Assembly (NCBI GenBank): GCA_002372615.1
Contig: DFHG01000008.1
Span: 36,590-100,589, forward strand
Length of the DNA: 64,000 nt
Origin: Mycoplasmataceae bacterium UBA3729
GTDB taxonomy: Bacteria > Bacillota_I > Bacilli_A > Mycoplasmatales > Mycoplasmoidaceae
Reading direction: 5' to 3'
Under the pieces are notes generated by a model, which worked only from the letters and a program-made list of their open reading frames with translations, did not search any database and had not been told where the DNA came from. The position numbers and the translations under genes were made by a program. Shown here piece by piece: positions 1 through 64,000 of the stretch (positions within the stretch are counted from its first letter, which is position 1; the number at the start of each line of letters is the position of its first letter).

Positions 1-198
1 TTTGACATCTTAGTATTTTACTAAGATGTTAGAGCTATTGTTATATTTAAATAAACCTTTAAAACATTTGTAAATTATTATTTTATTTCTTGTCTAATAA
101 TTAAATACAATACATAGTTTAAATTATTTTTAAATTTTGTTAAATTTGCACACTTTTATTATTTTTTGAGCTATGTTGCAGAAAAGTATGGTTTTTGC

Positions 199-1201
199 TT
201 AAAAATTAATGCAATAATTTTGTTTCAAAACATGCTTCTTTTCAATAAATAAATTTCAACTATTTTTTTGTTGACCAGCATAGTTTGTTTCTCTATGACA
301 ATTTAATAAATGTCTTATAGGGGAATTTATTCCGCCTTCAAGCACATTGTTCATACTTTTTATTTCATTATTGTCAAGAAAATTAAACAATGTTCCACTT
401 AAAAGTAATTTTCCTAAATTAAATGCAGCAGATCTTAGTTTTGCATGGGTAAATCAAATTTCACCGGATTCTGGATTAAAACTTTTTTTAACTAATAAAT
501 TCATAATATTTGTCCTTTCAAATTTTGAATTTAGATTGTCAATTATTTGCATGTTCAATAGATTTAATTTTTAATAATTATTCTCTAGATAAACATAATA
601 ATTCTTTTGACCAGCTTGTGTTTCGGGATTTAATGTTAGCTTTTTTCTAACATTCATTCAAACATGGAATAAGCATCTTTAGATTTTTATATTAAATCAC
701 ATTGATTTAATCGTTTTAATTAATCCATTTTGTCCATCACAAACAACATATTCAGGTTCATTAAAGTTTTTAAGAAAATTTCTTCAATTATTTGATGATT
801 CATAATCAACTAAACAAAAACCGATAACATATTTACCATTGCTTGCTATTAAATATGACTTCTTGTTAACTCTTAAACCATCATGATAGATAACAAGATG
901 TCTATTTCTTGATTCAGGAATAAAAAATATTCTTATTTTTAAATATCTTAGTGTTTCTCCAAAATGCCAATCTATGATAACCATACTCAAATATTTTCTT
1001 TGAATGGGTAAGATATTCAAAGTATTTGAACAACCATAATTTGATTTTTTGTTTCTTTTTATGATTTTTACCAATTTTTAAGTAACTGTGGCAATGTGGG
1101 CAATATCATTTTTGACTACCATTTTTGTATAACCCATATTTCTGCAATTTGTGACCACATTTTTGGCAATACCTATTGCCATTTCTTACTTTCTTTTCCA
1201 T
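199..1201 (-). mobile_element. Degenerate insertion-sequence remnant: DDE-type transposase gene broken by one frameshift and one in-frame TAA
   Basis: From ATG 1201 there is an N-terminal Cys4 zinc ribbon (CQKCGH..QKWYCPHCH). The frame changes near 1075-1100 into track ORF 784..1074, and the core continues through TGA codons (..VVCDGQNGLIKTI..IQRCLFHVWMN..). An in-frame TAA sits at 571-573. The same frame then resumes (..NNVLEGGINSPIRHLLNCHR..) and ends at 199. I could not assign the IS family by eye. Confidence 0.55.
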
Positions 1202-1275
1202 TTTTTTCAAAAAACCAACTTTTTTTGCAACATCATTCTATATTTTTGATTAATTGAGTTATAATTAATGTGTTT

Positions 1276-3372
1276 ATGAAATACAAATTATCAAAATTTT
1301 TATTATTATTTAGTACAGTAATTCCAACAATGTGTACATTTACAACTATTTCTTCAAGTTGTACACAAAAAAAAGAGGATGATGATGATGATGACACCAT
1401 TATCAATGATTATTTAACTTTAGAAGTTAAAGATGATTCATCTTTATGTTTCTGATGTAGTGATTTAATGAAACCATCTCAATCACCTAACTTGTATTAT
1501 GCTTGCTATGATCCACAAACTAAAAATAAGCAATTAGTTTGAAGAAAAATAGAAAGAATGGAAATAGAAACAAATTTTCCAACTATTGATGATATTAGTT
1601 TAAAATTAGAAAGTGGTAAAAAATATTTCTTACGTGGTGATAACTTAGATGGATGAGTAAAAGATAATTATGGAACATATACCCAATTTGGGAGTATAGC
1701 AATTAATGGTGGTGATGTAAGATTATCAGGATCAATAATGTCATTATTAGATAATGGAGAAGGTACAAAAAAATGACTCAATAATACATCGAAATGTTTT
1801 GATTCTTTATTTATATTTTCATCAGGTATAACAAAAATAGGTAACATTTTTTCTAATATTAATGAATTAGGTGATTCATGTTTTTCATCAATGTTTAATT
1901 ATTGTACTAATTTAGTTGAAGTTTCAAAGGATTTATTGCCATGGGATACATTGGCACCTGATTGCTTTTCTTACATGTTTGCTGGTTGCACTTCTTTAAC
2001 TACAGCACCTGATTTATCAGCAACAAATTTAATGGAAGGTTGTTATCAAGATATGTTTCATTCATGCCCACGTATAAATTCAATTAAACTTAATTATATG
2101 GGAAATTATCAAGAAGATTATTTTAGAAATTGATTTGCCTCTACAAGTTACATTGGTACATTTTATTACAATGGTAATAGTAGTGCTAATGATTTTGGAT
2201 TATATAATTGAACAGTTAAAAAGTTTTTTAGTTTATATAATGGTTCAAATGTATTATTTGGTTCTTTAAAAAAATCAGGTTTAGATTATAATGATTGAAA
2301 ACTTTTTTATCCTGATCAAAATTTTACTTTAAATGGATGAACACTAGATCATGATATTCCCGGTATTTCAGTTTATAATTCAGTTAATAATCAAGGTAGA
2401 GTTCTATGAAACAATTCATTAGATAAAACAATGTATGAATTTAAAGTTATTTTGCATATTCAATGCAATAATGAAAATTTAGATATTATAAGTAATAAGA
2501 TTGTTTTATGTTTATTTGATGATTCTACACTTCCTAGTGATATGAATGTTAGATGAGTAGGTCATAGAGGAACACCATCTGAATATTTTGAGTCTTCAAT
2601 AGAAAGTTTTGAATGTGCTGGGAATGATCCAAAATATGATGGAATTGAAACAGACATTCATATTACAGCAGACAATAAAATAGTTTGTGTACATGATTCA
2701 TGTTGTTTTTGAAATGATAGTAGAACTGAAAATGATAAAAATACAAAAATAGAGAGTCTTACATATGCTGAAGTAAGAAATAAATGATTAATTAATGGCT
2801 TGTCTGAATATCCTTATGATTGTCGAACTCACCAATATATCCCTCCTTTGCTTAGTGAATATTTAAATATTTGTTACAAATATAATAAAACAGCTGTAAT
2901 TGAAATCAAAAACGATTATAAGTGAGGTGACGATCAATCTGATTGAAAACCAGAAAAATTGGATGTTTTTTGAAATGAATTAACACCATGAATTAGAATA
3001 GGTTTAAAGTTTAATATTATAAGTTTTGATAATTTAACCTTAAAATATTTGATTGATACATATCAACTTACTCCAGATTTCTTTCAAATGTTGATAAATG
3101 GTTATGCTGATCCTAGTCATGATATTCATAATGATTTACAATACTTTTTAGATAACAACTTTAGTATTGATTGTACTGATTGACAAATAAGTGAAGTAGG
3201 TGGTGGTAATTTTAATCCTAGTAAAGCTAAAAGCTGAATAAATGCTTTTCATGCTAAAGGCTTGAAAGTTAATATATATACAATTAATAGTTTGTCAAGA
3301 GCTCAACAATTAATTAATTGTGGTGTTGATTATGTATCCTCTAATTATCGATATGATCGATGTCCAAAATAA
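1276..3372 (+). CDS. Surface lipoprotein: BspA-type leucine-rich repeats fused to a C-terminal glycerophosphodiester phosphodiesterase (GDPD) domain
   Basis: Signal peptide plus lipobox (..TTISSSC), followed by a D-rich linker. LRR units follow the pattern C(F/Y)xxMFxxCTSLxxAPDL. The C-terminal part carries GDPD motifs VGHRGTP, ESSIESFECA, GIETDIHITADNKIVCVHD, IEIK and NIYTINS. The ORF is continuous from 1276 (alternative GTG at 1270) to TAA 3370-3372 with TGA=Trp, checked codon by codon from 2134. Confidence 0.8.
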
Positions 3373-3397
3373 TAAAATTTTAAATTTGTATATTTTG

Positions 3398-3425
3398 TTG
3401 ATACAATAATGTATATTTGTATATT
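3398..3425 (+). promoter_or_regulatory. Candidate sigma-70 promoter for the second LRR lipoprotein gene
   Basis: TTGATA (3398-3403), a 16-nt spacer, then TATATT (3420-3425). An AAAGGAG ribosome-binding site lies at 3433-3439, 5 nt before ATG 3445. Confidence 0.3.
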
Positions 3426-3444
3426 CATAGTTAAAGGAGTAAAA

Positions 3445-4656
3445 ATGTTATTAAAAAAATCAAAATTATTAAAATTATTTTCATGTTTCACATTAGGTTT
3501 TGGTATATGTGGATTAGTTTCACCTGCCATCACTAGTTGTAATAAAAAAAATAAAGAAGATGATGAAATAACTATTAAATTAAATAAAACTGATATTAAT
3601 TTGAGCACAACAGATTCAACAAATAATTCATTTCAGTTAATTCCTGCTATTACACCTATAGATAAGGCTGATTTACCTGTAACTTGAACTTCAGCAAATC
3701 CAGCAATAGCCACTGTTAATGCTGGACTTGTAGTAGCTGCAAAACCTGGTAAAACAAAGGTTACTGCATCTATTGGTAAAAAATCTGCTAGTTGTAATGT
3801 TACTGTAGTTCAAACTGATACAAATAATTATTTAGTTTTAGATGTTGTTGAAGATTCGGCAATGTGTTTTTGGTGTGACCTATCATATGCAACTGTTTCT
3901 CCTAATTTATCTTATATAGATTATGATGATTATGTTTCTGGTAAAACAAATTGGACTAATCTAAATAGAATTGATTTACCAAATAGTAAACCCTCTAAGG
4001 TAAATATATCTTTAGAATTAATACATGGTAAAAAATATTTATTGCGTGGTGATAATTTAAATGGATGATTACAATATAATTCATTAGCTAATCAATATAC
4101 ACAAGGTGGGAATATTGCGTTCTTAGATGGTGATGTAAAATTATATGGATCAATAATGTCATTGCTTGATAATGGAAGAGGTATAAAAGCTTCACTTGCT
4201 GATACTAATCGTTGTTTTAGTTCATTATTTAGATATTCAACAGGTATAACTAGAGTTGATGAAATATTTTCAAGTGTTAATCAATTAGGTAATGGATGTT
4301 TTAGAACAATGTTTGATAGTTGTACTAATTTAAGTGAAGTTAAAACTAATTTGTTACCATGAGTTGATTTAACAGAAGAATGTTTTTATCATATGTTTTA
4401 TGGTTGCTCATCACTAACAACAGCACCTGATTTACCAGGTGTAAATTTAGTAAAAAATTGTTATCGAGATATGTTTAATAAATGTGGTGTATTGAATTCT
4501 ATTAAATTAAATAATTACATGGGTGGTTATAATAACGATTATTTCCAAAATTGAGCAGATGATGTAGCAACGAATGGTACACTTTATTATAAAGGTAGTT
4601 CTACAGCTCAAGATTTTAAATTACCATCAGGATGACGTGTTGTAATTAATTCTTAG
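3445..4656 (+). CDS. Surface lipoprotein: Big_2 (bacterial Ig-like) domain plus BspA-type LRR, tandem paralog of 1276..3372
   Basis: Lipobox ..PAITSC. Big_2-like segment: LPVTWTSANPAIATVNAGLVVAAKPGKTKVTASIGKKSASCNVTV. The following LRR module is colinear with the upstream gene (GKKYLLRGDNLNGW, GSIMSLLDNG, CFxxMFxxCTNLSEV, LTTAPDL). Stop TAG at 4654-4656. Confidence 0.8.
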
Positions 4657-4753
4657 TTTATAATTTAAGAAAATATAAGCAAAGCATCATGAATCAAAAT
4701 AATTTATAAATGTCATATATATATAAGTTAATTAATCTAAATTTTTGAGAGGG

Positions 4754-4787
4754 AAAATCTTCTAGTCTTTTGATTAGAAGATTTTTT
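4754..4787 (+). terminator. Rho-independent terminator after the LRR lipoprotein pair
   Basis: 13-bp stem AAATCTTCTAGTC / GATTAGAAGATTT (one G-U pair), a TTTT loop, then a T-run. Confidence 0.7.
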
Positions 4788-4868
4788 GTTTAATTTGTGA
4801 AAATTAAACAATATTTAAATAATAATCGTCCTGTTAATACAACTAAAAATAACAAAACATATATAAAC

Positions 4869-5440
4869 ATGAATCAAAAAAATGATGAATGTTATACGTG
4901 AAAAGTTGAAAGTGATAGATTAGTTAATTATTTAATAAGGAAAAAAATTGTTTCTAAAAAGGCGAAAATTTGATTACCATTCAACGACTATAAAAGTGCC
5001 ATATATTTTTTACTTTTAGAAAATAGATACAAAAACTTGATTACTACAGATGATGATTTCTACAAACTTGCTAATAATATTGAGTATGATATTATTATTT
5101 CCAACCCTCCATTTCACAATCAATCTAAATATTTACAAAATTACTAGAATTAAATAAACCTTTTATTTTATTACAAACAATAATGTTTTTTAATAATGGA
5201 ACATGCATAAAAATGTTGATAAAATATGGGGCAAAATTTGGTGCTCTATGTCCTAATAAAAGAATGGGTTTTGAGAGAAATATTGGATTTTTATGTCCAA
5301 ATAAAAATATGGGATTCATTACAAATGGTAAGAAGTATGAATACACTTCTGCATTTTATTCATTTTGATTGTGTTTTAAAACAAAAGTAATATGATTTGT
5401 AAATATCGAAATTGAAAGTGATAAAAAAACATGAAATTAA
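4869..5440 (+). pseudogene. Frameshifted N6-adenine-type DNA methyltransferase remnant (NPPF motif)
   Basis: Frame 0 reads MNQKNDECYTW...YDIIISNPPFHNQSKYLQNY and stops at TAG 5145-5147. The reading continues in another frame from 5144 (LELNKPFILLQTIMFFNNG...YTSAFYSFWLCFKT) to TAA 5438-5440. A third short ORF (5431-5589) may be a further fragment. Confidence 0.5.
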
Positions 5441-5911
5441 AACTTAATACATTTAATAAAATCATAGGTATGGAATTTAGAGTTAATAATATAGTTAAAT
5501 TTTATGCTAATATTGCTGTCTGATTCGTTGAAACAGCAGAAGATGCAAGGAAAAATGGGTTTTCACACATTTTTTATTTAAAAATTTAATTAAAATATCA
5601 ACATTTTTTTCATCAATATGTTTGAATTCGTAATTATTGATCAATGTTTTAATGTTTACTTTATCAATATATTTTCCTGACCAATATAATTATCAAAGTA
5701 AAGTGATCTTAATAAATGAGATGGTTTTAGTTTGTGAGGGCACGTATTATCACATATAGCTCATGACATAATAAACATTTTTTACTAAATTTTTGTACAT
5801 GTTTTCACTTAATGACTTATTTAATTTAATGTTTTTTATATTATGAAATTATTATAAATATGATTTTTATAATATTTGGTAAAACAAAATTAATTAATTT
5901 GACAGAAATGA

Positions 5912-6574
5912 TTAATAATTTATTAATAATTCATCAACATCAATTCCTAATTTTTGTTTAATTAATTTTTTAAAATAATATCTAAATTTCCTAATAATTA
6001 ATGTTACATTTCGGTATGATAATTTTAATTTAACAGCAATATCACTAATTTGTCAACCATTCGCAGATAATAAATAAATTGTTTTTTGAGTTTTATTTTT
6101 AATACTATTAACAGTTTTATAAAATAATTGAATTATATACTTTGTATATATTTTATTTTGTATACTAATTTCACTAACAACATTAATTTTATTGTTAACT
6201 AGAATTGAATTATTATTAGTTTCATCATTGTTATTAATTAATGAAAAAGACAATTCGGTTTTATTTATACCAGATTTTCCAAAGAATAATGATTGTAGTA
6301 AATATGTTTTACAAATAGTATGAATTGCTTGATCAAAACTACAATTATTATTGGTAATATCATATATATAAATCGATTTAATTATTCCTTCAAGGGCAAT
6401 TTGCATTAATTCTCCTTTTGATAAATCTCATGTTTTAGCATATTTACTTCTAAATATGTAAAAAAGATAATTGAAAATTTTTTTGATATATAAATCAATA
6501 ATTATTTTCTTACCATCAATTAAATTAGCAAATTTAATTAAATACAAAAGTTCATTTTGTGTAGTTTGTTCCAT
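5912..6574 (-). CDS. Alternative sigma-70-family RNA polymerase sigma factor (regions 2 and 4 only), 220 aa
   Basis: Region-2-like segment: GELMQIALEGIIKSIYIYD..SFDQAIHTICKTYLLQ. Region-4 HTH: KTIYLLSANGWQISDIAVKLKLSYRNVTLIIRKFR. Merged across TGA 6053-6055, 663 nt in frame. Confidence 0.7.
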
Positions 6575-6624
6575 AGTATTGAAACATTATAAACAAAATT
6601 ATTAAATAGATTTCCTGTTTTTTT

Positions 6625-7911
6625 CTATTTTTTTCCTAAAAGAGTAAACATTTCTTTTTTATATTGTTCAACGCCAGGTTGATCAAAAGGATTAACTTTT
6701 AATAAATATGAACTCATCATAGCAGCCTTTGCCAATCAAATAAATAAATATCCATAATCAAAAGCACTATTCGATTTACTAATATGAATAATAAAATTAT
6801 TCACATTACCATTTTTTATATGTGCATTTAATGTGCCCATAAATGCATTTTGAGTAATTGAAGATAAGGTTTTATTATTTAAATATTTTATTCCATCATC
6901 ACTATCATTTATTTTTAATTTAATATCATTTGCATATGAATCAATGAATAAAGTTGTTTCAAAGAAGTTTCTGCTACCATCTTGTAGATATTGACCTAAT
7001 GAATGTAAATCTGTTGTAAATAAACTATAAGTTGGATATAGTCCATGTTTATTTTTTCCTTCACTTTCACCAAATAATTGTTGTCATTGTGAACCAATCA
7101 TGAGTAAGTAAGGATCATAAACTATAAAATTTTCAAGTTGCATTTTTTTATTTGTGTGTAAATAATGACGGTAACAAGCATACAAATATGCAGAATTTTG
7201 TATTAATTTTGAAGTTTTTAAATCATTTAATGCTTGTTTACATCCTTGCATTATTTTACATATATCAATTCCTGCGACTGCCATGGGAAATAATCCAACT
7301 GGAGTTAATGTGGAATATCTACCACCAATATTTGATGGGATATAAAACATTTTGTATCCTTTAGCAGAAGCAAAATCATGCAATGTACCTTTATGTGCAT
7401 CGGTAATAGCAACAATTAATTTTTTTGCTTTATTAACACTAACAATTTCTTCTAATCTTTTTCTAAAAATTCTAAAAGATACAGCTGGTTCAAGTGTGGT
7501 ACCAGATTTACTTATAATGATGATACCAAATTTTTGATTACCAAGTTTTCTTAAAATAGCATTAATATAACTTGTATTTATGTTATGAACATAAATCATG
7601 TTGATTTTCGTTAAATCGTTAAGTACCATATCAATTGCTGCTTTAATACCAATATAACTACCACCAATACCAATAACAAGAATATTTTTGATTTTCATTT
7701 CATTTCATTCTTTGGCTTTATTGATAATATCTTTTAATTCATTTTGGTGATAATATGTATCCATATGCAACCAGCCTGTCATATTAACACCAACAGCCTT
7801 GTTTGTATTGATTTTATTATCAATTTTATTTATTGTATTTTGGTATTTCTTAATAATTGCACTTTCATTTAAAGATTTATTAGTTGTACATTTTGTTTCA
7901 AATTTAATCAT
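6625..7911 (-). CDS. pgi: Glucose-6-phosphate isomerase
   Basis: [33 protein letters not shown] and NPFDQPGVE motifs. The track fragments 7705..7911 and 7084..7698 join with the downstream part in one frame (1287 nt). Confidence 0.92.
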
Positions 7912-7929
7912 AAAAAATATTTTATATTT

Positions 7930-8586
7930 TTATCAAGAAATAACTTTAATATTTTTTGATTTCAAATAATTATTTGTTTTTGAAAATGGTTTTGATCCAA
8001 AAAATCCACAATGAGCACTTAATGGTGATGGATGGGAAGAGAAAATTACTAAATTATTATTTTGATTAATTAATTTGATTTTACTTTTTGCTCAATTGCC
8101 TCATAAAATATAGACAATATTTTTATATTTTTGCAATTCTTTAATCACCTCATCAGTAATTTTTTCTCATTGCAAATAATAATGTGAACCCGGATGGTTA
8201 TATTCTACAGTCAATATTGAATTCAATAATAAAACTCCTTGTTGTGCTCATGAAGATAAATTACCATTTGTTCTTACAATATTTAAATCATTTTTTAATT
8301 CAGTGAAAATATTTTTTAATGATTTAGGTAATGGACACTCTTCATTTACACTAAATGCTAATCCATTAGCTTGATTCATTTTATAGTATGGATCTTGCCC
8401 AATAATAACCACTTTTGTATCTTCAATATTAAAATAATTAAAACAACGAAATATTTCTTCCTTTTTAGGGAAAATTATTTTATGTTCATATAATTTGCTA
8501 ACTTGATTTAAAATATGATCAACAATATTTTTAATTTGAATTTTATTAAAAAAATATTTTCAATTAGTTTTTAAATTAATTTCCAT
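7930..8586 (-). CDS. ung: Uracil-DNA glycosylase
   Basis: [15 protein letters not shown] and HPSPLSA motifs. 657 nt in frame with TGA=Trp. Confidence 0.9.
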
Positions 8587-8589
8587 TTA

Positions 8590-10419
8590 TTATTGAATTG
8601 GTTTTAATATATCATGTGAATTAATAGTTAAATTGCTTCCATTATTAAAGAAAGTTGGATCATTTAAATACATCCATTTATAAATAAAATATTTATCATT
8701 TTTGAATGCATCATATGTAGTTGCATACATTTGTTTTTCTTTGGCAGGAAAAGCATCATATTTTGCTAAATCTAAAATCAAATTAGAAAATCTTTTATAT
8801 AGCTTACTTGATTCAGAAAAATCAAAAACATATCTTGAGAATGCTGTTGTGATATCTTCTTTTCCTTTTTTATATACATTAGTTTGTTTGTATGAATCAG
8901 CAAAAAAAGCAAAATAAGCTGGAAAGACTGCACTGAAACCAGAAAAATATGGAATTTTTGTTTTAAAATATAATATTTGGTTACCATCATTTTTAAATGA
9001 AAATTCAATGTTTAATAAAGAATAATTAGCTAAAGCAATAAAATCCCCAAAATGTATTTGGTTATTATTAATTCATTGCAAAATTGTTGGATCAAATTTA
9101 TTTTTTGTTTTAGTATCTTCAGTATCATATCAATCATCATAGTTTGGTTGTGTATTATTTCTAGATGAATCATCACCAGTTACTTGTTGATAACTTAAAT
9201 GTTCAATTTTAGGCTCAGAATTTGTTTTATCTTTGAATGTACTCCAATGATTTGTTTTTTTAATGGCTTTATTAATTTTTTCAATTTCATCTGGTTTAGA
9301 TAATCAATCAGAAAAAAATAAAGATGATGTGTTTTTTAATGGATTATAAAAAGCATTAGTTACATTATTTAAATGAATTAATGTAGGAACATTTGCAACG
9401 GAAATAACATCAGTTCGTTCATCATTATTAAATGTATAAACACAATATGGTGACATATTTTCACTAGCGTTTCAATCGAATTTTTTATTATTTTCATTAT
9501 AAGTGTATTTGCCTACAAATGATTCATTTGTAGGAATTATGTAAGATTTATTTTTGTTATATTCATTTCCTATACTAAATGATTTTTCTCTTAAATCATA
9601 AACTGTATTTAAAAGAATGAATGGGCAATTTATTAATTTATTATTAGTATTAATTCCACAATTTAATATATCTCAGTCAATAGAGTAAGGACCAAATTTG
9701 TAAGCAGATTTTCCATCACTAATTAAGTTAGCTGCAGAATATGAATAGCGATACAAATCTAAGTTATCTTCATTTGAAGAATGGATAAACCCATTCTCAT
9801 TGTTAGTGTACATAATTGAAAGTCTTTTATTAATTTCGTCATTATTTTTAAGTCCAATAATTTTATTTTGATTATTAAGCATGCAATTCAATGTTGTTAT
9901 TAAATTACTACTAACAGAATTGACTGCATTAATGGCAATAGAATTAAATAAATTTTCATAAGATGATAAATTACCTATTGATGCTGCATTATCAGAATAA
10001 GTTAATTTTTTATCATTATAATCTAATCATTTTTTATTAATCAAATCACTTTCATTTATAACTCATGGATGATTAGCATCACCATTACTATCTCATTGAT
10101 AATTATTAAATCCTGTATAACCGACCATTCTGCTTATAGTAGGATTAAATTTATTATCAAATGCAGATTTATAGATATATGAATTGGGCATGAATTTTAC
10201 TATGTTTGTTTCATTTATAGCTATATTATTTTTATTTCTTGCATATTGTAAAAAAGGATCATTGATAACAACATTATTATTAAATGGTGATTTAGATCAT
10301 ACAGGAATAAAATATTGTGAAATGGTTGAACAACTTGTTAAAGTAGCATTTGGTAAAAGTGCTATGCTATAAGGGATTGTAATTGTCACTATTTTAAGTA
10401 TTTTTTTATTTTTTAGCAT
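8590..10419 (-). CDS. Lipoprotein of unknown function (609 aa)
   Basis: N-terminus MLKNKKILKIVTITIPYSIALLPNATLTSC (lipobox). The track fragments 9673..9891 and 8590..8781 share a frame with ATG 10419 (1830 nt). I recognised no catalytic motif. Confidence 0.7.
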
Positions 10420-10425
10420 TGTAAA

Positions 10426-11853
10426 TTACTCCTCTTTATTATAGTTACTTGTATCAGGAATAAATTGGCCAAATGTTTTGTTAAAAATTAAGTTAATTTC
10501 ACCTGTTGAACCATTTCTATTTTTTTCAATAATATAAGTAATAGGCTGAAGGATGTAAGGTATTTTAGTTTTACTATCTTGGTTGTTTTGAGTATTTTGG
10601 TTTTTTATATATAAAAATGTAACTAAATCAGCATCTTGTTCTATAGAACCAGATTCACGAAGATCAGATAAAATTGGTCGAGCATTTTCATCATTTGATT
10701 TTTTTCTTTCCTCAATTTTACGTGATAATTGTGCAAGAGCAATTAATGGAGTATTAATATTTCTAGATATTAATTTAAGCATTCGCGAAATATTAGATAC
10801 TTCTTGTTGCCTATTAGTTATGTAAAATTTTTCATTTACACCTTTAATTAATTGTAAATAATCTACAATTACTAATCTTACATCATTATCAGCTGCAATT
10901 TGTTTTAATTTTGCTTGAATATCAAATACTGACAAATCACTTCTATCATCAATAATAATAGGTAATGATGAAATTTCATCATATTCTTGTTCTATAGTTT
11001 CATTGTTATCATCAGTTAATCTACCATTTTTAATGGATGATAAATCAATTGAACATTCGCAAGACATCATTCTTTGCATAATTTGATTTTTGCTCATTTC
11101 AATTGAAAACATTACTACTACTCCTTTTTTACCAGATTTGTTGGTATTATCTTCTTTAATTCTTTTAGCAGCATTAAGTGCAAAATTAATTGCTAAAGCA
11201 GTTTTTCCTGTACCTGGACGAGCAGCAAGAATGATTAATTCACCTCTTTGAAAACCATCAGTATATTTATTAATTAATGGGAAGCCTGAGTCTGTTCCTG
11301 TCAAATCATATGTTTTTCTATTAGTTAATTTTGATAAATTTTTATAAAACTCATCAGCAACTTCTTTAATTCATGTGATTTTGTCATCTTTTTTAGAATT
11401 AAGAATTGAAGTAAATTCAGAAATTCAATTTTCTGTTTTTTCTTTAAATTTTGTGTAATCTAAACCATCATTGATTATTTTTTGAGCAAAATCATCTGCT
11501 TGGCGTTTAATTGAAGCATTTTTAACAAAATCAATGTACGAATCAAGTTTGACTGAATCTGTATAAATGGAACTTAATGTAAGAATTTGTTGGTTGTAAT
11601 TAGGAAAATTTTTAACGATTTCATTATTATTCTTAATATATTCAATAACACTTAATGCTTCTACTAATTTACCTTGACGATAAATATTTTTAATTACATC
11701 AAAAAGCATGCAATGAAATTCATTATAAAAGTCAATATTTTGTAATTTACTTAAAACTTCATCTATCACTGTAGGTTCATTTAACATAGAACTCAAGATA
11801 TAACTTTCAAATTCATAAAGTGAATTAATATCAAGATTTTTATTCTTCTTCAT
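10426..11853 (-). CDS. dnaB: Replicative DNA helicase DnaB
   Basis: Walker A GARPGTGKTA and the DnaB C-terminal RecA-like domain. The N- and C-terminal fragments join across a TGA (1428 nt). Confidence 0.93.
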
Positions 11854-12292
11854 TATTTTCCCTTACAATTATATGTAGATCTGCTTTTACTTGTTGATGT
11901 AGGTTTAGTGTTATGTGGAAATTTCCTATTTTTAATGGTTCAAAATCTTTAGGAAAAAAATATTTTTCAACATTAATTTCTTTTTCTATTAATGATGAAA
12001 TAATTTGTTTTTGTGAAATTGAACCAAACACATTTCCTTGATTGCTTTTTAATGTATATTCAAGTTTTATTGATTCAATCTTTTCTTTTAATTTTTCTGC
12101 CAATTTTAAATCAATAGCATTTTGTTTTTCAATTTGAATTAAATCTTTATTTAAATGTTTAATTGCTTCTTCTGTTGCTAAAACTGCTAATTTTTGTTTT
12201 GACAAAAAATTTTGAAAGTAACCATCATTTACTTTAACAATAGTATTTTTTTTACCAAGATTTTTTACATCTTTAAGTAGAATAACTTTCAT
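11840..12292 (-). CDS. rplI: 50S ribosomal protein L9
   Basis: MKVILLKDVKNLGKK.. N-terminus typical of L9. It occupies the conserved position between rpsR and dnaB. Confidence 0.92.
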   Translation of the reverse strand: MKVILLKDVKNLGKKNTIVKVNDGYFQNFLSKQKLAVLATEEAIKHLNKDLIQIEKQNAIDLKLAEKLKEKIESIKLEYTLKSNQGNVFGSISQKQIISSLIEKEINVEKYFFPKDFEPLKIGNFHITLNLHQQVKADLHIIVRENNEEE

Positions 12293-12301
12293 TAAATTTC
12301 C

Positions 12302-12559
12302 TTATTCTTTAATAAATGACATTAATGCCATAATTCGTGCACGCTTAATAGCATTAGTAACCATTTTTTGATGTTTTGCACATAAACCAGTAATTCTTCT
12401 AGGAAGAATTTTACCATTACTTGAAATAAAATTGTTTAATAGTTCGACATCTTTATAGTCAATATGCAATACACCTTGACTACATAATTTACATGATTTT
12501 CGGAAAGAAAATCGATGTAATTTATTTGTAAAATTTTTGTTTTCAGATTTTTTTATCAT
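12302..12559 (-). CDS. rpsR: 30S ribosomal protein S18
   Basis: [36 protein letters not shown] motif. Confidence 0.92.
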
Positions 12560-12573
12560 AATTTTTTCCTTTC

Positions 12574-13041
12574 TTATTTATCTTTTTCTAATTCATCAAA
12601 CCATTCAATATCTTCATTATTTTCAAATTTAGGTGAAGATATTTTTTGATTAGATGGTTCATTATTATTGGGGATGGATTCAGGGAATACATCACTTATT
12701 GAAAGTTTTTCATTAGCAGTATTTTCATTATTTCTACCTAATGAATTTATTGATTCAATAACTACTTCAAATACATAAACATTTTTATTAGTTTGTTTAG
12801 AGAGATAGGTTCTTCTTGATATTCTTCCTTCTGCACTAATTAATGCACCTTTTTTTAGATATGAAGAAATGAAATTTGCTTGTTGATTTCAAGCAACACA
12901 TGGAATAAATACAGCACCATGTGGATTATTTTTTGCATAATCATTACATGCTATAGTGAAATTAACAACTTGAGAATTACTATCTAATGTTTTAGCAATA
13001 GGATCAGTAGCTATTCTACCTACTAATAGAACTTTATTCAT
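12574..13041 (-). CDS. ssb: Single-stranded DNA-binding protein
   Basis: [14 protein letters not shown].. OB-fold N-terminus and an acidic tail ..[13 protein letters not shown]. It lies between rpsF and rpsR. Confidence 0.88.
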
Positions 13042-13046
13042 GTTAA

Positions 13047-13496
13047 TTATTTTTCCTCTTCTTTTTTAACTTCTTGTTCTTTAGCAGCAGCTTTTACTTC
13101 TTCTAAAATTTGTTTTTGTTTTTCTATCTCTTTGATTTTGTTTTTATAAATAGATAACTGTTTCTTAGCTTTTTTAACTTTTTTAGGATTATTTATTGCT
13201 TTTGCCCCATAATCATGATCAAGATTAATAATTAAAAACCTAATAATGTCATTATTAAGTTTTGATAATCGGCTAAATTCATTAATTTCATTTGGAATTT
13301 TTGTAGAAAAATTTAGTTGAATGTATCATCCTTTTTCAAATTTCTTTATTTTATATGCAAGCTCTTTTATTCCTAAATTTATCTGCTCAAAATCTTTATT
13401 ATGTTTAATGACATTGATAGATGGTTGGAGAGCTTCTAATGCTTGTTTTTCGTTTAAATTACCATTAACAATGGTTAAAATTTCATATTTTGACAT
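13047..13496 (-). CDS. rpsF: 30S ribosomal protein S6
   Basis: MSKYEILTIV.. start with a GGAGAA ribosome-binding site upstream. It is the first gene of the rpsF-ssb-rpsR order and has a Lys/Glu-rich tail. Confidence 0.88.
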
Positions 13497-13659
13497 TTGT
13501 TCTCCTTATGGTTAAAAACTCATTATTTGATTTCTATGAGTAAAGAAAACATTTATATGCAATACAAATGTAACTATTATTATAGTTAAAAAGTTTAATT
13601 AATTTAGCAAATAATGATTTAGAAAAATATATATATACTTATAATGTTATTTATTAATT

Positions 13660-16600
13660 ATGAAAAAGTCTAAATTATTTCTATTTATAAACAGCATAAG
13701 CATGATTAGTTTGGTAACTACTCCATTGTTAACATCATGTACTAATTCATCAGATTTAAAAATAGTTACACGTGGTGATGGTACATATTTTGCTAAATAT
13801 GAGGATGATGAATTCTTATCAACTACTTTCAAAGAACAAATCAAAAACAGTTTGATGGATTCTTCTTCTTATGAAAAATTCAAACGTGAATATGCTAGTG
13901 AATTAATCTACAATTGGTATTACAATAGTTTTGTTAAAGATGGAACTAAGCATCCTGATATGAAGGATAAGTGAACTAAATGGATTGAAACAGCAGATGA
14001 AAAGTATAAAGAAGACTTAGATAAAGCTAAATCGGCTCATGGTGATGATTGAGCTTATTATTTCCAAAATGAAACTTTAGATCCAGTTGGTGGAACAGAA
14101 CAATCTTATAAATTTACTAACATTTGTGATAATATTCGTACTGAATTAACTTCATTAGCATTTCCTGAAAACTATCCATATTTAGCTTATTCTGATAATA
14201 ATGTATACAATGTAGAAAATGAAATTAAAACTTTTACATATGATATTTTCTCAAATAGTGATAACTGAAAAAATGTTAATTTCTATGCACGTGGGAACTC
14301 AAGTTATTCAATAAATAATTTTGATGATGTTTATGCATTAATTGGTAAAACTACATTTGATTTATGAACTGCTAATACCCACCCATTTTCAGTTTCTATG
14401 TCTTTATGAAAATATGCTGAGCCTAAAGAAGGCATTAGAAGTATATATTCATCTAAAGTTGTTGATAGTGATGACAATAATGATGATGTTCCTGATTCAT
14501 TAACTGAAATTAAAGCTTCATATGAATTACCTTCATTTCCTATTTATGATGGTACTGAAAATAATGCTAATGCAAAATTTTATAACTTATTTACAAAGTA
14601 TATAACTACTAATGATAATTATGGTATAGACAACAACGGTATTAGTGTTTTGGCTAATAAAAGTAATTTGTCAACAATTACTGATGATTCAGCTGTTTCA
14701 TTTATTGTTACTGCCAATGATGCATTTGATGCAACAGAAGATTATTTCTCAGGAGCTACAGCTAACTTATGATCATTTTATAGTGGTAATGATGCTGTTG
14801 ATGATAAATTTTTACAATTTGATATTAATGATTTATCTGTTGATATTCATTCACCAAGTAATACAGATATTTTAAGTAGCTTTTTATATCGATCAAATGA
14901 TCACCGTGTTTTCCAAAATAATAATCAATTAACAAATTTTGGTATAACATTAAGAAATTACTACAATAGTGGTTATTTAACTTCATTAAATAACAATTTT
15001 GAATATTGTGGTAATCCTTCTGATTTAAATGCTCCAAATGGTGATAATTCTTTCCATAGCTTTTTATTTACTGATTCAGCTAATTACAAATTTGATTATT
15101 ATGGTCACACTAATAATGAAGGCGGAGTTCAATGAGTTGCTAATGGATTAAGATTATTTGACAATAATATTCCATTACCTTATGTTTTAATTCGTGATTC
15201 ATTTGGTGTTCATTTAATTGGTTTAAATGGTGCATGGAAAAAAAATGATGTAGGTTATTTAGGCAAAGGAGCTTCTGACGAAGTTGATAATACTCAACCT
15301 TATTCTCAAGGTAGAGAAAATATTTTATTAAAAGCACAATCTTTATCACAAAAACAATCAAATTACACTTCAGATAATGGTGTTGATATTGTTGAAAAAA
15401 TTAAAACTTATTTTAATTCACATATGGATGATGTAATCATCAACATGGCACGGAATGAAATTAAGAGAGGAAATAACGCTGGTGGTGGAATAATTTTTGA
15501 TCATTCAGGACTATTAAATGATGCAAATATTACTCCTTTATACACATATCTAGATAAAGCTACTCAATACTTTATGTATCAAACTATTATCAATTCTATT
15601 GATACAGTTAATAAAAAGATGTTTAATGCTAAAATGACTAACACAAAAAATGCATTAATTTCTATGTCAAATTCATTTAAAGGGATGACTAATAATAATT
15701 ACAAGAATGGGTTAGCTTCTCCTTATCCATTCAAAATTATTTCTCCAGATGATGCTTCAAATGTTGTATCAAGTTATATTAATTCACATGTATTCTATGA
15801 TGTTGTTGGATTAATTGGTTGAGCTCCATTAGGTATGTTTCCAAGCACTAATGATTTTATAAATAGTCGTTGAACAAACCAGTGAAGCACTAATTTAACA
15901 GTTAACAACATTACTGATCGTAAATCAGATTTAGAAGAATATATTGATCGTTCATTAATTAACAATATTACTCCAAATATTCAAAATGATAAAATTGGTA
16001 AATATAGTGAACATATTTATCCAAAATGACAGGATAAAAAAGAAGATAAAATTATTTTTGCTACTGATCCAATTACAAATGGGATTTATAAAGCATTAGC
16101 ACAATATGCAGGTTTAGGTAATTTTGCTTATTCTACTAAGATTAAAGCAATGCAAAAATATGCAGTTGGTGATAATAAAGTTGTCAATGATTTCGATGAT
16201 ATTGATAGTTTATCAGGATTTGCAAACATTAGGACAGAAAGTATGGCAACAGCTATTGCAAGTGAATATTATTCTACTAAACTTTTAGGTGATAATGATA
16301 ACTTATCATACTTTGCTAATCTTGCTGATAAATTTACTAACTATGAAAATTTCTTAAAAAATGCATATCAATGAAAGTTAGGAAGTTCATTTACTTCTAA
16401 TACTTATAATGAAAATGTTGTTAACTATTGAACATTCTTAGACACAGTTCAATATTTATCACAAAATAATTATGAAAATTTAATTAATTATTTAAAACAA
16501 AATATATTAAAGAATGGACAAGAGGCAAATCTAGTATGATTGGTTAAAGATAATATTCATTGCAATCCTGATTTTATTAATAATGACTTATATGGTAATG

Positions 16601-17661
16601 ATTATGAAAAATTCTTTAAATGACAAAATAATTTTAATGGTATTTTTTCAAACCGCTATCTGCATGTAGATAACGACATCGCTGATGCAACACCAACTAG
16701 TTATGTTGATAATTCATCATATTATCAATATGCCCCAATGCCAATTGGTAGGGATAAATGAGAAAAACAAGTTATGGGTTATGTTGGTTTAGTAACTGAA
16801 TCAAATACACCAAATACTATTACAACTAATATAAGTGATCAATTATTCCATAATGGTTATTATTCAAAACGTACTAATAATGGTTTACATTTAGGTGGTT
16901 GATATAAATATATTAATTATGAAAATTTAATTGCATTGATTAAAGGTAAATCATCAATTATTGATTTAAAAAATATTGCTGATGAATTAATCCAAGGTAA
17001 TAAATATCCATGATTCACTCAATACGTTTATGATATTGTTAACCATACTACTTACCAAGCTGGTGATCCTGAAGTTGCAGCAGAAGTTGCAAGTGTTGGT
17101 GAACCTGTATTATCTAATATTGTTCAAGAAAGATTCTTAGGTGGAAGTTATCAACATACTAATAAAAATGGTGCAACAGTAACTATTAATTATGATGATA
17201 TTCAATGAGGATTAAATTACTATTGAAATCAAGAATTGACTCAAATTGACATTAATAATTTATTTTGACGATTCGGTGATGTTAATGGTGCAAGTGAATT
17301 ATGTGATGGTGATAATTTAATGAGTATTAGTCACACTATTAAATTATCTAATGACGAAGCTAATGCTAATGATTATGCAAGAATTTACACAATACAATTA
17401 AACTATGATGATATTTCTTCATATGATAAATTATTCTCAGCATTAGGTGGAGACGAAGAAGATGTTGATGTTCGAGAATCTGCTCAAACATTATTAGATT
17501 TAATTACTGTTCAATTTGCTTTAAATTCTTCAAACCAAACTCATGCTATTCAAGAAGTAATAAAAACCGTTTATAACAATAATAAAATTACTGTATTTGA
17601 TCGAAGATTAAATGATAATTTAGGCCAAATTTGAGTAAAAAATTGAAAAGCAACAAACTAA
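13660..17661 (+). CDS. Very large surface lipoprotein (1333 aa), function unknown
   Basis: Lipobox ..TTPLLTSC. The track fragments 13660, 15424, 16150 and 17320 all share frame 1. I read the 13975-15423 stretch through with no TAA or TAG. Stop TAA at 17659-17661. Confidence 0.75.
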
Positions 17662-17681
17662 TATAGTTAAAAATTTTAAAG

Positions 17682-17711
17682 AAAAATACTTGCTTATACA
17701 AGTATTTTTTT
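17682..17711. terminator. Bidirectional rho-independent terminator between convergent genes
   Basis: 11-bp stem AAAAATACTTG / CAAGTATTTTT, loop CTTATA, with T-runs on both strands. Confidence 0.65.
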
Positions 17712-17735
17712 GTTGAATAATTAAAATAATCTAGA

Positions 17736-18911
17736 TTAGCTTTGATTAGTGAAAAAATTAATTATTTTATCAATATCACTTTGGTTTAAACCTGCATACA
17801 ATAAATAATTTTCACTTATTTGTTTTAAATCTTCATGTGATCAATCTTCTAAATGTTCGGCAGTATCTGATATAGCTTTAACAGCAGAGAAAAATAATTC
17901 ATTTAAATAATATTTAATCAACATATTTGTTCTTGTATTAATTTCATTAATATCAATTTTATAAAAGTTGACAAATGATGTTAAATAATCATTTTTTATT
18001 TCTTCATATGTACATCCACATATTGATTCAATTAAAAAGCAAATAAATCCTGTTCGGTCTTTTCCTTCAGTGCAATGTATATATACTTTTTGTTGTGTAA
18101 CATTTCTATTAATAATTTCATTAATAATAAATTCAAATATTTGTTTAGTTTTTTGTAAAAAATCTTGTGAATAATAACATGCAGTGAGGTTATTTGCATA
18201 ATAATGAGATTGGTTATATAATGATTTACAATAAGAATTTTCATTTTCAGCCAAATCCATTAAAAGTGCAAGTTTGGTATCATTAGTATTTAAACTAATA
18301 AGATAATCGATATTTGTACTATGTAATAAATCATCTGCATATTTATATCTTATATATGAAGGATCACAAGGTGTAACACCACGATATAAATTATTTATTT
18401 TTGTAGATTTAACTTTTCTAAAATTAGCAAATGCTTCATCATCATTATAATCTTCTCTATTATTTGATTGCTCAAAACTAAGTGCATTTTGAATATCCAA
18501 ATACTTTTTAGCTTTATTTAATGAAATAGTTGCTATTGAATTATCTGATAATCCATATTTATCTCAAATATCTTCACCACTTTTTTCACCAAAATATAGA
18601 TATTCGTATAAAGGATAATCAATGAATATTAATTCTCCACAATAACCATAAAAATTGTTATAGTAAGGAATGTCATAAAACAATTTGTTACCAGAAATAG
18701 TAATATTTATACTATCACCATATTTATATCCAAGTTTATCTAAATCATTATGTTTAATAAGAAAATTGCACCCACCAAATTCAGTATTATGCTCAACAAT
18801 AATATTTTCACAATTCGGTATGTTTTTATTATTGCATGAAGTTATAAATAGTGATGGTATACTAAAAGGAAAAAATAAACAAGAAAATATTTTATTTTTA
18901 ATATCAATCAT
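17736..18911 (-). CDS. Lipoprotein with a C-terminal protein-tyrosine-phosphatase-like domain (HCxxGxDRTG)
   Basis: Lipobox ..SLFITSC. The N-terminal beta-rich domain resembles the C-terminal barrel of SAM hydroxide adenosyltransferase (DUF62-like). Catalytic P-loop IHCTEGKDRTGF is followed by ..NDYLTSF. The two track fragments join across TGA (1176 nt). Confidence 0.7.
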
Positions 18912-19010
18912 AATATTTGCTTTATCAAATAAAATTATATTAAAAATATTATATTAAAAATATATTTGCAAATATTACTTAATACATGTAATTAGAGATT
19001 AAATTATTGT

Positions 19011-19373
19011 TTATTTATTACATCAAAGACCATGCAAATTGCAATAAGCATAAACTTCTGCATTATGATCAATTGATACATTTATTACTGGTTGATAAGC
19101 TGGTTTTAAGTGATAAAAAAATACATTATCATTATTTTTTATGCAGATTCATTCAATGTAATGATTATCTAGCATTGGATGTAATTCACTTCCTACACAA
19201 ATACCATTTTTGTTAATAATAGGAATGTGCTTGTCTTTTAAAGCATCAGCTTTATTAGGAATTAATAATTCCATTTTCTGATTACAACAAGATAAACAAT
19301 TGCATGGACAATCTTGAATTGCATAAATTATTGCACCACATTTTGAACAATGATAAAATTTAATTGATTGCAT
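19011..19373 (-). CDS. dfx: Desulfoferrodoxin-type (2Fe) superoxide reductase
   Basis: Centre I cysteines: YHCSKCG...LSCCNQKMELL. Centre II ligands: KHIPII, HPMLDNHYIEW, YAYCNLHGLW. Extended across TGA 19149-19151 to TAA 19011-19013 (363 nt). Confidence 0.8.
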
Positions 19374-19375
19374 AA

Positions 19376-20047
19376 TTATTTAATTCTTATACTTGGTCCC
19401 ATTGAAGCAGATATGTAAATAGTTTTTACATATTCACCTTTAACAGTACTTGGTCTTTTTGATTGAATAAAGCTTATTAAAGCATTAATATTTTCAACCA
19501 TGTCTTCATTTTTTGCAGATTTTTTACCAATAGTCATATGGACATTACCATATGTATCAGTTCTATATGTTAATTTACCACTTTTAAATTCTTTAATTGT
19601 ATCTAATATTTTAGTAGAAACAGTACCCAATTTAGGGTTAGGCATTAATCCTTTAGGACCTAATATTTTACCTAGTTTACTTAATTTAGGCATAAATTTA
19701 GGTGAAGTAATTAAAACATCAAAATCTAATCATCCATCTTTAATTTCGGCAATTTTTTCATCCCCACCAAAATAAGATGCACCTGCTTTTTTAGCATTTG
19801 CTTCAGTTATTGAGTCATCAATAACTAAAATTTTAATTTCTTTGCCAAAATAATGAGGAAGAGCAATTGTTCCCCTTAATTGTTGTTCAGCTTTTGTTGT
19901 ATCAACATTTAATTTGATAGCAATATCTATTGATGCATCAAATTTAGCATAAGCTGTTTCTTTAGCTAATTTAACTGCTTCTTCAATTGTATAGATCTTC
20001 TTAGTGTCAACTAATTTTTTAACATTTACATATTTTTTACCATGCAT
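19376..20047 (-). CDS. rplA: 50S ribosomal protein L1
   Basis: The two track fragments join across one TGA (672 nt). Contains the GPKGLMPNPKLGTV motif. Confidence 0.93.
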
Positions 20048-20049
20048 AA

Positions 20050-20529
20050 TTAGTTACTCTCTTTCTTAGCATTTAATTTTGCTGTTTTTTTAGGACATAG
20101 ATCTACATCTTTAATTCTTATTCCCATTTGTTTTGCAGTACCAGCTATCATTCGAACAGCTGCTTCTTCATCATAAGCATTCAGATCTGCCATTTTTGCT
20201 TTAGCAATTTCAAGTGCTTGTTCTTTTGTTATAGTAGCAACATTATCAGTTAATTGATTATGTCCAGCCTTTTCAATTTTTGCAGTTCTTTTTAATAAAA
20301 CTGAAGCAGGGGTAGATTTAATTATAAAAGTAAAACTTTTATCAGTATAAGCTGTAATTACACAAGGCACTACATCCCCCATACGATCTTTTTTAGTTAA
20401 ATCGTTAAATTGTTTAGTGAATTCCCCCATATTAATACCAATAGAGGCTAAAGCAGGTCCTGGTTTAGCTTGTCCACCGATTAATTGTATTTTTGCAATA
20501 CGTGCAATTTCTTTTTTCTTTGCAGCCAC
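20050..20529 (-). CDS. rplK: 50S ribosomal protein L11
   Basis: [26 protein letters not shown].. with an AGGAGG ribosome-binding site upstream. Confidence 0.95.
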
Positions 20530-20647
20530 AAGTATATTCCTCCTAACTCTACGTGGTCTAACGTAATAAACTTAATTACTACTTCCACATGCTACATTAA
20601 TATAGTACTTTGAGTCTGTTATTCAAAGTTAATCTATTATATATATA

Positions 20648-20845
20648 CTATGCAAGTTTATTTTGCTTTTTTAAAGTTTTCATGGTTTTTGTTGAAACCA
20701 TTATACGTTTAGAACTATTTTTACCAGTTTTGATTTTTGCTGGTTGTAAATTAATTTTTCATGTTCGACGCGAATGATTTAATGCATGTGATCTTTTATT
20801 GCCTACCATTTGTCCACGATTAGTAATTTGATCTCTACGACTCAT
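20648..20845 (-). CDS. rpmB: 50S ribosomal protein L28
   Basis: [34 protein letters not shown].. (65 aa). It was missed by the track because of an internal TGA. Confidence 0.85.
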
Positions 20846-20992
20846 AATATTATTGTATTGTACTATTATATTTATTTATGTTCATAAAACTAAATTTTGA
20901 ATAAAATTAGTTAACTTAACCAAACTTTAAAATTATAGTGTGAATTTGTATAATAAAAAATGTAATTATTTGAAAGGAAAAGAAACAAATCA

Positions 20993-22198
20993 ATGAAGAT
21001 AAAAAGTAATTCTAAATTAACACAAAGTATTCATGAAGGAATGGTAAAAGATCAATTTGGTTCAGTAATTGCTCCAGTATACCATACTTCAACTTTTGAA
21101 TTTGAATCTGTAGATCAAGGCGCTAGAAGATTCAAAGGTGAAGAAGGTGGATACATATATACACGTTTAGGAAACCCTACAACTGATGCATTAGCAAAAA
21201 AAATTGCTAAACTTGAAAATGCTGAAGCATGTGTAATGACTGCATCTGGTATGGGTGCAATTGCATCTGTAATGTGAACATTTTTAAAAACAGGAGATCG
21301 TTTGATTGCAGACTCTAATCTTTATGGTTGTACATTTGCATTATTCACTCACACATTAACTAAATTTGGTATTGATGTTCAAATTTGTGATTTCAGTAAT
21401 GTTGAAAACATTAAGAAATTATTAACAAAAAACACAACTATGGTATATTTTGAAACACCAACAAACCCAGCATTAAAAGTTAATGATATTGAATTAATTG
21501 CAAAAACTGCTCATGAATTCAATAAAGATATTAATGTTGTTGTTGACAACACATTTGCATCGCCATATTTACAAAACCCAATATCTCATGGTGCTGATAT
21601 TGTTGTTCACTCAGGAACTAAATACATTAATGGTCATTCAGATGTAATTGTTGGTGCCATTGTATCAACTAAAGAAAAAATTGCAAAAGCAACAATGATT
21701 GGATTAAAAGATTGTACAGGTGCTGTATTAGATCCAGGTGCAGCTTTCTTAGTAAATAGAGGATTATGCACTCTTCCAATAAGAATGGAACAACATTGTA
21801 AAAATGCTAAGAAATTCATTGAATATTTATCTAAAAACAAATACATCAAAAATATTAATTATCCTGGTTTAACAACTTGCATAGGACATGAAGCTGCTAA
21901 GAAACAAATGAAAGATTTTGGTGCAATGGCTTCATTTGAAACAAATTTAACATTTGAACAAACAAAAGTATTTGTTAATAATGTAAAAGTTTGAACATTA
22001 GCTGTATCATTAGGTGGTGTTGAATCATTAATTGAACACCCAGCAAGCATGACTCACTCAACTTATTCTGAAGCAGAACTTGCTAAATATAACATTACTC
22101 CAACACTTATTAGAATTTCTATTGGTTTGGAAGATATTGATGAATTAATCGCTGATTTTGATCAAGCACTTGAAATCGCAGCAAAATCCCCTAGATAA
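20993..22198 (+). CDS. mgl: PLP-dependent L-methionine gamma-lyase (Cys/Met metabolism family)
   Basis: GGYIYTRLGNPT, SGMGAI, HSGTKYINGHSDV (PLP lysine), LAVSLGGVESLIEHPASMTH and IRISIGLEDIDELIADF. The fragments join across two TGA codons (1206 nt). Confidence 0.85.
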
Positions 22199-22214
22199 GA
22201 TTTTCTTAAATAAT

Positions 22215-22243
22215 AAAAAAGAGCAGACATAACCACTCTTTTT
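22215..22243 (+). terminator. Weak rho-independent terminator after mgl
   Basis: AAAAAAGAG / CTCTTTTT stem with a 12-nt loop and a T-run. The stem is AT-rich. Confidence 0.35.
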
Positions 22244-22287
22244 ATTACTTTATTTTTTATAACATAATTAAAATATGTTAATTATTT

Positions 22288-22366
22288 TGGGAACTGGCAA
22301 TCAGAATTAAACCTACATTAATAGTTTGAAAACTATGGTTCTAATACAGAACTAAACTACTAACTT
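22288..22366 (-). pseudogene. Decayed tRNA-Gly-derived sequence (tRNA pseudogene or att-like remnant)
   Basis: The minus strand reads ..GTAGTTTAGTTCTGTATTAGAACCATAGTTTTCAAACTATTAATGTAGGTTTAATTCTGATTGCCAGTTCCCA. It is colinear with tRNA-Gly at 22838-22911 (identical AGAACCATAG block). The differences that I tallied by eye are mostly G/C-to-A/T substitutions. The acceptor stem no longer pairs. Confidence 0.5.
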
Positions 22367-22395
22367 TTGATTATTCATTTTTATATAATTTGTTA

Positions 22396-22776
22396 CTATT
22401 TAAGGTTATTGACTTTGACTATATTATCAATCATATGGTTTACACTAGTAAATCCATCTTTAACAATCCTGGTTAATTTATTTAAATTATTAGTCAATAT
22501 ATCCAAATTATTAGACAAAATATTTACTTTATTATATACAATGCTTAAATTATTAGTTAAATTATCTACTTTATTAGAAAGTTTATCTAAAGTCATTTTG
22601 TTTTAGTTCCTGGTTTTCTTCCACCATCACCACTTGGTCCATCTTTAAACTCGACTCTTTGTAAATCTAAATTTTATCAATAAATTTTTATCGATGTTGG
22701 TGTTGATTAATTTATATTTACCAGCATTAGTAACTTTACTTATCTTCACACATCATATATTATTGATTTTTATCAT
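22396..22776 (-). pseudogene. Fragmented small coiled-coil protein gene (three frames)
   Basis: Three pieces in different frames. ATG 22776 gives MIKINNIWCVKISKVTNAGKYKLINT..FTKSRV*. A second frame gives FKDGPSGDGGRKPGTKTK. A third is track ORF 22396..22596, a heptad-rich segment LSNKVDNLTNNLSIVYNKVNILSNNLDILTNNLNKL. Confidence 0.4.
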
Positions 22777-22801
22777 TTTTAGAAATAATAACTAAAATAA
22801 A

Positions 22802-22830
22802 AAAACTCAGAAACTTCCTCCGAGTTTTTT
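22802..22830 (-). terminator. Terminator of the tRNA operon
   Basis: The minus-strand transcript forms CUCGGA..UCUGAG (one G-U pair) followed by a U-run. It lies immediately downstream of tRNA-Gly. Confidence 0.45.
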
Positions 22831-22837
22831 GTATTTA

Positions 22838-22911
22838 TGGAGCGGGCGATCGGAATTGAACCGACGTCAATAGCTTGGAAGGCTATGGTTCTGCCACTGA
22901 ACTACGCCCGC
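22838..22911 (-). tRNA. tRNA-Gly (anticodon UCC), CCA encoded
   Basis: GCGGGCGTAGTTCAGTGGCAGAACCATAGCCTTCCAAGCTAT..GGTTCAATTCCGATCGCCCGCTCCA. The cloverleaf folds by eye. Confidence 0.9.
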
Positions 22912-22929
22912 AGCCATTATAAATGATTA

Positions 22930-23015
22930 TGGTGCTGGAAGAGGGACTTGAACCCTCACGATATTGCTATCACAGGATTTTAAGTCCTGTGCGTCTACCA
23001 TTCCGCCACTCCAGC
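22930..23015 (-). tRNA. tRNA-Leu (anticodon UAA), long variable arm, CCA encoded
   Basis: GCTGGAGTGGCGGAATGGTAGACGCACAGGACTTAAAATCCTGT...GGTTCAAGTCCCTCTTCCAGCACCA. Confidence 0.9.
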
Positions 23016-23018
23016 AAG

Positions 23019-23093
23019 TGGTGTCCCACCGGAGACTCGAACTCCGGACCCCTTCATTAAAAGTGAAATGCTCTACCACTGAGCTAGTGGGAC
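23019..23093 (-). tRNA. tRNA-Lys (anticodon UUU), CCA encoded
   Basis: GTCCCACTAGCTCAGTGGTAGAGCATTTCACTTTTAATGAAGGGGTCCGGAGTTCGAGTCTCCGGTGGGACACCA. Confidence 0.9.
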
Positions 23094-23097
23094 AATT

Positions 23098-23172
23098 TGG
23101 CTGGGTAGGTTGGATTCGAACCAACGCATGTCAGAATCAAAATCTGATGCCTTACCGCTTGGCTACAACCCA
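23098..23172 (-). tRNA. tRNA-Gln (anticodon UUG), CCA encoded
   Basis: TGGGTTGTAGCCAAGCGGTAAGGCATCAGATTTTGATTCTGACATGCGTTGGTTCGAATCCAACCTACCCAGCCA. Confidence 0.9.
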
Positions 23173-23175
23173 AGA

Positions 23176-23260
23176 TGGTGGACAGAAGTGGATTCGAACC
23201 ACTGAAACCGGGGGTGGCTGATTTACAGTCAGCTGCGTTTGGCCGCTTCGCTATCTGTCC
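23176..23260 (-). tRNA. tRNA-Tyr (anticodon GUA), long variable arm, CCA encoded
   Basis: GGACAGATAGCGAAGCGGCCAAACGCAGCTGACTGTAAATCAGCC...GGTTCGAATCCACTTCTGTCCACCA. A TATAAT box (plus-strand 23271-23276) lies about 10 nt upstream of the 5' end. Confidence 0.9.
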
Positions 23261-23320
23261 AATGCTTTACATTATAAAGCAAAAATTATTATATAAAAAT
23301 TAAAGAAAATAAATACAAGT

Positions 23321-23800
23321 CTATTTTATTTCTAAAATTTTAACTTTATATGGTTTTTCCATATTATGTTTTACTTCAACAGTAACACCAATTTCTTTTC
23401 CTAATACTGCTAAAGCTAGTGGTGAAACATTAGAAATTTTTCTGTTAGCAGGATTAGCTTCAGTTTCACCAACAATAGTGAAACTTTCTTTTGTTTTAGA
23501 ATCCATATCTAAAATTGTTATTGTTGAACCAATTTTTATAGATGAAGAACTACGTTTAGTTTTATTAGAATCAATAAGTGTTGAATTAGCTAAAATATCT
23601 TTAATTTCATTAATTCTTTTTTCAATATTAGCTTGTTCATTTTTTGCTGAGTCGTAATCTGCATTTTCACTTAAATCGCCTTGTTGTCTAGCTTCTTGTA
23701 ATTGTTTAATTACATTAGGGCGTTTAACATCTAATAATTCTCTTAATTCTGCTTCTAATTGTTTTTTGCCTTCAAGTGTTAAAATATTTTCATTTGCCAT
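23321..23800 (-). CDS. greA: Transcription elongation factor GreA
   Basis: LTLEGKKQLEAELRELL..RP..I..LQEARQQGDLSENADYDSAK.., 159 aa. Confidence 0.93.
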   Translation of the reverse strand: MANENILTLEGKKQLEAELRELLDVKRPNVIKQLQEARQQGDLSENADYDSAKNEQANIEKRINEIKDILANSTLIDSNKTKRSSSSIKIGSTITILDMDSKTKESFTIVGETEANPANRKISNVSPLALAVLGKEIGVTVEVKHNMEKPYKVKILEIK

Positions 23801-23852
23801 AGATGTATTAATTATAGTAATATAAAGTGAAATATATGTTGATTAAATATGG

Positions 23853-24998
23853 TTAAGACCTCTTGCAAATTACATTATCTTTGTATCATGATAAAAAATG
23901 ATCAATTTTAGAAAGTGTCTTTTGTGGAATATTTTTAATATTATCATCCACAATATCAGGTTCAAGCGGATCAATAAATTTTAAACATCCGCTTTTAGGA
24001 TCTCAATAAATCTTGTGTTTGTCAAATAAAGTATGAGTGTCGGGTTTTAATGGTAATATATTATCTTCATCTTTTATTTCCAATAATATTTCTTTGTCAA
24101 AATTATTTTTAATACATTCTTTTTTTATTTCACATACAGGTTTGATGTGTGCAAATTCTACTAAATCAATATAAACATCATCAAATTTTTTTTCTCAAAA
24201 ATTCTCAGTGAAATTTTTTCTTTTTTTATTAAGCTCACTATACAAATCATTACGATATTTTCTCACTATATTACAAATTTCTTCATGTTTTATTCTTTGT
24301 GGGCAATATTTTTTTTGAATCTTTTTAATTTTTGTTTTTTGCTCTTGTGGTGTTAATCGATGATTGAAATAATCAAAATCATCTTTAAGATTATGATCAT
24401 GATTTAATCATTCATAAAAATCTTTATATTGTTTAATGTTATTTTTTCTAGAAAAATAATCCTTTCACAATAATTTGTATTCATTTGAATCTAATTCATC
24501 CTTTTTAAATTTTAGTCGCAATGATTGGAATAAAAAACCTATATTTTCTTTTTGATTTCTGTTTTTCAAATAAAAACTTGATTTAGTTGGATTACCTTGG
24601 CCAGAAGGATTTGAACCAGTAATAATGTAATCAATATTCCCTAATGTCTGACCTATTCATTCACTTTTAAATAATGAATTTATTTTCTTTATTTGTTCAT
24701 TTTTTAGATTAATGTATTGCTTACATCTACCATTTATATTTGGAGTGTTGGTTAACCCAATGTTTTCTAATACTTTATTTCTAAATTTAAATCTAAAAGC
24801 ATTACTTTTATTAAAATGTGCTTCTGTTGTGAATTGAGTTATAAATAATTTTTTTCATTGAATTTTGTAGTCATGAATTCAATTATATTCATCAACTAAT
24901 AATATTACTTGGCAACAACTTTCTTGCTTTTTTCCAGTTTTAAAAAACAATGTAATTGGAACAAATGAATATTTAGCAATTCTTTCAACATAATGCAT
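23853..24998 (-). CDS. Type II restriction endonuclease candidate with a C-terminal HNH (beta-beta-alpha-Me) nuclease motif
   Basis: 381-codon ORF, continuous with TGA=Trp (translated codon by codon). The C-terminus carries VEFAHIKPV....DNILPLKPDTHTLFDKHKIYW. The ATG overlaps the methyltransferase stop (TAATG at 24996-25000). Confidence 0.65.
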
Positions 24999-26006
24999 TA
25001 TATAGAAACCTCATTTAACATAACATTTAGAGATGGTTTATTTGTCCATTCAGTTAATTTAAAATTTATTGATTTATAATGTGTTCTTTTTGATTTGTTA
25101 TTTTTCAAAAATTTTGTTAATATATCTAAAATTAATTCTGGTGGTATATGGCTACGCTCCATAGCATTACGTTTGTATTTTATTCGCACTTTAATTTGTT
25201 TTGACATTAATTTTGACAATTTTTGTTCTGTATTTAGCCGTTTTATCTCATCTAATTTATTGTTTTTGCATGCTCCTGATAAAATTAAATAGTAATTGTT
25301 ACTATCAATTTTTTTTATTGACATATAACCTTTTTTAGCTTTTTTTAAATTTAATTTAATATTTGATAAAAAGCATGTTGGTTTTTTTGAAAAATTTTCA
25401 TTATATGCAGAATAATGAGCAATGTTTTTAATACCATTAGTAAAACCTAAATTGTATTTAATATATTTCCAGATAAGTGAAGATGCTGGATTTTCAATGT
25501 AATAATTTTTTGGTTTAAAATAACATAAAATTTTAATTACATTTTGAATACACCTTTCACCTAGTTCACCAACATATTTTGGAACTTGTTTTCTTCCTAA
25601 TGGATATGAATTTCCTGAAAATCCATTTCATTTGACATCTTCTGGTCAAGTTTCAACTTTTTTTGTGTCATGATTTCAAAAATGGTGTGGGTTTCCTGAA
25701 AAATAATTGCCATGTTCATCTTTTATTGTTGAAATTGATTGCATTGCAGAACTAAAAGATTGACATAAACTACTTGATACTATAATATCTGGAATTTGAA
25801 TTTCATTTTTTTTAATTTTTACATTCAATTTTTTAATAACATCATTAGTTGATAGATCAAAAACAATGTTATTAAATCCATTTGATTTTTTAATAATGTC
25901 TAATGTATATACTTTAAAATATTTTTTTATTCGAGATTTTTTTAGAGCTAAGCGTAGTGAATTACACCCCCCCAAACATATCTCAAATAATAAGTCTTTT
26001 TACCAT
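24998..26006 (-). pseudogene. DNA (cytosine-5)-methyltransferase, out of frame at a G7 tract (candidate phase-OFF allele)
   Basis: ATG 26006 gives MVKRLIIWDMFGG, then G7, then TAA. With G6 or G9 the frame runs on for about 335 codons. Motifs: DMFGG(G)C (I), SSSLCQSFSSA (IV), YYIENP (VI), SHIPPEL (X). The span is 1009 nt, which is 3n+1. Confidence 0.7.
25967..25973 (-). repeat. Homopolymeric G7 (plus-strand C7) tract inside methyltransferase motif I
   Basis: Plus strand reads ..attacaCCCCCCCaaacat... It is the longest G/C homopolymer I noticed in this AT-rich window. Confidence 0.9.
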
Positions 26007-26072
26007 ACTTACTTGTATTTTAATATTTATTGATAAAGTTATTGCGAGAAAATTAAATTAAGTTATTAAGAA

Positions 26073-26489
26073 TTACAATTTCTTTAACAAAATACCGTCA
26101 TTATTTTCATAATATTTTCTTCTAATATTTATTTTTTTAAATCCATTTTTTAAATAAAAGTTGTAAGCCATTTTATTATTTGAATTTACTTCTGCAAAGA
26201 TAGGTAAATTATATTTATGTAAATATTTAATCAAACCAGTTCCATATTTGTTATGTTGAAATGATTTAATGATGCCAATTTTAACTAAATCAATATGGTC
26301 AGTTAATTTATATGCAATCATATAACCTAATATTTGATTATTATTAGTACATTTAACAAAAATACAATCTTTGTTATTAAAACATGACATCAATATATTC
26401 TTTGAATATAGACTATTATCATGAAATAATTCAGATTCTATCTCACTTATTAAATCAATGTCTTCATTATTAATTTTTACAATTTTCAT
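26073..26489 (-). CDS. rimI: GNAT-family N-acetyltransferase (RimI-like)
   Basis: 138 aa with a GNAT core (..GYMIAYK..VKIGIIKSFQHNKYGTGLI..NNKMAYNFYLKNGF). Conserved position downstream of tsaB. Confidence 0.65.
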   Translation of the reverse strand: MKIVKINNEDIDLISEIESELFHDNSLYSKNILMSCFNNKDCIFVKCTNNNQILGYMIAYKLTDHIDLVKIGIIKSFQHNKYGTGLIKYLHKYNLPIFAEVNSNNKMAYNFYLKNGFKKINIRRKYYENNDGILLKKL

Positions 26490-27057
26490 ATACTATTGGA
26501 TGCTTTAAGTATAGTGGTTTAACTATATCTAAATCTTTTACTAATTCGAATTTATTAAGATGAGAAATGATTTGTTTTTTTAAATCAACACATTCATAAT
26601 TTTTAAATATTTTAAATTTTTGATATTTCTTTAATATTTTATCTAATGAAGAATTTTTAACTAATGATGGTTTAACTATCTCTTTATAATTGTCATAAAT
26701 TGCTAAAAAACATAAATCACTTTTAGCATCAATTAGGCTAATACCAGTTCCATGATCTAATTGAAATAAAAGTGAGTTCATAACAAATAGTTTCTTATGT
26801 AATAAATTAGCTCATGTTTTTGCAATTGTATATCCTATTCTACATCCTGTAAAACTACCTGGACCAATTAATAGGTATATTGCTTCAATTTCATCCTTTT
26901 TAATCTTGTTTTTAGTTAATAAATTTGATATTCTTTCAACAACAATATCAGTCATATTTTTGTTTGTTAAAATTTGACTATAACCAACAATTTTATTAGC
27001 TAAAGAAATGATTACTAAATTACAATAATTTTGTGTTGTATCAATAAATAATTTCAT
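26470..27057 (-). CDS. tsaB: tRNA threonylcarbamoyladenosine biosynthesis protein TsaB
   Basis: MKLFIDTTQNYCNLVII.. and ..IGPGSFTGCRIGYTIAKTW... The two fragments join across TGA (588 nt). Confidence 0.8.
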
Positions 27058-27058
27058 G

Positions 27059-28315
27059 TTATTGGGATCTTAATTTTTCTAATAAACTATTAAATGTTTG
27101 ATCAGGATTAATTTTGTAAGTTTCAACTAAATTTGTTATTGGATTAGTAAATTCAATAAAATATGAAGTTAAAAATTGACCATAGTTAATATAACCATCA
27201 TCTTGACCATATAATGGGTCATTATATACTTGATGATGAATGTAATTTAAATGTACACGAATTTGATGCGTCCTACCTGTAGATAATTCGCATTCAATAT
27301 ATGCAGCATTTTTGTAATGTTCTAAAACTTTAATTTTAGTTAAAGCTTCTAAAGCATTAGGTTCATTACTTACAATCATTTTTAATTTATCATCTTTACT
27401 TCTAGTTATAGGTGCATTAATAACAATGTTATCATCTTTTAAATCATTATGAACAATACATAAATATTTACGAATAATTTTTTTATCAATAATTTGTTGC
27501 TTTAATGCATTTGCGACATTTTGATTCTTAGCAATAATCATTAAACCATTTGTATTTTTATCTAAACGATGAATAATACCCAGTCTTTCTTTGTCAATAA
27601 AGTCATTATTAGGATATTTAATTTTTAATCAGTCTACTAATGTGTTATCTTGTTGATATTTATCATGATGAACTAATAAATTTTTAGGTTTATTGATAAT
27701 AAGAATATTATCATCTTCATGAATTATTTTTATTTGTTCAAATATTTTGCTAGTCATATTTATTTCATTTAATGAAGTTTTTTTTGTAAAAATAATACTA
27801 AATATCAATACAAAAATTGCTAATCCAATCAATCCAATTAAGATAAAAACATCTGGCATATTAAATACTGCTGATTTTCCAAAGAAACAAAAATAATCTA
27901 ATACAGCATTTTTTTGTGGATCACAACTAGTTGGATTTTTATAACACATACGATCAATAAAATTAAATAATGCACCACCAATAGCAACAGAATTAAATGC
28001 TAGATAACATCCTTTTTGTAAAAAAATGAATACACCTATTAAGACTAAAATTAAAATAAACTGTAAAGCATAAATAAACCCAACTTTATTATCTAATCGT
28101 GAAAATGCTATACCTGTATTTAATTCAATCTTTATTACAATAAAAGCTGATGAATTATTGTTTGCATTATAGTTCATAGCCCAGTTATGAACTGGTCATG
28201 AAATAATAACAACAATAATAACACCAATAAAAAAATATATTAATCTTTTAATGAAAAGAGATTTAGTAAAATTTTCATTTAAAAAAGTTTTAATTGTACT
28301 ATGCTTGTTGTTCAT
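27059..28315 (-). CDS. Fusion protein: lipoprotein signal peptidase II (LspA) N-terminal domain plus RluA/RluD-family pseudouridine synthase C-terminal domain
   Basis: LspA motifs: NTGIAFS, IGGALFNFIDR, VLDYF, FNMPD. The sequence then reads IIHEDDNILIINKPKNLLVH, HRLDKNTNGLMIIAKN and RTHQIRVH with no stop between. One 1257-nt frame, with TGA at 27629-27631 read as Trp. Confidence 0.8.
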
Positions 28316-28337
28316 CACAATATTATATATTGTATAA

Positions 28338-30254
<1,917 letters not shown>

Positions 30255-30257
30255 GTT

Positions 30258-32720
30258 ATGTCATACAATAAAAATCTCATTAATAATACTTTAGAAGATG
30301 TAATGTCAAATGATTTTGCAAAATATGCAAAATATATTATTCAAGATCGTGCACTACCTGATATTAGAGATGGGTTAAAGCCTGTGCAAAGAAGAATTAT
30401 TTATGCAATGAATAATTTACGATTATTCTATGATGCTCCTCATAAAAAATCAGCAAGGACTGTAGGTGAAGTTATTGGTAAATATCACCCACATGGAGAT
30501 ACATCAATCTATGATGCCATGGTGCGCATGAGCCAACAATGGAAAAATAATAATGTATTGCTTGATATGCATGGTAATAATGGTTCAATTGATGGTGATA
30601 GTGCTGCAGCTATGCGTTATACTGAGTGTAGATTAAGTAGATTTGGTCAATTAATGACCGAAAATATTAATAAAAACACAGTTGAATTTACAAATAATTT
30701 TGATGATTCAGAAAAAGAACCTATTATTCTTCCTACTTTGTTACCTAACCTATTAATTAATGGTGCAAGTGGAATTGCAGCTGGTTATGCAACAAATATT
30801 CCTCCATTTAATACTAATGAAATAATTGAAGCAATTATTACCAGAATTGATTCACCAAATTGTCATTTAAAATCAATTTTAGATGTTATGCCTGCACCTG
30901 ATTTTCCTACAGGTGGTATTATTCTTAATAAACAGGGCATACTTGATGCATATAACAATGGGAAAAGTAAAATCTACATTCGTGGTGAAATTAAAAAATT
31001 AAATGATAAACAAGTTGTTATTAAATCTATCCCTTATGAAACTAATAAATCTCAAATTATTCGTCAATTAGATGAAATTAAAGAAAAATATGATGTGCTT
31101 AATATTAAAGAAGTAAGAGATGAATCTGACAAAAATGGAATTAATATTGTTCTTGATGTAAACAAAATTAATAATTTTGATTTATTAAAAAATATTATTT
31201 ACAAAGAAAGTGAAATGCAAATTACTTTTGGAATTAATATGGTAGCCATATTAAATCATAAACCTGTGCAATTTTCTATTTTCCAAGCATTAGATGAATA
31301 TATTAAACATGCCAATCATGTAATAATTGTTGCAAGTAAATATGATTTAGATAAATCATTAAAAAGAAAAGAAATTGTTGAAGGTTTAATAAAAGCAATT
31401 AATATTATTGATGACGTGGTTTACATAATTAGAAATGCCTCTAATAAAGATAATGCTAAACAAAACATTATGAATCGTCTTGCATTCACTGAATTACAAG
31501 CTGAAGCAATAGTAAATTTACGTTTATATCATTTGTCTAATACTGATGTAAACAATCTAAAAGATGAATTAACTAACTTAAATAAGAATATTCAAGAATT
31601 AAAATTAATTATTGATTCACAACAATACCGAAATAATTTATTAAAAAAGAAATTAAGAGAATTCAAAAAAATATTTGGTCACAACCGATTATCACAAATC
31701 AGTGATGAAAATGAAAAAATTCAAATTGATACAAACGAAACAATTGATGATCGTGAAATGACTATTATTGCAACAAGAGATGGATATTTAAAATCATTAT
31801 CTAAACAAGTTTTCAGTAATGTTGATTACAAAACAATAAGAATTAAAGATGGTGATATTCCTATTGCACAATTTATTTCTAATCAAAAAGATAAATGTTT
31901 ATTTATTACATCATTAGGAAATTATGTATGCATTCCTACATATAAAATTCAACAAGCTAAATGGAAAGATATAGGGATTCATATAAATAATTTAGTAAAA
32001 CTAACTGATAATGAAAAAATTATTAATGCTTTCAATTTTGATAATAATATCAATGATCAAAGATGTTTAGTGATTGTTACTGAAAAAGGAATGATTAAAA
32101 GAACTTTAATTAGAGATCTTAATATTTCTAAAAACATTAAAATTTCAAAAATTATTAAATTAAGTGAGCATGATTTAATAAGTGATTGCTTATTATTAAA
32201 TAATGATAGAGATGAAACTAACATTGGTATTATCAACAGCAATGGTGTTGGTTATATTACAAATTCTAATCAAATTAGTTTGGTTTCTGCGACTGCAGCT
32301 GGAGTTAAAGCAATGAATTTGAATAATAATGATAAAGTAATAGGAATTTTTGCTTTTTCTAATAATGAAATAAATAATAAAACTTTATTATTAGTTGCGA
32401 ATACAGGTATGAAACGAATTAAACTTGATCAAATTCCATTTTCTAATCGTCCAAGTATTGGTAAAAGTTTAGTAAATCAACCAAAATCTAATCCAAGTAT
32501 TATTACTAGTATTCATTTAGTTAAGTCAAATAGTACAATTCAATTGGTTAATGAAATTGATCAATTATGTTTTATTAAATCATCAGAAATTATAATTGGT
32601 GATAAAAATACAAAAATTAGTAAATTGCAATTTAAAAAAATAAAAATAGCTAATATTGCACCACATATAGATTCAAAGGTTGATTTTAACAAAAGTAATA
32701 ACCTTCTCGATTATGAGTAA
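30258..32720 (+). CDS. parC: DNA topoisomerase IV subunit A
   Basis: [20 protein letters not shown] and the catalytic AAMRYTE. I saw no GyrA-box (QRRGGKG) in the C-terminal domain. 820 aa. Confidence 0.9.
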
Positions 32721-33735
32721 ACATATTATCAAAAGATGCAAAGCATGCAAACAAATTTTATCATTAGATAAAAATTCAATCAGTTATGTAAAGAATCTTG
32801 ATTTTGATTATTGTGAACGATGTTGAAATTTGATGCATTATTCACATGATTTACAAGAAAATCAAGCAAAACTTTTAGCTAATAAAAATATCAATGATAT
32901 TGTTTTAAATGAAAAAGATATTGTATTTCTTATTAATGACATATTAAATATTAGTTTTGATTTAATAGAAAAATTTAAAAATAGGAAAAATGTAATCTTT
33001 ATTTTTAATAAAGCTGATTTAGTTCTAGACAAATTTAATTATTTAAAAATTAAAAATAATTTAATTAATTTATTGGGAAGTATAGGAATTAAAAAACAGA
33101 TTATATTTCTTACAAGTATTAAATCTAATCAAGGTATCAATTTAGTTAATCAATTTATATTAAAAACAGATTGGAAAATTAAATTATATTTTTTGGGTGA
33201 AACTAATGCTGGTAAATCTTCCTTGATTAATGCTTTAATTAAACTAAATAAAATTGATAAACAATCATTAATTACAAATAAAAATTTAAATACAACACTT
33301 AATTTTAACAAAGTTAAAATTAATCATCATATACTAATTGATGCTCCTGGTTGAAATTACACAACTAATATTTTTAAATATATTGAAAAAAATAATTTAT
33401 TAAAATTATTACAATTTAAAAAACCAACTAATGCATTCTTTTTAATAAAAAAAGATTCAATATACAATATAGGTAATTTATGTAACATCATTATTTATCC
33501 AAAAGACAAATGTTCTATATCTTTTAAGTTAGTTTTAAATTTAGATATTAAAAAACAATCAATTAAAAATGAAACGAAAAACAATAAATTTATTGAATAT
33601 TTTTATCAATCATCAGGAATTGATATTTTCCAAATCTCAGGTGTTGGTCAATTCATTATTAGAAATGCTGAAAAAATTATAATTAAGACATTTAATGATA
33701 TTAAAATAGAAAAACTTGGTAATAGAATATGATAA
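32713..33735 (+). CDS. yqeH: Ribosome biogenesis GTPase YqeH
   Basis: N-terminal zinc motif CKACK...CERCW. Circularly permuted GTPase (NKADL precedes [14 protein letters not shown]). The start overlaps the parC stop. Confidence 0.75.
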
Positions 33736-34772
33736 AACAAAAAATTTTAATATATGGTGGTAGTTTTGATCCAGTACATAATGGACATATTGCACTTTTA
33801 GCTAATGCTAAAAGAGAAATTAAACCTAATATTACTTTTGTTGTGCCTTCAAAAATTCCACCTTTAAAAAGCACTAAAACAAATATAAGCCAAGTAAAAG
33901 ATAGAATATCAATGTGTAAAATTTTGTGCAAAAAAGTTGGGGGAGCTAAGATATTAAAGTATGAAATAGATTCTAAATCTAAATCTCCATCATACACATA
34001 TAAAACAATTAAATACATTAAATCAAAATTTAAAAATAGTAAGATTTATTTATTAATTGGTGCAGACCGATATATAGATTTTAAAAAGTGAAAAAATTAT
34101 CAGTATATTCTCAATAATACTCAATTGGTTGTTGGTAATAGAGATAATATTGATAACATACCTGAAAAAGCAATAATCTTTTTAAAATTCAAGAAAGTAC
34201 ATACATCTAGTCAAGAATTACAAAAATATCCAAATAAAAAATATTTACCTAAAGAAATTATGCAATATATTAGCAATAATGGTTTATATATTGAACAACA
34301 AATTAAACCTTTAATGTCAATTAAACGATTTGAACATATATTAAGAGTGAAAGATACTGCAATTGAAATTGCTAAGTCATTGAATTACAAAAAATTAAAA
34401 GAAGTATATATTGCTGCTATGTATCATGATGTTTGCAAAGAATTTACCGATAGTGAATTAATTAAATATGCAAAAAAATATAATAAAAATCATTTTCCAA
34501 CAATACATACATTACATGGATTAAGTGCAGCTAATTATATTAAAGACAAGTTCAACATAACTAATAAATTAATTTTAGAAGCAATTAAAAATCATGTTAT
34601 TCCACCAAAAAAATGTTCAAAGTTATCAAAAATTTTATATTGTGCAGATAAACTTGAACCATATAGAACTAAAGAAGATGTTTCTAATAGGATTAAGTAT
34701 TTAAAATTATCAAAAACCAATATAAACCAGTGTTTTTTGTTACTATATAATGAAATAAAGAGGAAATATTAA
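33729..34772 (+). CDS. nadD: Nicotinate-nucleotide adenylyltransferase fused to an HD-domain (YqeK-like) hydrolase
   Basis: GGSFDPVHNGH, then after one TGA an HD domain (RFEHILRV..AAMYHDVCKE..). Single 1044-nt frame. Confidence 0.85.
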
Positions 34773-35437
34773 TGAACATTGCCTTTGTTATTGCAATCCA
34801 GCAAGAAATTGGAATTGATTTTTTAAAAAAATGTAATAAAAAAAACATTAATGGTGTTGTTATTTACTCTATAAAGAATGGACAAAATAACTTTTATTTG
34901 ATTTTTTCAGGTGTAGGAAAAGCAAATACTGCAAATACAATAAGTTTTTTAATTAATAAATTAAGTGTTGATAAGATTATTAATATTGGTACATGTGGTG
35001 CAAATAATAAAAAATTAAAATATAAAGATATATTATTGATACATAAAGCAAAATATACTGATGTTGATGTAACAACATTCGGTTATAAAATAGGACAAAT
35101 TCCACATGAACCATTATGATTTATAACTTCAAAAAAAATTAATAAAGAAATACTTAATGTTGTTAATAAATTAAATTTCAAAATTATTCCTAATGTTTCA
35201 TTAGGAACAGCAGATTCATTCTTATCTAATAAGATTAAAAATAATTTTTCAATTCATGATGTTGATGCAATTGATATGGAAGGTGCATCATGTTTACAAG
35301 TTGCTAATAAATACCATATTGAATGTTCATTAATTAAATTAATTGCTGATAATAAAGATGGTAATGAATGAAAAGTTAATACATTATCAATTAGTAAAAT
35401 AATTTCAAAAATAATTAGTGAATTTATTTCTCAGTAA
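34772..35437 (+). CDS. mtnN: 5'-methylthioadenosine/S-adenosylhomocysteine nucleosidase
   Basis: FSGVGKANTA, NIGTCGA and DAIDMEGAS motifs. 666 nt with TGA=Trp. Confidence 0.75.
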
Positions 35438-35439
35438 AT

Positions 35440-36123
35440 ATGAAAATAAAATTTGAAGCAAAAACAAGACCATGAAAAATTGCAATATGTGTAATTTTAA
35501 TTTTTATCATATTTTTAATACTTTGGATTTTATTTTGTGAAATTGACATTTACAACCTTGATTGAATAGTTCCTCATAATGGAATTTTATGAAAAGGAAA
35601 GATTACAGCAATAAATTATGATTGATTAATAACAAAATATCCAAACGCTATTGACCAATTAGAAATAAATAAATCAATTGAAATTTACAATAAAGGATCA
35701 TTAATATTTAATTGAAATTTATTATGGATATTCATTTTACCTATTGTTTTTTCAATATTATTAACATTAAGTTTACGAATATTAAAACTAGCAAATATTG
35801 ATATGTTACCATTTATTTTTAGTATTAGCATTTGTTTATTTGTTTTATTTGTCATATCCAATTTTATCCCATATTGAGAAAATAATCAATTGTGACGATG
35901 AATGGTAAGAATATTAATAAGTGTTTCATCATTTTTTATATTATTCTTTCCCACTAATTTTATTGTTGGTAAAATTATGTTCAAATCTAAAAATCACCAA
36001 AATTATTTGAATAATTTAAAAGCAGAAAAAAATGCAATAAAATTAATCAATGAAGATTCAAATAATGCATTCGATCAATATAAAAAATCAAAAGATAAAG
36101 AAATTACTTATATAGATACTTAA
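35440..36123 (+). CDS. Multi-pass membrane protein, unknown function
   Basis: 227 aa with several hydrophobic helices. Frame shared by ATG 35440 and track ORF 35902..36123. Confidence 0.55.
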
Positions 36124-38963
36124 TTATTTTTAAAGATCTCATATAAATATTTTGCTGTATATGAGACATCTTTATATTTAATAATTTGCTCAGGTGAACC
36201 TGTGGCAATAACTTTACCACCATTATTCCCCCCGTCTGGTCCTAAATCAATTATGTAATCAGCACATTTTATAAAATCTAAATTATGTTCAATGACAATT
36301 AATGTTGAACCATTATCAACAATTCGATTTAAAACATTTAATAATTTAGCAATATCATCTACATGTAAACCAGTAGTTGGTTCGTCAAGAACAAGAATTG
36401 TATCTTTTGTACTATTTTTTTGTAAGAATTTTGCTAATTTAATTCTTTGTGCTTCTCCGCCAGATAAATTTGTAGAACTTGTACCTAGATTTAAATAACC
36501 TAATCCTACATCCTGTAATAAAGTTATTTTATGATGAATGGAAGGAATATTTTTAAAGAAATCCACTGCTTCATTTACTGACATTTGCAATACATCATAA
36601 ATGGATTTTCCTTTATATTTGACACTTAGTGTCTCATCATTATATTTTTTTCCATTACATTCATCACATTTAACATATACAGCTGGAAGAAATTGCATGT
36701 CAATCCTAATTACTCCATCTCCTTGACATTTTTCGCATCTTCCACCAGGAACATTGAAGGAGAATCTTCCTTTTTTATATCCTTTGGCACGTGCATCTTG
36801 TGTTGAAGCAAATAATTCTCTAATTTCATCAAAAACACCAATATAAGTGGCTGGATTACTTCTTGGAGTTTTTCCTATTGGATCTTGGTTAACAATAATT
36901 AATTTATCAACATTTGATATTCCAGAAATACTTTTTATTTTTCCGGTTTCAACAAATGGATTAAATAAATGCTTTTGTAAATTAGCTAATAGTGTATCTA
37001 ATACTAAAGTTGATTTTCCACTACCACTTACACCAGTTACACAAATGAATTTACCTAGTGGAAAAGTCACATCAATATTTTTTAAATTATTAGCACTCGC
37101 CCCCTTTATAGTAATGGTTTTACCATTACCACTTCTTCGTGCTTTAGGAATAGGGATAAATTTTTTATGTGAAAGATATTGACCTGTAATAGAATTTTTA
37201 CAATTAATGATATCTTGAATTGATCCACATCCAACTAATTTACCACCATTTTCACCAGCTTCTGGACCAATATCAATTAAATAATCAGCAGCACGCATTG
37301 TTTCTTCATCATGTTCCACAACAATAATTGTATTTCCTAAATCCCGCATCTTTTTTAATGCATCGATTAATCTACTATTATCTTTTTGATGTAAACCAAT
37401 TGATGGCTCATCTAAAACATAAATTATTCCAGTTAATACAGAACCAATTTGTGTAGCTAATCTAATTCTTTGTGATTCTCCACCAGAAAGTGTAGATGCT
37501 GAACGTGATAATGTTATGTAATCTAACCCAACATTTTTTAAAAATAATAAACGGTTAATTATTTCACTAATAATTAAATTAGCTATTGATTTTTGATATT
37601 CTGTTAATTTTAAATCTAAAAAATAATCAAGTAATGTATTGATTGGCATGTCTGTTAATTCAATGATATTCTTATTATTTATTTTGATTGATAAAGCTTC
37701 TTTGGATAATCTTTTACCATTGCATGCTTTACATTTCTTTTCTACCATGAATTTACCATAAAATGACCTTAATAATTCACTCTTTGTATCAAAATATAAA
37801 CGTTTTACATGATTAAGTATACCTTCATAATAATTACTACCTTGTCTTTTGATTCCACTATCTGATGTAATATTAAATTTAATTGGTTCATCTGAACCAT
37901 AAAAAATATAGTTTAATTGTTTTCTTGATAATTCTTTAATTGGTTTATCTAATGGAATTTTGTAATGTTTCAACATTGATTCAAATTGCTGTCATTCAAT
38001 ATTTTTAGTACCGACCGTATTTTTATAATATTCAATTCCGCCTTCAGTAATAGATAATTCTGGGTTTGGTACCATTTTATTTTCATCAGGTTCAAATGTT
38101 ACACCTAATCCTTTACATACTGGGCAAGCTCCAATTGGTGAATTAAATGAAAATAATCTTGGTTCCATTTCAGGTATAGAAAAACCACAAATATCACATG
38201 AATGAGTTTCAGAAAATATATGTTCTTGATCATTAATAACAACAATGATTTTTTTATTACCATATTTTAATCCAGTTTCAATAGAATCATTAATCCGTGA
38301 TTTTGTTTCATTATCATGGTGTCCAATAATACGGTCGATAACAATATCTATATTATGAAATTTATTCTTTTCTAGATTAATTTCTTCATCCAAAGAATAA
38401 ATTTTATCATCAATTCTTACACGCAAGAAACCATTCTTTCTTAATTTATCTAATTCTTTAGCAAATGTTCCTTTTTGTTTTCTTACATAAACTGATAAAA
38501 TTTGAATTCTATCATTCTCTTTAAATAAAGTATCAACTTGATTAGAAATTTGTTGGATTGTTAATGTTTTAATCTTACCATGTCCATTAGGACAAAATGG
38601 TTCTCCAATTCGTGCAAATAAAATTCGTAAGAAATCATAAATTTCAGTTACTGTACCAACAGTTGAACGAGGATTTTTGGAAGTTGATTTTTGACTAATA
38701 GCAATTGTTGGAGACATTCCCTCTATTGCATCAACATTTGGTTTTTTATTACCACCTAAAAATTGACGTGAATATGTTGATAAAGATTCAAGATAACGTC
38801 TTTGCCCCTCAGCAAAAATAGTATCGAATGCTAAAGAAGATTTTCCACTACCACTAACTCCTGTAATAACAACTAATTTATTTTTAGGAATAGAAACATT
38901 AATATTTTTAAGATTATTTTCTTTAGCACCAATAACTTTAATTATTTTTGTTGAATCTGACAT
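36120..38963 (-). CDS. uvrA: Excinuclease ABC subunit A
   Basis: Two ABC cassettes (GVSGSGKSS twice, LSGGE.QR twice) and zinc modules. The fragments 37992..38963 and 36120..37976 join (2844 nt). Confidence 0.95.
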
Positions 38964-38984
38964 ATCAAATCTAATTAAAATGAA

Positions 38985-39863
38985 TTATATTTTTTTATTA
39001 ATTATGTTTTCAATAACTTTATTTAGATTAGCGATATTAAAATTTTTTGTGCTTTCAGGATTAAGCATAAATATGTCATTAATTTTAACCATGCATTCAG
39101 TACTACACAAATGATTTATGTTGAAAAAATTTCAACATTGTCGATCAAATGAAGTAAGAGCAAGATAATAGAAATTATTAATTAATAAAAAGTTATTATT
39201 TTGAAACAGTTTCTGAATTGTATTTAATTTATTTACATTTTCATTAGTAATAGAGAAATATTTTTCAGTAACTTGTGATAAATTAAATTTCCATGATTCT
39301 GCAAGCTTTTTAAAGATATTAAATTTTTGAACAATTTGATCATTGCTATCATCATAAAAAGTAAATGATAGTACATCTGTTTCTTTTAATATGTTATTTA
39401 AACTATAAAAATTATCAACTCGCTTACAAGTAATTTGGTGTTCTTTTAAAAAACTATTAAATTTATAAGTAGAATTACAATAGCAATAATTTGTAGTTTT
39501 AGTAGAAAAAACTATACATAATGAAAGCATTATCCCTGTGTGAAAAAGCATTAATTTTTTGTTAGTGTCATCGATAGGAAAAAATGTTCTTGTTTTTGAA
39601 GAAGCATCATAAATTTCTGCACCATAATCACAAATATAATAACAATTTTTAACACAATTTTTTTGTAATAAATTATTGGTTAATAATGAAATATAACTTG
39701 CATTAGTAAGGATTATTGCATAATCAGTTTGATTTTTTTTTAATGCAAAATTAACAATTTCTATAGTACTAGAAAAGTTTGAACCAGCAATATCAAGAAT
39801 AATAAAATTATTGATATTTTTAGAAATTTTAGCATCAATATGTTTTTTGTTATTCTTGATCAT
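38985..39863 (-). CDS. HAD-superfamily (Cof-like) hydrolase homolog with a non-canonical DxD motif
   Basis: 292 aa. FIILDIAGSN occupies the position of the DxDGT motif. The overall Cof-like length and position are only weak evidence. Confidence 0.4.
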
Positions 39864-39870
39864 TACAATA

Positions 39871-41601
39871 CTATTTTTTATCTTTAATATCTTTACAAAT
39901 TTTATTTAGAAATTGTTTAAAGCTAACATTAACTTCATTTGTTTTACCATAACAACGGTATGTTACAGTGTTAGAATTTAATTCATTATCTCCTAATACT
40001 AAGACATAAGGAATTTTGTTAAGTTGTGCATTTCTAATTTTTTTAGATAATCTTTCATCACTATTATCAATTTTTGCTCTAATGTTATATTTTAATAATT
40101 CAAGTTGCATTTTTTTAGTTTTTTCAAAATGTGTTATATCATTAATTGGAATTAATAATACTTGGATTGGTGATAATCATAATGGTAAAGCACCATTTGT
40201 TTGTTCAAGTAAGATTGATAAATATCTTTCAAATGTGCCAATTATTCCAGCATGAATAAATACAGGTCTACTTTTTTTACCATTTTTATCAATGTATTCA
40301 AGATTAAATCTTTCTGGTAAAAGAAAATCTAATTGAATAGTTGATATAGTGATAATATGATTTAAGACAGTTTTCATTTGGATATCAATTTTAGGTCCAT
40401 AAAACGCAGCTTCACCAACAACTTTTTTATAAGGAACATTAAGTTTTTTAAGTGCTTTTTCTAACTGTTTTTCAGCATTTTGTCACATTTTTTCATTGTC
40501 AAAGAATTTTTCTTTATCTTTTGGATCATGTAAAGAAAGATCAATAGAATAAATTTTTGTTCCTAATGTTTTATGTGCTTCAAGTATGATTTGATATAAA
40601 CGTGAAATTTCACTTTCAATTTGACTATGCATTAAAATGGTATGAGTATCAACCAATTGCATTTGTCTTACACGTTCCAATCCAGTTAATGCACCTGATG
40701 CTTCATATCGATGTTGAATACCAAATTCAGCAATACGATAAGGTAATTCTTTGTAGGAATGAGGCTGTTGTTTATAACAAGTAATATGATGCGGACAACT
40801 CATTGGTTTCAAAACAAATTGTTCATTTTCAACTTTAATTACTGGAAACATATTTTCTCTATAATGATTTCAGTGCCCTGAAATTTTATATAGATCAACA
40901 GAACCTAAAATTGGTGTTTGAACAAATTTATATTCATTTTTGAATAATAATTCACGACAATAATTTTCAATTTCAAATTTAATATTTGTTCCATTTTCTA
41001 GTCAAATCGGTAAACCTTGTCCAATAAGTTTGTCAAAGCAAAATAATTCAAGTTTTGCACCTATTTTACGGTGATCTCTTTGTGATTTTTCATTTAAAAA
41101 TAATTCATATTCTTTATATGCTTTATTATTTTCTTTTGCTCATCCATCAATTGCAATTAATTGTTCATTTTTTGCATTATTGTCAAAATATACACCTGAG
41201 ATGTTTGTTAATTTAATAAAATTTGGATTTGGGAGTTTTTTATCATTAGTCGAATCAATAATATCAATAAATTTATCTCCAATTTTAATCAAATTAAATT
41301 GTTTTAATTTAGATTGATTAATTTGATAAAGTTTAAATTTATTGTTTTTAAAAATAGATTTAACATCATTTAATGATTTTTTGGTGTATGAGACATTAAG
41401 CGATTTACAATACAATGCATTTAATTTGTTTTTAATAGTGCTAAAATCATTAGAAGATAATTTATTTTGTTTAGGTAATCAAAATGAATATCTAAACCCA
41501 TCATCAGTTAAAGTTAATCGGTCAATTTTTGCATTTGGAAATAAATCAACAATTCCACATGCAAGAAATTCTCCGGCTAATATATTTAATTTTTCATTCA
41601 T
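39871..41601 (-). CDS. thrS: Threonine--tRNA ligase
   Basis: Class II motifs ([19 protein letters not shown]), an anticodon-binding C-terminus, and an AGAAAGGA ribosome-binding site. Four track fragments share one frame (1731 nt). Confidence 0.92.
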
Positions 41602-41623
41602 ATTTTTTAGTCCTTTCTAAAAA

Positions 41624-41953
41624 TTATTTTGTTTGAGTATTTTCTATACTAGATACGTCAACAATTTTGTTAACTAAAATACGCATTTTTACTTCATTAG
41701 AAGGTTTCGTTATCTTCGTGTGAAGTTCACCTTCAATAATAATCTTAGAATTAGGATTAGTTTTCATAATTTCAGCCAATTTATTTGAAAGTGGGGAAAG
41801 AGCATAAATTGAAAAATAATCAATCCAAGTGAAATTAATCATTTTTCTTTCTTGTTTGATTTGAGCAAAAAATACGTGATCATTACTTTTACCAAATGAA
41901 CCATTAACTAATTCACCTTGAATTATTACTTTATTTAATAGTTTATTGCCCAT
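41624..41953 (-). CDS. SSB-like OB-fold protein (second, short paralog)
   Basis: MGNKLLNKVIIQGELV...IIIEGELHTK...RILVNKIV pattern of an SSB OB fold, without an acidic tail. The start could instead be 41974. Confidence 0.45.
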   Translation of the reverse strand: MGNKLLNKVIIQGELVNGSFGKSNDHVFFAQIKQERKMINFTWIDYFSIYALSPLSNKLAEIMKTNPNSKIIIEGELHTKITKPSNEVKMRILVNKIVDVSSIENTQTK

Positions 41954-41996
41954 ATATACAGCCCATATATACATATGTAATTATATAATTGTATTT

Positions 41997-43031
41997 ATGT
42001 CTAAAACTTTTACACCAATATCAAATAAAAATATAAAATATAGAAAAGTAATTTCTTTTAGTCATTTTTATATTCGAAAACATAATTTCAAATCTGTTAA
42101 TTTTATTTTTGCTATATTAGGAATATTTATTGGCTTAGTAGGTGGGTTACTTTCAATTTGCCAAAATTTAGATGAAAAATGAGCAAATACACAACAACTA
42201 TTTGACCCTATTTGAGCACGAATTATTTTTAATTTTTTTCTATACTTCACAAATTTAACTAATATCTTATTAATTGTTTATTACATCCTTTTTTTAACTG
42301 CATATCGAACAAGAATATTTAATTCAAATTCATTCACTATTGCTATCAATATTTACATAAATTTAGTGATGATTGTTTATTGAGTATTTATGTTCCCTTA
42401 CTGATTAATGGGAAAAATGCAAGAATTTACTATTTATCAAATAATTTATACTTTAATTTATCACTTGGTAACTCCTATATTTCATAATATTCACACTTAT
42501 GCAAATTCTAACTACCCTTATGATAAAAATGAGATTAATAAAAATTTGTTTAACTGTATTTACGGAAAAATTATTTGATTTGTTTTGTGGATATATGTAG
42601 TGGTTTATGGAGCAATTTTAATAAGTGTTAATTTTACTCCATTACCAAACTGGATTTTTAGAGGAGAAATTGAAGCTGCAATTGTAAATAAAAGTGGTGA
42701 TTTTAATCATTTTTATTATTCAATTTATGGTGCATTTAGTAATATTAATAATAAATGTTATAATTGAGACTTCCATGATTTAGAACAAATAAAAATAACA
42801 AATGATACAGGCAGTTTTACTCAATTAACTATGATATTCCCTATTGCTATCGCTTTTATACTAATTGAAAAAGTTTGCATTGCATTAAATAATTGATTAA
42901 ACTTACCTAAGACATTGGTTAAAGAACTTAAAAAAATAAATGATGAACATTTAAAATCACAAAGAAATCTTATTGAAAAATATTGAAAAAAATTCATTAG
43001 TGATCATGAAAGAATATTTGAAAAAAGATAA
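41997..43031 (+). CDS. Multi-pass membrane protein, unknown function
   Basis: 344 aa. Frame shared by track ORFs 41946..42182 and 42585..42767. Many hydrophobic helices. Confidence 0.55.
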
Positions 43032-43713
43032 TGGGAAAAATATTTTTTCAATTAATAAATCAACATTAGAAAATATAGGTATTTTTGCAATTAATAAACC
43101 TCTAAATTGAACATCAAATGATATTGTTCAATATTTAAAAAAATATTATAAGTTTAAAAAAGTTGGACATGGTGGAACATTAGATCCTTTTGCTACAGGT
43201 GTATTAATAATTGCTATTAATGAAAATACAAAAAAATTAAATGAAATAATCAATCATGACAAGAAGTATTACACCAAAATTAAATTAGGAATACTTACAA
43301 AATCATTAGACATGGAGTCTGAAATTATTAAACAAAAACCTTTTAACAAATCTCTTACTCAAAATGATGTAATTAATGCCATAGAGCAATTTAAAAAAGA
43401 ATATTGACAAACTCCCCCAATCTTTAGTGCTAAAAAAATCAATGGTGTTAGATCTTATAAACTTGCGCGTGCTAATTCAAAAATTAAATTAAACCCAGTT
43501 AAAGTCGAAATAAAAGAATATGAATTAGTAAATTTAGATAGTGAAAATGGAATTATTGAATTAATACTTAATGTTTCAAAAGGTTTTTACATTAGAAGTT
43601 TTAGTAATGATTTAGCTATGATGTTAAATACTGTTGGATCAGTACAAGAATTATGTAGATTAAAACAATCTAAATGAGACCTTAATAGTGCATTTGCTTA
43701 TATCAAAAAATAA
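43006..43713 (+). CDS. truB: tRNA pseudouridine(55) synthase TruB
   Basis: GIFAINKPLNWTSNDIV and KVGHGGTLDPFATGVL (catalytic Asp). ATG 43006 overlaps the upstream gene by 26 nt. Confidence 0.85.
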
Positions 43714-43727
43714 TATAATTCTTTATT

Positions 43728-46110
<2,383 letters not shown>

Positions 46111-46113
46111 AAT

Positions 46114-47607
46114 ATGATTAATAATTTAAGTGAAAATTACATAAAAAAAACAAAAATCATTGCAACAGTAGGTCCATCATTAATCAATGGTATTAATGAT
46201 GTTAAACAATTAAAATTAAAATCATTTTCAAATCAAGTTAACATTGCTTCTAATAATATTGAACAAGCAATAAAATCTGGTGTTAATTGTTTTAGATTAA
46301 ATTTTAGCCATGGTAATCAAAATGAACATTTAGCAAAAATTGAAATTATTAGATCAGTAGCTCATAAAATGGATGTTAATGTTGCAATCATGCTTGATAC
46401 TAAAGGTCCAGAAATTAGAATATCAAAGTTAAAAAAAGATAGTTACATTGTTAAAGAAAATCAAATAGTATGCATAAGTACTAAAAAAAATATTATTGGT
46501 GATAACAATTCATTCAGTGTAAGTGATGCCACTAAAACTTATAACATGGCAAATGATGTAAAACCTAATTCAATTATTTTAATTAGTGATGGAAAATTAA
46601 CTTTAAAGGTAATTGATGTTGATGCAAATAAAGGAATAATAAAAACTATTGCATTAAATACTTATAGTATTAGTCAAGGCAAACGAATTAATTTACCCGA
46701 TACACAATATTCACTCCCATTTATGTCAGAAGTTGATTACAATGATATTTTATTTGCTTGCAAACACAATGTTGATTATATTGCTGCAAGTTTTTGTAAT
46801 AGTGCAAAAGATGTAAAACAAATTAGAAATATCTTAATTAAAAACAATCGACCTAGTATCCAAATTATTGCTAAAATTGAATCTTCACATGCGATTAAAA
46901 ATCTAAATGAGATTATTAAGGCAAGTGACGGGATTATGGTTGCTAGAGGTGATTTAGGATTAGAAATTCCTTATTATGATGTTCCATATTGGGAAAAACA
47001 AATGATTAGAAGATGTCGTTTTAATGGAAAACCTGTTATTGTAGCTACACAAATGTTAGATTCATTAGAATCAAACATCTTACCTACACGCGCAGAAGTT
47101 ACTGATGTATTTTTTGCAGTTGATCGGGGAGCTGATGCTACAATGCTTTCTGGAGAAACTGCTAATGGTAAATATCCATTATCAGCAATTAATATAATGT
47201 CAAACATTGATATCAAATCTGAACATTTATTTGATTATGAACGATCAATAAATTTTTATTTTAAAAAAACAAATTTTAAACAAAAAATTAAAACTGAAAT
47301 TAAAAAATTAGCTAATAAAATTAAACCAACTAATGAATTAGTTGAACAAAAATTTCCATACTCATTTATTGCATTATTTTCAAATGATATGGAAAAAATT
47401 AAAGCATTATCTAACATACGACCAGGTGCACCTATATTTTTATTTACTTCTACAAAGGAATTAATAAGATACTTTAGTATCTATTATGGTGTCCAAACAT
47501 TTTTTGTTAAAAATATAAACATTTCTAAAACTGAAAAAGTTCAATTGATTAATAAAATCATTAACAAAATAAAAATTAAAGTTAATAAATATATTACTTT
47601 GAATTAA
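46114..47607 (+). CDS. pyk: Pyruvate kinase
   Basis: TKIIATVGP, NFSHG, MVARGDLGLEIP and ATQMLDS motifs. 497 aa. Confidence 0.93.
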   Translation: MINNLSENYIKKTKIIATVGPSLINGINDVKQLKLKSFSNQVNIASNNIEQAIKSGVNCFRLNFSHGNQNEHLAKIEIIRSVAHKMDVNVAIMLDTKGPEIRISKLKKDSYIVKENQIVCISTKKNIIGDNNSFSVSDATKTYNMANDVKPNSIILISDGKLTLKVIDVDANKGIIKTIALNTYSISQGKRINLPDTQYSLPFMSEVDYNDILFACKHNVDYIAASFCNSAKDVKQIRNILIKNNRPSIQIIAKIESSHAIKNLNEIIKASDGIMVARGDLGLEIPYYDVPYWEKQMIRRCRFNGKPVIVATQMLDSLESNILPTRAEVTDVFFAVDRGADATMLSGETANGKYPLSAINIMSNIDIKSEHLFDYERSINFYFKKTNFKQKIKTEIKKLANKIKPTNELVEQKFPYSFIALFSNDMEKIKALSNIRPGAPIFLFTSTKELIRYFSIYYGVQTFFVKNINISKTEKVQLINKIINKIKIKVNKYITLN

Positions 47608-48113
47608 TATACAAAGTAAGCTTTAAAGTCTTGCCAATTAATTAAGTACAATTTATTATGTTTTTTCTTTAGTGCAATAAAATCTGAGTTATGTTGTAAA
47701 AAGCATTTGACTTCTTACTAATGTCATTAGTAAGTGTTTCATATCTACTGTTTAAAAGTTCTTTTTTAATAGTTTTTCTAGATCTGTTTAATTCAAAAAA
47801 GCTGAATAGTTAATATATATTAATCATTTTAATTCAATTACATCCCAACCATGAATAGTTTAACTATCAATAAATTTTAAAATTAAATTATTGACAATTA
47901 ATTTATCAGGTTTTCTTCTTTTCCATAATGAAAAATGTTTATAATAATTATTCATTTGGTTTCATATAAATTGATCTTTTTTTATTGTTTTACTTAAAAA
48001 ACTCAGTGATTTTTTTATTTAAGTAGGTACTTTAAGATATAATTGTGACCTACTTATAAGTTAATAAAAATCATAAATATTTATTATTTTCTTATTTGTA
48101 TAATTAATACATT

Positions 48114-48980
48114 ATGTTTGGAAGAAGAATGAAAAATCAAGTTTATATTCAAGGAAGTGACAAACTTAATACACAACAATCTTCTATTTTGGTGAAATCA
48201 TTTTTACATGCTGGGATTGGTTTTTTTACAATTGCAGCATTTTCACTTGTTTTAGGTGTTTTATGAGTATGAATATTTAAAAAATATTGTGGTTTAACAG
48301 AAGAGTGATGAGAAAATGAGGAAATAGTAAATAAATTATTTACTATGATTGTTGCAATTCTTTGTACAGCAATAGGACTAATGATTTTTTCATTAATACT
48401 TTACTATATTTGAAGATTCCGTATTTATGATCGTAGTTTAGGTTTTAACATTACAGTATGAACTTTTTATATTGTTTCTCAATCTGTAGGGTTTTCTATA
48501 GTTGTTAGCTTGTTTTCAGCACAATTTATGGTATATGTGTTTGGTATTGGTGCAATAATATGTTTTATTGTTTCTTTAATTGGATGATATACTTCAAAAA
48601 AAGCTGCAATGACATTAACAAAAATTTCTATTTTCACTTTGATAATATCATTTTTGGCAGCAATAGTATTATTCTGCACTACAATCATTATGGTTATAAA
48701 AAACAAAACTTGAACAGCACAAACAATTATAAACATTTTATATTTTGGTATTGGTGCAGTTTTCACATTACTTACAATGATCGCTATCATAGTCCAAATT
48801 AGTAATTTTAAAAGAAGTAATGAGTTTTCAAACATATCTCAATTATCTCGAAGTCATCCTAATATGACAAGACAAATGATTTCTTTATTTAGTATGGAAT
48901 TATTAATCAAATACATTATGCTTGTTTGATTATTATTAAGATTTGCTATTGCATTAAGAAGTCTTAGGTTTAAAAAATAA
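48114..48980 (+). CDS. Multi-pass membrane protein (possibly Bax-inhibitor-1/YccA-like)
   Basis: 288 aa with 6-7 hydrophobic helices. The family guess rests on topology only. Confidence 0.5.
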
Positions 48981-49020
48981 CATTTTAATAGTAATTAGTA
49001 TTTAACTCAATACATGAAAT

Positions 49021-49743
49021 ATGAAATACCTATATGGTAAAAATGCATTAGAATATCAAATAATAATAAATAAGGATGAAATTAAACAAGTTCATCTATA
49101 TAAAACTAATAAATTTGAAATTAAAAATTTAAAGAATAAAGGAATTAAAATAAAAATACATCACGATTTTACTTTTTTTAATAATTTTAATAAAAATTTA
49201 AATCATCAATTTATTATTACTGAATTATTTTCCACAAACAAAGATGATTTAAATATTGATGACTATTTAAAAATTAACAATAATAAAAAGAACCATAGAA
49301 TTGTTATTCTTGATTCTATTGAAGATCCACAAAATTTTGGTGCAATTTTACGAACATGTGAAGCTTTTGGAATAAATTGTGTTATCTATAAATCAGATAA
49401 TCAAGTACAAATTAATGATTTTGTAATTAAAACAAGTATGGGTGCAATTAACAATATTAACTTAATTAAAGTTAATAATATATCACAAACTATAAAAAAG
49501 CTAAAAGAAAATAACTTCTTTATTTATGCCTCAGTTTTATCAGATAAAGCAATTTCAATTAATAAAATTAATTTTCCTAATAAAATAGCTGTAATTGTTG
49601 GTAATGAACATAAAGGTATATCAAGAATTTTAATTGATAAATCTGATCAATTAATTAAAATAGATATGTTTGGTCAAATACAGTCATTAAATGTATCAGT
49701 TGCTTGTGGTATATTAGCATATGAAATCACTAAAAAAAATTAA
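49021..49743 (+). CDS. SpoU/TrmH-family RNA 2'-O-methyltransferase (RlmB-like)
   Basis: LDSIEDPQNFGAILRTCEAFGI, VGNEHKGIS and SLNVSVACGILAYE motifs. Confidence 0.85.
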   Translation: MKYLYGKNALEYQIIINKDEIKQVHLYKTNKFEIKNLKNKGIKIKIHHDFTFFNNFNKNLNHQFIITELFSTNKDDLNIDDYLKINNNKKNHRIVILDSIEDPQNFGAILRTCEAFGINCVIYKSDNQVQINDFVIKTSMGAINNINLIKVNNISQTIKKLKENNFFIYASVLSDKAISINKINFPNKIAVIVGNEHKGISRILIDKSDQLIKIDMFGQIQSLNVSVACGILAYEITKKN

Positions 49744-50554
49744 AAGGTTACCATTAATAATCGGTTCTTTTGATTCTTTACATCTAGGGCACAAAAAATT
49801 ATTTAATAAAGCCGGCAATAAATTTAATATTTTATTAATTTGAACTGGATTAACAAAAGGAAAATATTTAAATAATTTAATGGAACGAATTAAAAATTTA
49901 GATTCTACTAACTATGAAAATTTATTTGTTTTTGACATTACAAAAAATAATTTTTGTGCAAAAAAATTTATTGAAAAATATTTAATAATGATAAATCCAT
50001 CAAAAATTATTGTTGGTAGTGATTTCAAATTTGGTAAAAGATTAGATGGTAATATTAATTTATTAAAGCAATATTTTAAAGTAGTAACAATTAAATATAA
50101 TCCGCAATATCAGACTAATAAAATTAAACAACTTTATGAATTAGGTAAGATAAATAAAGCTAATATTTTACTTAATCATGATATCACTTTTAAAGGTAAA
50201 TCGATTCAAGGCAAACAAGAAGGAAGAAAATTAGGTTTTCCTACTATAAACATTCTTCTTGATAGAAAAAATAAAATTATTTTACTTAATGGAATATATG
50301 CTGGTGAATGCATAATTAATAATAAATCTTATAAATCTGCTATTTGTATTTATAAAAATAATAACGATAAACAATTAATCGAAATTCATTGTTTGAATAC
50401 AAAAATTAAAAATAATTTCTATGGAAAAAATATAATTTTTAAATTAAGTAAATTTATTAATAAATTTACTTATGTTAATAATACAAAACAATTAAAAAAT
50501 ATTATTCAATACAATATTGAATTAGTTAATAAATACTTTGATGCTAAATTTTAG
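49721..50554 (+). CDS. ribF: Bifunctional riboflavin kinase / FMN adenylyltransferase
   Basis: IGSFDSLHLGH and a C-terminal kinase segment (GRKLGFPTINI). ATG 49721 overlaps the upstream gene by 23 nt. 834 nt. Confidence 0.8.
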
Positions 50555-50957
50555 TAGATTTGATTATATTGTAAGTTTTATCGATATCATTAACAAAAAT
50601 ATTCTTACATTTACCAAATTTAAAACCTTCATCTTTACCATATTTTGGAATAACATGCATATGAACATGCATAACATCTTGTCCAGCTATTTTATTTTCA
50701 TTACAAAGATAATTAAAACCTCATGGTTTTAATTTAGATTTACTTATCTTATTAGCAACATTTTTACAAAGTTCAGTCATAGCTGCTAAAACATCTACAG
50801 GTGTCTCACTAAAATATTGATAATGTTGTTTACTAATAATGATGGTATGACCATCAGCAATTGGATTAATGTCTAAAAAAGCAATTGCTTTTTCATTCTC
50901 ATCAACAATTTTTGCAGGAATATTACCTTTAATAATTTCACAAAAAATACAGCTCAT
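50544..50957 (-). CDS. HIT-family nucleotide hydrolase
   Basis: CIFCEII..G..P and the histidine triad HVHMHVIP. Extended across one TGA (414 nt). Confidence 0.88.
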
Positions 50958-51014
50958 AATATATATAATATATTATATATACATAATATAATTGATTTGG
51001 AGAAGAATACGGCA

Positions 51015-51230
51015 ATGGCAGCAATTAAATTACAAACAACAGCTGAAGATATTAGAAAAATGTCAGAAAATGAATGACAAGAATATCGTAAGAAATCTTG
51101 ATTAAGAAAACGTGAATATTATAGTCAAGAATTACCTAATTACTATTTACCAAACCGTGAAGGTTATGCAAAATATCTTGAAAAAATTCAAGAAAGAATT
51201 AGCAAACGAAATCTCAAAAATGCTAAATAA
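51015..51230 (+). CDS. Small basic hypothetical protein (71 aa)
   Basis: GGAGAAG ribosome-binding site 10 nt upstream. The ORF is continuous with two TGA=Trp codons. No recognisable domain. Confidence 0.45.
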
Positions 51231-52178
51231 TTAAATTTTAAAATTTAATTTAATATAATTTTTAAGCTCTTCTTTCCCAAAATTATTAATAATCAAATCA
51301 ATATTTAACTTGATTATTTTTTTTCTAGTAGAACCTAGTTGAAATGATTTAATTTTTTGTGAATTAATTTTAACATTAGTATTAAATAAATGCAATAAAT
51401 TATCAATCATTAATAAAAATTGATATCGTGCAATAATGCTTGCAATAGCAACAGCAATATATTTAGATTCAGCTTTTGTTTCAAAGATATCGACTTTGTG
51501 TAAATAGTCATTAGAATTAATACTTAATTTATCCAAATAACTGTCATAATTTTGTTTAGAGCAATATTCATCCATTACAACTCTTTTATTGGTTAAATTA
51601 TTTTTACTTTTAATACATGAAATACAAACATCATGTCCATATGTTTTCAAAATGTTAATGTTATGATATTGTTGATATAACAAATTGTATTCATTAGGAT
51701 AAAATACTTTACATTCATATTTAACTAATTTCATTAATTTAGGGGCAATATCAAAAATGTCATTATCTTTAATTTTTTTAGAATCAGTTATTTTAAATTC
51801 TTTAAGTTTAGCTAAAATAGAATTATTGATATATGCTGCGCAGCATACAAAACCACCAAAATAATCTCCTGTGCCAACCTCATCACAACCAATATAATCA
51901 CTTGCAATATGATCGCTTATAGATTTATCTGCATAATTAACATATGGCAAATTTAATTTTTTTACTAAATTAACTATATTTTTACCTTGTATTAAAATAC
52001 TATTATTATTAAAAATTGTTAACTTACAATTATCAATTTCATATATGATTTTTTGTAAGTCATTATTAATTAATTTATGACATTTTTTAGATAAATTATT
52101 AATTAATGTTTCTCTCAATTTATCACTAATTTTATTAGTGTAAATAGACCTACTATACATTGGCATTTTTTTAGTCAT
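51231..52178 (-). CDS. rnhC: Ribonuclease HIII
   Basis: IGCDEVGTGDYFGG catalytic motif with an N-terminal extension typical of RNase HIII. 315 aa. Confidence 0.85.
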   Translation of the reverse strand: MTKKMPMYSRSIYTNKISDKLRETLINNLSKKCHKLINNDLQKIIYEIDNCKLTIFNNNSILIQGKNIVNLVKKLNLPYVNYADKSISDHIASDYIGCDEVGTGDYFGGFVCCAAYINNSILAKLKEFKITDSKKIKDNDIFDIAPKLMKLVKYECKVFYPNEYNLLYQQYHNINILKTYGHDVCISCIKSKNNLTNKRVVMDEYCSKQNYDSYLDKLSINSNDYLHKVDIFETKAESKYIAVAIASIIARYQFLLMIDNLLHLFNTNVKINSQKIKSFQLGSTRKKIIKLNIDLIINNFGKEELKNYIKLNFKI

Positions 52179-52207
52179 AAAATATATTTAAATTATATAC
52201 TTTTTTT

Positions 52208-52582
52208 ATGAGTAATGACTTTGATAAAAAGGCTAAAGAGATATTAAATAAACAATTTAGACAAAAAATACATGGTGGCTATGATCCAGAAGATGTTGAT
52301 CAATTTTTTGATGATGTAATAGTTTACATTAAAAAAATTGAAACTGATTATAATCAAATTAATGAAAAATTAAAAGATAATCAATCAATTATTGATGATT
52401 TAAAAAAACAAATTAATAATAAAGAAAATATTATTGCTTCTTTAAAAGAAGAATTGAAACATTACCAAGATGAAGGTTATTCAAATAAAATTTTAAATGA
52501 TCGTGTTAATACACTTGAAAATACAATTAAAACAATTTATTTAAATTCATTAAAAAGTAATGATAATAAAAAAAATAAATAA
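52208..52582 (+). CDS. DivIVA-domain (GpsB-like) coiled-coil protein
   Basis: ILNKQFRQKIHGGYDPEDVDQFFDDV.. followed by a coiled coil. Confidence 0.75.
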   Translation: MSNDFDKKAKEILNKQFRQKIHGGYDPEDVDQFFDDVIVYIKKIETDYNQINEKLKDNQSIIDDLKKQINNKENIIASLKEELKHYQDEGYSNKILNDRVNTLENTIKTIYLNSLKSNDNKKNK

Positions 52583-52592
52583 AAGTTAAAAA

Positions 52593-53468
52593 TTAATTTT
52601 TACCTAACGAACCAAAAACAGTCATTTTTTCAATAATTTTGTTTTTTATAGCTTCAGTACCAGGTTTTAATAATTTTCTAGGATCAAATCCTTTATTGGT
52701 CAAATTTAGGTCATTTTTTTGTTCGATGTATTTACGTGTTGCATCAGCAAATGCTAATTGGCATTCAGTATTTACATTAATTTTAGCAATTCCTAAAGAA
52801 ATAGCTTTCTTTATCATATCATTAGGTATATTTGTGCCACCATGTAAAACTAATGCCATATGATTGGTTGCTTCAGCGATTTTTGATAATAATTCAAAAT
52901 TTAAACCTTTTCAATTACTTGGATAAATTCCATGAATATTACCAATTCCTGCAGCTAGACAACAAATACTAAGTTTAGACATTTCAGCACATTCTTCGAC
53001 ATTTGCTTGCTCTCCTAAAGCAATTACACCATCTTCTTCGCCGCCAATAGTACCTACTTCAGCTTCTACAGTTGCATTGGTAGCTTTAGCTAATTCAATA
53101 ATTTTGTTAATACGCTCAATGTTTTCTTTAAAATTGTAACTACTACCATCAAACATTACAGAACTAAAACCAGCTTTTAAAGCAGCAATTGCGCCATCAT
53201 ATGATCCATGATCTAAATGAAGAGCAATATTAACAGTAATATTCATATTTTGCATACAATTAGTTACCATATCAACAACATTTTTATAACCACACATGTA
53301 TTTAGCAGCACCTTCACTAACACCAAGGATTATTGGTGAATTTGTAGTTTGAGCAGCCATTAAAGCAGCTTTAATTCATTCAAGATTATTAATATTTATG
53401 TGTGCAACTGCATAATGATTATCAACTGCTTTCTTAAGCATGTCGCTCATATTTACTAATTTTTGCAT
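52593..53468 (-). CDS. fba: Class II fructose-bisphosphate aldolase
   Basis: HLDHG, EAEVGTIGGEEDG and LVLHGG motifs. The fragments join (876 nt). Confidence 0.92.
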
Positions 53469-53471
53469 ATA

Positions 53472-53882
53472 TTATTCCTCTTCTTCAAATTCATTATTAT
53501 CAAGTGAAGTTTCGTCATTGCTGTCAAATTCTTCATCATATTCTTGATTATTTTCTTCAGCTTGGAGGTCTTTATCTTTTTCAAGATATTCTTCTTCATC
53601 ATCTGTATTTAACCCATACAATGTTTCTTCAATGTAATTTTTTTCACATTTGTCAAGGTTAAATTCACTTAAACATCATTTTTGTTTATTTCTATTACAT
53701 AAGATGAAACGAGTATCTTGTGTTAAATCAGTGTAAAATTCTCCGATTAATTCTTCTGCATCATTTTTTTTGATTCTTGCTGCAGTTAATAATTTTGATC
53801 ATAATTTGCTAAATTCAAATTGTTGACCACCAAATTCTTTTTTAGCTATCTCATATGCTTTATCAATTAATTGTTTTGCCAT
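53472..53882 (-). CDS. rpoE: DNA-directed RNA polymerase delta subunit
   Basis: N-terminal HARE-HTH-like domain and a long acidic D/E tail. 136 aa. Confidence 0.8.
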
Positions 53883-53932
53883 ATTGACAATTATTATATT
53901 TATTAATTAGAATTAACAACTAATAGATTATT

Positions 53933-54499
53933 TTATTTTTTGTTAATTTTTTTAAGAAGATTATTAATGTCATTTTTATTCATTCCTAACATATTAAAAC
54001 GTTTTAGCATTTGTTTATTATTACAATAACCAATATTTAATAAATCGCAAATCTTTTTTCTAATTTCATAACTATTTAAATTAAAATGTTGATATTCTTC
54101 TAATGATAAAGTATTTTTTACACTATTGTTTTTTTTAATATTTTTAAAAGCATTAATAATTTCTTCATCACTTGCTTCACAAACACCATTTTTTTTAATA
54201 TCTTTTTTTCGTGTGACAAATGCTTCAAAATAATTATCAAGATGACTAATTATTTTTTTTCTAATTAATTCACCTTGATAATCAGGATCTAAAAAAAGGA
54301 TAATTCCTCTATTAGTAGCTACTTTTTTTATTAATGAAATAGTTCTATTATTAATTGCAGAACCGTTGGTTTCAATTGTATCAACATTGAATAATCTTTT
54401 TAAGTGATTAGTATCACTTTTTCCTTCAACTACTACAACTTCTTTTATTATGGGTTTATTTTTTGTAAAAGTTGATGAAATTATTTTTTTTGTTTGCAT
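53933..54499 (-). CDS. rnmV: Ribonuclease M5 (Toprim)
   Basis: VVVVEGKSDTNHLKRL..ETNGSAIN..LFLDPDYQGE. Confidence 0.85.
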   Translation of the reverse strand: MQTKKIISSTFTKNKPIIKEVVVVEGKSDTNHLKRLFNVDTIETNGSAINNRTISLIKKVATNRGIILFLDPDYQGELIRKKIISHLDNYFEAFVTRKKDIKKNGVCEASDEEIINAFKNIKKNNSVKNTLSLEEYQHFNLNSYEIRKKICDLLNIGYCNNKQMLKRFNMLGMNKNDINNLLKKINKK

Positions 54500-55448
54500 A
54501 TTGAGATAATGATTGATTTTCAGAAAAAATAATTTTAATTACATCAGCTAAGTAACTACTTACATCAACAATTTTAAAATTTTTATTTTTAATTTTGTAA
54601 ACTGATTCAATGGTATTAGTTACATAAATTTTATCAATAATGTGTTGTTTCATCAAATTTTGAATTCTATCAAGAGCGTCCCTTGAAAATAAGCCATGAG
54701 TAGCAACAATATTTACTGTTTTAGCACCATTTTTTTTAAGCGCAATTGCTGCTTCACAAATGGTACCAGCTGTGTCAATTATATCATCAACAATTAAACA
54801 ATTTTTATTCTTAGTGTCACCAAGTATGTTTAATATTTCAGCGGTATTTGGACGAACTCTTTTTTTATCAAGAATAATAATACCAGCATTTGGGATAAAT
54901 TGACTTACTTCTCGCGCTCTTTTTACACTTCCATAATCAGGAGATACTAAAGCTAAATTAGTATGAACTATTTTCAAAAATTTAGATACACCTAAAGATC
55001 AGAGTCTTAAACTATCAAAGGGTATCTCATAAAAACCTTGAATTTGTTCAGTATGAACATCAATTGTTACAACATGATTTACACCAGCTATTTGTAACAA
55101 ATTAGCAATTAATTTTGCTGTAATAGGTTCTCTCCCACGTGATTTACGATCTTGTCGAGCATAAGCTAGGTAAGGAATGATAGTAACAATTTCTTTAACA
55201 TATGCACGTTTTAATGAATCTATGCAAACTAATAATTCCATTAAGTTTTCATTTACAGGTTTAGAAATAGATTGAATAATAACAATTTTTTTATGTCTAA
55301 CAGTCTCATTTGGACAAACTAAAATTTCACCATCAGCAAAGTGAGAAATAGTAGTATCAATTAATTTAATTTTTAAATGTTGAGCAATTAACTTTGCAAG
55401 TTTTTGAGAACCTGAAAGTCCAATAATTCCAATATTTTTAAAACTCAT
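54456..55448 (-). CDS. prs: Ribose-phosphate pyrophosphokinase
   Basis: YARQDRK and the PRPP loop IVDDIIDTAGT. The two fragments join across TGA (993 nt). Confidence 0.93.
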
Positions 55449-55516
55449 ACTTTTATTATATAAAGTATTTTATTTTACTAATATATGCTAATACAATTAA
55501 AATTTAGCAATTTCAT

Positions 55517-56932
55517 TTAATAAGGTGAAACTACTCATTCACCACTGAAACCAAAATTTATAACTGATGATTCACCATTATAGTAAAAAGTACCCTTACT
55601 TGCTACATCTTTATTTCAATTTTCAAATGCACCAATTGGAGCATTTTCAATTATTTCATTATAACCAATTTTGATATTATTTAATGAATTACAACCTAAA
55701 AAAATACTACGGTAACATCCTTGAGATAATTCAATTGATGGTAATTCTGCACTAGTAATTAATCCACAAGCGCAAAACATAAAACTATAACAATCATTAG
55801 CTAAAGTCATTGCAGGAAGAATAGGGATAGTTGTTATTGAAGGACAATATGCAAACATTTCATAATAACAACTTTCAGCCATTTCTACAGCTGGTAACTG
55901 TGAAGGTATTTGGTTTAAACTTTCGCAGTTATAAAACATAGAATAGTAACAACCTTTTTTCAATTTATAAGCTGGTAAATCAGGTGCTTTTTGTAATGAT
56001 GTACAATTAGCAAACATATATGTATAACAACTTTCAGCCATATAAATAGCTGGTAAATCAGGTGCTTTTTGCAATGATGTACATCCCTCAAACATATGTT
56101 CATAACAAAAATCATACAATTGCATTGCAGGTAATTCTGGTGCATTTACCAAACTAGTGCACTGAGCAAACATAAAAGAATAAGCACGATCTAAAATAGT
56201 TCGCGATGGTAATTTTGGAGCATTAACTAATGAAGTACAACCAAGAAACATTGATTGATAACAGTAGGGAGCTAAATTTGTAGCAATCAATTCAGGAGCA
56301 GATTCTAATGATGCACAATAACTAAACATTCCTCGATAACAAGAATGAGATAAACTAACTGCAGGTAGACTAGGAGCAAATACTAAATTTTCACAGTCCT
56401 CAAACATACTTGTATAACAATAATCAAAATTTAAATTGATTACAGGTAAGATTAAATCTTTTGCATTGATAGTTGCACTAGATCCTGCAAATAATTTATA
56501 AAAACAATGACTACAGTTAAAATAATAATTTTCTTGGCAATTTCCATCATCAATTAAACTCATTACATCACCACTTAAATTAACATTACCAGTTAATACT
56601 ATTTTGTTTGTGTATGAGGATGATTGATTTCAAATATTGTGATTATTACCTTTTAAATATATTTTCGTACCACTTAAAATAATAATTTTTTCCTCATAAT
56701 TTTTTCATACTAACCCATCATTTGAATATTGTAAATCACGAATTTTGTCATCTTGACCATTAGGATGGACAAATGTTAATGTTGAATCTTCTTTTGCTTC
56801 AATAGATAAATAAGAAAAATCATTCTCATTTGAATTATGTTTGCAACTAGATAAATAGTTTGCTATTGGCAAAATTATTGTATTTAAACTTAAAAATGAT
56901 AAAAGAAAAAATTTACGGTTCATGTTTTTCAT
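55517..56932 (-). CDS. BspA-type leucine-rich-repeat surface lipoprotein (third paralog, at least 8 repeat units)
   Basis: Lipobox ..NYLSSC. The N-terminal module is colinear with the 1276 and 3445 genes (YLKGNNHNIW.., GDVMSLIDDG). It is followed by about 26-aa units CYxxMFxxCTSLxxAPxLPA. 1416 nt with TGA=Trp. Confidence 0.8.
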
Positions 56933-56956
56933 AATTAATTAATATTATAAATGATA

Positions 56957-58300
56957 TTATCGATTATTTACTTTCTTAGACATATCATCAAGAATTTTCA
57001 TTGTGGTATTAGTGATGATTTCAGATGTTTTTTGTGAGAGAAATTTATAATTTTTTATAGTATCCTCAACATTTTTGCAAACTATACCATCATTAGGCGA
57101 AACTCTTCCATTATGTTCAATAACATTTAATGAAAAAAATCCATTTAATAATGAATTACATGCTTTATATGCACAAGAAGGTTTAGCACCGTCACATGCA
57201 ACATTATTCAATACACAAAGATGTGTATTAAGTAAATCATTAATTTTTTTTCATGATCAACCACGTTGGAAGGCAATTCCACAAATTGCACTAGGTGCAG
57301 CTGCAAAAGCACTTCCACACATAGCACATAAATGACCAATATTTGACTTAATGTATCAAGTAATATATTGTGCAAATAAAATAGATTGAAGTAATTTTAA
57401 TTCATTAACTTTAAATAATTTAGCATATGTTGATAGAGTAACAAATATAACTATGCCATGGCTTCCAGAATTTGCAACAGTCATAACTTTAATTTGATCA
57501 CCGAATAATCGTGCTTCAATTGCGGCTCCTACATTAATCAATATTTGGTTAGTCCAACTATTTTTTTTGTAATAATTATACTTATCATTAGAAATATTTA
57601 TCAATGTGTTTGTAATTGATGTAGGGTGGGCATATTTTTTTCCTCATTTAACAGCATCGTTATTTACTTTTATTCCTTCTCTTAAAAAACTAACATCATT
57701 AATAGTTAATTTTTTAATGAAATTATAAATTTCTTCTAAGTCAATATCATTATTATGATCATCAAAATTTAATCCACATGAAGCAAGAGATTTATTATGT
57801 GCTTTTTTAATGGTTTCTTTACCATTCAATTTAGCCATTGTTATGTTATCATGATAATCTTCAATTTTAACTAATGCTTTATTACCACGATCATCACAAG
57901 CTTCTACAAGAGTATAAATTGGTTTTGCATTATAATCAATTCTTATTTTTATTTTGCCAGATTCAGCTATTTTTTTAACTAAAGAAATTTTTTCAATTGT
58001 CAAATCATTGACAATAGATAATTTTTTTTCAGGTGTTTTTAAAACAAATCCAGCTGCGGCTATAGCATACATCCCACATTTTCCTAAATTTGGTACACCA
58101 ACACCAACATCATTACGATATATAGAAGTCGAAACTTTAACTGTTGCTTCTTTTAATTTACCTGGTAGTAATTGACCTGCTTTAGCACATGCTAATGCAA
58201 CTATACCAATTTCAGTACAACCATATGACAATTGAATCTGATTTTTTGCTAATTCAATAATAAAATTTTTGACATTAAAGTTTATTTGATTTATTTTCAT
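56957..58300 (-). CDS. UPF0597 / YhaM (CyuA)-type L-cysteine desulfidase family protein
   Basis: YGCTEIGIVALACAKAG, GVGVPNLGKCGMYAIAAAG, ANSGSHGI and VACDGAKPSCAYKACNS are colinear with E. coli YhaM as I recall it. Four fragments share one frame (1344 nt). Confidence 0.82.
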
Positions 58301-58407
58301 AATACTCTCACATATGTAAATATTATATTTTAATAAATATAAATTAATAAAACCTATCATCAAGTGATAAAAGAGTAAAAAAATAAATTTTTATATAATT
58401 TTATATT

Positions 58408-58971
58408 ATGGCAGACATTATAAATGCGCGTGATCTAAGAGCAGGTAATACTTTTACATACAATAATAATTTATACCTTGTTATTGAAAATTCTTTTAAC
58501 AAAACAGCAATGCGCCAAGGTATAGTTAAATGTAGAGTTAAAAATTTAAGAACAGGTGCTATCACTACTGAAGTTCTTACAGGTGAAAAAGTAGAGAAAA
58601 TAATTTTAGATATAATTAAAATGCAATATTCATATGAAGATGGAGATAATTTTGTTTTTATAGATAACACAACATATGAAACAATTGAAATTCCTAAAAA
58701 TCGGATGCAATATGAAGCAAATTTCTTAGATGAAAATGTTGAAGTAACAATTAACAAATATGGTGATGAAATTCTTGGTATTTCTTTGCCAGACCAAATT
58801 GTTTGCACAGTTGCAAAAGCTGAAGATGCAGTGCAAGGAAATACAGTAAACACTGCACAGAAAAAAGCATGATTATCGTCAGGATATGAAATTACTGTTC
58901 CACAATTTATTAAATCTGGAGAAAAAGTAGTCATTGATACAAAGTCAGGTAAATATGTTGGAAGAAATTAA
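58408..58971 (+). CDS. efp: Elongation factor P
   Basis: [24 protein letters not shown]-equivalent region and a C-terminal [16 protein letters not shown]. 187 aa. Confidence 0.93.
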
Positions 58972-59263
58972 TTGCACTATTAAAAATAAGTATGGTCAAA
59001 TTATTTATAGTAAAAGAGTTTTAACTCTTGTTATAGATAATATTTTGAAATATGTAGGAATTGATTATAAATTTAAATCAATTGAATTTTCTCATTTTAT
59101 TAAAAATACATCAAGTCAAAAAAATTTAATTATCACTTTATCAAAAAATAATGGTGAATGTTTTTACATTAATAAAATATGTGATATGCAAAAATATATA
59201 TATTCACTTATTAATAATTCTTTATGTATCCAAAACTTTAATTTCATTTTAGTTTATGAATAA
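58955..59263 (+). CDS. Asp23/Gls24-like small protein
   Basis: About 102 aa in the conserved Firmicute slot between efp and nusB. The motif match is weak ([21 protein letters not shown]). Confidence 0.5.
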
Positions 59264-59660
59264 AAATTTACCACAATGAAAAAAACGTTTAGATATTGTT
59301 AATATTATTTACCGTGATATTTTAACTAATCACAACAGTGATAAATTAAAAAATAAGGAATATGCTTTTGACAGTGAAGAATTTACATACAACCAATTGA
59401 AAATTATAGAAAACTACTTTCAAAATTATGATAGTTATAAACAAAAGATCATAGTTTTGCTTGATGAATCATGAAGTTGAGAAAGAGTTAATCCATATAC
59501 AAAAGCATTAATTATGTGTGCAATTGCTGAGCATAATGCCATTAACACAAAAAAAGCAATTATAATTGATCAAGCGCTTAAAACATGTGATCATCGCGGG
59601 TTAATTAAAGATAAAAAATTTATCAATGCCATTTTAGAAAAAATGCTTAAAATTAAATAA
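59256..59660 (+). CDS. nusB: Transcription antitermination factor NusB
   Basis: 134 aa helical protein with NusB-like segments (R..ALIMCAIAE.., ..FINAILEK). Supported by synteny. Confidence 0.72.
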
Positions 59661-59669
59661 AATAAAAAT

Positions 59670-60374
59670 ATGGAGAAAACTACTAATAATTCGTTAAATA
59701 CTAGCAATAATGTTGATTTAGTAAATGATAAATTCAAAGATAAAAATTTTAAATTATCCTCTCTATATTATTTGTTTTTTGTCGCATCTATTATTGTTGT
59801 AATTGGAGCATGTGTGGCATTAGTTCTTCAGCATAATTATGAAAATTCAACAAAAAATGAAATTCAATGAAAACTACCAACTTTAATATGTAATGTTATT
59901 GCATTGATCTTTGTAGCAATTTATTTTTTCTTGCAATTAAAAGTTATTGCTCCAAAACAATATCATGTAAAGAAAAAATGATTTTATATCTTCCTTGCAG
60001 CAATGATTTCTTTTTGTACAATGTTGGTTGTATCTATTTTTGTTATTTATATCTCTACATCTAACAATATATCTACTCACAAAAAATTAGTTATTGCTAA
60101 TTTAGTTATTGTTGGAGTTTGATCATTAATAAATACTGGATTGTGTCGCTATTCACTTTTTCATATTGAAAAAGATATATTTATGCGTAAACATGGAATT
60201 GATGTCCAAAATCAAATTAAAGAAAAAAAGAATCATGACTTAAATCAAGAAAAAATTGCTAAATTAAGTGATGATGAATTTAAAAAATTAAAAATTAAAA
60301 ATGATGAAATAAATGATCATTCACAAATTGATAAACCAACTACAGGATTAGCTGACAAAGCTGAAATATTTTAA
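59670..60374 (+). CDS. Membrane protein with a charged C-terminal tail, unknown function
   Basis: 234 aa, 4 hydrophobic helices and a K/D/E-rich tail. The fragments share a frame. Confidence 0.55.
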
Positions 60375-61675
60375 TGCTTAAGACTTTTTATATTATTAAC
60401 CTTGGCTGCCGAGTTAATTTATATGAATCTATATCCATTGCTGGACAAATGATTAATTGTGGATATAAACAAGTTAAAAATATTAACAATGCTGATATTT
60501 GTATCATAAATACTTGTTCTGTTACTAGTCGTGCCGATGCAAAATCACGTTATTTCATCAATAAAGCAAATAATATAAAACAAATTAATTTAATTATTAT
60601 TTGTGGTTGTTTTAGTCAAATTAATTATGAAAAAATAATTAACAAAGCTCATATTATTATCGGTAATGTTTACAAATCAAATATTACAAAATTAATTAAT
60701 GAATATTTAAAAAAACAACAAAAAATTATTAAAATAATTGAACCCAATCTCATTACAAAATATGAATCTTTCCCATCTTATTCATATGATAATAACACTA
60801 AAGGATTTATAAAAATTCAAGATGGATGTGACTATATGTGTTCATATTGTTTAATCCCGTTTGCCCGTGGAAGACAACGTTCAGTTAGTCCGGAAATAGT
60901 TATTAGTACAATTGAAAAACTTATTAATGAAGGAATTTATGAAATAGTATTAACTGGTGTTAATACAGCCGGATACAAATATGAAAATTGCTCATTTTAT
61001 GATTTATTAAAAATGATTAATGAATTACCAGGAGATTTTCGTGTTAGAATTTCATCAATTGAACCTTTTCAAATTTCACATGAAATTATTGACTTAATAA
61101 CTTCAAATAAGAAACGATGAGTACAAGAATTTCATCTTTGTTTACAATCAGCTCATAATAAAATTTTACTTTCAATGAATAGAAAATACACAATTGAACA
61201 ATTTTATGAACTTTGTAAATATATTCGAACAAAAAATAAATTAGCCTCTATTTCTACTGATTATATTGTTGGTTTTAATAATGAAACTATTGATACATTT
61301 AATTTTTCAATTAAATGATTAAATAAAATTAAATTTTCTTTCATGAATATTTTTCCATATTCACAACGGCCTTTAACATTATCAGCGAAAAAAAATGAAA
61401 ATGTTGTTGATTTAAAAACAAAATTTATTTGAACTAAAAGACTACAAGAATATGCTAATAAATGAACTCATGAATATTTAAAAAAATTTATTAATAAAAT
61501 AGTAACAGTATACTTTGAAAAAAGCAAAAATAATACACAATCAAATGGATATTGTGAATATTTTTTCAAAGTTTATGTTAATACCAAAACAAATTTAAAT
61601 AAAAAAGTATTGCCTGTAAAAATTATTAAATTGGAAGGTAATAAACTATATGGTAAAATTACTAACACACATTAG
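60374..61675 (+). CDS. Radical-SAM tRNA methylthiotransferase (MiaB/MtaB family)
   Basis: N-terminal LGCRVN..NTCSVT and a radical SAM CDYMCSYC cluster motif. 1302 nt with TGA=Trp. Confidence 0.85.
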
Positions 61676-63929
61676 AAATTTTCTTCTTCTTAATATACTT
61701 ATACATACAAATACAAAAAATTAAAACACTAATCCCTAAAACTATTGCAAGAATAATATTAATTATTTGTTTTTCATCATTAACTACATATTGCAAAATT
61801 ATTTCACGGTAAGGATAGGAGATTTTTGCATTTAAAGTTTTTTTATTTAATACTTCTAAAGTTATTTTCATTTGATCTTCATAAAATTTTTTGAATGCTG
61901 GAGACAACTCAATAAGATTTGTTTTAAAATTATCAATAGTAATTTTATTCAAATTTTTACCAAGCAAGTAATTTGTATTGATTTTCTTAATATAAATAGG
62001 TTCAAAGTCTTTAATAACAATGTTTTTATTTAATAATAGTGAATAATTTTCATCATTAACTTTGATTATTTGTAATTTAATATATCCTTTTTGTTCATCA
62101 ATTTCGTTTACTTTATAAGAAAATTTTATTGATATATTATTTCCAAAATAATTATCAATGATACAATCAATTATTTCATTATCTAATTCATTGATATTCA
62201 AACCATATTGATATGTAGTAACAGGAATATCATTAAATTGCGACAAATTTATTTTTCTAAATCCAGTGTAATTTCTGACATTGCTATTAATTTTTATTAT
62301 TAAGTTACCTAATAAATCATTACCAATTAATTCAATTTGATCTTTACTTATAACATTTCTATTTAATCTCATATTTTGATCATCATATACATAAACAAAA
62401 TTATTGACAATATCATTTAAAGTTAAGTAACTTGGAAAATTATTTAGCAATGTTTTTGGTACATCTAAAAATTCTACATGGTCAATAATTGGTTCATCTA
62501 TTGTCATGTAACCATTTTCATAAGGAATTATATGTGAAGAAGAAAATTTGTAATTAAAATTATAAGTATATTCTGGCAAATAATAATATTCACTATTATT
62601 TTCATTAATATTTATTGAATTAATTTTAAAAGCATATTTATTTTGGTTGTTAGCAAAAATCTTAATTTTAGCTAAATGATTTAGTAAATCATTTGTTGTG
62701 AATTGTTGATTATAATCACAATAAGTTTTATTATTATCATTCCATGTAGAATAATTAATTGTAAAATTAATCATTCCTTCATTAATAATTTGTGTTAAAA
62801 TATGAGCAAATTGATTTAAACTACTAATACAAAATTTTTCTAATAAAAGATTAATTTTTGGATTGTGTAATCTAATCTTTTCATCTAATTCTTTTTTATT
62901 TTTAACATTTGTTAAATACTCAATATTATTACCATCAATTTGACCAGTATCAACATATCTATTAAAGTACTCTTCTATTTCATAATCAAAAGAATTATTT
63001 TTAGCATTTTGGTAAATAGCAGAATTTATTAATGTATTGTACTCATTATTAATTTGTAATAATTCTGGATTAAATCCAAATGATAATGTATGTTGATTAT
63101 AATCGATGTTATTAATAGTCACTAATTGTTGACAATTATATGTATTGACAAATTTATTAGCTAAATTATTTACAATTGGTTGTAATGTATATACAAATCT
63201 ACTTACGTAGTTATAAACTACATATACATATTGTGTTTCTTTAACATATACATATGGCAATGCTACTATGTCATAGTTCTCATTATTTAATTCTTTATTA
63301 ATACCACGTATGAAACTAATTTTTTCATTTACACCATATTTGTAAGATGCATCATCTCCGTTTTGTCACACTTTTATTGCCTTTAATTGTTTAATACTTT
63401 GCTTCTTTTGTCAAATAAGATTAGTTTCAAAATTTATGTTGCTAATATCATTAGTTCAAGCGGTTTGATTGTTTTTTGTAAGATAAAGATAATCTTTAAT
63501 TGGTTTATCTCATTCTACTAATCTTTTATTTGAATCATAACCATTATCTCCCCACATGTATGATCCTGAATTTTGTTTTGTATCTTTCTGTTCTTGTTGA
63601 ATATTATTCAATCATAAATTATTTTTAATTTCATTTAAATCATATGGCCAAAATATTTCTTTTGTCGAGAGTGAAAAATTTACATTTTTCCTATTGACAT
63701 TTGTTATTTTTGGTGAAGGACTATTATCATGTCAATATAGGGTTTGTTCAGCCGAAAAATGATTATTTATAAAATTTTTTTTATTTTTTTCGTTTTTTAT
63801 GATACTCTTATATATGCTGTGAGTTGTTGATGTATCAATACATTTGCAGTTTAAGTTAATTCAGATGCCAACTACCCATGTGGTAGTTAGTAGTGAATAA
63901 AAGTAAGTTAAAAATCTAATAAATTTCAT
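61662..63929 (-). CDS. Large exported protein with an N-terminal signal/anchor and a C-terminal transmembrane anchor (755 aa), unknown function
   Basis: N-terminus MKFIRFLTYFYSLLTTTWVVGIWINLNC. C-terminus IILAIVLGISVLIFCICMYKYIKKKK. The frame is continuous for 2268 nt with TGA=Trp. Confidence 0.65.
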
Positions 63930-64000
63930 TATCTTTGCATTTATTCATATTGTTTTTTTAACAAATTGTTACTGATTAATTTAAATAATTCTGTTTTTAA

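Follow-up and report, generated by a model that had tools for sequence, protein, structure and literature searches.

A putative surface lipoprotein joining a BspA-like repeat module to a glycerophosphodiesterase domain in an uncultured Mycoplasmoidaceae bacterium

The lipoprotein gene and its host

The window analysed, a 64-kb stretch of DNA, carries a lipoprotein gene at 1276..3372 of the forward strand, which in genetic code 4 translates into 698 aa followed by a TAA stop at 3370-3372. Eighteen in-frame TGA codons are read as Trp in this code and would be 18 internal stops under table 11, in agreement with a Mollicutes-type window of 25% GC. The first-pass annotation had described one continuous lipoprotein ORF, and this reading holds, as the table 4 product is intact and begins with a signal peptide and a lipobox cysteine (Cys29). 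All of the motifs that it quoted were found in the translation, both in the N-terminal half (repeat motifs CFSSMFNYCTNL, CFSYMFAGCTSLTTAPDL and CYQDMFHSCPRI) and in the C-terminal half, which has the glycerophosphodiesterase (GDPD) motifs HRG at 430, ESSIESF at 439, IETDIH at 457, CVHD at 471, VIEIK at 541 and YTIN at 668. Its layout of two parts was borne out as far as the LRR-like and GDPD parts are concerned, but the protein has three folded parts and a linker; an Ig-like beta-sandwich and an adjacent paralog lacking the enzyme had been overlooked.

A TATAAT box resembling a -10 element (1260..1265, forward strand), read from the sequence 10 nt 5' of the ATG, is a possible promoter giving a short leader. 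A generic promoter scan, uninformative in such AT-rich DNA, gave fewer matches here than in shuffled sequence. The gene belongs to an uncultured, probably anaerobic Mycoplasmoidaceae bacterium whose nearest named relative, placed by enolase homologues, is 'Ca. M. girerdii'. Its source habitat appears to be rumen or gut metagenomes and it carries desulfoferrodoxin, and for these two reasons we consider it a probable anaerobe.

Neighbourhood and family members in the window

Directly upstream lie broken IS/transposase-like ORFs (199..1210, reverse strand) with a zinc-ribbon N-terminus that scores below the Pfam threshold. Downstream, at 3445..4656 on the forward strand, a tandem paralog (phmmer E 7e-89 to the fusion protein) encodes a lipoprotein with a Big_2 domain (30 bits) and the repeat module, in which LRR_5 falls below threshold, but without GDPD; the repeat modules of the two proteins are 53% identical. 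A third lipoprotein of the family, with the same module and about nine repeats, is encoded at 55517..56932 on the reverse strand (phmmer E 6e-65, four matched stretches). No genes for uptake or catabolism of glycerol-3-phosphate (G3P) or glycerol are visible within the 64-kb window.

Signal peptide, lipobox and linker

The signal peptide and lipobox occupy aa 1-29 (1276..1362, forward strand), with a predicted lipidated Cys29. The N-terminus, MKYKLSKFLLLFSTVIPTMCTFTTISSSC, agrees with the PROSITE PS51257-type rule (basic N-terminus, hydrophobic core, [LIVMFWSTAG]2-[LIVMFYSTAGCQ]-[AGS]-C, Cys within positions 15-35). Compared by eye with this rule, it has K2, K4 and K7 followed by ...FTTISSSC29, that is, K/R among the first 7 residues, 6 uncharged residues before I-S-S-S-C, and a cysteine within 15-35. 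The same sequence is kept in two corresponding loci from other metagenome assemblies (L084 and L085), and homologous lipoboxes are found in the tandem paralog (SPAITSC) and in a homologue from a second lineage, MBP5257108.1 (P0001; LPAITSC). Acylation and surface exposure of the protein are predicted on this basis.

Residues 1-39 are disordered in the predicted model. An acidic flexible linker (aa 30-44; 1363..1407, forward strand; pLDDT < 50) follows the lipobox; its poly-Asp tract has the codons (GAT)5GAC and lies at 1378-1395. Strains differ in this tract by E34D, D35G and D36G, and in P0132 the tract is one residue shorter.

Repeat module

The N-terminal module consists of two subdomains on the forward strand. 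The first (aa 45-158; 1408..1749) is modelled by AlphaFold2 (AF2) as a beta-sandwich with pLDDT mostly above 85; it is 49% identical to that of the adjacent paralog and is kept within the unit of LRR_5 relatives. The second (aa 159-317; 1750..2226) is a predicted BspA-like repeat solenoid with a C-terminal cap, comprising about four turns with the pattern C(F/Y)xxMFxxCxxL, and in the model short strands recur every 26-30 aa with pLDDT above 90.

Assignment of this module to the BspA-type leucine-rich repeats, as first proposed, stands as a statement of homology and fails at the level of domain thresholds. The expected LRR_5 match (PF13306) was absent from the fusion protein at E<=1, and the tandem paralog (16.4 bits) and P0001 (24.9 bits) remained below the cut-off of 27.7; nor did the fusion protein reach the thresholds of DUF285 (PF03382; 12.7 bits vs 25, E 0.11) or PARCEL (TIGR02167; 15 bits vs 30, E 0.016). 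On the other hand, phmmer related it to PF13306-carrying proteins (E-values between 1e-117 and 1e-26), LRR_5 was matched at E<=1e-3 by 23 of the 33 relatives aligned and DUF285 by none, and a profile of the repeat family matched PDB entries 4fs7 (E 8e-6) and 4gt6 (E 1.8e-4). A PDB search with the N-terminal half as a single sequence found no match, and Foldseek with the modelled N-terminal part returned Ig-like matches only, with no LRR match at E<=1e-3 and internalin C merely at an rmsd of 14 A. The 26-residue repeats of DUF285/PARCEL proteins are encoded by palindromic repeat DNA (PMC2996958); the DNA coding for the module, searched for tandem and palindromic repeats, has none beyond short scattered matches at chance level. 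Sequence comparison thus makes the module a homolog of LRR_5 proteins, by an indirect relation through its relatives. The label of host-binding adhesin is a putative one, taken over from the family name.

Ig-like spacer

Between the repeat module and the enzyme, aa 318-424 (2227..2547, forward strand) are modelled as an Ig-like sandwich of seven strands (AF2, pLDDT 55-85) that belongs to no Pfam family. Its top Foldseek matches are cadherin/Ig domains (about 118 columns, E ~0.01), and its only relative by sequence is the corresponding part of P0001, with 41% identity.

GDPD domain and its possible substrates

The C-terminal part (aa 425-698; 2548..3369, forward strand) is a GDPD catalytic domain, as the first-pass annotation had expected. 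Pfam PF03009 matches aa 430-688 (E 9e-19; 68.9 bits, cut-off 23.6) over profile positions 1-238 of 244. The AF2 model is a TIM barrel with pLDDT mostly 85-95, and Foldseek aligns it with the GDPD and GlpQ structures 3ch0, 2pz0, 9f5m, 5t91 and 1vd6 (E 1e-9, TM normalized to the target 0.72-0.83). GDPD structures share a catalytic His pair with Arg (HRG...HD) and acidic metal-binding residues (E-x-D...E-x-K), and on alignment all eight of the corresponding residues are kept, as had been anticipated: H430, R431, E439, E458, D460, H473, E543 and K545. These columns are invariant throughout the family alignment, apart from E543 being Asp in one member, and the residues are unchanged in every strain and in P0001. 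Judging from sequence and model, the domain is apparently catalytically competent and metal-dependent.

The nearest GDPD relatives (P0121, P0160-P0162, P0164 and P0184) are proteins of 307-335 aa with signal peptide and lipobox from Mycoplasmataceae/Mycoplasmoidaceae metagenome-assembled genomes (MAGs), so that GDPDs of this subfamily are as a rule extracellular lipoproteins; the subfamily also has loop insertions absent from GDPDs of 230 aa. Outside the Mollicutes, the nearest cellular relatives are apparently cytoplasmic proteins of ~230-250 aa from Clostridia and spirochaetes. Fusions to binding modules occur in the broad GDPD group as Big_2+GDPD and phage BppU_N+GDPD. A genome-contig scan with the GDPD alignment was dominated by generic Clostridia GDPDs of 230 aa (26-32% identity) and is silent on the distribution of the fusion; no locus from Mollicutes came up, probably since tblastn matches are interrupted at TGA codons. 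The NCBIfam equivalog models of GlpQ/UgpQ (NF006989; 34 bits vs a cut-off of 264) and of the S. aureus lysophosphatidylglycerol phospholipase D (lysoPG-PLD; NF053857; 15 bits vs 450, E 0.009) were far from reached, and substrate specificity is therefore not transferable from characterised enzymes. By sequence, the domain is best regarded as a family member and not as the ortholog of any of these.

An enzyme of lysophospholipase D or sphingomyelinase D type acting on intact (lyso)phospholipids would make the protein a contact-dependent membrane-damaging factor instead of a scavenger. Foldseek gives a probability of 1.0 to a lysoplasmalogen-specific phospholipase D (7ym0) and to the S. aureus lysophosphatidylglycerol enzyme (8ghh), the staphylococcal NCBIfam model does match weakly, the loop insertions of the Mollicutes subfamily could form a membrane-interface surface, and tethering by a binding module would suit action on contact. 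However, the lysophospholipases D give lower TM scores (0.56-0.64) than classical GDPDs do (0.7-0.83), and the 15 bits lie far under the 450-bit cut-off, and we regard this activity as quite improbable.

Polymeric glycerol-phosphate in the wall and lipoteichoic acids of Gram-positive neighbours is another candidate substrate, in which case the module would dock the mycoplasma or its enzyme onto these walls and the G3P would come from microbes instead of host lipids. Among solved structures, the nearest in sequence is the C-terminal glycerophosphodiesterase (GP-PDE) domain of staphylococcal phage K gp155 (9f49/9f5m, E 5.5e-12; cellular GlpQ and UgpQ structures reach about 1e-4 to 1e-5), the long relatives include phage BppU_N+GDPD tail proteins, the structural matches include B. 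subtilis GlpQ (5t91), which is an exo-acting teichoic-acid hydrolase, and a dense gut or rumen community would offer such walls. Yet the cellular relatives outside the Mollicutes, being short and apparently cytoplasmic, suggest that the ancestral enzyme acted on small-molecule diesters, Pfam finds no cell-wall-binding domain (SH3b, LysM, CWB) in the fusion protein, and an activity of gp155 is not documented in the searchable literature, where nothing relevant was found on the PDB entries concerned (ORF58, gp155). Teichoic acids are thus an unlikely substrate.

Strain variation, second lineage and selection

The first-pass annotation had named a stop or frameshift between the two halves as the finding that would undo the fusion, and none exists in L084, L085 or L086, which come from different samples. 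The ORFs of L084 and L085 (691 aa) span the LRR/GDPD junction and are interrupted only by the contig end, that of L086 (483 aa) crosses the junction, and L087 covers the GDPD end only (292 aa), all without internal stops. With the junction intact in independent metagenome assemblies, the fusion is not a frameshift artefact. The suspicion of an assembly or sequencing artefact, or of a decaying pseudogene joining two separate genes, has some ground in the IS-like remnants next to the gene, a site where assemblies break; the contigs of L082-L085 end either in this region or at the 5' end of the gene. Nevertheless, the architecture recurs, equally continuous, in the second lineage (P0001/P0159), and the chance of the ORF staying open under neutrality is only 0.8-3.8%. 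In view of the intact strain ORFs and this open-frame test we rejected an artefact or pseudogene, which is effectively refuted.

The open frame is under selection. Between strains, dN/dS of the fusion gene is about 1.0 over the whole gene, compared with 0.06-0.17 in neighbouring genes, and reaches 1.4 in the N-terminal module; substitutions are nevertheless rarer at positions conserved with P0001 (odds ratio 0.26, p 1e-5). A dN/dS of ~1 combined with avoidance of conserved positions indicates a functional, fast-evolving surface protein, although relaxed constraint could account for part of this ratio. The lineage of P0001 is distant from the window organism, with glucose-6-phosphate isomerase (PGI) 59% identical between the two. 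Conservation within the protein is highest in the GDPD domain (67% identity, vs 39% for the N-terminal module), whose excess over PGI shows long-term constraint on the enzyme. Scans of metagenome contigs with peptide patterns and a Trp-free degenerate DNA pattern gave no match, which is a weak negative.

It could be argued that the protein is mainly a variable surface antigen or adhesin, with the GDPD as a scaffold of little or no catalysis. The dN/dS values of the gene and of its N-terminal module are near that of the paralog without the enzyme (1.1), the poly-Asp tract is polymorphic, and in the related 'Ca. M. girerdii' the expanded BspA-like families are considered to serve in host interaction or as antigens (PMC4206474). 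The precedent for such a GDPD is M. pneumoniae MPN566, which is inactive because the HD motif and other conserved residues have been lost (PMC3178575). In contrast to MPN566, the fusion protein retains the full set of eight catalytic and metal residues, in every strain and in P0001, and we rejected an inactive GDPD on these grounds; the enzyme being also the best conserved part, a mainly antigenic role is very unlikely.

Proposed function and significance

The protein is, in our view, somewhat more probably than otherwise (about 0.55) a surface glycerophosphodiesterase tethered to its target that serves in nutrient scavenging. From the membrane outwards, the acidic linker would be followed by the BspA-like module, with its beta-sandwich and about four LRR-type turns, then by the Ig-like spacer, and at the far end by the GDPD, which would most likely cleave extracellular glycerophosphodiesters, for example the deacylated head groups of phospholipids such as glycerophosphocholine, into G3P and an alcohol. 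For a wall-less and biosynthetically poor cell these products would be a source of carbon, phosphate and a lipid precursor. Binding or targeting is the most likely role of the repeat module, which would keep the enzyme at a surface where substrate is produced; candidates for this surface are the host epithelium, protozoan partners and other microbes.

It is conceivable, albeit improbable, that the target to which the module brings the enzyme is another microbe (a protozoan partner or Gram-positive walls) instead of the animal host. On contact, the bacterium, itself without a wall, would strip the teichoic acids or membrane lipids of its neighbour of glycerol-phosphate by means of a tethered inter-microbial harvesting enzyme whose binding end evolves fast to follow its targets. 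A precedent for a protozoan partner is the association of the related 'Ca. M. girerdii' with Trichomonas.

Under the preferred reading of a tethered scavenging enzyme, no new mechanism is involved, since surface GDPD lipoproteins and fusions of enzymes to binding modules are both well known; the fusion pairs two familiar kinds of surface protein in a way that is rare and unstudied. Mollicutes rely on scavenged lipids and lipid precursors, and both lipid acquisition in uncultured gut and rumen lineages and the role of expanded BspA-like families are largely unknown. A BspA-like module physically joined to a defined enzyme activity is therefore one of the few cases in which it can be tested what such modules do, the suggestion being that they target surface enzymes. 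Owing to its constrained catalytic core and fast-changing exterior, the protein is also a candidate antigen or strain marker.

Comparison with known systems

Among characterised proteins, M. pneumoniae GlpQ (MPN420) is a GDPD-family enzyme from the same bacterial family, which converts glycerophosphocholine into G3P and choline and requires the same conserved residues, its substrate being first imported by an unknown transporter in the published scheme (PMC3178575). Unlike the fusion protein, MPN420 is short and has neither signal peptide nor binding modules. Glycerol-dependent cytotoxicity in M. pneumoniae depends on O2, through GlpO and H2O2 (PMC3178575), and a virulence role of this kind is unlikely in the probable anaerobe of the window; the link to cytotoxicity drawn in the first-pass annotation is doubtful for this reason. 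In M. pneumoniae (GlpQ) and H. influenzae, scavenging of host phospholipid head groups by GDPD is established (PMC3178575); the H. influenzae glycerophosphodiesterase acts on host-derived substrate and moves choline from host to bacterium. The fusion GDPD differs from this enzyme, protein D, which is of the E. coli GlpQ type (1t8q class, TM only 0.57-0.60). Protein D (GlpQ) is a surface-exposed lipoprotein; it lacks a fused binding module and its organism is a diderm.

The repeats are homologous to those of BspA of Tannerella forsythia and of the BspA-like families (LRR_5) of Trichomonas and 'Ca. Malacoplasma girerdii', which are surface proteins occurring in expanded families. The fusion protein differs from these families in having only about four turns, with a period of ~26-30 aa, and in missing the Pfam threshold. 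Enzyme fusions are not reported for any of these families in the literature examined, and the BspA ligands TLR2 and gp340 should not be assumed for its module.

Phage tail and baseplate GP-PDE proteins (phage K gp155, PDB 9f49/9f5m/9euf; BppU_N+GDPD), which include the closest solved GDPDs by sequence, are likewise built as a binding or attachment protein that ends in the enzyme, but they are parts of virions, have other N-terminal modules and are ~22% identical in structural alignment. Closer in sequence are the stand-alone lipoprotein GDPDs of Mollicutes (P0121, P0160-P0164 and P0184; e.g. MDD6145292.1), which belong to the same subfamily (33-42% identity), share its loop insertions and, in all but P0163, have signal peptide and lipobox. 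They measure 269-335 aa and have neither repeat module nor Ig spacer, and hence carry the enzyme directly on the lipid anchor.

The first-pass annotation considered the architecture undescribed. This is correct for the searchable literature, which holds nothing relevant on LRR-GDPD fusions, but not for public databases, since the homologue MBP5257108.1 (P0001; Mycoplasma sp. MAG GCA_017959425.1; 765 aa, Big_2+LRR_5+GDPD) had already been deposited, uncharacterised and under the generic name 'Ig-like domain-containing protein'. Where the window protein has its poly-Asp linker, the homologue carries an additional Big_2 domain at the N-terminus; identity between the two proteins is 48%, with 98% of the query covered. 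The two share the lipoprotein architecture of repeat module, Ig-like spacer and GDPD, and both genes lie near PGI and a transposase.

Reading frame and domain layout

The gene at 1276-3372 (+) lies in a window of 25% GC and carries 18 in-frame TGA codons, with the first TAA or TAG at 3370; in genetic code 4 it reads as one ORF of 698 aa. Its N-terminus (MKYKLSKFLLLFSTVIPTMCTFTTISSSC) has a basic start, a hydrophobic core and an I-S-S-S-C29 lipobox and conforms to the PROSITE-type lipoprotein rule, and a canonical AITSC box is found both in P0001 (MBP5257108.1), a homologue of the same architecture, and in the adjacent paralog. The first-pass annotation had proposed a single lipoprotein ORF, which is borne out by the continuous frame and the lipobox at C29, and all motifs that it had listed recur in the translated sequence at the positions named. 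A TATAAT box 10 nt upstream of the ATG is a putative promoter.

In the models (AlphaFold2, full length, mean pLDDT 81.9; structure model of aa 40-422, pLDDT 86, pTM 0.81) a disordered signal peptide and an acidic, poly-Asp-containing linker (aa 1-39) are followed by a beta-sandwich (aa 45-158), a solenoid of about four turns in which short strands recur every 26-30 residues, closed by a cap (GTFYYNG...; aa 159-317), a seven-stranded Ig-like sandwich (aa 318-424) and an alpha/beta barrel (aa 425-698). Both parts of the two-part layout suggested earlier are therefore present, but a third folded domain, the Ig-like spacer, lies between them. This spacer belongs to no Pfam family, is shared with P0001 only (41% identity) and has no counterpart in the adjacent paralog. 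The poly-Asp linker directly after the lipobox is encoded by (GAT)5GAC (1378-1395) and varies between strains (E34D, D35G, D36G; one strain allele, P0132, is one residue shorter). Because this is an in-frame trinucleotide repeat, it is expected to give length variation rather than on/off switching.

The GDPD domain

The barrel matches PF03009 with 68.9 bits (cut-off 23.6) over almost the entire profile, and Foldseek aligns it with classical GDPD, GlpQ and UgpQ structures (TM, target, 0.7-0.83). Residues H430-R431-G, E439, E458-x-D460, H473-D and E543-x-K545, which fall in conserved columns of the family alignment, are all present and are unchanged in all strains and in P0001. A rival reading takes the protein to be chiefly an antigen or adhesin whose enzyme domain is idle, but this conservation of the catalytic residues speaks against it.

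The domain scores far below the cut-offs of the equivalog-level NCBIfam models, and its substrate is therefore not transferable by orthology. One alternative is an enzyme that attacks a target membrane in the manner of a lysophospholipase D. When 1.84 billion cluster representatives were searched exhaustively with HMMER, 1221 matches emerged, just one of them scoring better than 1e-30. Closest to the domain are 307-335-aa proteins that carry a signal peptide and a lipobox and come from MAGs of Mycoplasmataceae and Mycoplasmoidaceae. Judged from sequence, it thus belongs to a Mollicutes subfamily of GDPDs that are surface lipoproteins. Among solved structures, the nearest in sequence is the GP-PDE domain at the C-terminus of phage K gp155 (9f49/9f5m; E 5.5e-12). 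Remoter long relatives are surface proteins with Big_2+GDPD and phage tail proteins with BppU_N+GDPD, so that GDPD joined to binding modules is a recurring design. The affinity to phage tails also suggests a further rival, the harvesting of teichoic acid.

The N-terminal repeat module

A BspA-type LRR module had been claimed for the N-terminal half. Pfam gives no LRR_5 match in the protein itself, direct HMM scores are weak (DUF285, E 0.11; PARCEL repeat, E 0.016) and Foldseek finds no significant LRR match for the modelled N-terminal part. The homology to LRR_5 proteins nevertheless holds: phmmer retrieved more than 100 proteins (E 1e-26 down to 1e-117), the majority with PF13306, and LRR_5 was detected at E<=1e-3 in 23 of 33 aligned relatives, DUF285 in none of the 33. 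A profile built from the family also retrieves two proteins of known structure, 4fs7 and 4gt6, both LRR_5 structural-genomics targets. Given this strong homology despite weak direct scores, "BspA-type LRR relative" is a fair label for what is at most a candidate adhesin. PARCELs are defined by palindromic DNA repeats (PMC2996958), and no palindromic repeats of this type were found in the DNA that encodes the module.

Two further lipoproteins in the window share the module (beta-sandwich plus LRR-type repeats): the next gene, 3445-4656 (+), which has Big_2 and no enzyme, and a third family member at 55517-56932 (-) with about nine repeats.

Continuity and divergence of the fusion

Public collections contain the exact protein sequence, encoded on a contig of 101.5 kb, and other metagenome assemblies, from related strains, carry the gene beside the same set of neighbours (paralog, PGI, UDG, DnaB, L9, S18, SSB, S6). 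In strain loci L084 and L085, whose 691-aa frames are truncated solely by the end of the contig, and in L086 (483 aa), the junction is crossed without stop or frameshift. L087 (292 aa), which covers the GDPD end only, is also intact; L084 is about 92% identical to the window protein in amino acids. P0001, together with P0159, has the same continuous architecture in a second, distant lineage; its identity is 48% across 98% of the length, and PGI again lies alongside. The halves are thus not separated by a stop or frameshift, a possibility raised earlier, and an artefactual fusion is refuted by the independent assemblies and the second lineage.

Towards P0001 the GDPD is 67% identical and the repeat module 39% (53% to the adjacent paralog, where GDPD is absent), while PGI of the two organisms is just 59% identical. 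The catalytic end is therefore the conserved part, and the putative binding end has diverged faster or been swapped between paralogs. Between the window and L084, dN/dS (Nei-Gojobori) was 1.03 for the whole gene, 1.43 for the N-terminal module, 0.79 for GDPD and 1.12 for the enzyme-less paralog, compared with 0.47 for another lipoprotein (609 aa, no family; 8590-10419, -) and 0.06-0.17 for PGI, UDG, DnaB, L9 and a 220-aa ORF. Positions that are conserved with P0001 are strongly spared by the amino-acid changes between strains (odds ratio 0.26, p 1e-5), and under neutral simulation of 77 substitutions the frame stays open in just 0.8-3.8% of histories. Both results argue for a functional gene with a constrained core and a fast-changing exterior, as would fit an exposed surface protein.

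Genomic context and habitat

Upstream of the fusion lie three broken ORFs that overlap one another and have a zinc-ribbon at the N-terminus (199-1210, -); they resemble the remains of an IS or transposase. In related strains the contigs stop in this region or at the 5' end of the gene for the fusion, and the P0001 locus likewise adjoins a transposase (Transposase_mut). Downstream, a long hairpin with a T-run (4752-4787), which looks like the terminator of the adjacent paralog, immediately precedes an apparently truncated N6-adenine methyltransferase fragment (4797-5147, +; NPPF motif, MTS/Eco57I matches). An HNH_2 endonuclease (29 bits) adjoins a 325-aa ORF (together 23853-25975, -) that has no Pfam match and, by eye, C5-cytosine-methyltransferase-like motifs (...CQSFS..., ...ENP...); the two may form a restriction-modification pair. 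Five tRNA genes cluster in a locally GC-richer segment (22841-23260, -).

Predicted surface proteins are plentiful in the window, among them two more large putative lipoproteins, one of 1333 aa with DUF3713 (13660-17661, +) and the 609-aa one mentioned above. A lipoprotein with a tyrosine-phosphatase-family domain (17736-18911, -; Y_phosphatase3, 55 bits; CX5R motif HCTEGKDRTG) is a second putative surface phospho-hydrolase, and one may speculate that it follows the GDPD, converting G3P to glycerol and phosphate.

The nearest named relatives of the enolase are from 'Ca. Malacoplasma girerdii' (68%), Mycoplasmoidaceae MAGs and Malacoplasma penetrans. 'Ca. M. girerdii' is Trichomonas-associated and was reported to have 26 BspA-like proteins (PMC4206474). 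The sample labels 'STEW19-1 ... METAG' and the position of the P0001 assembly accession amid RGIG ruminant-gut MAGs suggest a rumen or ruminant-gut origin of the strains and P0001. A desulfoferrodoxin (superoxide reductase; 19011-19373, -; PF01880, 48.6 bits) and a methionine gamma-lyase-like PLP enzyme of Cys/Met metabolism (20993-22198, +) are typical of anaerobes and unusual for classical mycoplasmas. The glycerol-dependent cytotoxicity invoked in the first-pass annotation, which is O2-dependent (GlpO/H2O2), is therefore unlikely here.

Proposed role and comparison with known proteins

The fusion is most likely an enzyme on a lipid anchor, reaching outward from the cell. GDPD at the tip would cleave extracellular glycerophosphodiesters to G3P and an alcohol, and the repeat module and Ig-like spacer would place the enzyme on, or hold the cell to, a substrate-rich surface.

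The architecture had been thought undescribed. No paper on an LRR-GDPD fusion was found in the searchable literature; however, a protein of this architecture from a second lineage is already deposited under a generic name. Both components, and the principle of equipping an enzyme with a binding module, are already familiar. In M. pneumoniae, the paralog MPN566 is inactive and no longer has the HD motif, along with further conserved residues (PMC3178575), whereas the GDPD described here keeps HD and all key residues. In contrast to the stand-alone lipoprotein GDPDs of Mollicutes, the fusion is a rare member with added modules between anchor and enzyme.

Follow-up and report, generated by a model that had tools for sequence, protein, structure and literature searches.

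Gene content of the locus

The window, that is, the whole stretch of 64 kb of DNA that was analyzed, comes from a gut mycoplasma. On its minus strand, a predicted DNA methylase gene (M) is directly followed by a putative restriction nuclease gene (R). M and R are separate genes, with M ahead of R on the same strand, which is the arrangement of a type II restriction-modification (R-M) operon. The genes and features of the locus are the following.

23321..23800, minus strand: greA, the downstream neighbor of R (open reading frame; the L001 orthologue has GreA_GreB Pfam domains)
23853..24998, minus strand: R, nuclease gene assigned to the MAG4270 family, 381 codons under table 4, with its ATG at 24998 and its stop ending at 23853
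24009..24164, minus strand: HNH (beta-beta-alpha-Me) motif of R, residues 279 to 330 (AHIKPV ... NILPL ... THTLFD)
24996..25000, minus strand: TAATG, in which the M stop TAA and the R start ATG share one A, as read from the sequence
25009..25012, minus strand: Shine-Dalgarno (SD)-like GAGG, 10 nt before the R ATG and within the last M codons (ending NEVSI-stop)
24998..25966, minus strand: body of M 3' of the G tract, open up to the TAA at 25000-24998 and out of frame with its own start codon
25967..25973, minus strand (C7 on the plus strand): poly-G tract encoding the Gly-Gly-Gly of AdoMet-binding motif I; G7, the predicted OFF phase
25962..26006, minus strand: M start as read in the window allele, from ATG 26006 through MVKRLIIWDMFGGV to TAA 25964-25962
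26073..26489, minus strand: rimI, upstream neighbor (open reading frame; the L001 orthologue has Pfam Acetyltransf_1)
26470..27057, minus strand: tsaB, upstream neighbor (open reading frame; the L001 orthologue has Pfam TsaD)

The flanking genes owe their names to Pfam calls on L001, a locus nearly identical to that of the window, and these calls agree with a first-pass annotation of this DNA, which had placed the pair between greA and rimI-tsaB. A spacer of 66 nt separates rimI from the M ATG, and the TATAAT directly upstream of greA is greA's own. The same annotation had described the pair as an island-like insertion, a view supported by the differing neighborhoods in which the M-R pair is found across other genomes. 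In some of them other defense genes lie beside the cassette: a gene with an SduA_C domain in L005 and an N6_Mtase plus Eco57I-domain gene in L014. An exact-pattern scan of a metagenome collection with the tract region gave no match, and a protein-based metagenome scan returned distant phage relatives only and yielded no "empty" greA-rimI junction.

R is a putative restriction endonuclease

The R frame is unbroken under table 4 and contains eight in-frame TGA codons read as Trp, and the uninterrupted reading frame reported earlier for the nuclease is thus confirmed over its full 381 codons. R matches the NCBIfam model NF045952 over nearly its full length (139.7 bits against a cutoff of 53; E = 1.2e-40), with residues 34 to 364 aligned to profile positions 29 to 356 of 366. 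The six R homologs tested, including that of the cultured Mycoplasmoides alvi, score between 119 and 178 bits, all above the cutoff. R is thus a member of the MAG4270 family, a family of putative restriction endonucleases.

The C-terminal sequence of R ("...VEFAHIKPV...NILPLKPDTHTLFDKH") holds the HNH-like motif that had been noticed in the first reading: residues 279 to 330 match Pfam PF13391 (HNH_2; E = 9.9e-7, 29 bits against a cutoff of 21), and residues H284, N313, H322, and D326 are unchanged across 12 homologs (alignment A1). Inactivating substitutions in this motif, which that reading had named as a possible objection, were looked for in the same alignment, and the catalytic H/N/H residues are invariant throughout. 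In the AlphaFold model of R, the N-terminal domain of ~230 residues is large and confidently folded, and the HNH region is poor (pLDDT < 50). Foldseek and profile searches of R against the PDB gave no significant relative by fold or sequence, solved structures resembling the N-terminal domain are absent from the PDB, and R has no matching model in PADLOC or PHROGs. Because the HNH region is poorly modeled and the N-terminal domain has no structural match, restriction activity is a property that we only infer for R. The gene is intact and appears to be under selective constraint: the L001 allele, 93% identical, gives a dN/dS of 0.39, and the reading frame is whole in all eight related loci with M OFF (see below).

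M is a divergent C5-type methylase

The identity of M is taken from PHROGs, a structure model, and sequence motifs, because sequence searches of the PDB and Pfam gave no methylase. M lacks a match to PF00145 in Pfam, a domain that is present in remoter members of its homologous group, and the PDB search returned pentatricopeptide-repeat matches only, which were judged spurious and rejected. The match to TIGR00675 (dcm) is weak, at 20.8 bits against a cutoff of 100.65, and so falls short of the curated C5 threshold. The match to phrog_2882, "DNA methyltransferase," covers residues 4 to 230 of 335 (E = 2.7e-32), and a phage member of the family in L061 matches the same profile with E = 6e-113.

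The fold was modeled on P0013, a natural ON homolog 78% identical to M. The best Foldseek matches of this model (pLDDT 85) are M.HaeIII, M.HhaI, Dnmt2, DNMT1, and M.MpeI, with a probability of 1.0 and E = 6e-5 but a TM-score of only ~0.33. Beta-strand 1 occupies residues 5 to 10 of the model and the glycine loop residues 11 to 16. M has the fold and the catalytic motifs of C5 methylases, namely, the motif I glycine loop, motif IV Pro-Cys, and motif VI, and both the motif IV Cys (C81 in S-S-L-C-Q-S-F-S) and the motif VI I-E-N-P are invariant across the family alignment. By sequence and model, M is a divergent DNA methyltransferase of the C5-cytosine type and belongs to the phrog_2882 family. 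Its dN/dS is 0.10. The R-linked Mollicute branch of M additionally has an insertion and a ~45-residue tail, both missing from the orphan phage relatives.

A poly-G tract in motif I switches M

In the window, the true ATG of M at 26006 is followed by MVKRLIIWDMFGGV and a stop after 14 residues, and the frameshift that the first-pass annotation had attributed to the G7 run is thus borne out. The N-terminus of M fits the family consensus M-K-K-x-V-I-W-D-L-F-G-G-G. Which tract lengths restore the frame? G9 does so, and formally G6 too, whereas G7 gives a stop after 14 codons. The switch had earlier been framed as G6 versus G7; G6 is indeed in frame, but the natural ON length is G9, as found in P0044, and the family consensus has three glycines. 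Within the 90% cluster, G7 alleles are found in the window, L015, P0042, P0046, and P0047, G8 alleles in L001, P0012, P0045, P0049, P0050, and P0051, and an in-frame G9 allele, from the same species, in P0044, where it reads ...FGGGCNS. An independent JGI assembly, 100% identical over 3,142 nt, likewise has G7. In a second lineage (P0015), six alleles are G9 and thus ON, and two are G8. Since alleles with >90% identity differ as G7, G8, and in-frame G9, the tract appears to be a genuine phase-variation switch of M, in agreement with the ON/OFF role first proposed for it. The G7 of the window ends M after 14 residues, and this copy of the system is predicted to be in the OFF phase. In every OFF allele, the coding stretch N-terminal to the tract is whole.

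Only two G/C runs of 6 nt or longer occur in the whole 64 kb, and GGG accounts for 46 of the 888 glycine codons (5.2%) in genes of the window. A G tract lies at the same codons in L002, L005, L006 to L008, L009, L012, and L098; the nucleases of lineages sharing the tract position are ~53 to 57% identical to that of the window, that of L009 only ~25%. An orphan relative of M without a nuclease (L010/L011) encodes the same glycines in the non-slippery codons GGC-GGA-GGA and has no G tract, and the sister clade L013/L014 has GGT-GGT-GGA glycines plus an (AT)9-10 repeat. Because GGG is rare, relatives use other Gly codons, and the tract is kept across divergent lineages, it would appear to be maintained by selection and not by coding need.

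Gene callers place the M start at a TTG (or ATG) beside the tract in G7/G8 frames, as in P0042, P0012, and P0014. Activity of such N-terminally truncated products would mean that G7 and G8 are not OFF lengths. An active M from these starts was rejected as improbable, since it would lack beta-strand 1 (V-I-W-D-L-F), which is conserved throughout the M family and forms a core strand in the P0013 model.

Repeats are near constant in the partner methylases

The survey set comprised 13 methylase-nuclease loci of R's family, and in all 13, R is preceded by a C5-type methylase. Exactly one strong repeat, either poly-G, (AT)n, or (AC)9, is present in M in 11 loci. M is repeat free in the family members L003 and L004. 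In M. alvi, the (AC)9 lies in a canonical C5 methylase upstream of a MAG4270-family nuclease. The 11 repeat-bearing loci divide into eight with M OFF and three with M ON, and the R reading frame is intact in every one of the eight. The near-constant repeat in partner methylases of the MAG4270 family, as it appears from these sequences, was found here and is absent from the papers searched.

The M-R junction and the dependence of R on M

The TAATG in which M ends and R begins, as described in the first reading, was found at 25000..24996. The same TAATG occurs in L001, L006 to L008, L009, L012, and L014, and the remaining loci have a gap of 0 to 5 nt, so that the spacing across the 13 loci ranges from -1 to +5 nt. 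M and R thus have the stop/start overlap of a coupled gene pair. It is not a special feature of this pair, since spacings of ≤5 nt are found in 20 of the window's 40 codirectional gene pairs, three of which overlap as TAATG.

The claim that R has no separate ribosome-binding site (RBS) proved wrong. The duplex of the GAGG 10 nt 5' of the R ATG with the anti-SD has an energy of -6.8 kcal/mol, which is reached by 11% of the 55 gene starts in the window and by 1.4% of 1,519 internal ATGs, and homologs have counterparts of it (GAGGTG in L006 and AGGAGGTG in L009). Most genes of the organism start without an SD (median, -0.4 kcal/mol). An RNA hairpin masking the R start was sought in nine loci; none was stable and none conserved, with z-scores of about 0 to +1. 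The R start of the window itself folds with a z-score of +0.9, and positions -20 to +3 are unpaired with a mean probability of 0.51. R therefore appears to have an accessible initiation site of its own, which a coupled gene would lack. No terminator was found between M and R, and promoter-like sites number 27 against 31 expected, in a scan that is uninformative in DNA so rich in AT. Internal starts in the long M frame, such as the ATG at 25744, could still bring ribosomes to the TAATG in OFF cells.

The first-pass annotation had combined these elements into a methylase-nuclease module switched by the tract. The module and the switch in M stand, whereas a necessary dependence of R translation on M is not supported, because the argument rested on a missing RBS and a conserved RBS-like site is present. 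Some dependence of R on M is implied all the same, because all eight M-OFF loci keep an intact R frame; it might stem from leaky M expression, from coupling, or from a protein-protein requirement. R could also be translated independently of M, given the SD-like site, the absence of a masking structure, and the generality of tight junctions in the genome, and in that event the proposed OFF-phase drop in R output might be only slight.

A proposed repeat-switched two-gene cassette

How does R persist beside a methylase that is so often OFF? The explanation that we consider best, with confidence slightly above even, is a type II-like two-gene R-M cassette of the order M then R in a table-4 Mollicute, run by a simple-sequence-repeat switch in M. 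Replication slippage would shift the tract among G7, G8, and G9, of which only G9 (formally G6 too) puts the catalytic body of M in frame with its canonical start, MVKRLIIWDMF. R would be cotranscribed with M, as suggested by the lack of a terminator and of an above-chance promoter between the genes. In the ON phase, ribosomes ending M would reinitiate at the R start, on top of initiation at R's GAGG. In the OFF phase, the supply of reinitiating ribosomes would be gone and ~970 nt of mRNA ahead of R would be untranslated, so that R output would fall. It would probably not be abolished, because R has initiation signals of its own and Mollicutes are not known to have Rho-dependent polarity. The residual risk from R would then be covered by something not visible in the sequence, most likely either leaky M expression, arising when RNA polymerase or the ribosome slips on the G run, or a requirement of R for the M protein.

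Obligate translational coupling, in which R would have no usable start of its own and would be read only by ribosomes finishing M, such that an off-frame tract would silence both genes completely, is possible but not very likely. It would account for a junction that stays at TAATG or a gap of ≤5 nt in 13 of 13 loci, despite a displaced start codon in some (L002 versus L012), and for the intact R genes of the OFF loci, which call for explanation. The E. coli dcm-vsr pair offers a precedent, as Dar and Bhagwat reportedly found in 1993 that this C5 methylase gene and the overlapping endonuclease gene are translationally coupled. However, R has its SD-like GAGG, stronger in homologs such as L009, and its start is not sequestered by RNA structure. 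Even an unstructured AT-rich ATG would likely suffice for R, because most genes of the organism initiate without an SD. The overlap is, moreover, ordinary in this genome, and the junction is just as tight in the repeat-free L003 and L004. In the PvuII system, the overlapping C and R genes are translationally independent (PMC2997769).

The dependence might instead lie in the proteins: R would need M to bind or recognize DNA, as Res needs Mod, and M OFF would disarm R, translated or not. Repeats have originated independently on three or more occasions, each time in M and practically never in R; such a pattern typifies systems of types I and III, whose R relies on M. The insertion and tail of the R-linked Mollicute branch of M point the same way, and the OFF-to-ON ratio of 8:3 is near the 2:1 expected if OFF were cost free. 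Nonetheless, we think this unlikely, since the confidently folded N-terminal domain of R fits a self-sufficient HNH type II/IIS enzyme and the orphan methylase in L010 retains the C-terminal tail without any R.

It is very improbable that R is no restriction enzyme but a Vsr-like nickase or repair endonuclease, which would be harmless without M and would need no coupling. Such a role would suit its invariable place behind a C5-type methylase, the tolerance of OFF alleles, and the absence of PADLOC and PDB matches, the NCBIfam label itself being merely "putative." Yet R combines a large N-terminal domain with a C-terminal HNH, as HNH restriction enzymes do, the cassette changes genomic context and adjoins other defense genes (L005 and L014), and a repair function would leave the association of the repeat with R unexplained, the orphan L010 being without a G tract. 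That the system is dead or an artifact, through a homopolymer sequencing or assembly error or as a decaying pseudogene pair, is scarcely credible: homopolymers are error prone, the sequences of the window and of most relatives were assembled from metagenomes, and out-of-frame loci are commoner than in-frame ones, but the G7 recurs in the identical independent assembly and each length in several alleles (for which reason sequencing error was rejected as its source), an in-frame allele exists within the same species, the tract is kept over deep divergence despite strong codon bias, the short frame before it is whole in every OFF allele, and the dN/dS values of both genes argue against decay.

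The repeat-switched cassette can tentatively be extended to the family, in a reading that we consider somewhat less likely than not. The MAG4270 cassettes could be a class of type II-looking systems in which R relies on M, through obligate reinitiation or the M protein, so that a repeat in M would switch the whole system safely. Evolution would have arrived at it independently on three or more occasions: with poly-G in motif I, with (AT)n in the sister clade, and with (AC)9 in M. alvi.

Comparison with known systems

In Mycoplasma agalactiae, a poly-G of 6 to 11 sets the completeness of a CpG C5-methyltransferase, and most strains are OFF (Dordet-Frisoni et al. 2022, PMC9465063). M resembles this enzyme as a Mollicute C5 methylase whose completeness is decided by poly-G length. 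The M. agalactiae enzyme, however, is an orphan with its tract in mid-gene, upstream of the catalytic domain, whereas the tract of the window codes for the motif I glycines in a member of another methylase family, phrog_2882, with an intact nuclease at its stop codon. The type III mod-res phasevarions, among them the M. agalactiae mod genes with poly(GA), share with M and R a repeat in the methylase and a nuclease directly downstream, and the whole system is switched via M. In type III systems, Res is biochemically inactive without Mod; the pair described here differs in being type II-like, a C5 methylase plus an HNH nuclease with a large N-terminal domain of its own, and in that the dependence of R on M is only putative.

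The type II system MhoVII of Mycoplasma hominis is likewise a polycistronic methylase-nuclease cassette with a repeat, (TA), in the methylase, for which phase variation is suspected (PMC12898733). Its methylases (an N6/N4 fusion) and its nuclease are of other families, and the repeat lies in the target-recognition domain. As to the junction, overlap alone is no predictor of coupling, because coupling is reported for vsr but does not hold for PvuII R. E. coli dcm-vsr and PvuII C/R (PMC2997769), the classical systems for testing translational coupling, resemble the pair in that the 3' end of a C5 methylase or regulator gene overlaps the endonuclease start, but neither has a repeat switch.

Implications for the MAG4270 family

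The switch type is already known, and what this locus adds is a motif I poly-G in a phrog_2882 methylase with an attached intact nuclease. Phase variation is well documented for the methylases of type I, type III, and fused type IIG systems; there, turning the methylase OFF also disarms the nuclease. The same switch in a two-protein type II system should be suicidal, yet 8 of the 11 natural repeat-bearing loci have M OFF beside an intact, constrained R gene. Explaining this tolerance of the OFF phase would show how a toxin-like gene fits under a stochastic switch. The switch itself is hidden where annotation pipelines mis-start M at the TTG beside the tract. In mycoplasmas, those of ruminants included, gene transfer and genetic manipulation are likely to meet a variable barrier in the MAG4270 family.

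A switched-off methylase gene abuts an intact nuclease gene

The window has a G+C content of ~25% and its long ORFs are open only with TGA read as Trp, so its source is a Mollicute using table 4; ORFs were called with a custom table-4 script, standard ORF tools using table 11. Among related contigs, the nearest come from metagenome bins of the ruminant gut (goat reticulum, sheep ileum), and one JGI metagenome contig matches the window with 100% identity across 3142 nt. The methylase gene, the nuclease gene and the named neighbors are all on the minus strand, in the following order of transcription.

27057-26470, minus strand, tsaB
26489-26073, minus strand, rimI
26006 to the TAATG at 25000..24996, minus strand, methylase gene
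25973..25967, minus strand, G7 tract within the methylase gene
24998-23853, minus strand, nuclease gene
23800-23321, minus strand, greA
23260-22838, minus strand, five tRNA genes directly downstream of greA (Gly-TCC, Leu-TAA, Lys-TTT, Gln-TTG, Tyr-GTA)

The nuclease ORF (381 codons, including 8 TGA as Trp) is uninterrupted under table 4, as the first-pass annotation had described, and the HNH motif proposed there is borne out by a match of residues 279-330 to Pfam HNH_2 (E 1e-6, over the gathering score) and by the invariance of H284, N313, H322 and D326 in an alignment of 12 family members that are 30 to 93% identical. Nearly its full length matches NCBIfam NF045952, "MAG4270 family putative restriction endonuclease," with 139.7 bits (cutoff, 53 bits). 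The methylase has no Pfam match and only 20.8 bits against TIGR00675 (dcm); it matches phrog_2882 "DNA methyltransferase" (E 2.7e-32), and PF00145 is present in more distant homologs. When an AlphaFold model of P0013, a natural in-frame homolog 78% identical to it (pLDDT 85), was compared with the PDB, M.HaeIII, M.HhaI, Dnmt2, and DNMT1 scored best (probability 1.0, E ~6e-5, TM-score ~0.33). Neither the cysteine of motif IV (SSLCQSFS) nor motif VI (IENP) varies across 22 methylase sequences.

From its true start, ATG 26006, the window allele reads MVKRLIIWDMFGG and then V-stop, the G7 run setting this start out of frame with a 323-codon body that ends at TAATG. In the P0013 model the glycine loop (residues 11 to 16) directly follows beta-strand 1 (residues 5 to 10, VVIWDL), so that the G run encodes the glycines of the AdoMet-binding motif I. 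Compared with the homologous locus L001, dN/dS is 0.10 for the methylase and 0.39 for the nuclease. These data show a repeat-switched methylase, OFF in the window, abutted by an intact, co-oriented HNH nuclease, and all eight loci with the methylase OFF retain an intact nuclease ORF.

For OFF alleles, gene callers place the start wrongly, at a TTG or ATG adjoining the tract (window region 25962-26006), giving proteins that begin MRYVWGG... or MGGCNS... (P0012, P0014, P0017, P0042); P0017 is an NCBI record named "DNA cytosine methyltransferase." Such calls mask both the frameshift and the true N terminus.

The G tract switches the methylase frame

Alleles were compared within the 90%-identity protein cluster of the window methylase. 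Three of them are in the G7 frame (P0042, P0046, and P0047, beginning MGGCNS or LGGCNS and called from TTG), five are in the G8 frame (P0012, P0045, and P0049 to P0051, beginning MRYVWGGCNS), and P0044, beginning MVKRLIIWDMFGGGCNS, is an in-frame G9 allele. At the DNA level, the tract is G7 in the window and L015 and G8 in L001. A second lineage, ~55% identical, has six in-frame G9 alleles and two G8 alleles. The tract position, to the codon, is shared by L002, L005, L009, and L098 (nucleases 24.8 to 55.8% identical to that of the window) and by L012 (partial nuclease, 65% identical over the first 109 aligned residues). GGG makes up 5.2% of glycine codons in the window genes, and the same motif I glycines are encoded without a slippery run by GGC-GGA-GGA in L010/L011 and by GGT-GGT-GGA in L013/L014.

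Judged from these alleles, the G tract is a real switch, as the first-pass annotation had suggested. G6, its choice of ON length, would restore the frame with one glycine too few; by the allele sequences, ON in nature means G9, whose three glycines match the family consensus. No out-of-frame allele has lost the short reading frame that leads from the canonical ATG to the tract; this stretch is conserved in all of them, as a reversible state would predict. The only other G/C homopolymer of at least 6 in the 64-kb window is a C6 (plus strand, 36228-36233) within the 3' part of a 947-codon minus-strand ORF (36120-38963).

Repeats recur in methylases partnered with MAG4270-family nucleases

All nucleases encoded downstream of these methylases belong to the MAG4270 family. 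Exactly one strong repeat lies in the methylase in 11 of the 13 methylase-nuclease loci: poly-G in eight, (AT)9-10 in two, and (AC)9 in one (Mycoplasmoides alvi). The nuclease genes of the 13 loci are without repeats, except for A9 and (TA)5 in M. alvi, and a G tract is missing from the one close methylase that has no nuclease partner (L010/L011). The reading frame is broken in eight of the repeat-bearing loci and kept in three, a ratio near the 2:1 that free drift of tract length would give.

The M. alvi locus (L097; GCA_000701785.1, JNJU01000002.1) encodes a canonical PF00145 C5 methylase (1738-2998, MMRKKEIRLFEAFSGIGS...) split by (AC)9 at 2040-2057, between motifs I and IV, with an intact MAG4270-family nuclease downstream; M. 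alvi is a cultured species on which the repeat switch can be tested. The (AT)9-10 repeats (L013, 1457-1474; L014, 2897-2916) lie inside methylases of a sister clade that has GGT-GGT-GGA in place of the G tract; L014 loses its frame at the repeat, and L013 is in frame there with a second frame break near its 3' end.

Among 80 loci of distant methylase relatives (~30% identical, L016 to L095), mostly from human-gut assemblies, 22 have G7 or G8 runs, at three or more positions, all different from that of the window tract (e.g., G7 at 2569 in L061, 2501-3268; G8 at 2373 in L037; G8 at 2763 in L019). The G7 versions are mostly in frame (exception, L025), and same-site G8 versions (L032, L037) break the frame. 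L061, the one locus examined, belongs to a phage: its phrog_2882 gene lies 560 nt ahead of a small terminase subunit. None of the 80 loci has a MAG4270-type nuclease. Poly-G tracts thus seem to be recurrent in this methylase family as a whole, at least one phage included.

Control of the nuclease

We rank first, as modestly probable, the explanation that the nuclease gene is co-transcribed with the methylase gene and translated both by reinitiation and from its own start, with an extra safeguard when the methylase is OFF. Co-transcription is inferred because there is no terminator between the two genes and promoter-like sites are at chance level. Mollicutes are not known to have Rho, so an early stop in the methylase should not end transcription before the nuclease. 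In the OFF phase, nuclease output would be lowered by the loss of reinitiating ribosomes and by an untranslated leader of ~970 nt. The further safeguard could be a leaky in-frame methylase, through slippage of RNA polymerase or the ribosome on G7/G8, where the G run would let the P-site tRNA-Gly re-pair in the +1 or -1 frame; it could also be a nuclease that requires the methylase protein, or strict coupling.

Strict translational coupling through TAATG, the first-pass proposal, ranks second and is unlikely. The overlap is as annotated, one base being common to the methylase TAA and the nuclease ATG, and termination-reinitiation there very probably feeds nuclease translation when the methylase is ON. 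The premise that the nuclease has no ribosome-binding site fails: an SD-like GAGG lies 10 nt upstream of its ATG, with an anti-SD duplex energy of -6.8 kcal/mol, a value matched or bettered at only 11% of the 55 gene starts in the window and at 1.4% of 1519 internal ATGs. It is conserved, with GAGGTG in L006 (-10.1) and AGGAGGTG in L009 (-15.0) at the same place. Folding from -100 to +40 in nine loci revealed no stable or conserved hairpin at the nuclease start that could mask it (window z = +0.9). The overlap is ordinary for this genome, in which 20 of 40 co-directional gene pairs have gaps of at most 5 nt and three have the TAATG arrangement, and L003 and L004, with no repeat in the methylase, have a junction of the same tightness. 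SD sequences are missing from most window genes (median duplex energy, -0.4 kcal/mol), and a TATAAT box lies within ~20 nt of the ATG in many (e.g., greA, 23801-23822; starts at 28347, 41624, 48114, and 58408), which suggests very short or absent leaders; an unstructured AT-rich start is probably enough for initiation. Both arrangements have precedents: the PvuII C and R genes overlap yet are translationally independent, and those of Esp1396I are translationally coupled (PMC2997769). The sequence gives no reason to take reinitiation as the only route to the nuclease.

Somewhat less likely still is that the nuclease needs the methylase protein, as hinted by repeats "always in M, never in R" and by a nuclease-linked C-terminal tail of the methylase. 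A role of the nuclease other than restriction is improbable, and artefact or decay, ranked last, very improbable.

Genomic setting and relation to known systems

The rimI-greA interval holds the same cassette in the window and L001. In L005 the cassette adjoins an oppositely oriented greA and an SduA_C-domain gene (1732-2658), in L014 a gene with N6_Mtase and Eco57I domains (5497-6768), and in L002, L009, L098, and M. alvi it lies amid unrelated genes. This varying setting supports a putatively mobile cassette, and the defense-type domain genes beside it in L005 and L014 suggest defense islands.

Repeat-switched Type III mod-res operons are the paradigm for such switching, and in the Type II cassette MhoVII of M. 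hominis a methylase (TA) repeat is suspected to act likewise (PMC12898733). In M. agalactiae, control of C5 methylases by poly(G) has been described (PMC9465063), but these are orphans with the tract elsewhere in the gene, whereas in the window the tract is in motif I and a nuclease is attached. For the nuclease family a curated NCBIfam model exists already; in the literature searched, we found neither a switch in motif I glycine codons nor repeat acquisition by MAG4270-partnered methylases. These methylases have acquired three different kinds of repeat, and in most natural alleles the methylase is silent and the Type II-like nuclease next to it intact.

Follow-up and report, generated by a model that had tools for sequence, protein, structure and literature searches.

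A length-variable G tract in motif I of a probable cytosine-5 methyltransferase gene as a candidate on/off switch heading a Type II-style restriction-modification operon in uncultured Mycoplasmoidaceae

Methyltransferases switched by simple sequence repeats are well established, in mycoplasmas too, and include cytosine-5 (C5) enzymes of Mycoplasma agalactiae controlled by poly(G). In that species, a poly(G) tract of 6-11 G switches the ORF of an M.SssI-like CpG C5 methyltransferase (MAG4250/MAG4260), fragment-length analysis revealed active variation of poly(G) length in all tested genes, and CG methylation was confined to the strain whose gene was intact (Dordet-Frisoni et al. 2022, PMC9465063). 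By locus-tag order in the literature on M. agalactiae PG2, the pseudogene halves MAG4250/MAG4260 precede MAG4270. In Mycoplasma mycoides subsp. capri, the Type III enzyme M.MmyCI is switched by an (AG)n repeat, (AG)12 (PMC3498834), and phasevarions are well documented for both Type III and Type I systems (PMC6789123). What is new in the locus described here is that the enzyme is of another family, that the tract sits within the loop of motif I, that a separate nuclease is intact, and that a sister lineage has a second type of repeat.

The window, i.e. the whole stretch of DNA analyzed (positions 1-64000), is mollicute DNA of 24.7% G+C, and was read using genetic code 4 (TGA = Trp). The closest named relative of its ParE protein is that of Candidatus Malacoplasma girerdii (73% identity). 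The window contains a methyltransferase gene and a nuclease gene, a pair flanked by rimI and greA, with the following features.

26004-26006, minus strand: ATG start of the methyltransferase gene; the same ATG yields the full 336-aa protein in L014-L016, which have G9
25967-25973, minus strand: G7 homopolymer (C7 on the plus strand), the hypermutable tract, coding for the glycines of the motif I loop
25962-25964, minus strand: TAA met from the ATG frame at G7 (OFF state, 14 codons)
24998-25969, minus strand: methyltransferase body ORF of 323 codons and a stop, shifted to the +1 frame with respect to the ATG
25973-25975, minus strand: TTG taken as a start by gene callers in the G7 frame (product MGGCNS..., as in P0026 and P0031)
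25009-25012, minus strand: GAGG, Shine-Dalgarno-like, 10 nt upstream of the nuclease ATG and within the 3' end of the methyltransferase gene
23853-24998, minus strand: HNH nuclease of 381 aa, MAG4270 family, putative cognate restriction endonuclease

The minus strand reads ATG GTA AAA AGA CTT ATT ATT TGA GAT ATG TTT GGG GGG GTG TAA, with ten codons between the ATG (26006-26004) and the G7 run, which is followed by GTG and TAA. From this ATG, translation stops after 14 codons with G7 and after 19 codons with G8; G6 and G9 give ORFs of 335 and 336 aa, respectively, ending at 24998 (code 4). The span from ATG to stop is 1009 nt, i.e. 3n+1. The original prediction, made from the letters of the window, had read the frames in this way and had expected about 335 codons upon re-framing, both of which agree with the sequence. 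It had also called the run conspicuous, and indeed no other G/C homopolymer in the 64 kb reaches the length of this G7, the runner-up being a single C6. By composition, ∼0.05 runs of at least seven are expected, and such runs were present in 12 of 300 shuffles of the window. Among the 862 glycine codons of the window genes, 5.2% are GGG. The C6 run (36228-36233, plus strand) corresponds to an ordinary-looking in-frame GGG GGG in uvrA (36120-38963, minus strand).

Downstream of the tract, the body ORF bears a motif IV (LCQSFS), a motif VI (IENP), and a C-terminal RSxIPxEL, so that together with FGGG (the motif I loop after strand β1) the key motifs of C5 methyltransferases are present. The original prediction of a C5 methyltransferase stands in part. 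The repaired protein has no Pfam match and scores 20.8 bits against TIGR00675 (dcm), below the cut-off of 100.65. Together with its relatives, which number 872 cluster representatives at E ≤ 1e-3, it makes up a family of short proteins. Some members are labelled C5 methyltransferases by their source records, and 8 of 20 sampled, more distant members match PF00145 at E < 0.01. When compared with the PDB, the family profile matches C5 methyltransferases only, aligning SPLCQSFS with PPCQSWS of M.HaeIII and YIENP with LENV of the Dcm-like enzyme 3lx6, and the residues Cys81, Glu171, Asn172, and Pro173 are invariant or nearly so in the family alignment. An AlphaFold (AF2) model of P0002, an in-frame orthologue that is 77% identical, was obtained with a pLDDT of 84.7 and a pTM of 0.83. 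In this confident model, the Gly-Gly-Gly loop (residues 12-14) lies between strand β1 (residues 5-10) and the first helix (residues 17-23), which places the tract in motif I as had been proposed. A fold search with the model returned C5 DNA methyltransferases as all of its best 16 PDB matches, with a probability of 1.00, at a TM-score of only ∼0.3 and an rmsd of 7-9 Å. The closest of these are M.HaeIII and M.HhaI (PF00145), which are the best fold matches (E 4e-5 to 5e-4, probability 1.00) and share the order of the motif I glycine loop, the catalytic Cys in xCQxFS, and ENx. They differ in that identity is 13-16% at a TM-score of ∼0.3, that LCQ replaces PCQ and ENP replaces ENV here, and that there is an insert of ∼55 residues between motifs IV and VI. 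These features suggest a divergent C5-methyltransferase-like enzyme, for which the C5 assignment is probable on motif and model evidence. A CpG methyltransferase of the M.SssI/M.MpeI type was considered and rejected, since there is no sequence match to M.SssI or M.MpeI, and M.MpeI (4dkj) ranks 18th in the fold search (E 3.5e-3). Statistics of 4-mer palindromes in the window gave no candidate target site. Only CTAG and TATA are clearly under-represented, which provides no clue to a restriction-modification target. Across the window, the observed/expected ratio is 0.44 for CpG and 1.39 for GpC.

The nuclease matches NF045952 (MAG4270 family putative restriction endonuclease, E 1.2e-40) and PF13391 (HNH_2, E 1e-6). 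A homologue search returned unnamed metagenomic proteins only, a sequence comparison with the PDB found no relative, and PADLOC has no model for either the methyltransferase or the nuclease. The stop codon of the methyltransferase gene and the ATG of the nuclease gene overlap as TAATG, and the pairing of the two genes is kept in L001, L003, L009, L013, and L014, the orthologous loci lying in differing neighborhoods. At the position equivalent to the window's GAGG, L009 has AGGAGGTGA, and we infer that GAGG acts as the Shine-Dalgarno sequence of the nuclease. When folded as RNA, the junction between the two genes was not more stable than shuffles (z = +1.0), which gives no support for occlusion of this site. 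Scans for promoters (25 promoter-like sites versus 28 expected) and for terminators (none found) were uninformative in such AT-rich DNA, and Rfam and a tandem-repeat finder returned nothing relevant near the methyltransferase locus. As judged from gene content and arrangement, the methyltransferase and the HNH nuclease appear to form a Type II-style restriction-modification operon with separate genes. Because the operon is of this type and its HNH nuclease is intact, switching of restriction-modification is a simpler reading than a phasevarion, and the phasevarion-type switch of the original prediction gains no support from any observation made here. Elsewhere in the window, a single ORF (27059-28315, minus strand) joins a signal peptidase II (Peptidase_A8) to a pseudouridine synthase (PseudoU_synth_2), a 418-aa fusion also found in the syntenic L001 and L014. 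A 21-nt periodic repeat of 4.8 copies (22367-22606) encodes a heptad-like, Leu/Asn-rich ORF of 66 aa (minus strand) beside a tRNA cluster (22838-23260).

Comparison of the tract across strains had been suggested as a check of the original prediction. We read the tract in the DNA of related contigs and in the N termini of gene calls in 90% clusters, and found the following alleles.

Window: G7, OFF
L001, window's species, 98.2% nt identity, syntenic: G8, OFF
L014, L015, and L016, window's species, three samples: G9, ON, full 336-aa product MVKRLIIWDMFGGGCNS...
L002, orthologue with 77% aa identity: G9, ON
L013, species cluster of L002: G8, OFF
L019, species cluster of L002: G7, OFF
L003, orthologue with 73% aa identity: G8, OFF
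L004, L005, and L006, orthologue with 55% aa identity: G9, ON
L020-L025, species cluster of L004: G8, OFF
L009, orthologue with 53% aa identity: G8, OFF

The window's own species (L001 and L014-L016, with 97.6-98.2% nt identity to the window and the same gene order) thus contains G7, G8, and G9. The N termini of gene calls match these lengths, reading MGGCNS with G7, MRYVWGGCNS with G8, and ...WDMFGGGCNS with G9. In three species, the same 322/323-residue body occurs with different tracts, i.e. P0035 (G8) and P0028 (G9), P0036 (G8) and P0037 (G9), and P0046 (G8) and P0047 (G9). Since identical bodies carry unequal tracts, the tract changes faster than amino acid substitutions build up. Of the lengths seen, G9 (GGG GGG GGG) alone is ON, which puts the window's G7 two steps from ON; of the two ON lengths originally predicted, G9 is thus found in relatives, and G6 is absent, as is G10, from the ∼25 alleles examined. 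The loop is encoded by a pure G run in five lineages, despite the rarity of GGG among glycine codons, and two lineages without the tract encode the identical Gly-Gly-Gly by mixed codons (GGC GGA GGA and GGT GGT GGA). A degenerate DNA pattern run over genome contigs found only three species representatives, and the representatives with the methyltransferase gene are rumen and goat-reticulum MAGs and one Mycoplasmataceae MAG only. A protein-pattern scan of the genome contigs confirmed no relative, probably because Trp is encoded by TGA here. A pattern spanning the tract had no match in metagenome contigs. Exact look-ups of the product of the upstream rimI and of P0026 returned nothing.

The tract is therefore polymorphic, some alleles being in frame and others not while the gene is otherwise unchanged, as expected from a length-variable on/off switch. 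By these standard comparative signatures, the interpretation of the tract as a real slippage-type switch, i.e. a contingency locus, is well supported. High-frequency reversible switching within a clone would be in keeping with the polymorphism between metagenome assemblies. The alleles of relatives also bear on whether the true sequence might be in frame, the G7 being a homopolymer error of sequencing or assembly. Homopolymers are error-prone on some platforms and the window is a metagenome-type assembly, but the G7-frame gene call is found again in P0030 (JGI) and in P0031, which differs by two residues and comes from a different strain, and G7 was read from the DNA of another species too (L019). 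Moreover, every length class repeats in several independent samples, with the G8 of cluster 4 present on at least 10 contigs. We therefore give a miscall only a very slim chance. Both cases that would have spoken against a switch, an invariant G7 and an in-frame G6 misassembled, are ruled out by these G7, G8, and G9 alleles.

Apart from the tract, the methyltransferase gene is intact and under purifying selection. Its body extends over 323-326 codons without interruption in all lineages, and its dN/dS is 0.09-0.38 overall and 0.09-0.21 among closer lineages. The nuclease ORF is intact everywhere, OFF lineages included, and evolves faster than the methyltransferase (dN/dS of 0.24-0.45). Between the window and L001, aa identity is 93% for the nuclease and 98% for the methyltransferase, with dN/dS of 0.39-0.45 and 0.10, respectively. 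Faster evolution of the nuclease may reflect relaxed constraint, its methyltransferase partner being two steps from ON in this lineage. These values are relevant to the possibility that the gene is dead, i.e. that the G7 frameshift is a fixed inactivation in a decaying restriction-modification system. A 323-codon body free of any other stop or frameshift in every lineage, and a dN/dS of 0.10 even for a pair in which both alleles are OFF (window and L001), are not what such decay would leave, and neither are in-frame G9 alleles in the window's own species, tract lengths that vary on identical bodies in three species, and a nuclease ORF that is intact throughout. What can be said for decay is that the allele in the window is frameshifted and would need two steps to reach the sole ON length seen, that about half or more of the alleles are out of frame, and that the nuclease in the window has diverged more than the methyltransferase. 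On balance, fixed inactivation is largely refuted, and we consider it very improbable. One G8 allele of the window's species (P0034, a single Logan contig) has a further frame change in an A-run of the body at 'SIKKI' (window ∼25305-25315, minus strand), and this A-run may either be another place of slippage or have been misassembled.

In a sister lineage, orthologues that lack the poly(G), with motif I encoded by GGT GGT GGA, hold an (AT)n tract at 'PYIYIYID', between motifs I and IV. Three such tracts were read.

L010, 1457-1475: (AT)n tract of 19 nt, in frame
L017, 6336-6356 of the reverse complement, minus strand: (AT)n tract of 21 nt, out of frame
L018, 106-128: (AT)n tract of 23 nt, out of frame

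Split gene calls (P0065, P0067, P0008, and P0009) agree with frame changes at (AT)n, and the family pattern found two loci of the (AT)n type in metagenome contigs. As read from these lengths, (AT)n would be another repeat switch in this methyltransferase family, independent of poly(G).

We consider it likely that the G tract in the window is a contingency locus operating by slippage, with G9 as ON and the window's G7 as OFF, and that it heads a Type II operon. Slipped-strand mispairing during replication would shift the tract by single bases. Of the lengths seen, only G9 joins the ATG at 26006 to the body of 323 codons in one frame, and it encodes the Gly-Gly-Gly loop after strand β1. G7 and G8 would both cut translation within the first 19 codons, so that the window would show the OFF phase, with ON two slippage steps away. 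As the methyltransferase gene is the first of a two-gene operon, the tract would toggle DNA modification, predicted from the motifs to be 5mC, and an OFF tract would probably also lower nuclease synthesis through lost translational coupling. Such coupling at the overlap would be the simplest route for one tract to silence both genes, and the single feature that points to it is the overlap of stop and start codons. The biological role might be a trade-off between defense and DNA uptake.

Several observations count against parts of this scheme. The methyltransferase falls short of the Pfam and NCBIfam cut-offs, and its fold matches have TM-scores of only ∼0.3. When the methyltransferase is OFF, an intact nuclease beside it is expected to be self-toxic. 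The Shine-Dalgarno-like GAGG of the nuclease is its own and is not sequestered by RNA structure. The OFF frames hold TTG starts near the tract, from which N-terminally truncated products are possible; the product initiated at TTG in the G7 frame would be devoid of strand β1 and hence probably inactive.

The survival of OFF alleles beside an intact nuclease with its own Shine-Dalgarno-like motif would also be accounted for if recoding kept the chromosome protected, i.e. if OFF-length alleles still made some full-length enzyme and the length of the DNA tuned rather than switched expression. The G run does permit, directly from its sequence, the re-pairing of tRNA-Gly in the +1 frame, but we found no stimulatory element, the codon in the A site past the slip site is GTG, which is neither a stop nor a rare codon, and the variation in DNA length is seen directly and makes recoding unnecessary to explain the data. 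This idea is purely inferential and we lend it little credence as an account of the tract. Its proposed route would be a +1 ribosomal slip on GGG-G (tRNA-Gly moving from G4-6 to G5-7, followed by TGT AAT) or transcriptional slippage. Slippage to +1 on the G run, at a low level, might alternatively provide protection in the OFF state.

Returning to the contingency locus, a broader version of it is that one homopolymer in motif I switches the whole Type II operon, and that the family has been recruited to repeat control repeatedly, through poly(G) in five lineages and (AT)n in another. We put this forward tentatively, as it seems to us rather doubtful. If true, gut and rumen mollicutes could drop and regain a defense barrier without self-restriction, and there would be strong selection for switchable restriction-modification in uncultured Mycoplasmoidaceae. 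The locus also raises the question of how cells cope with OFF alleles of the methyltransferase when the nuclease just downstream is intact and encoded by a gene of its own. The identical alleles that differ only in tract length indicate that public metagenome assemblies suffice to show the hypermutability of a tract.

The locus adds a methyltransferase-nuclease pair, not described before and originating from uncultured gut/rumen Mycoplasmoidaceae, to the restriction-modification systems switched by repeats. Control of a regulon is the defining property of phasevarions; the locus presented here is known from sequence alone. Like the Type III mod genes of Haemophilus, Neisseria, and Helicobacter and like M.MmyCI, it has a simple repeat in the methyltransferase ORF, which would set ON or OFF by frameshift, and its methyltransferase gene lies upstream of that of its nuclease partner. 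However, those systems have N6-adenine Mod enzymes, whereas a C5-like enzyme is found here with a separate Type II-style HNH nuclease. Since a Type III Res needs Mod to act, OFF is harmless in Type III systems.

The closest parallel is M. agalactiae. In both cases, a mollicute has a C5-type enzyme whose ORF is complete or not depending on a coding G homopolymer (6-11 there, 7-9 here), and in both the truncated form is found in many strains. In addition, the gene in M. agalactiae adjoins, as suggested by locus-tag order, MAG4270, the founder of the nuclease family found here. The two differ in enzyme family, as shown above by sequence and fold comparisons with M.SssI and M.MpeI. The tract of M. 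agalactiae is mid-gene, upstream of the catalytic domain, whereas it occupies codons 12-14, in the glycine loop of motif I, in the locus described here. The M. agalactiae enzyme has been treated as an orphan, whereas the methyltransferase gene here overlaps an intact nuclease gene. Finally, variation was found to be active there by fragment-length analysis, whereas here comparison of alleles points to it. By analogy between the two systems, poly(G)-controlled C5 methyltransferases may generally be paired with HNH proteins of the MAG4270 family, even though the methyltransferase families differ.
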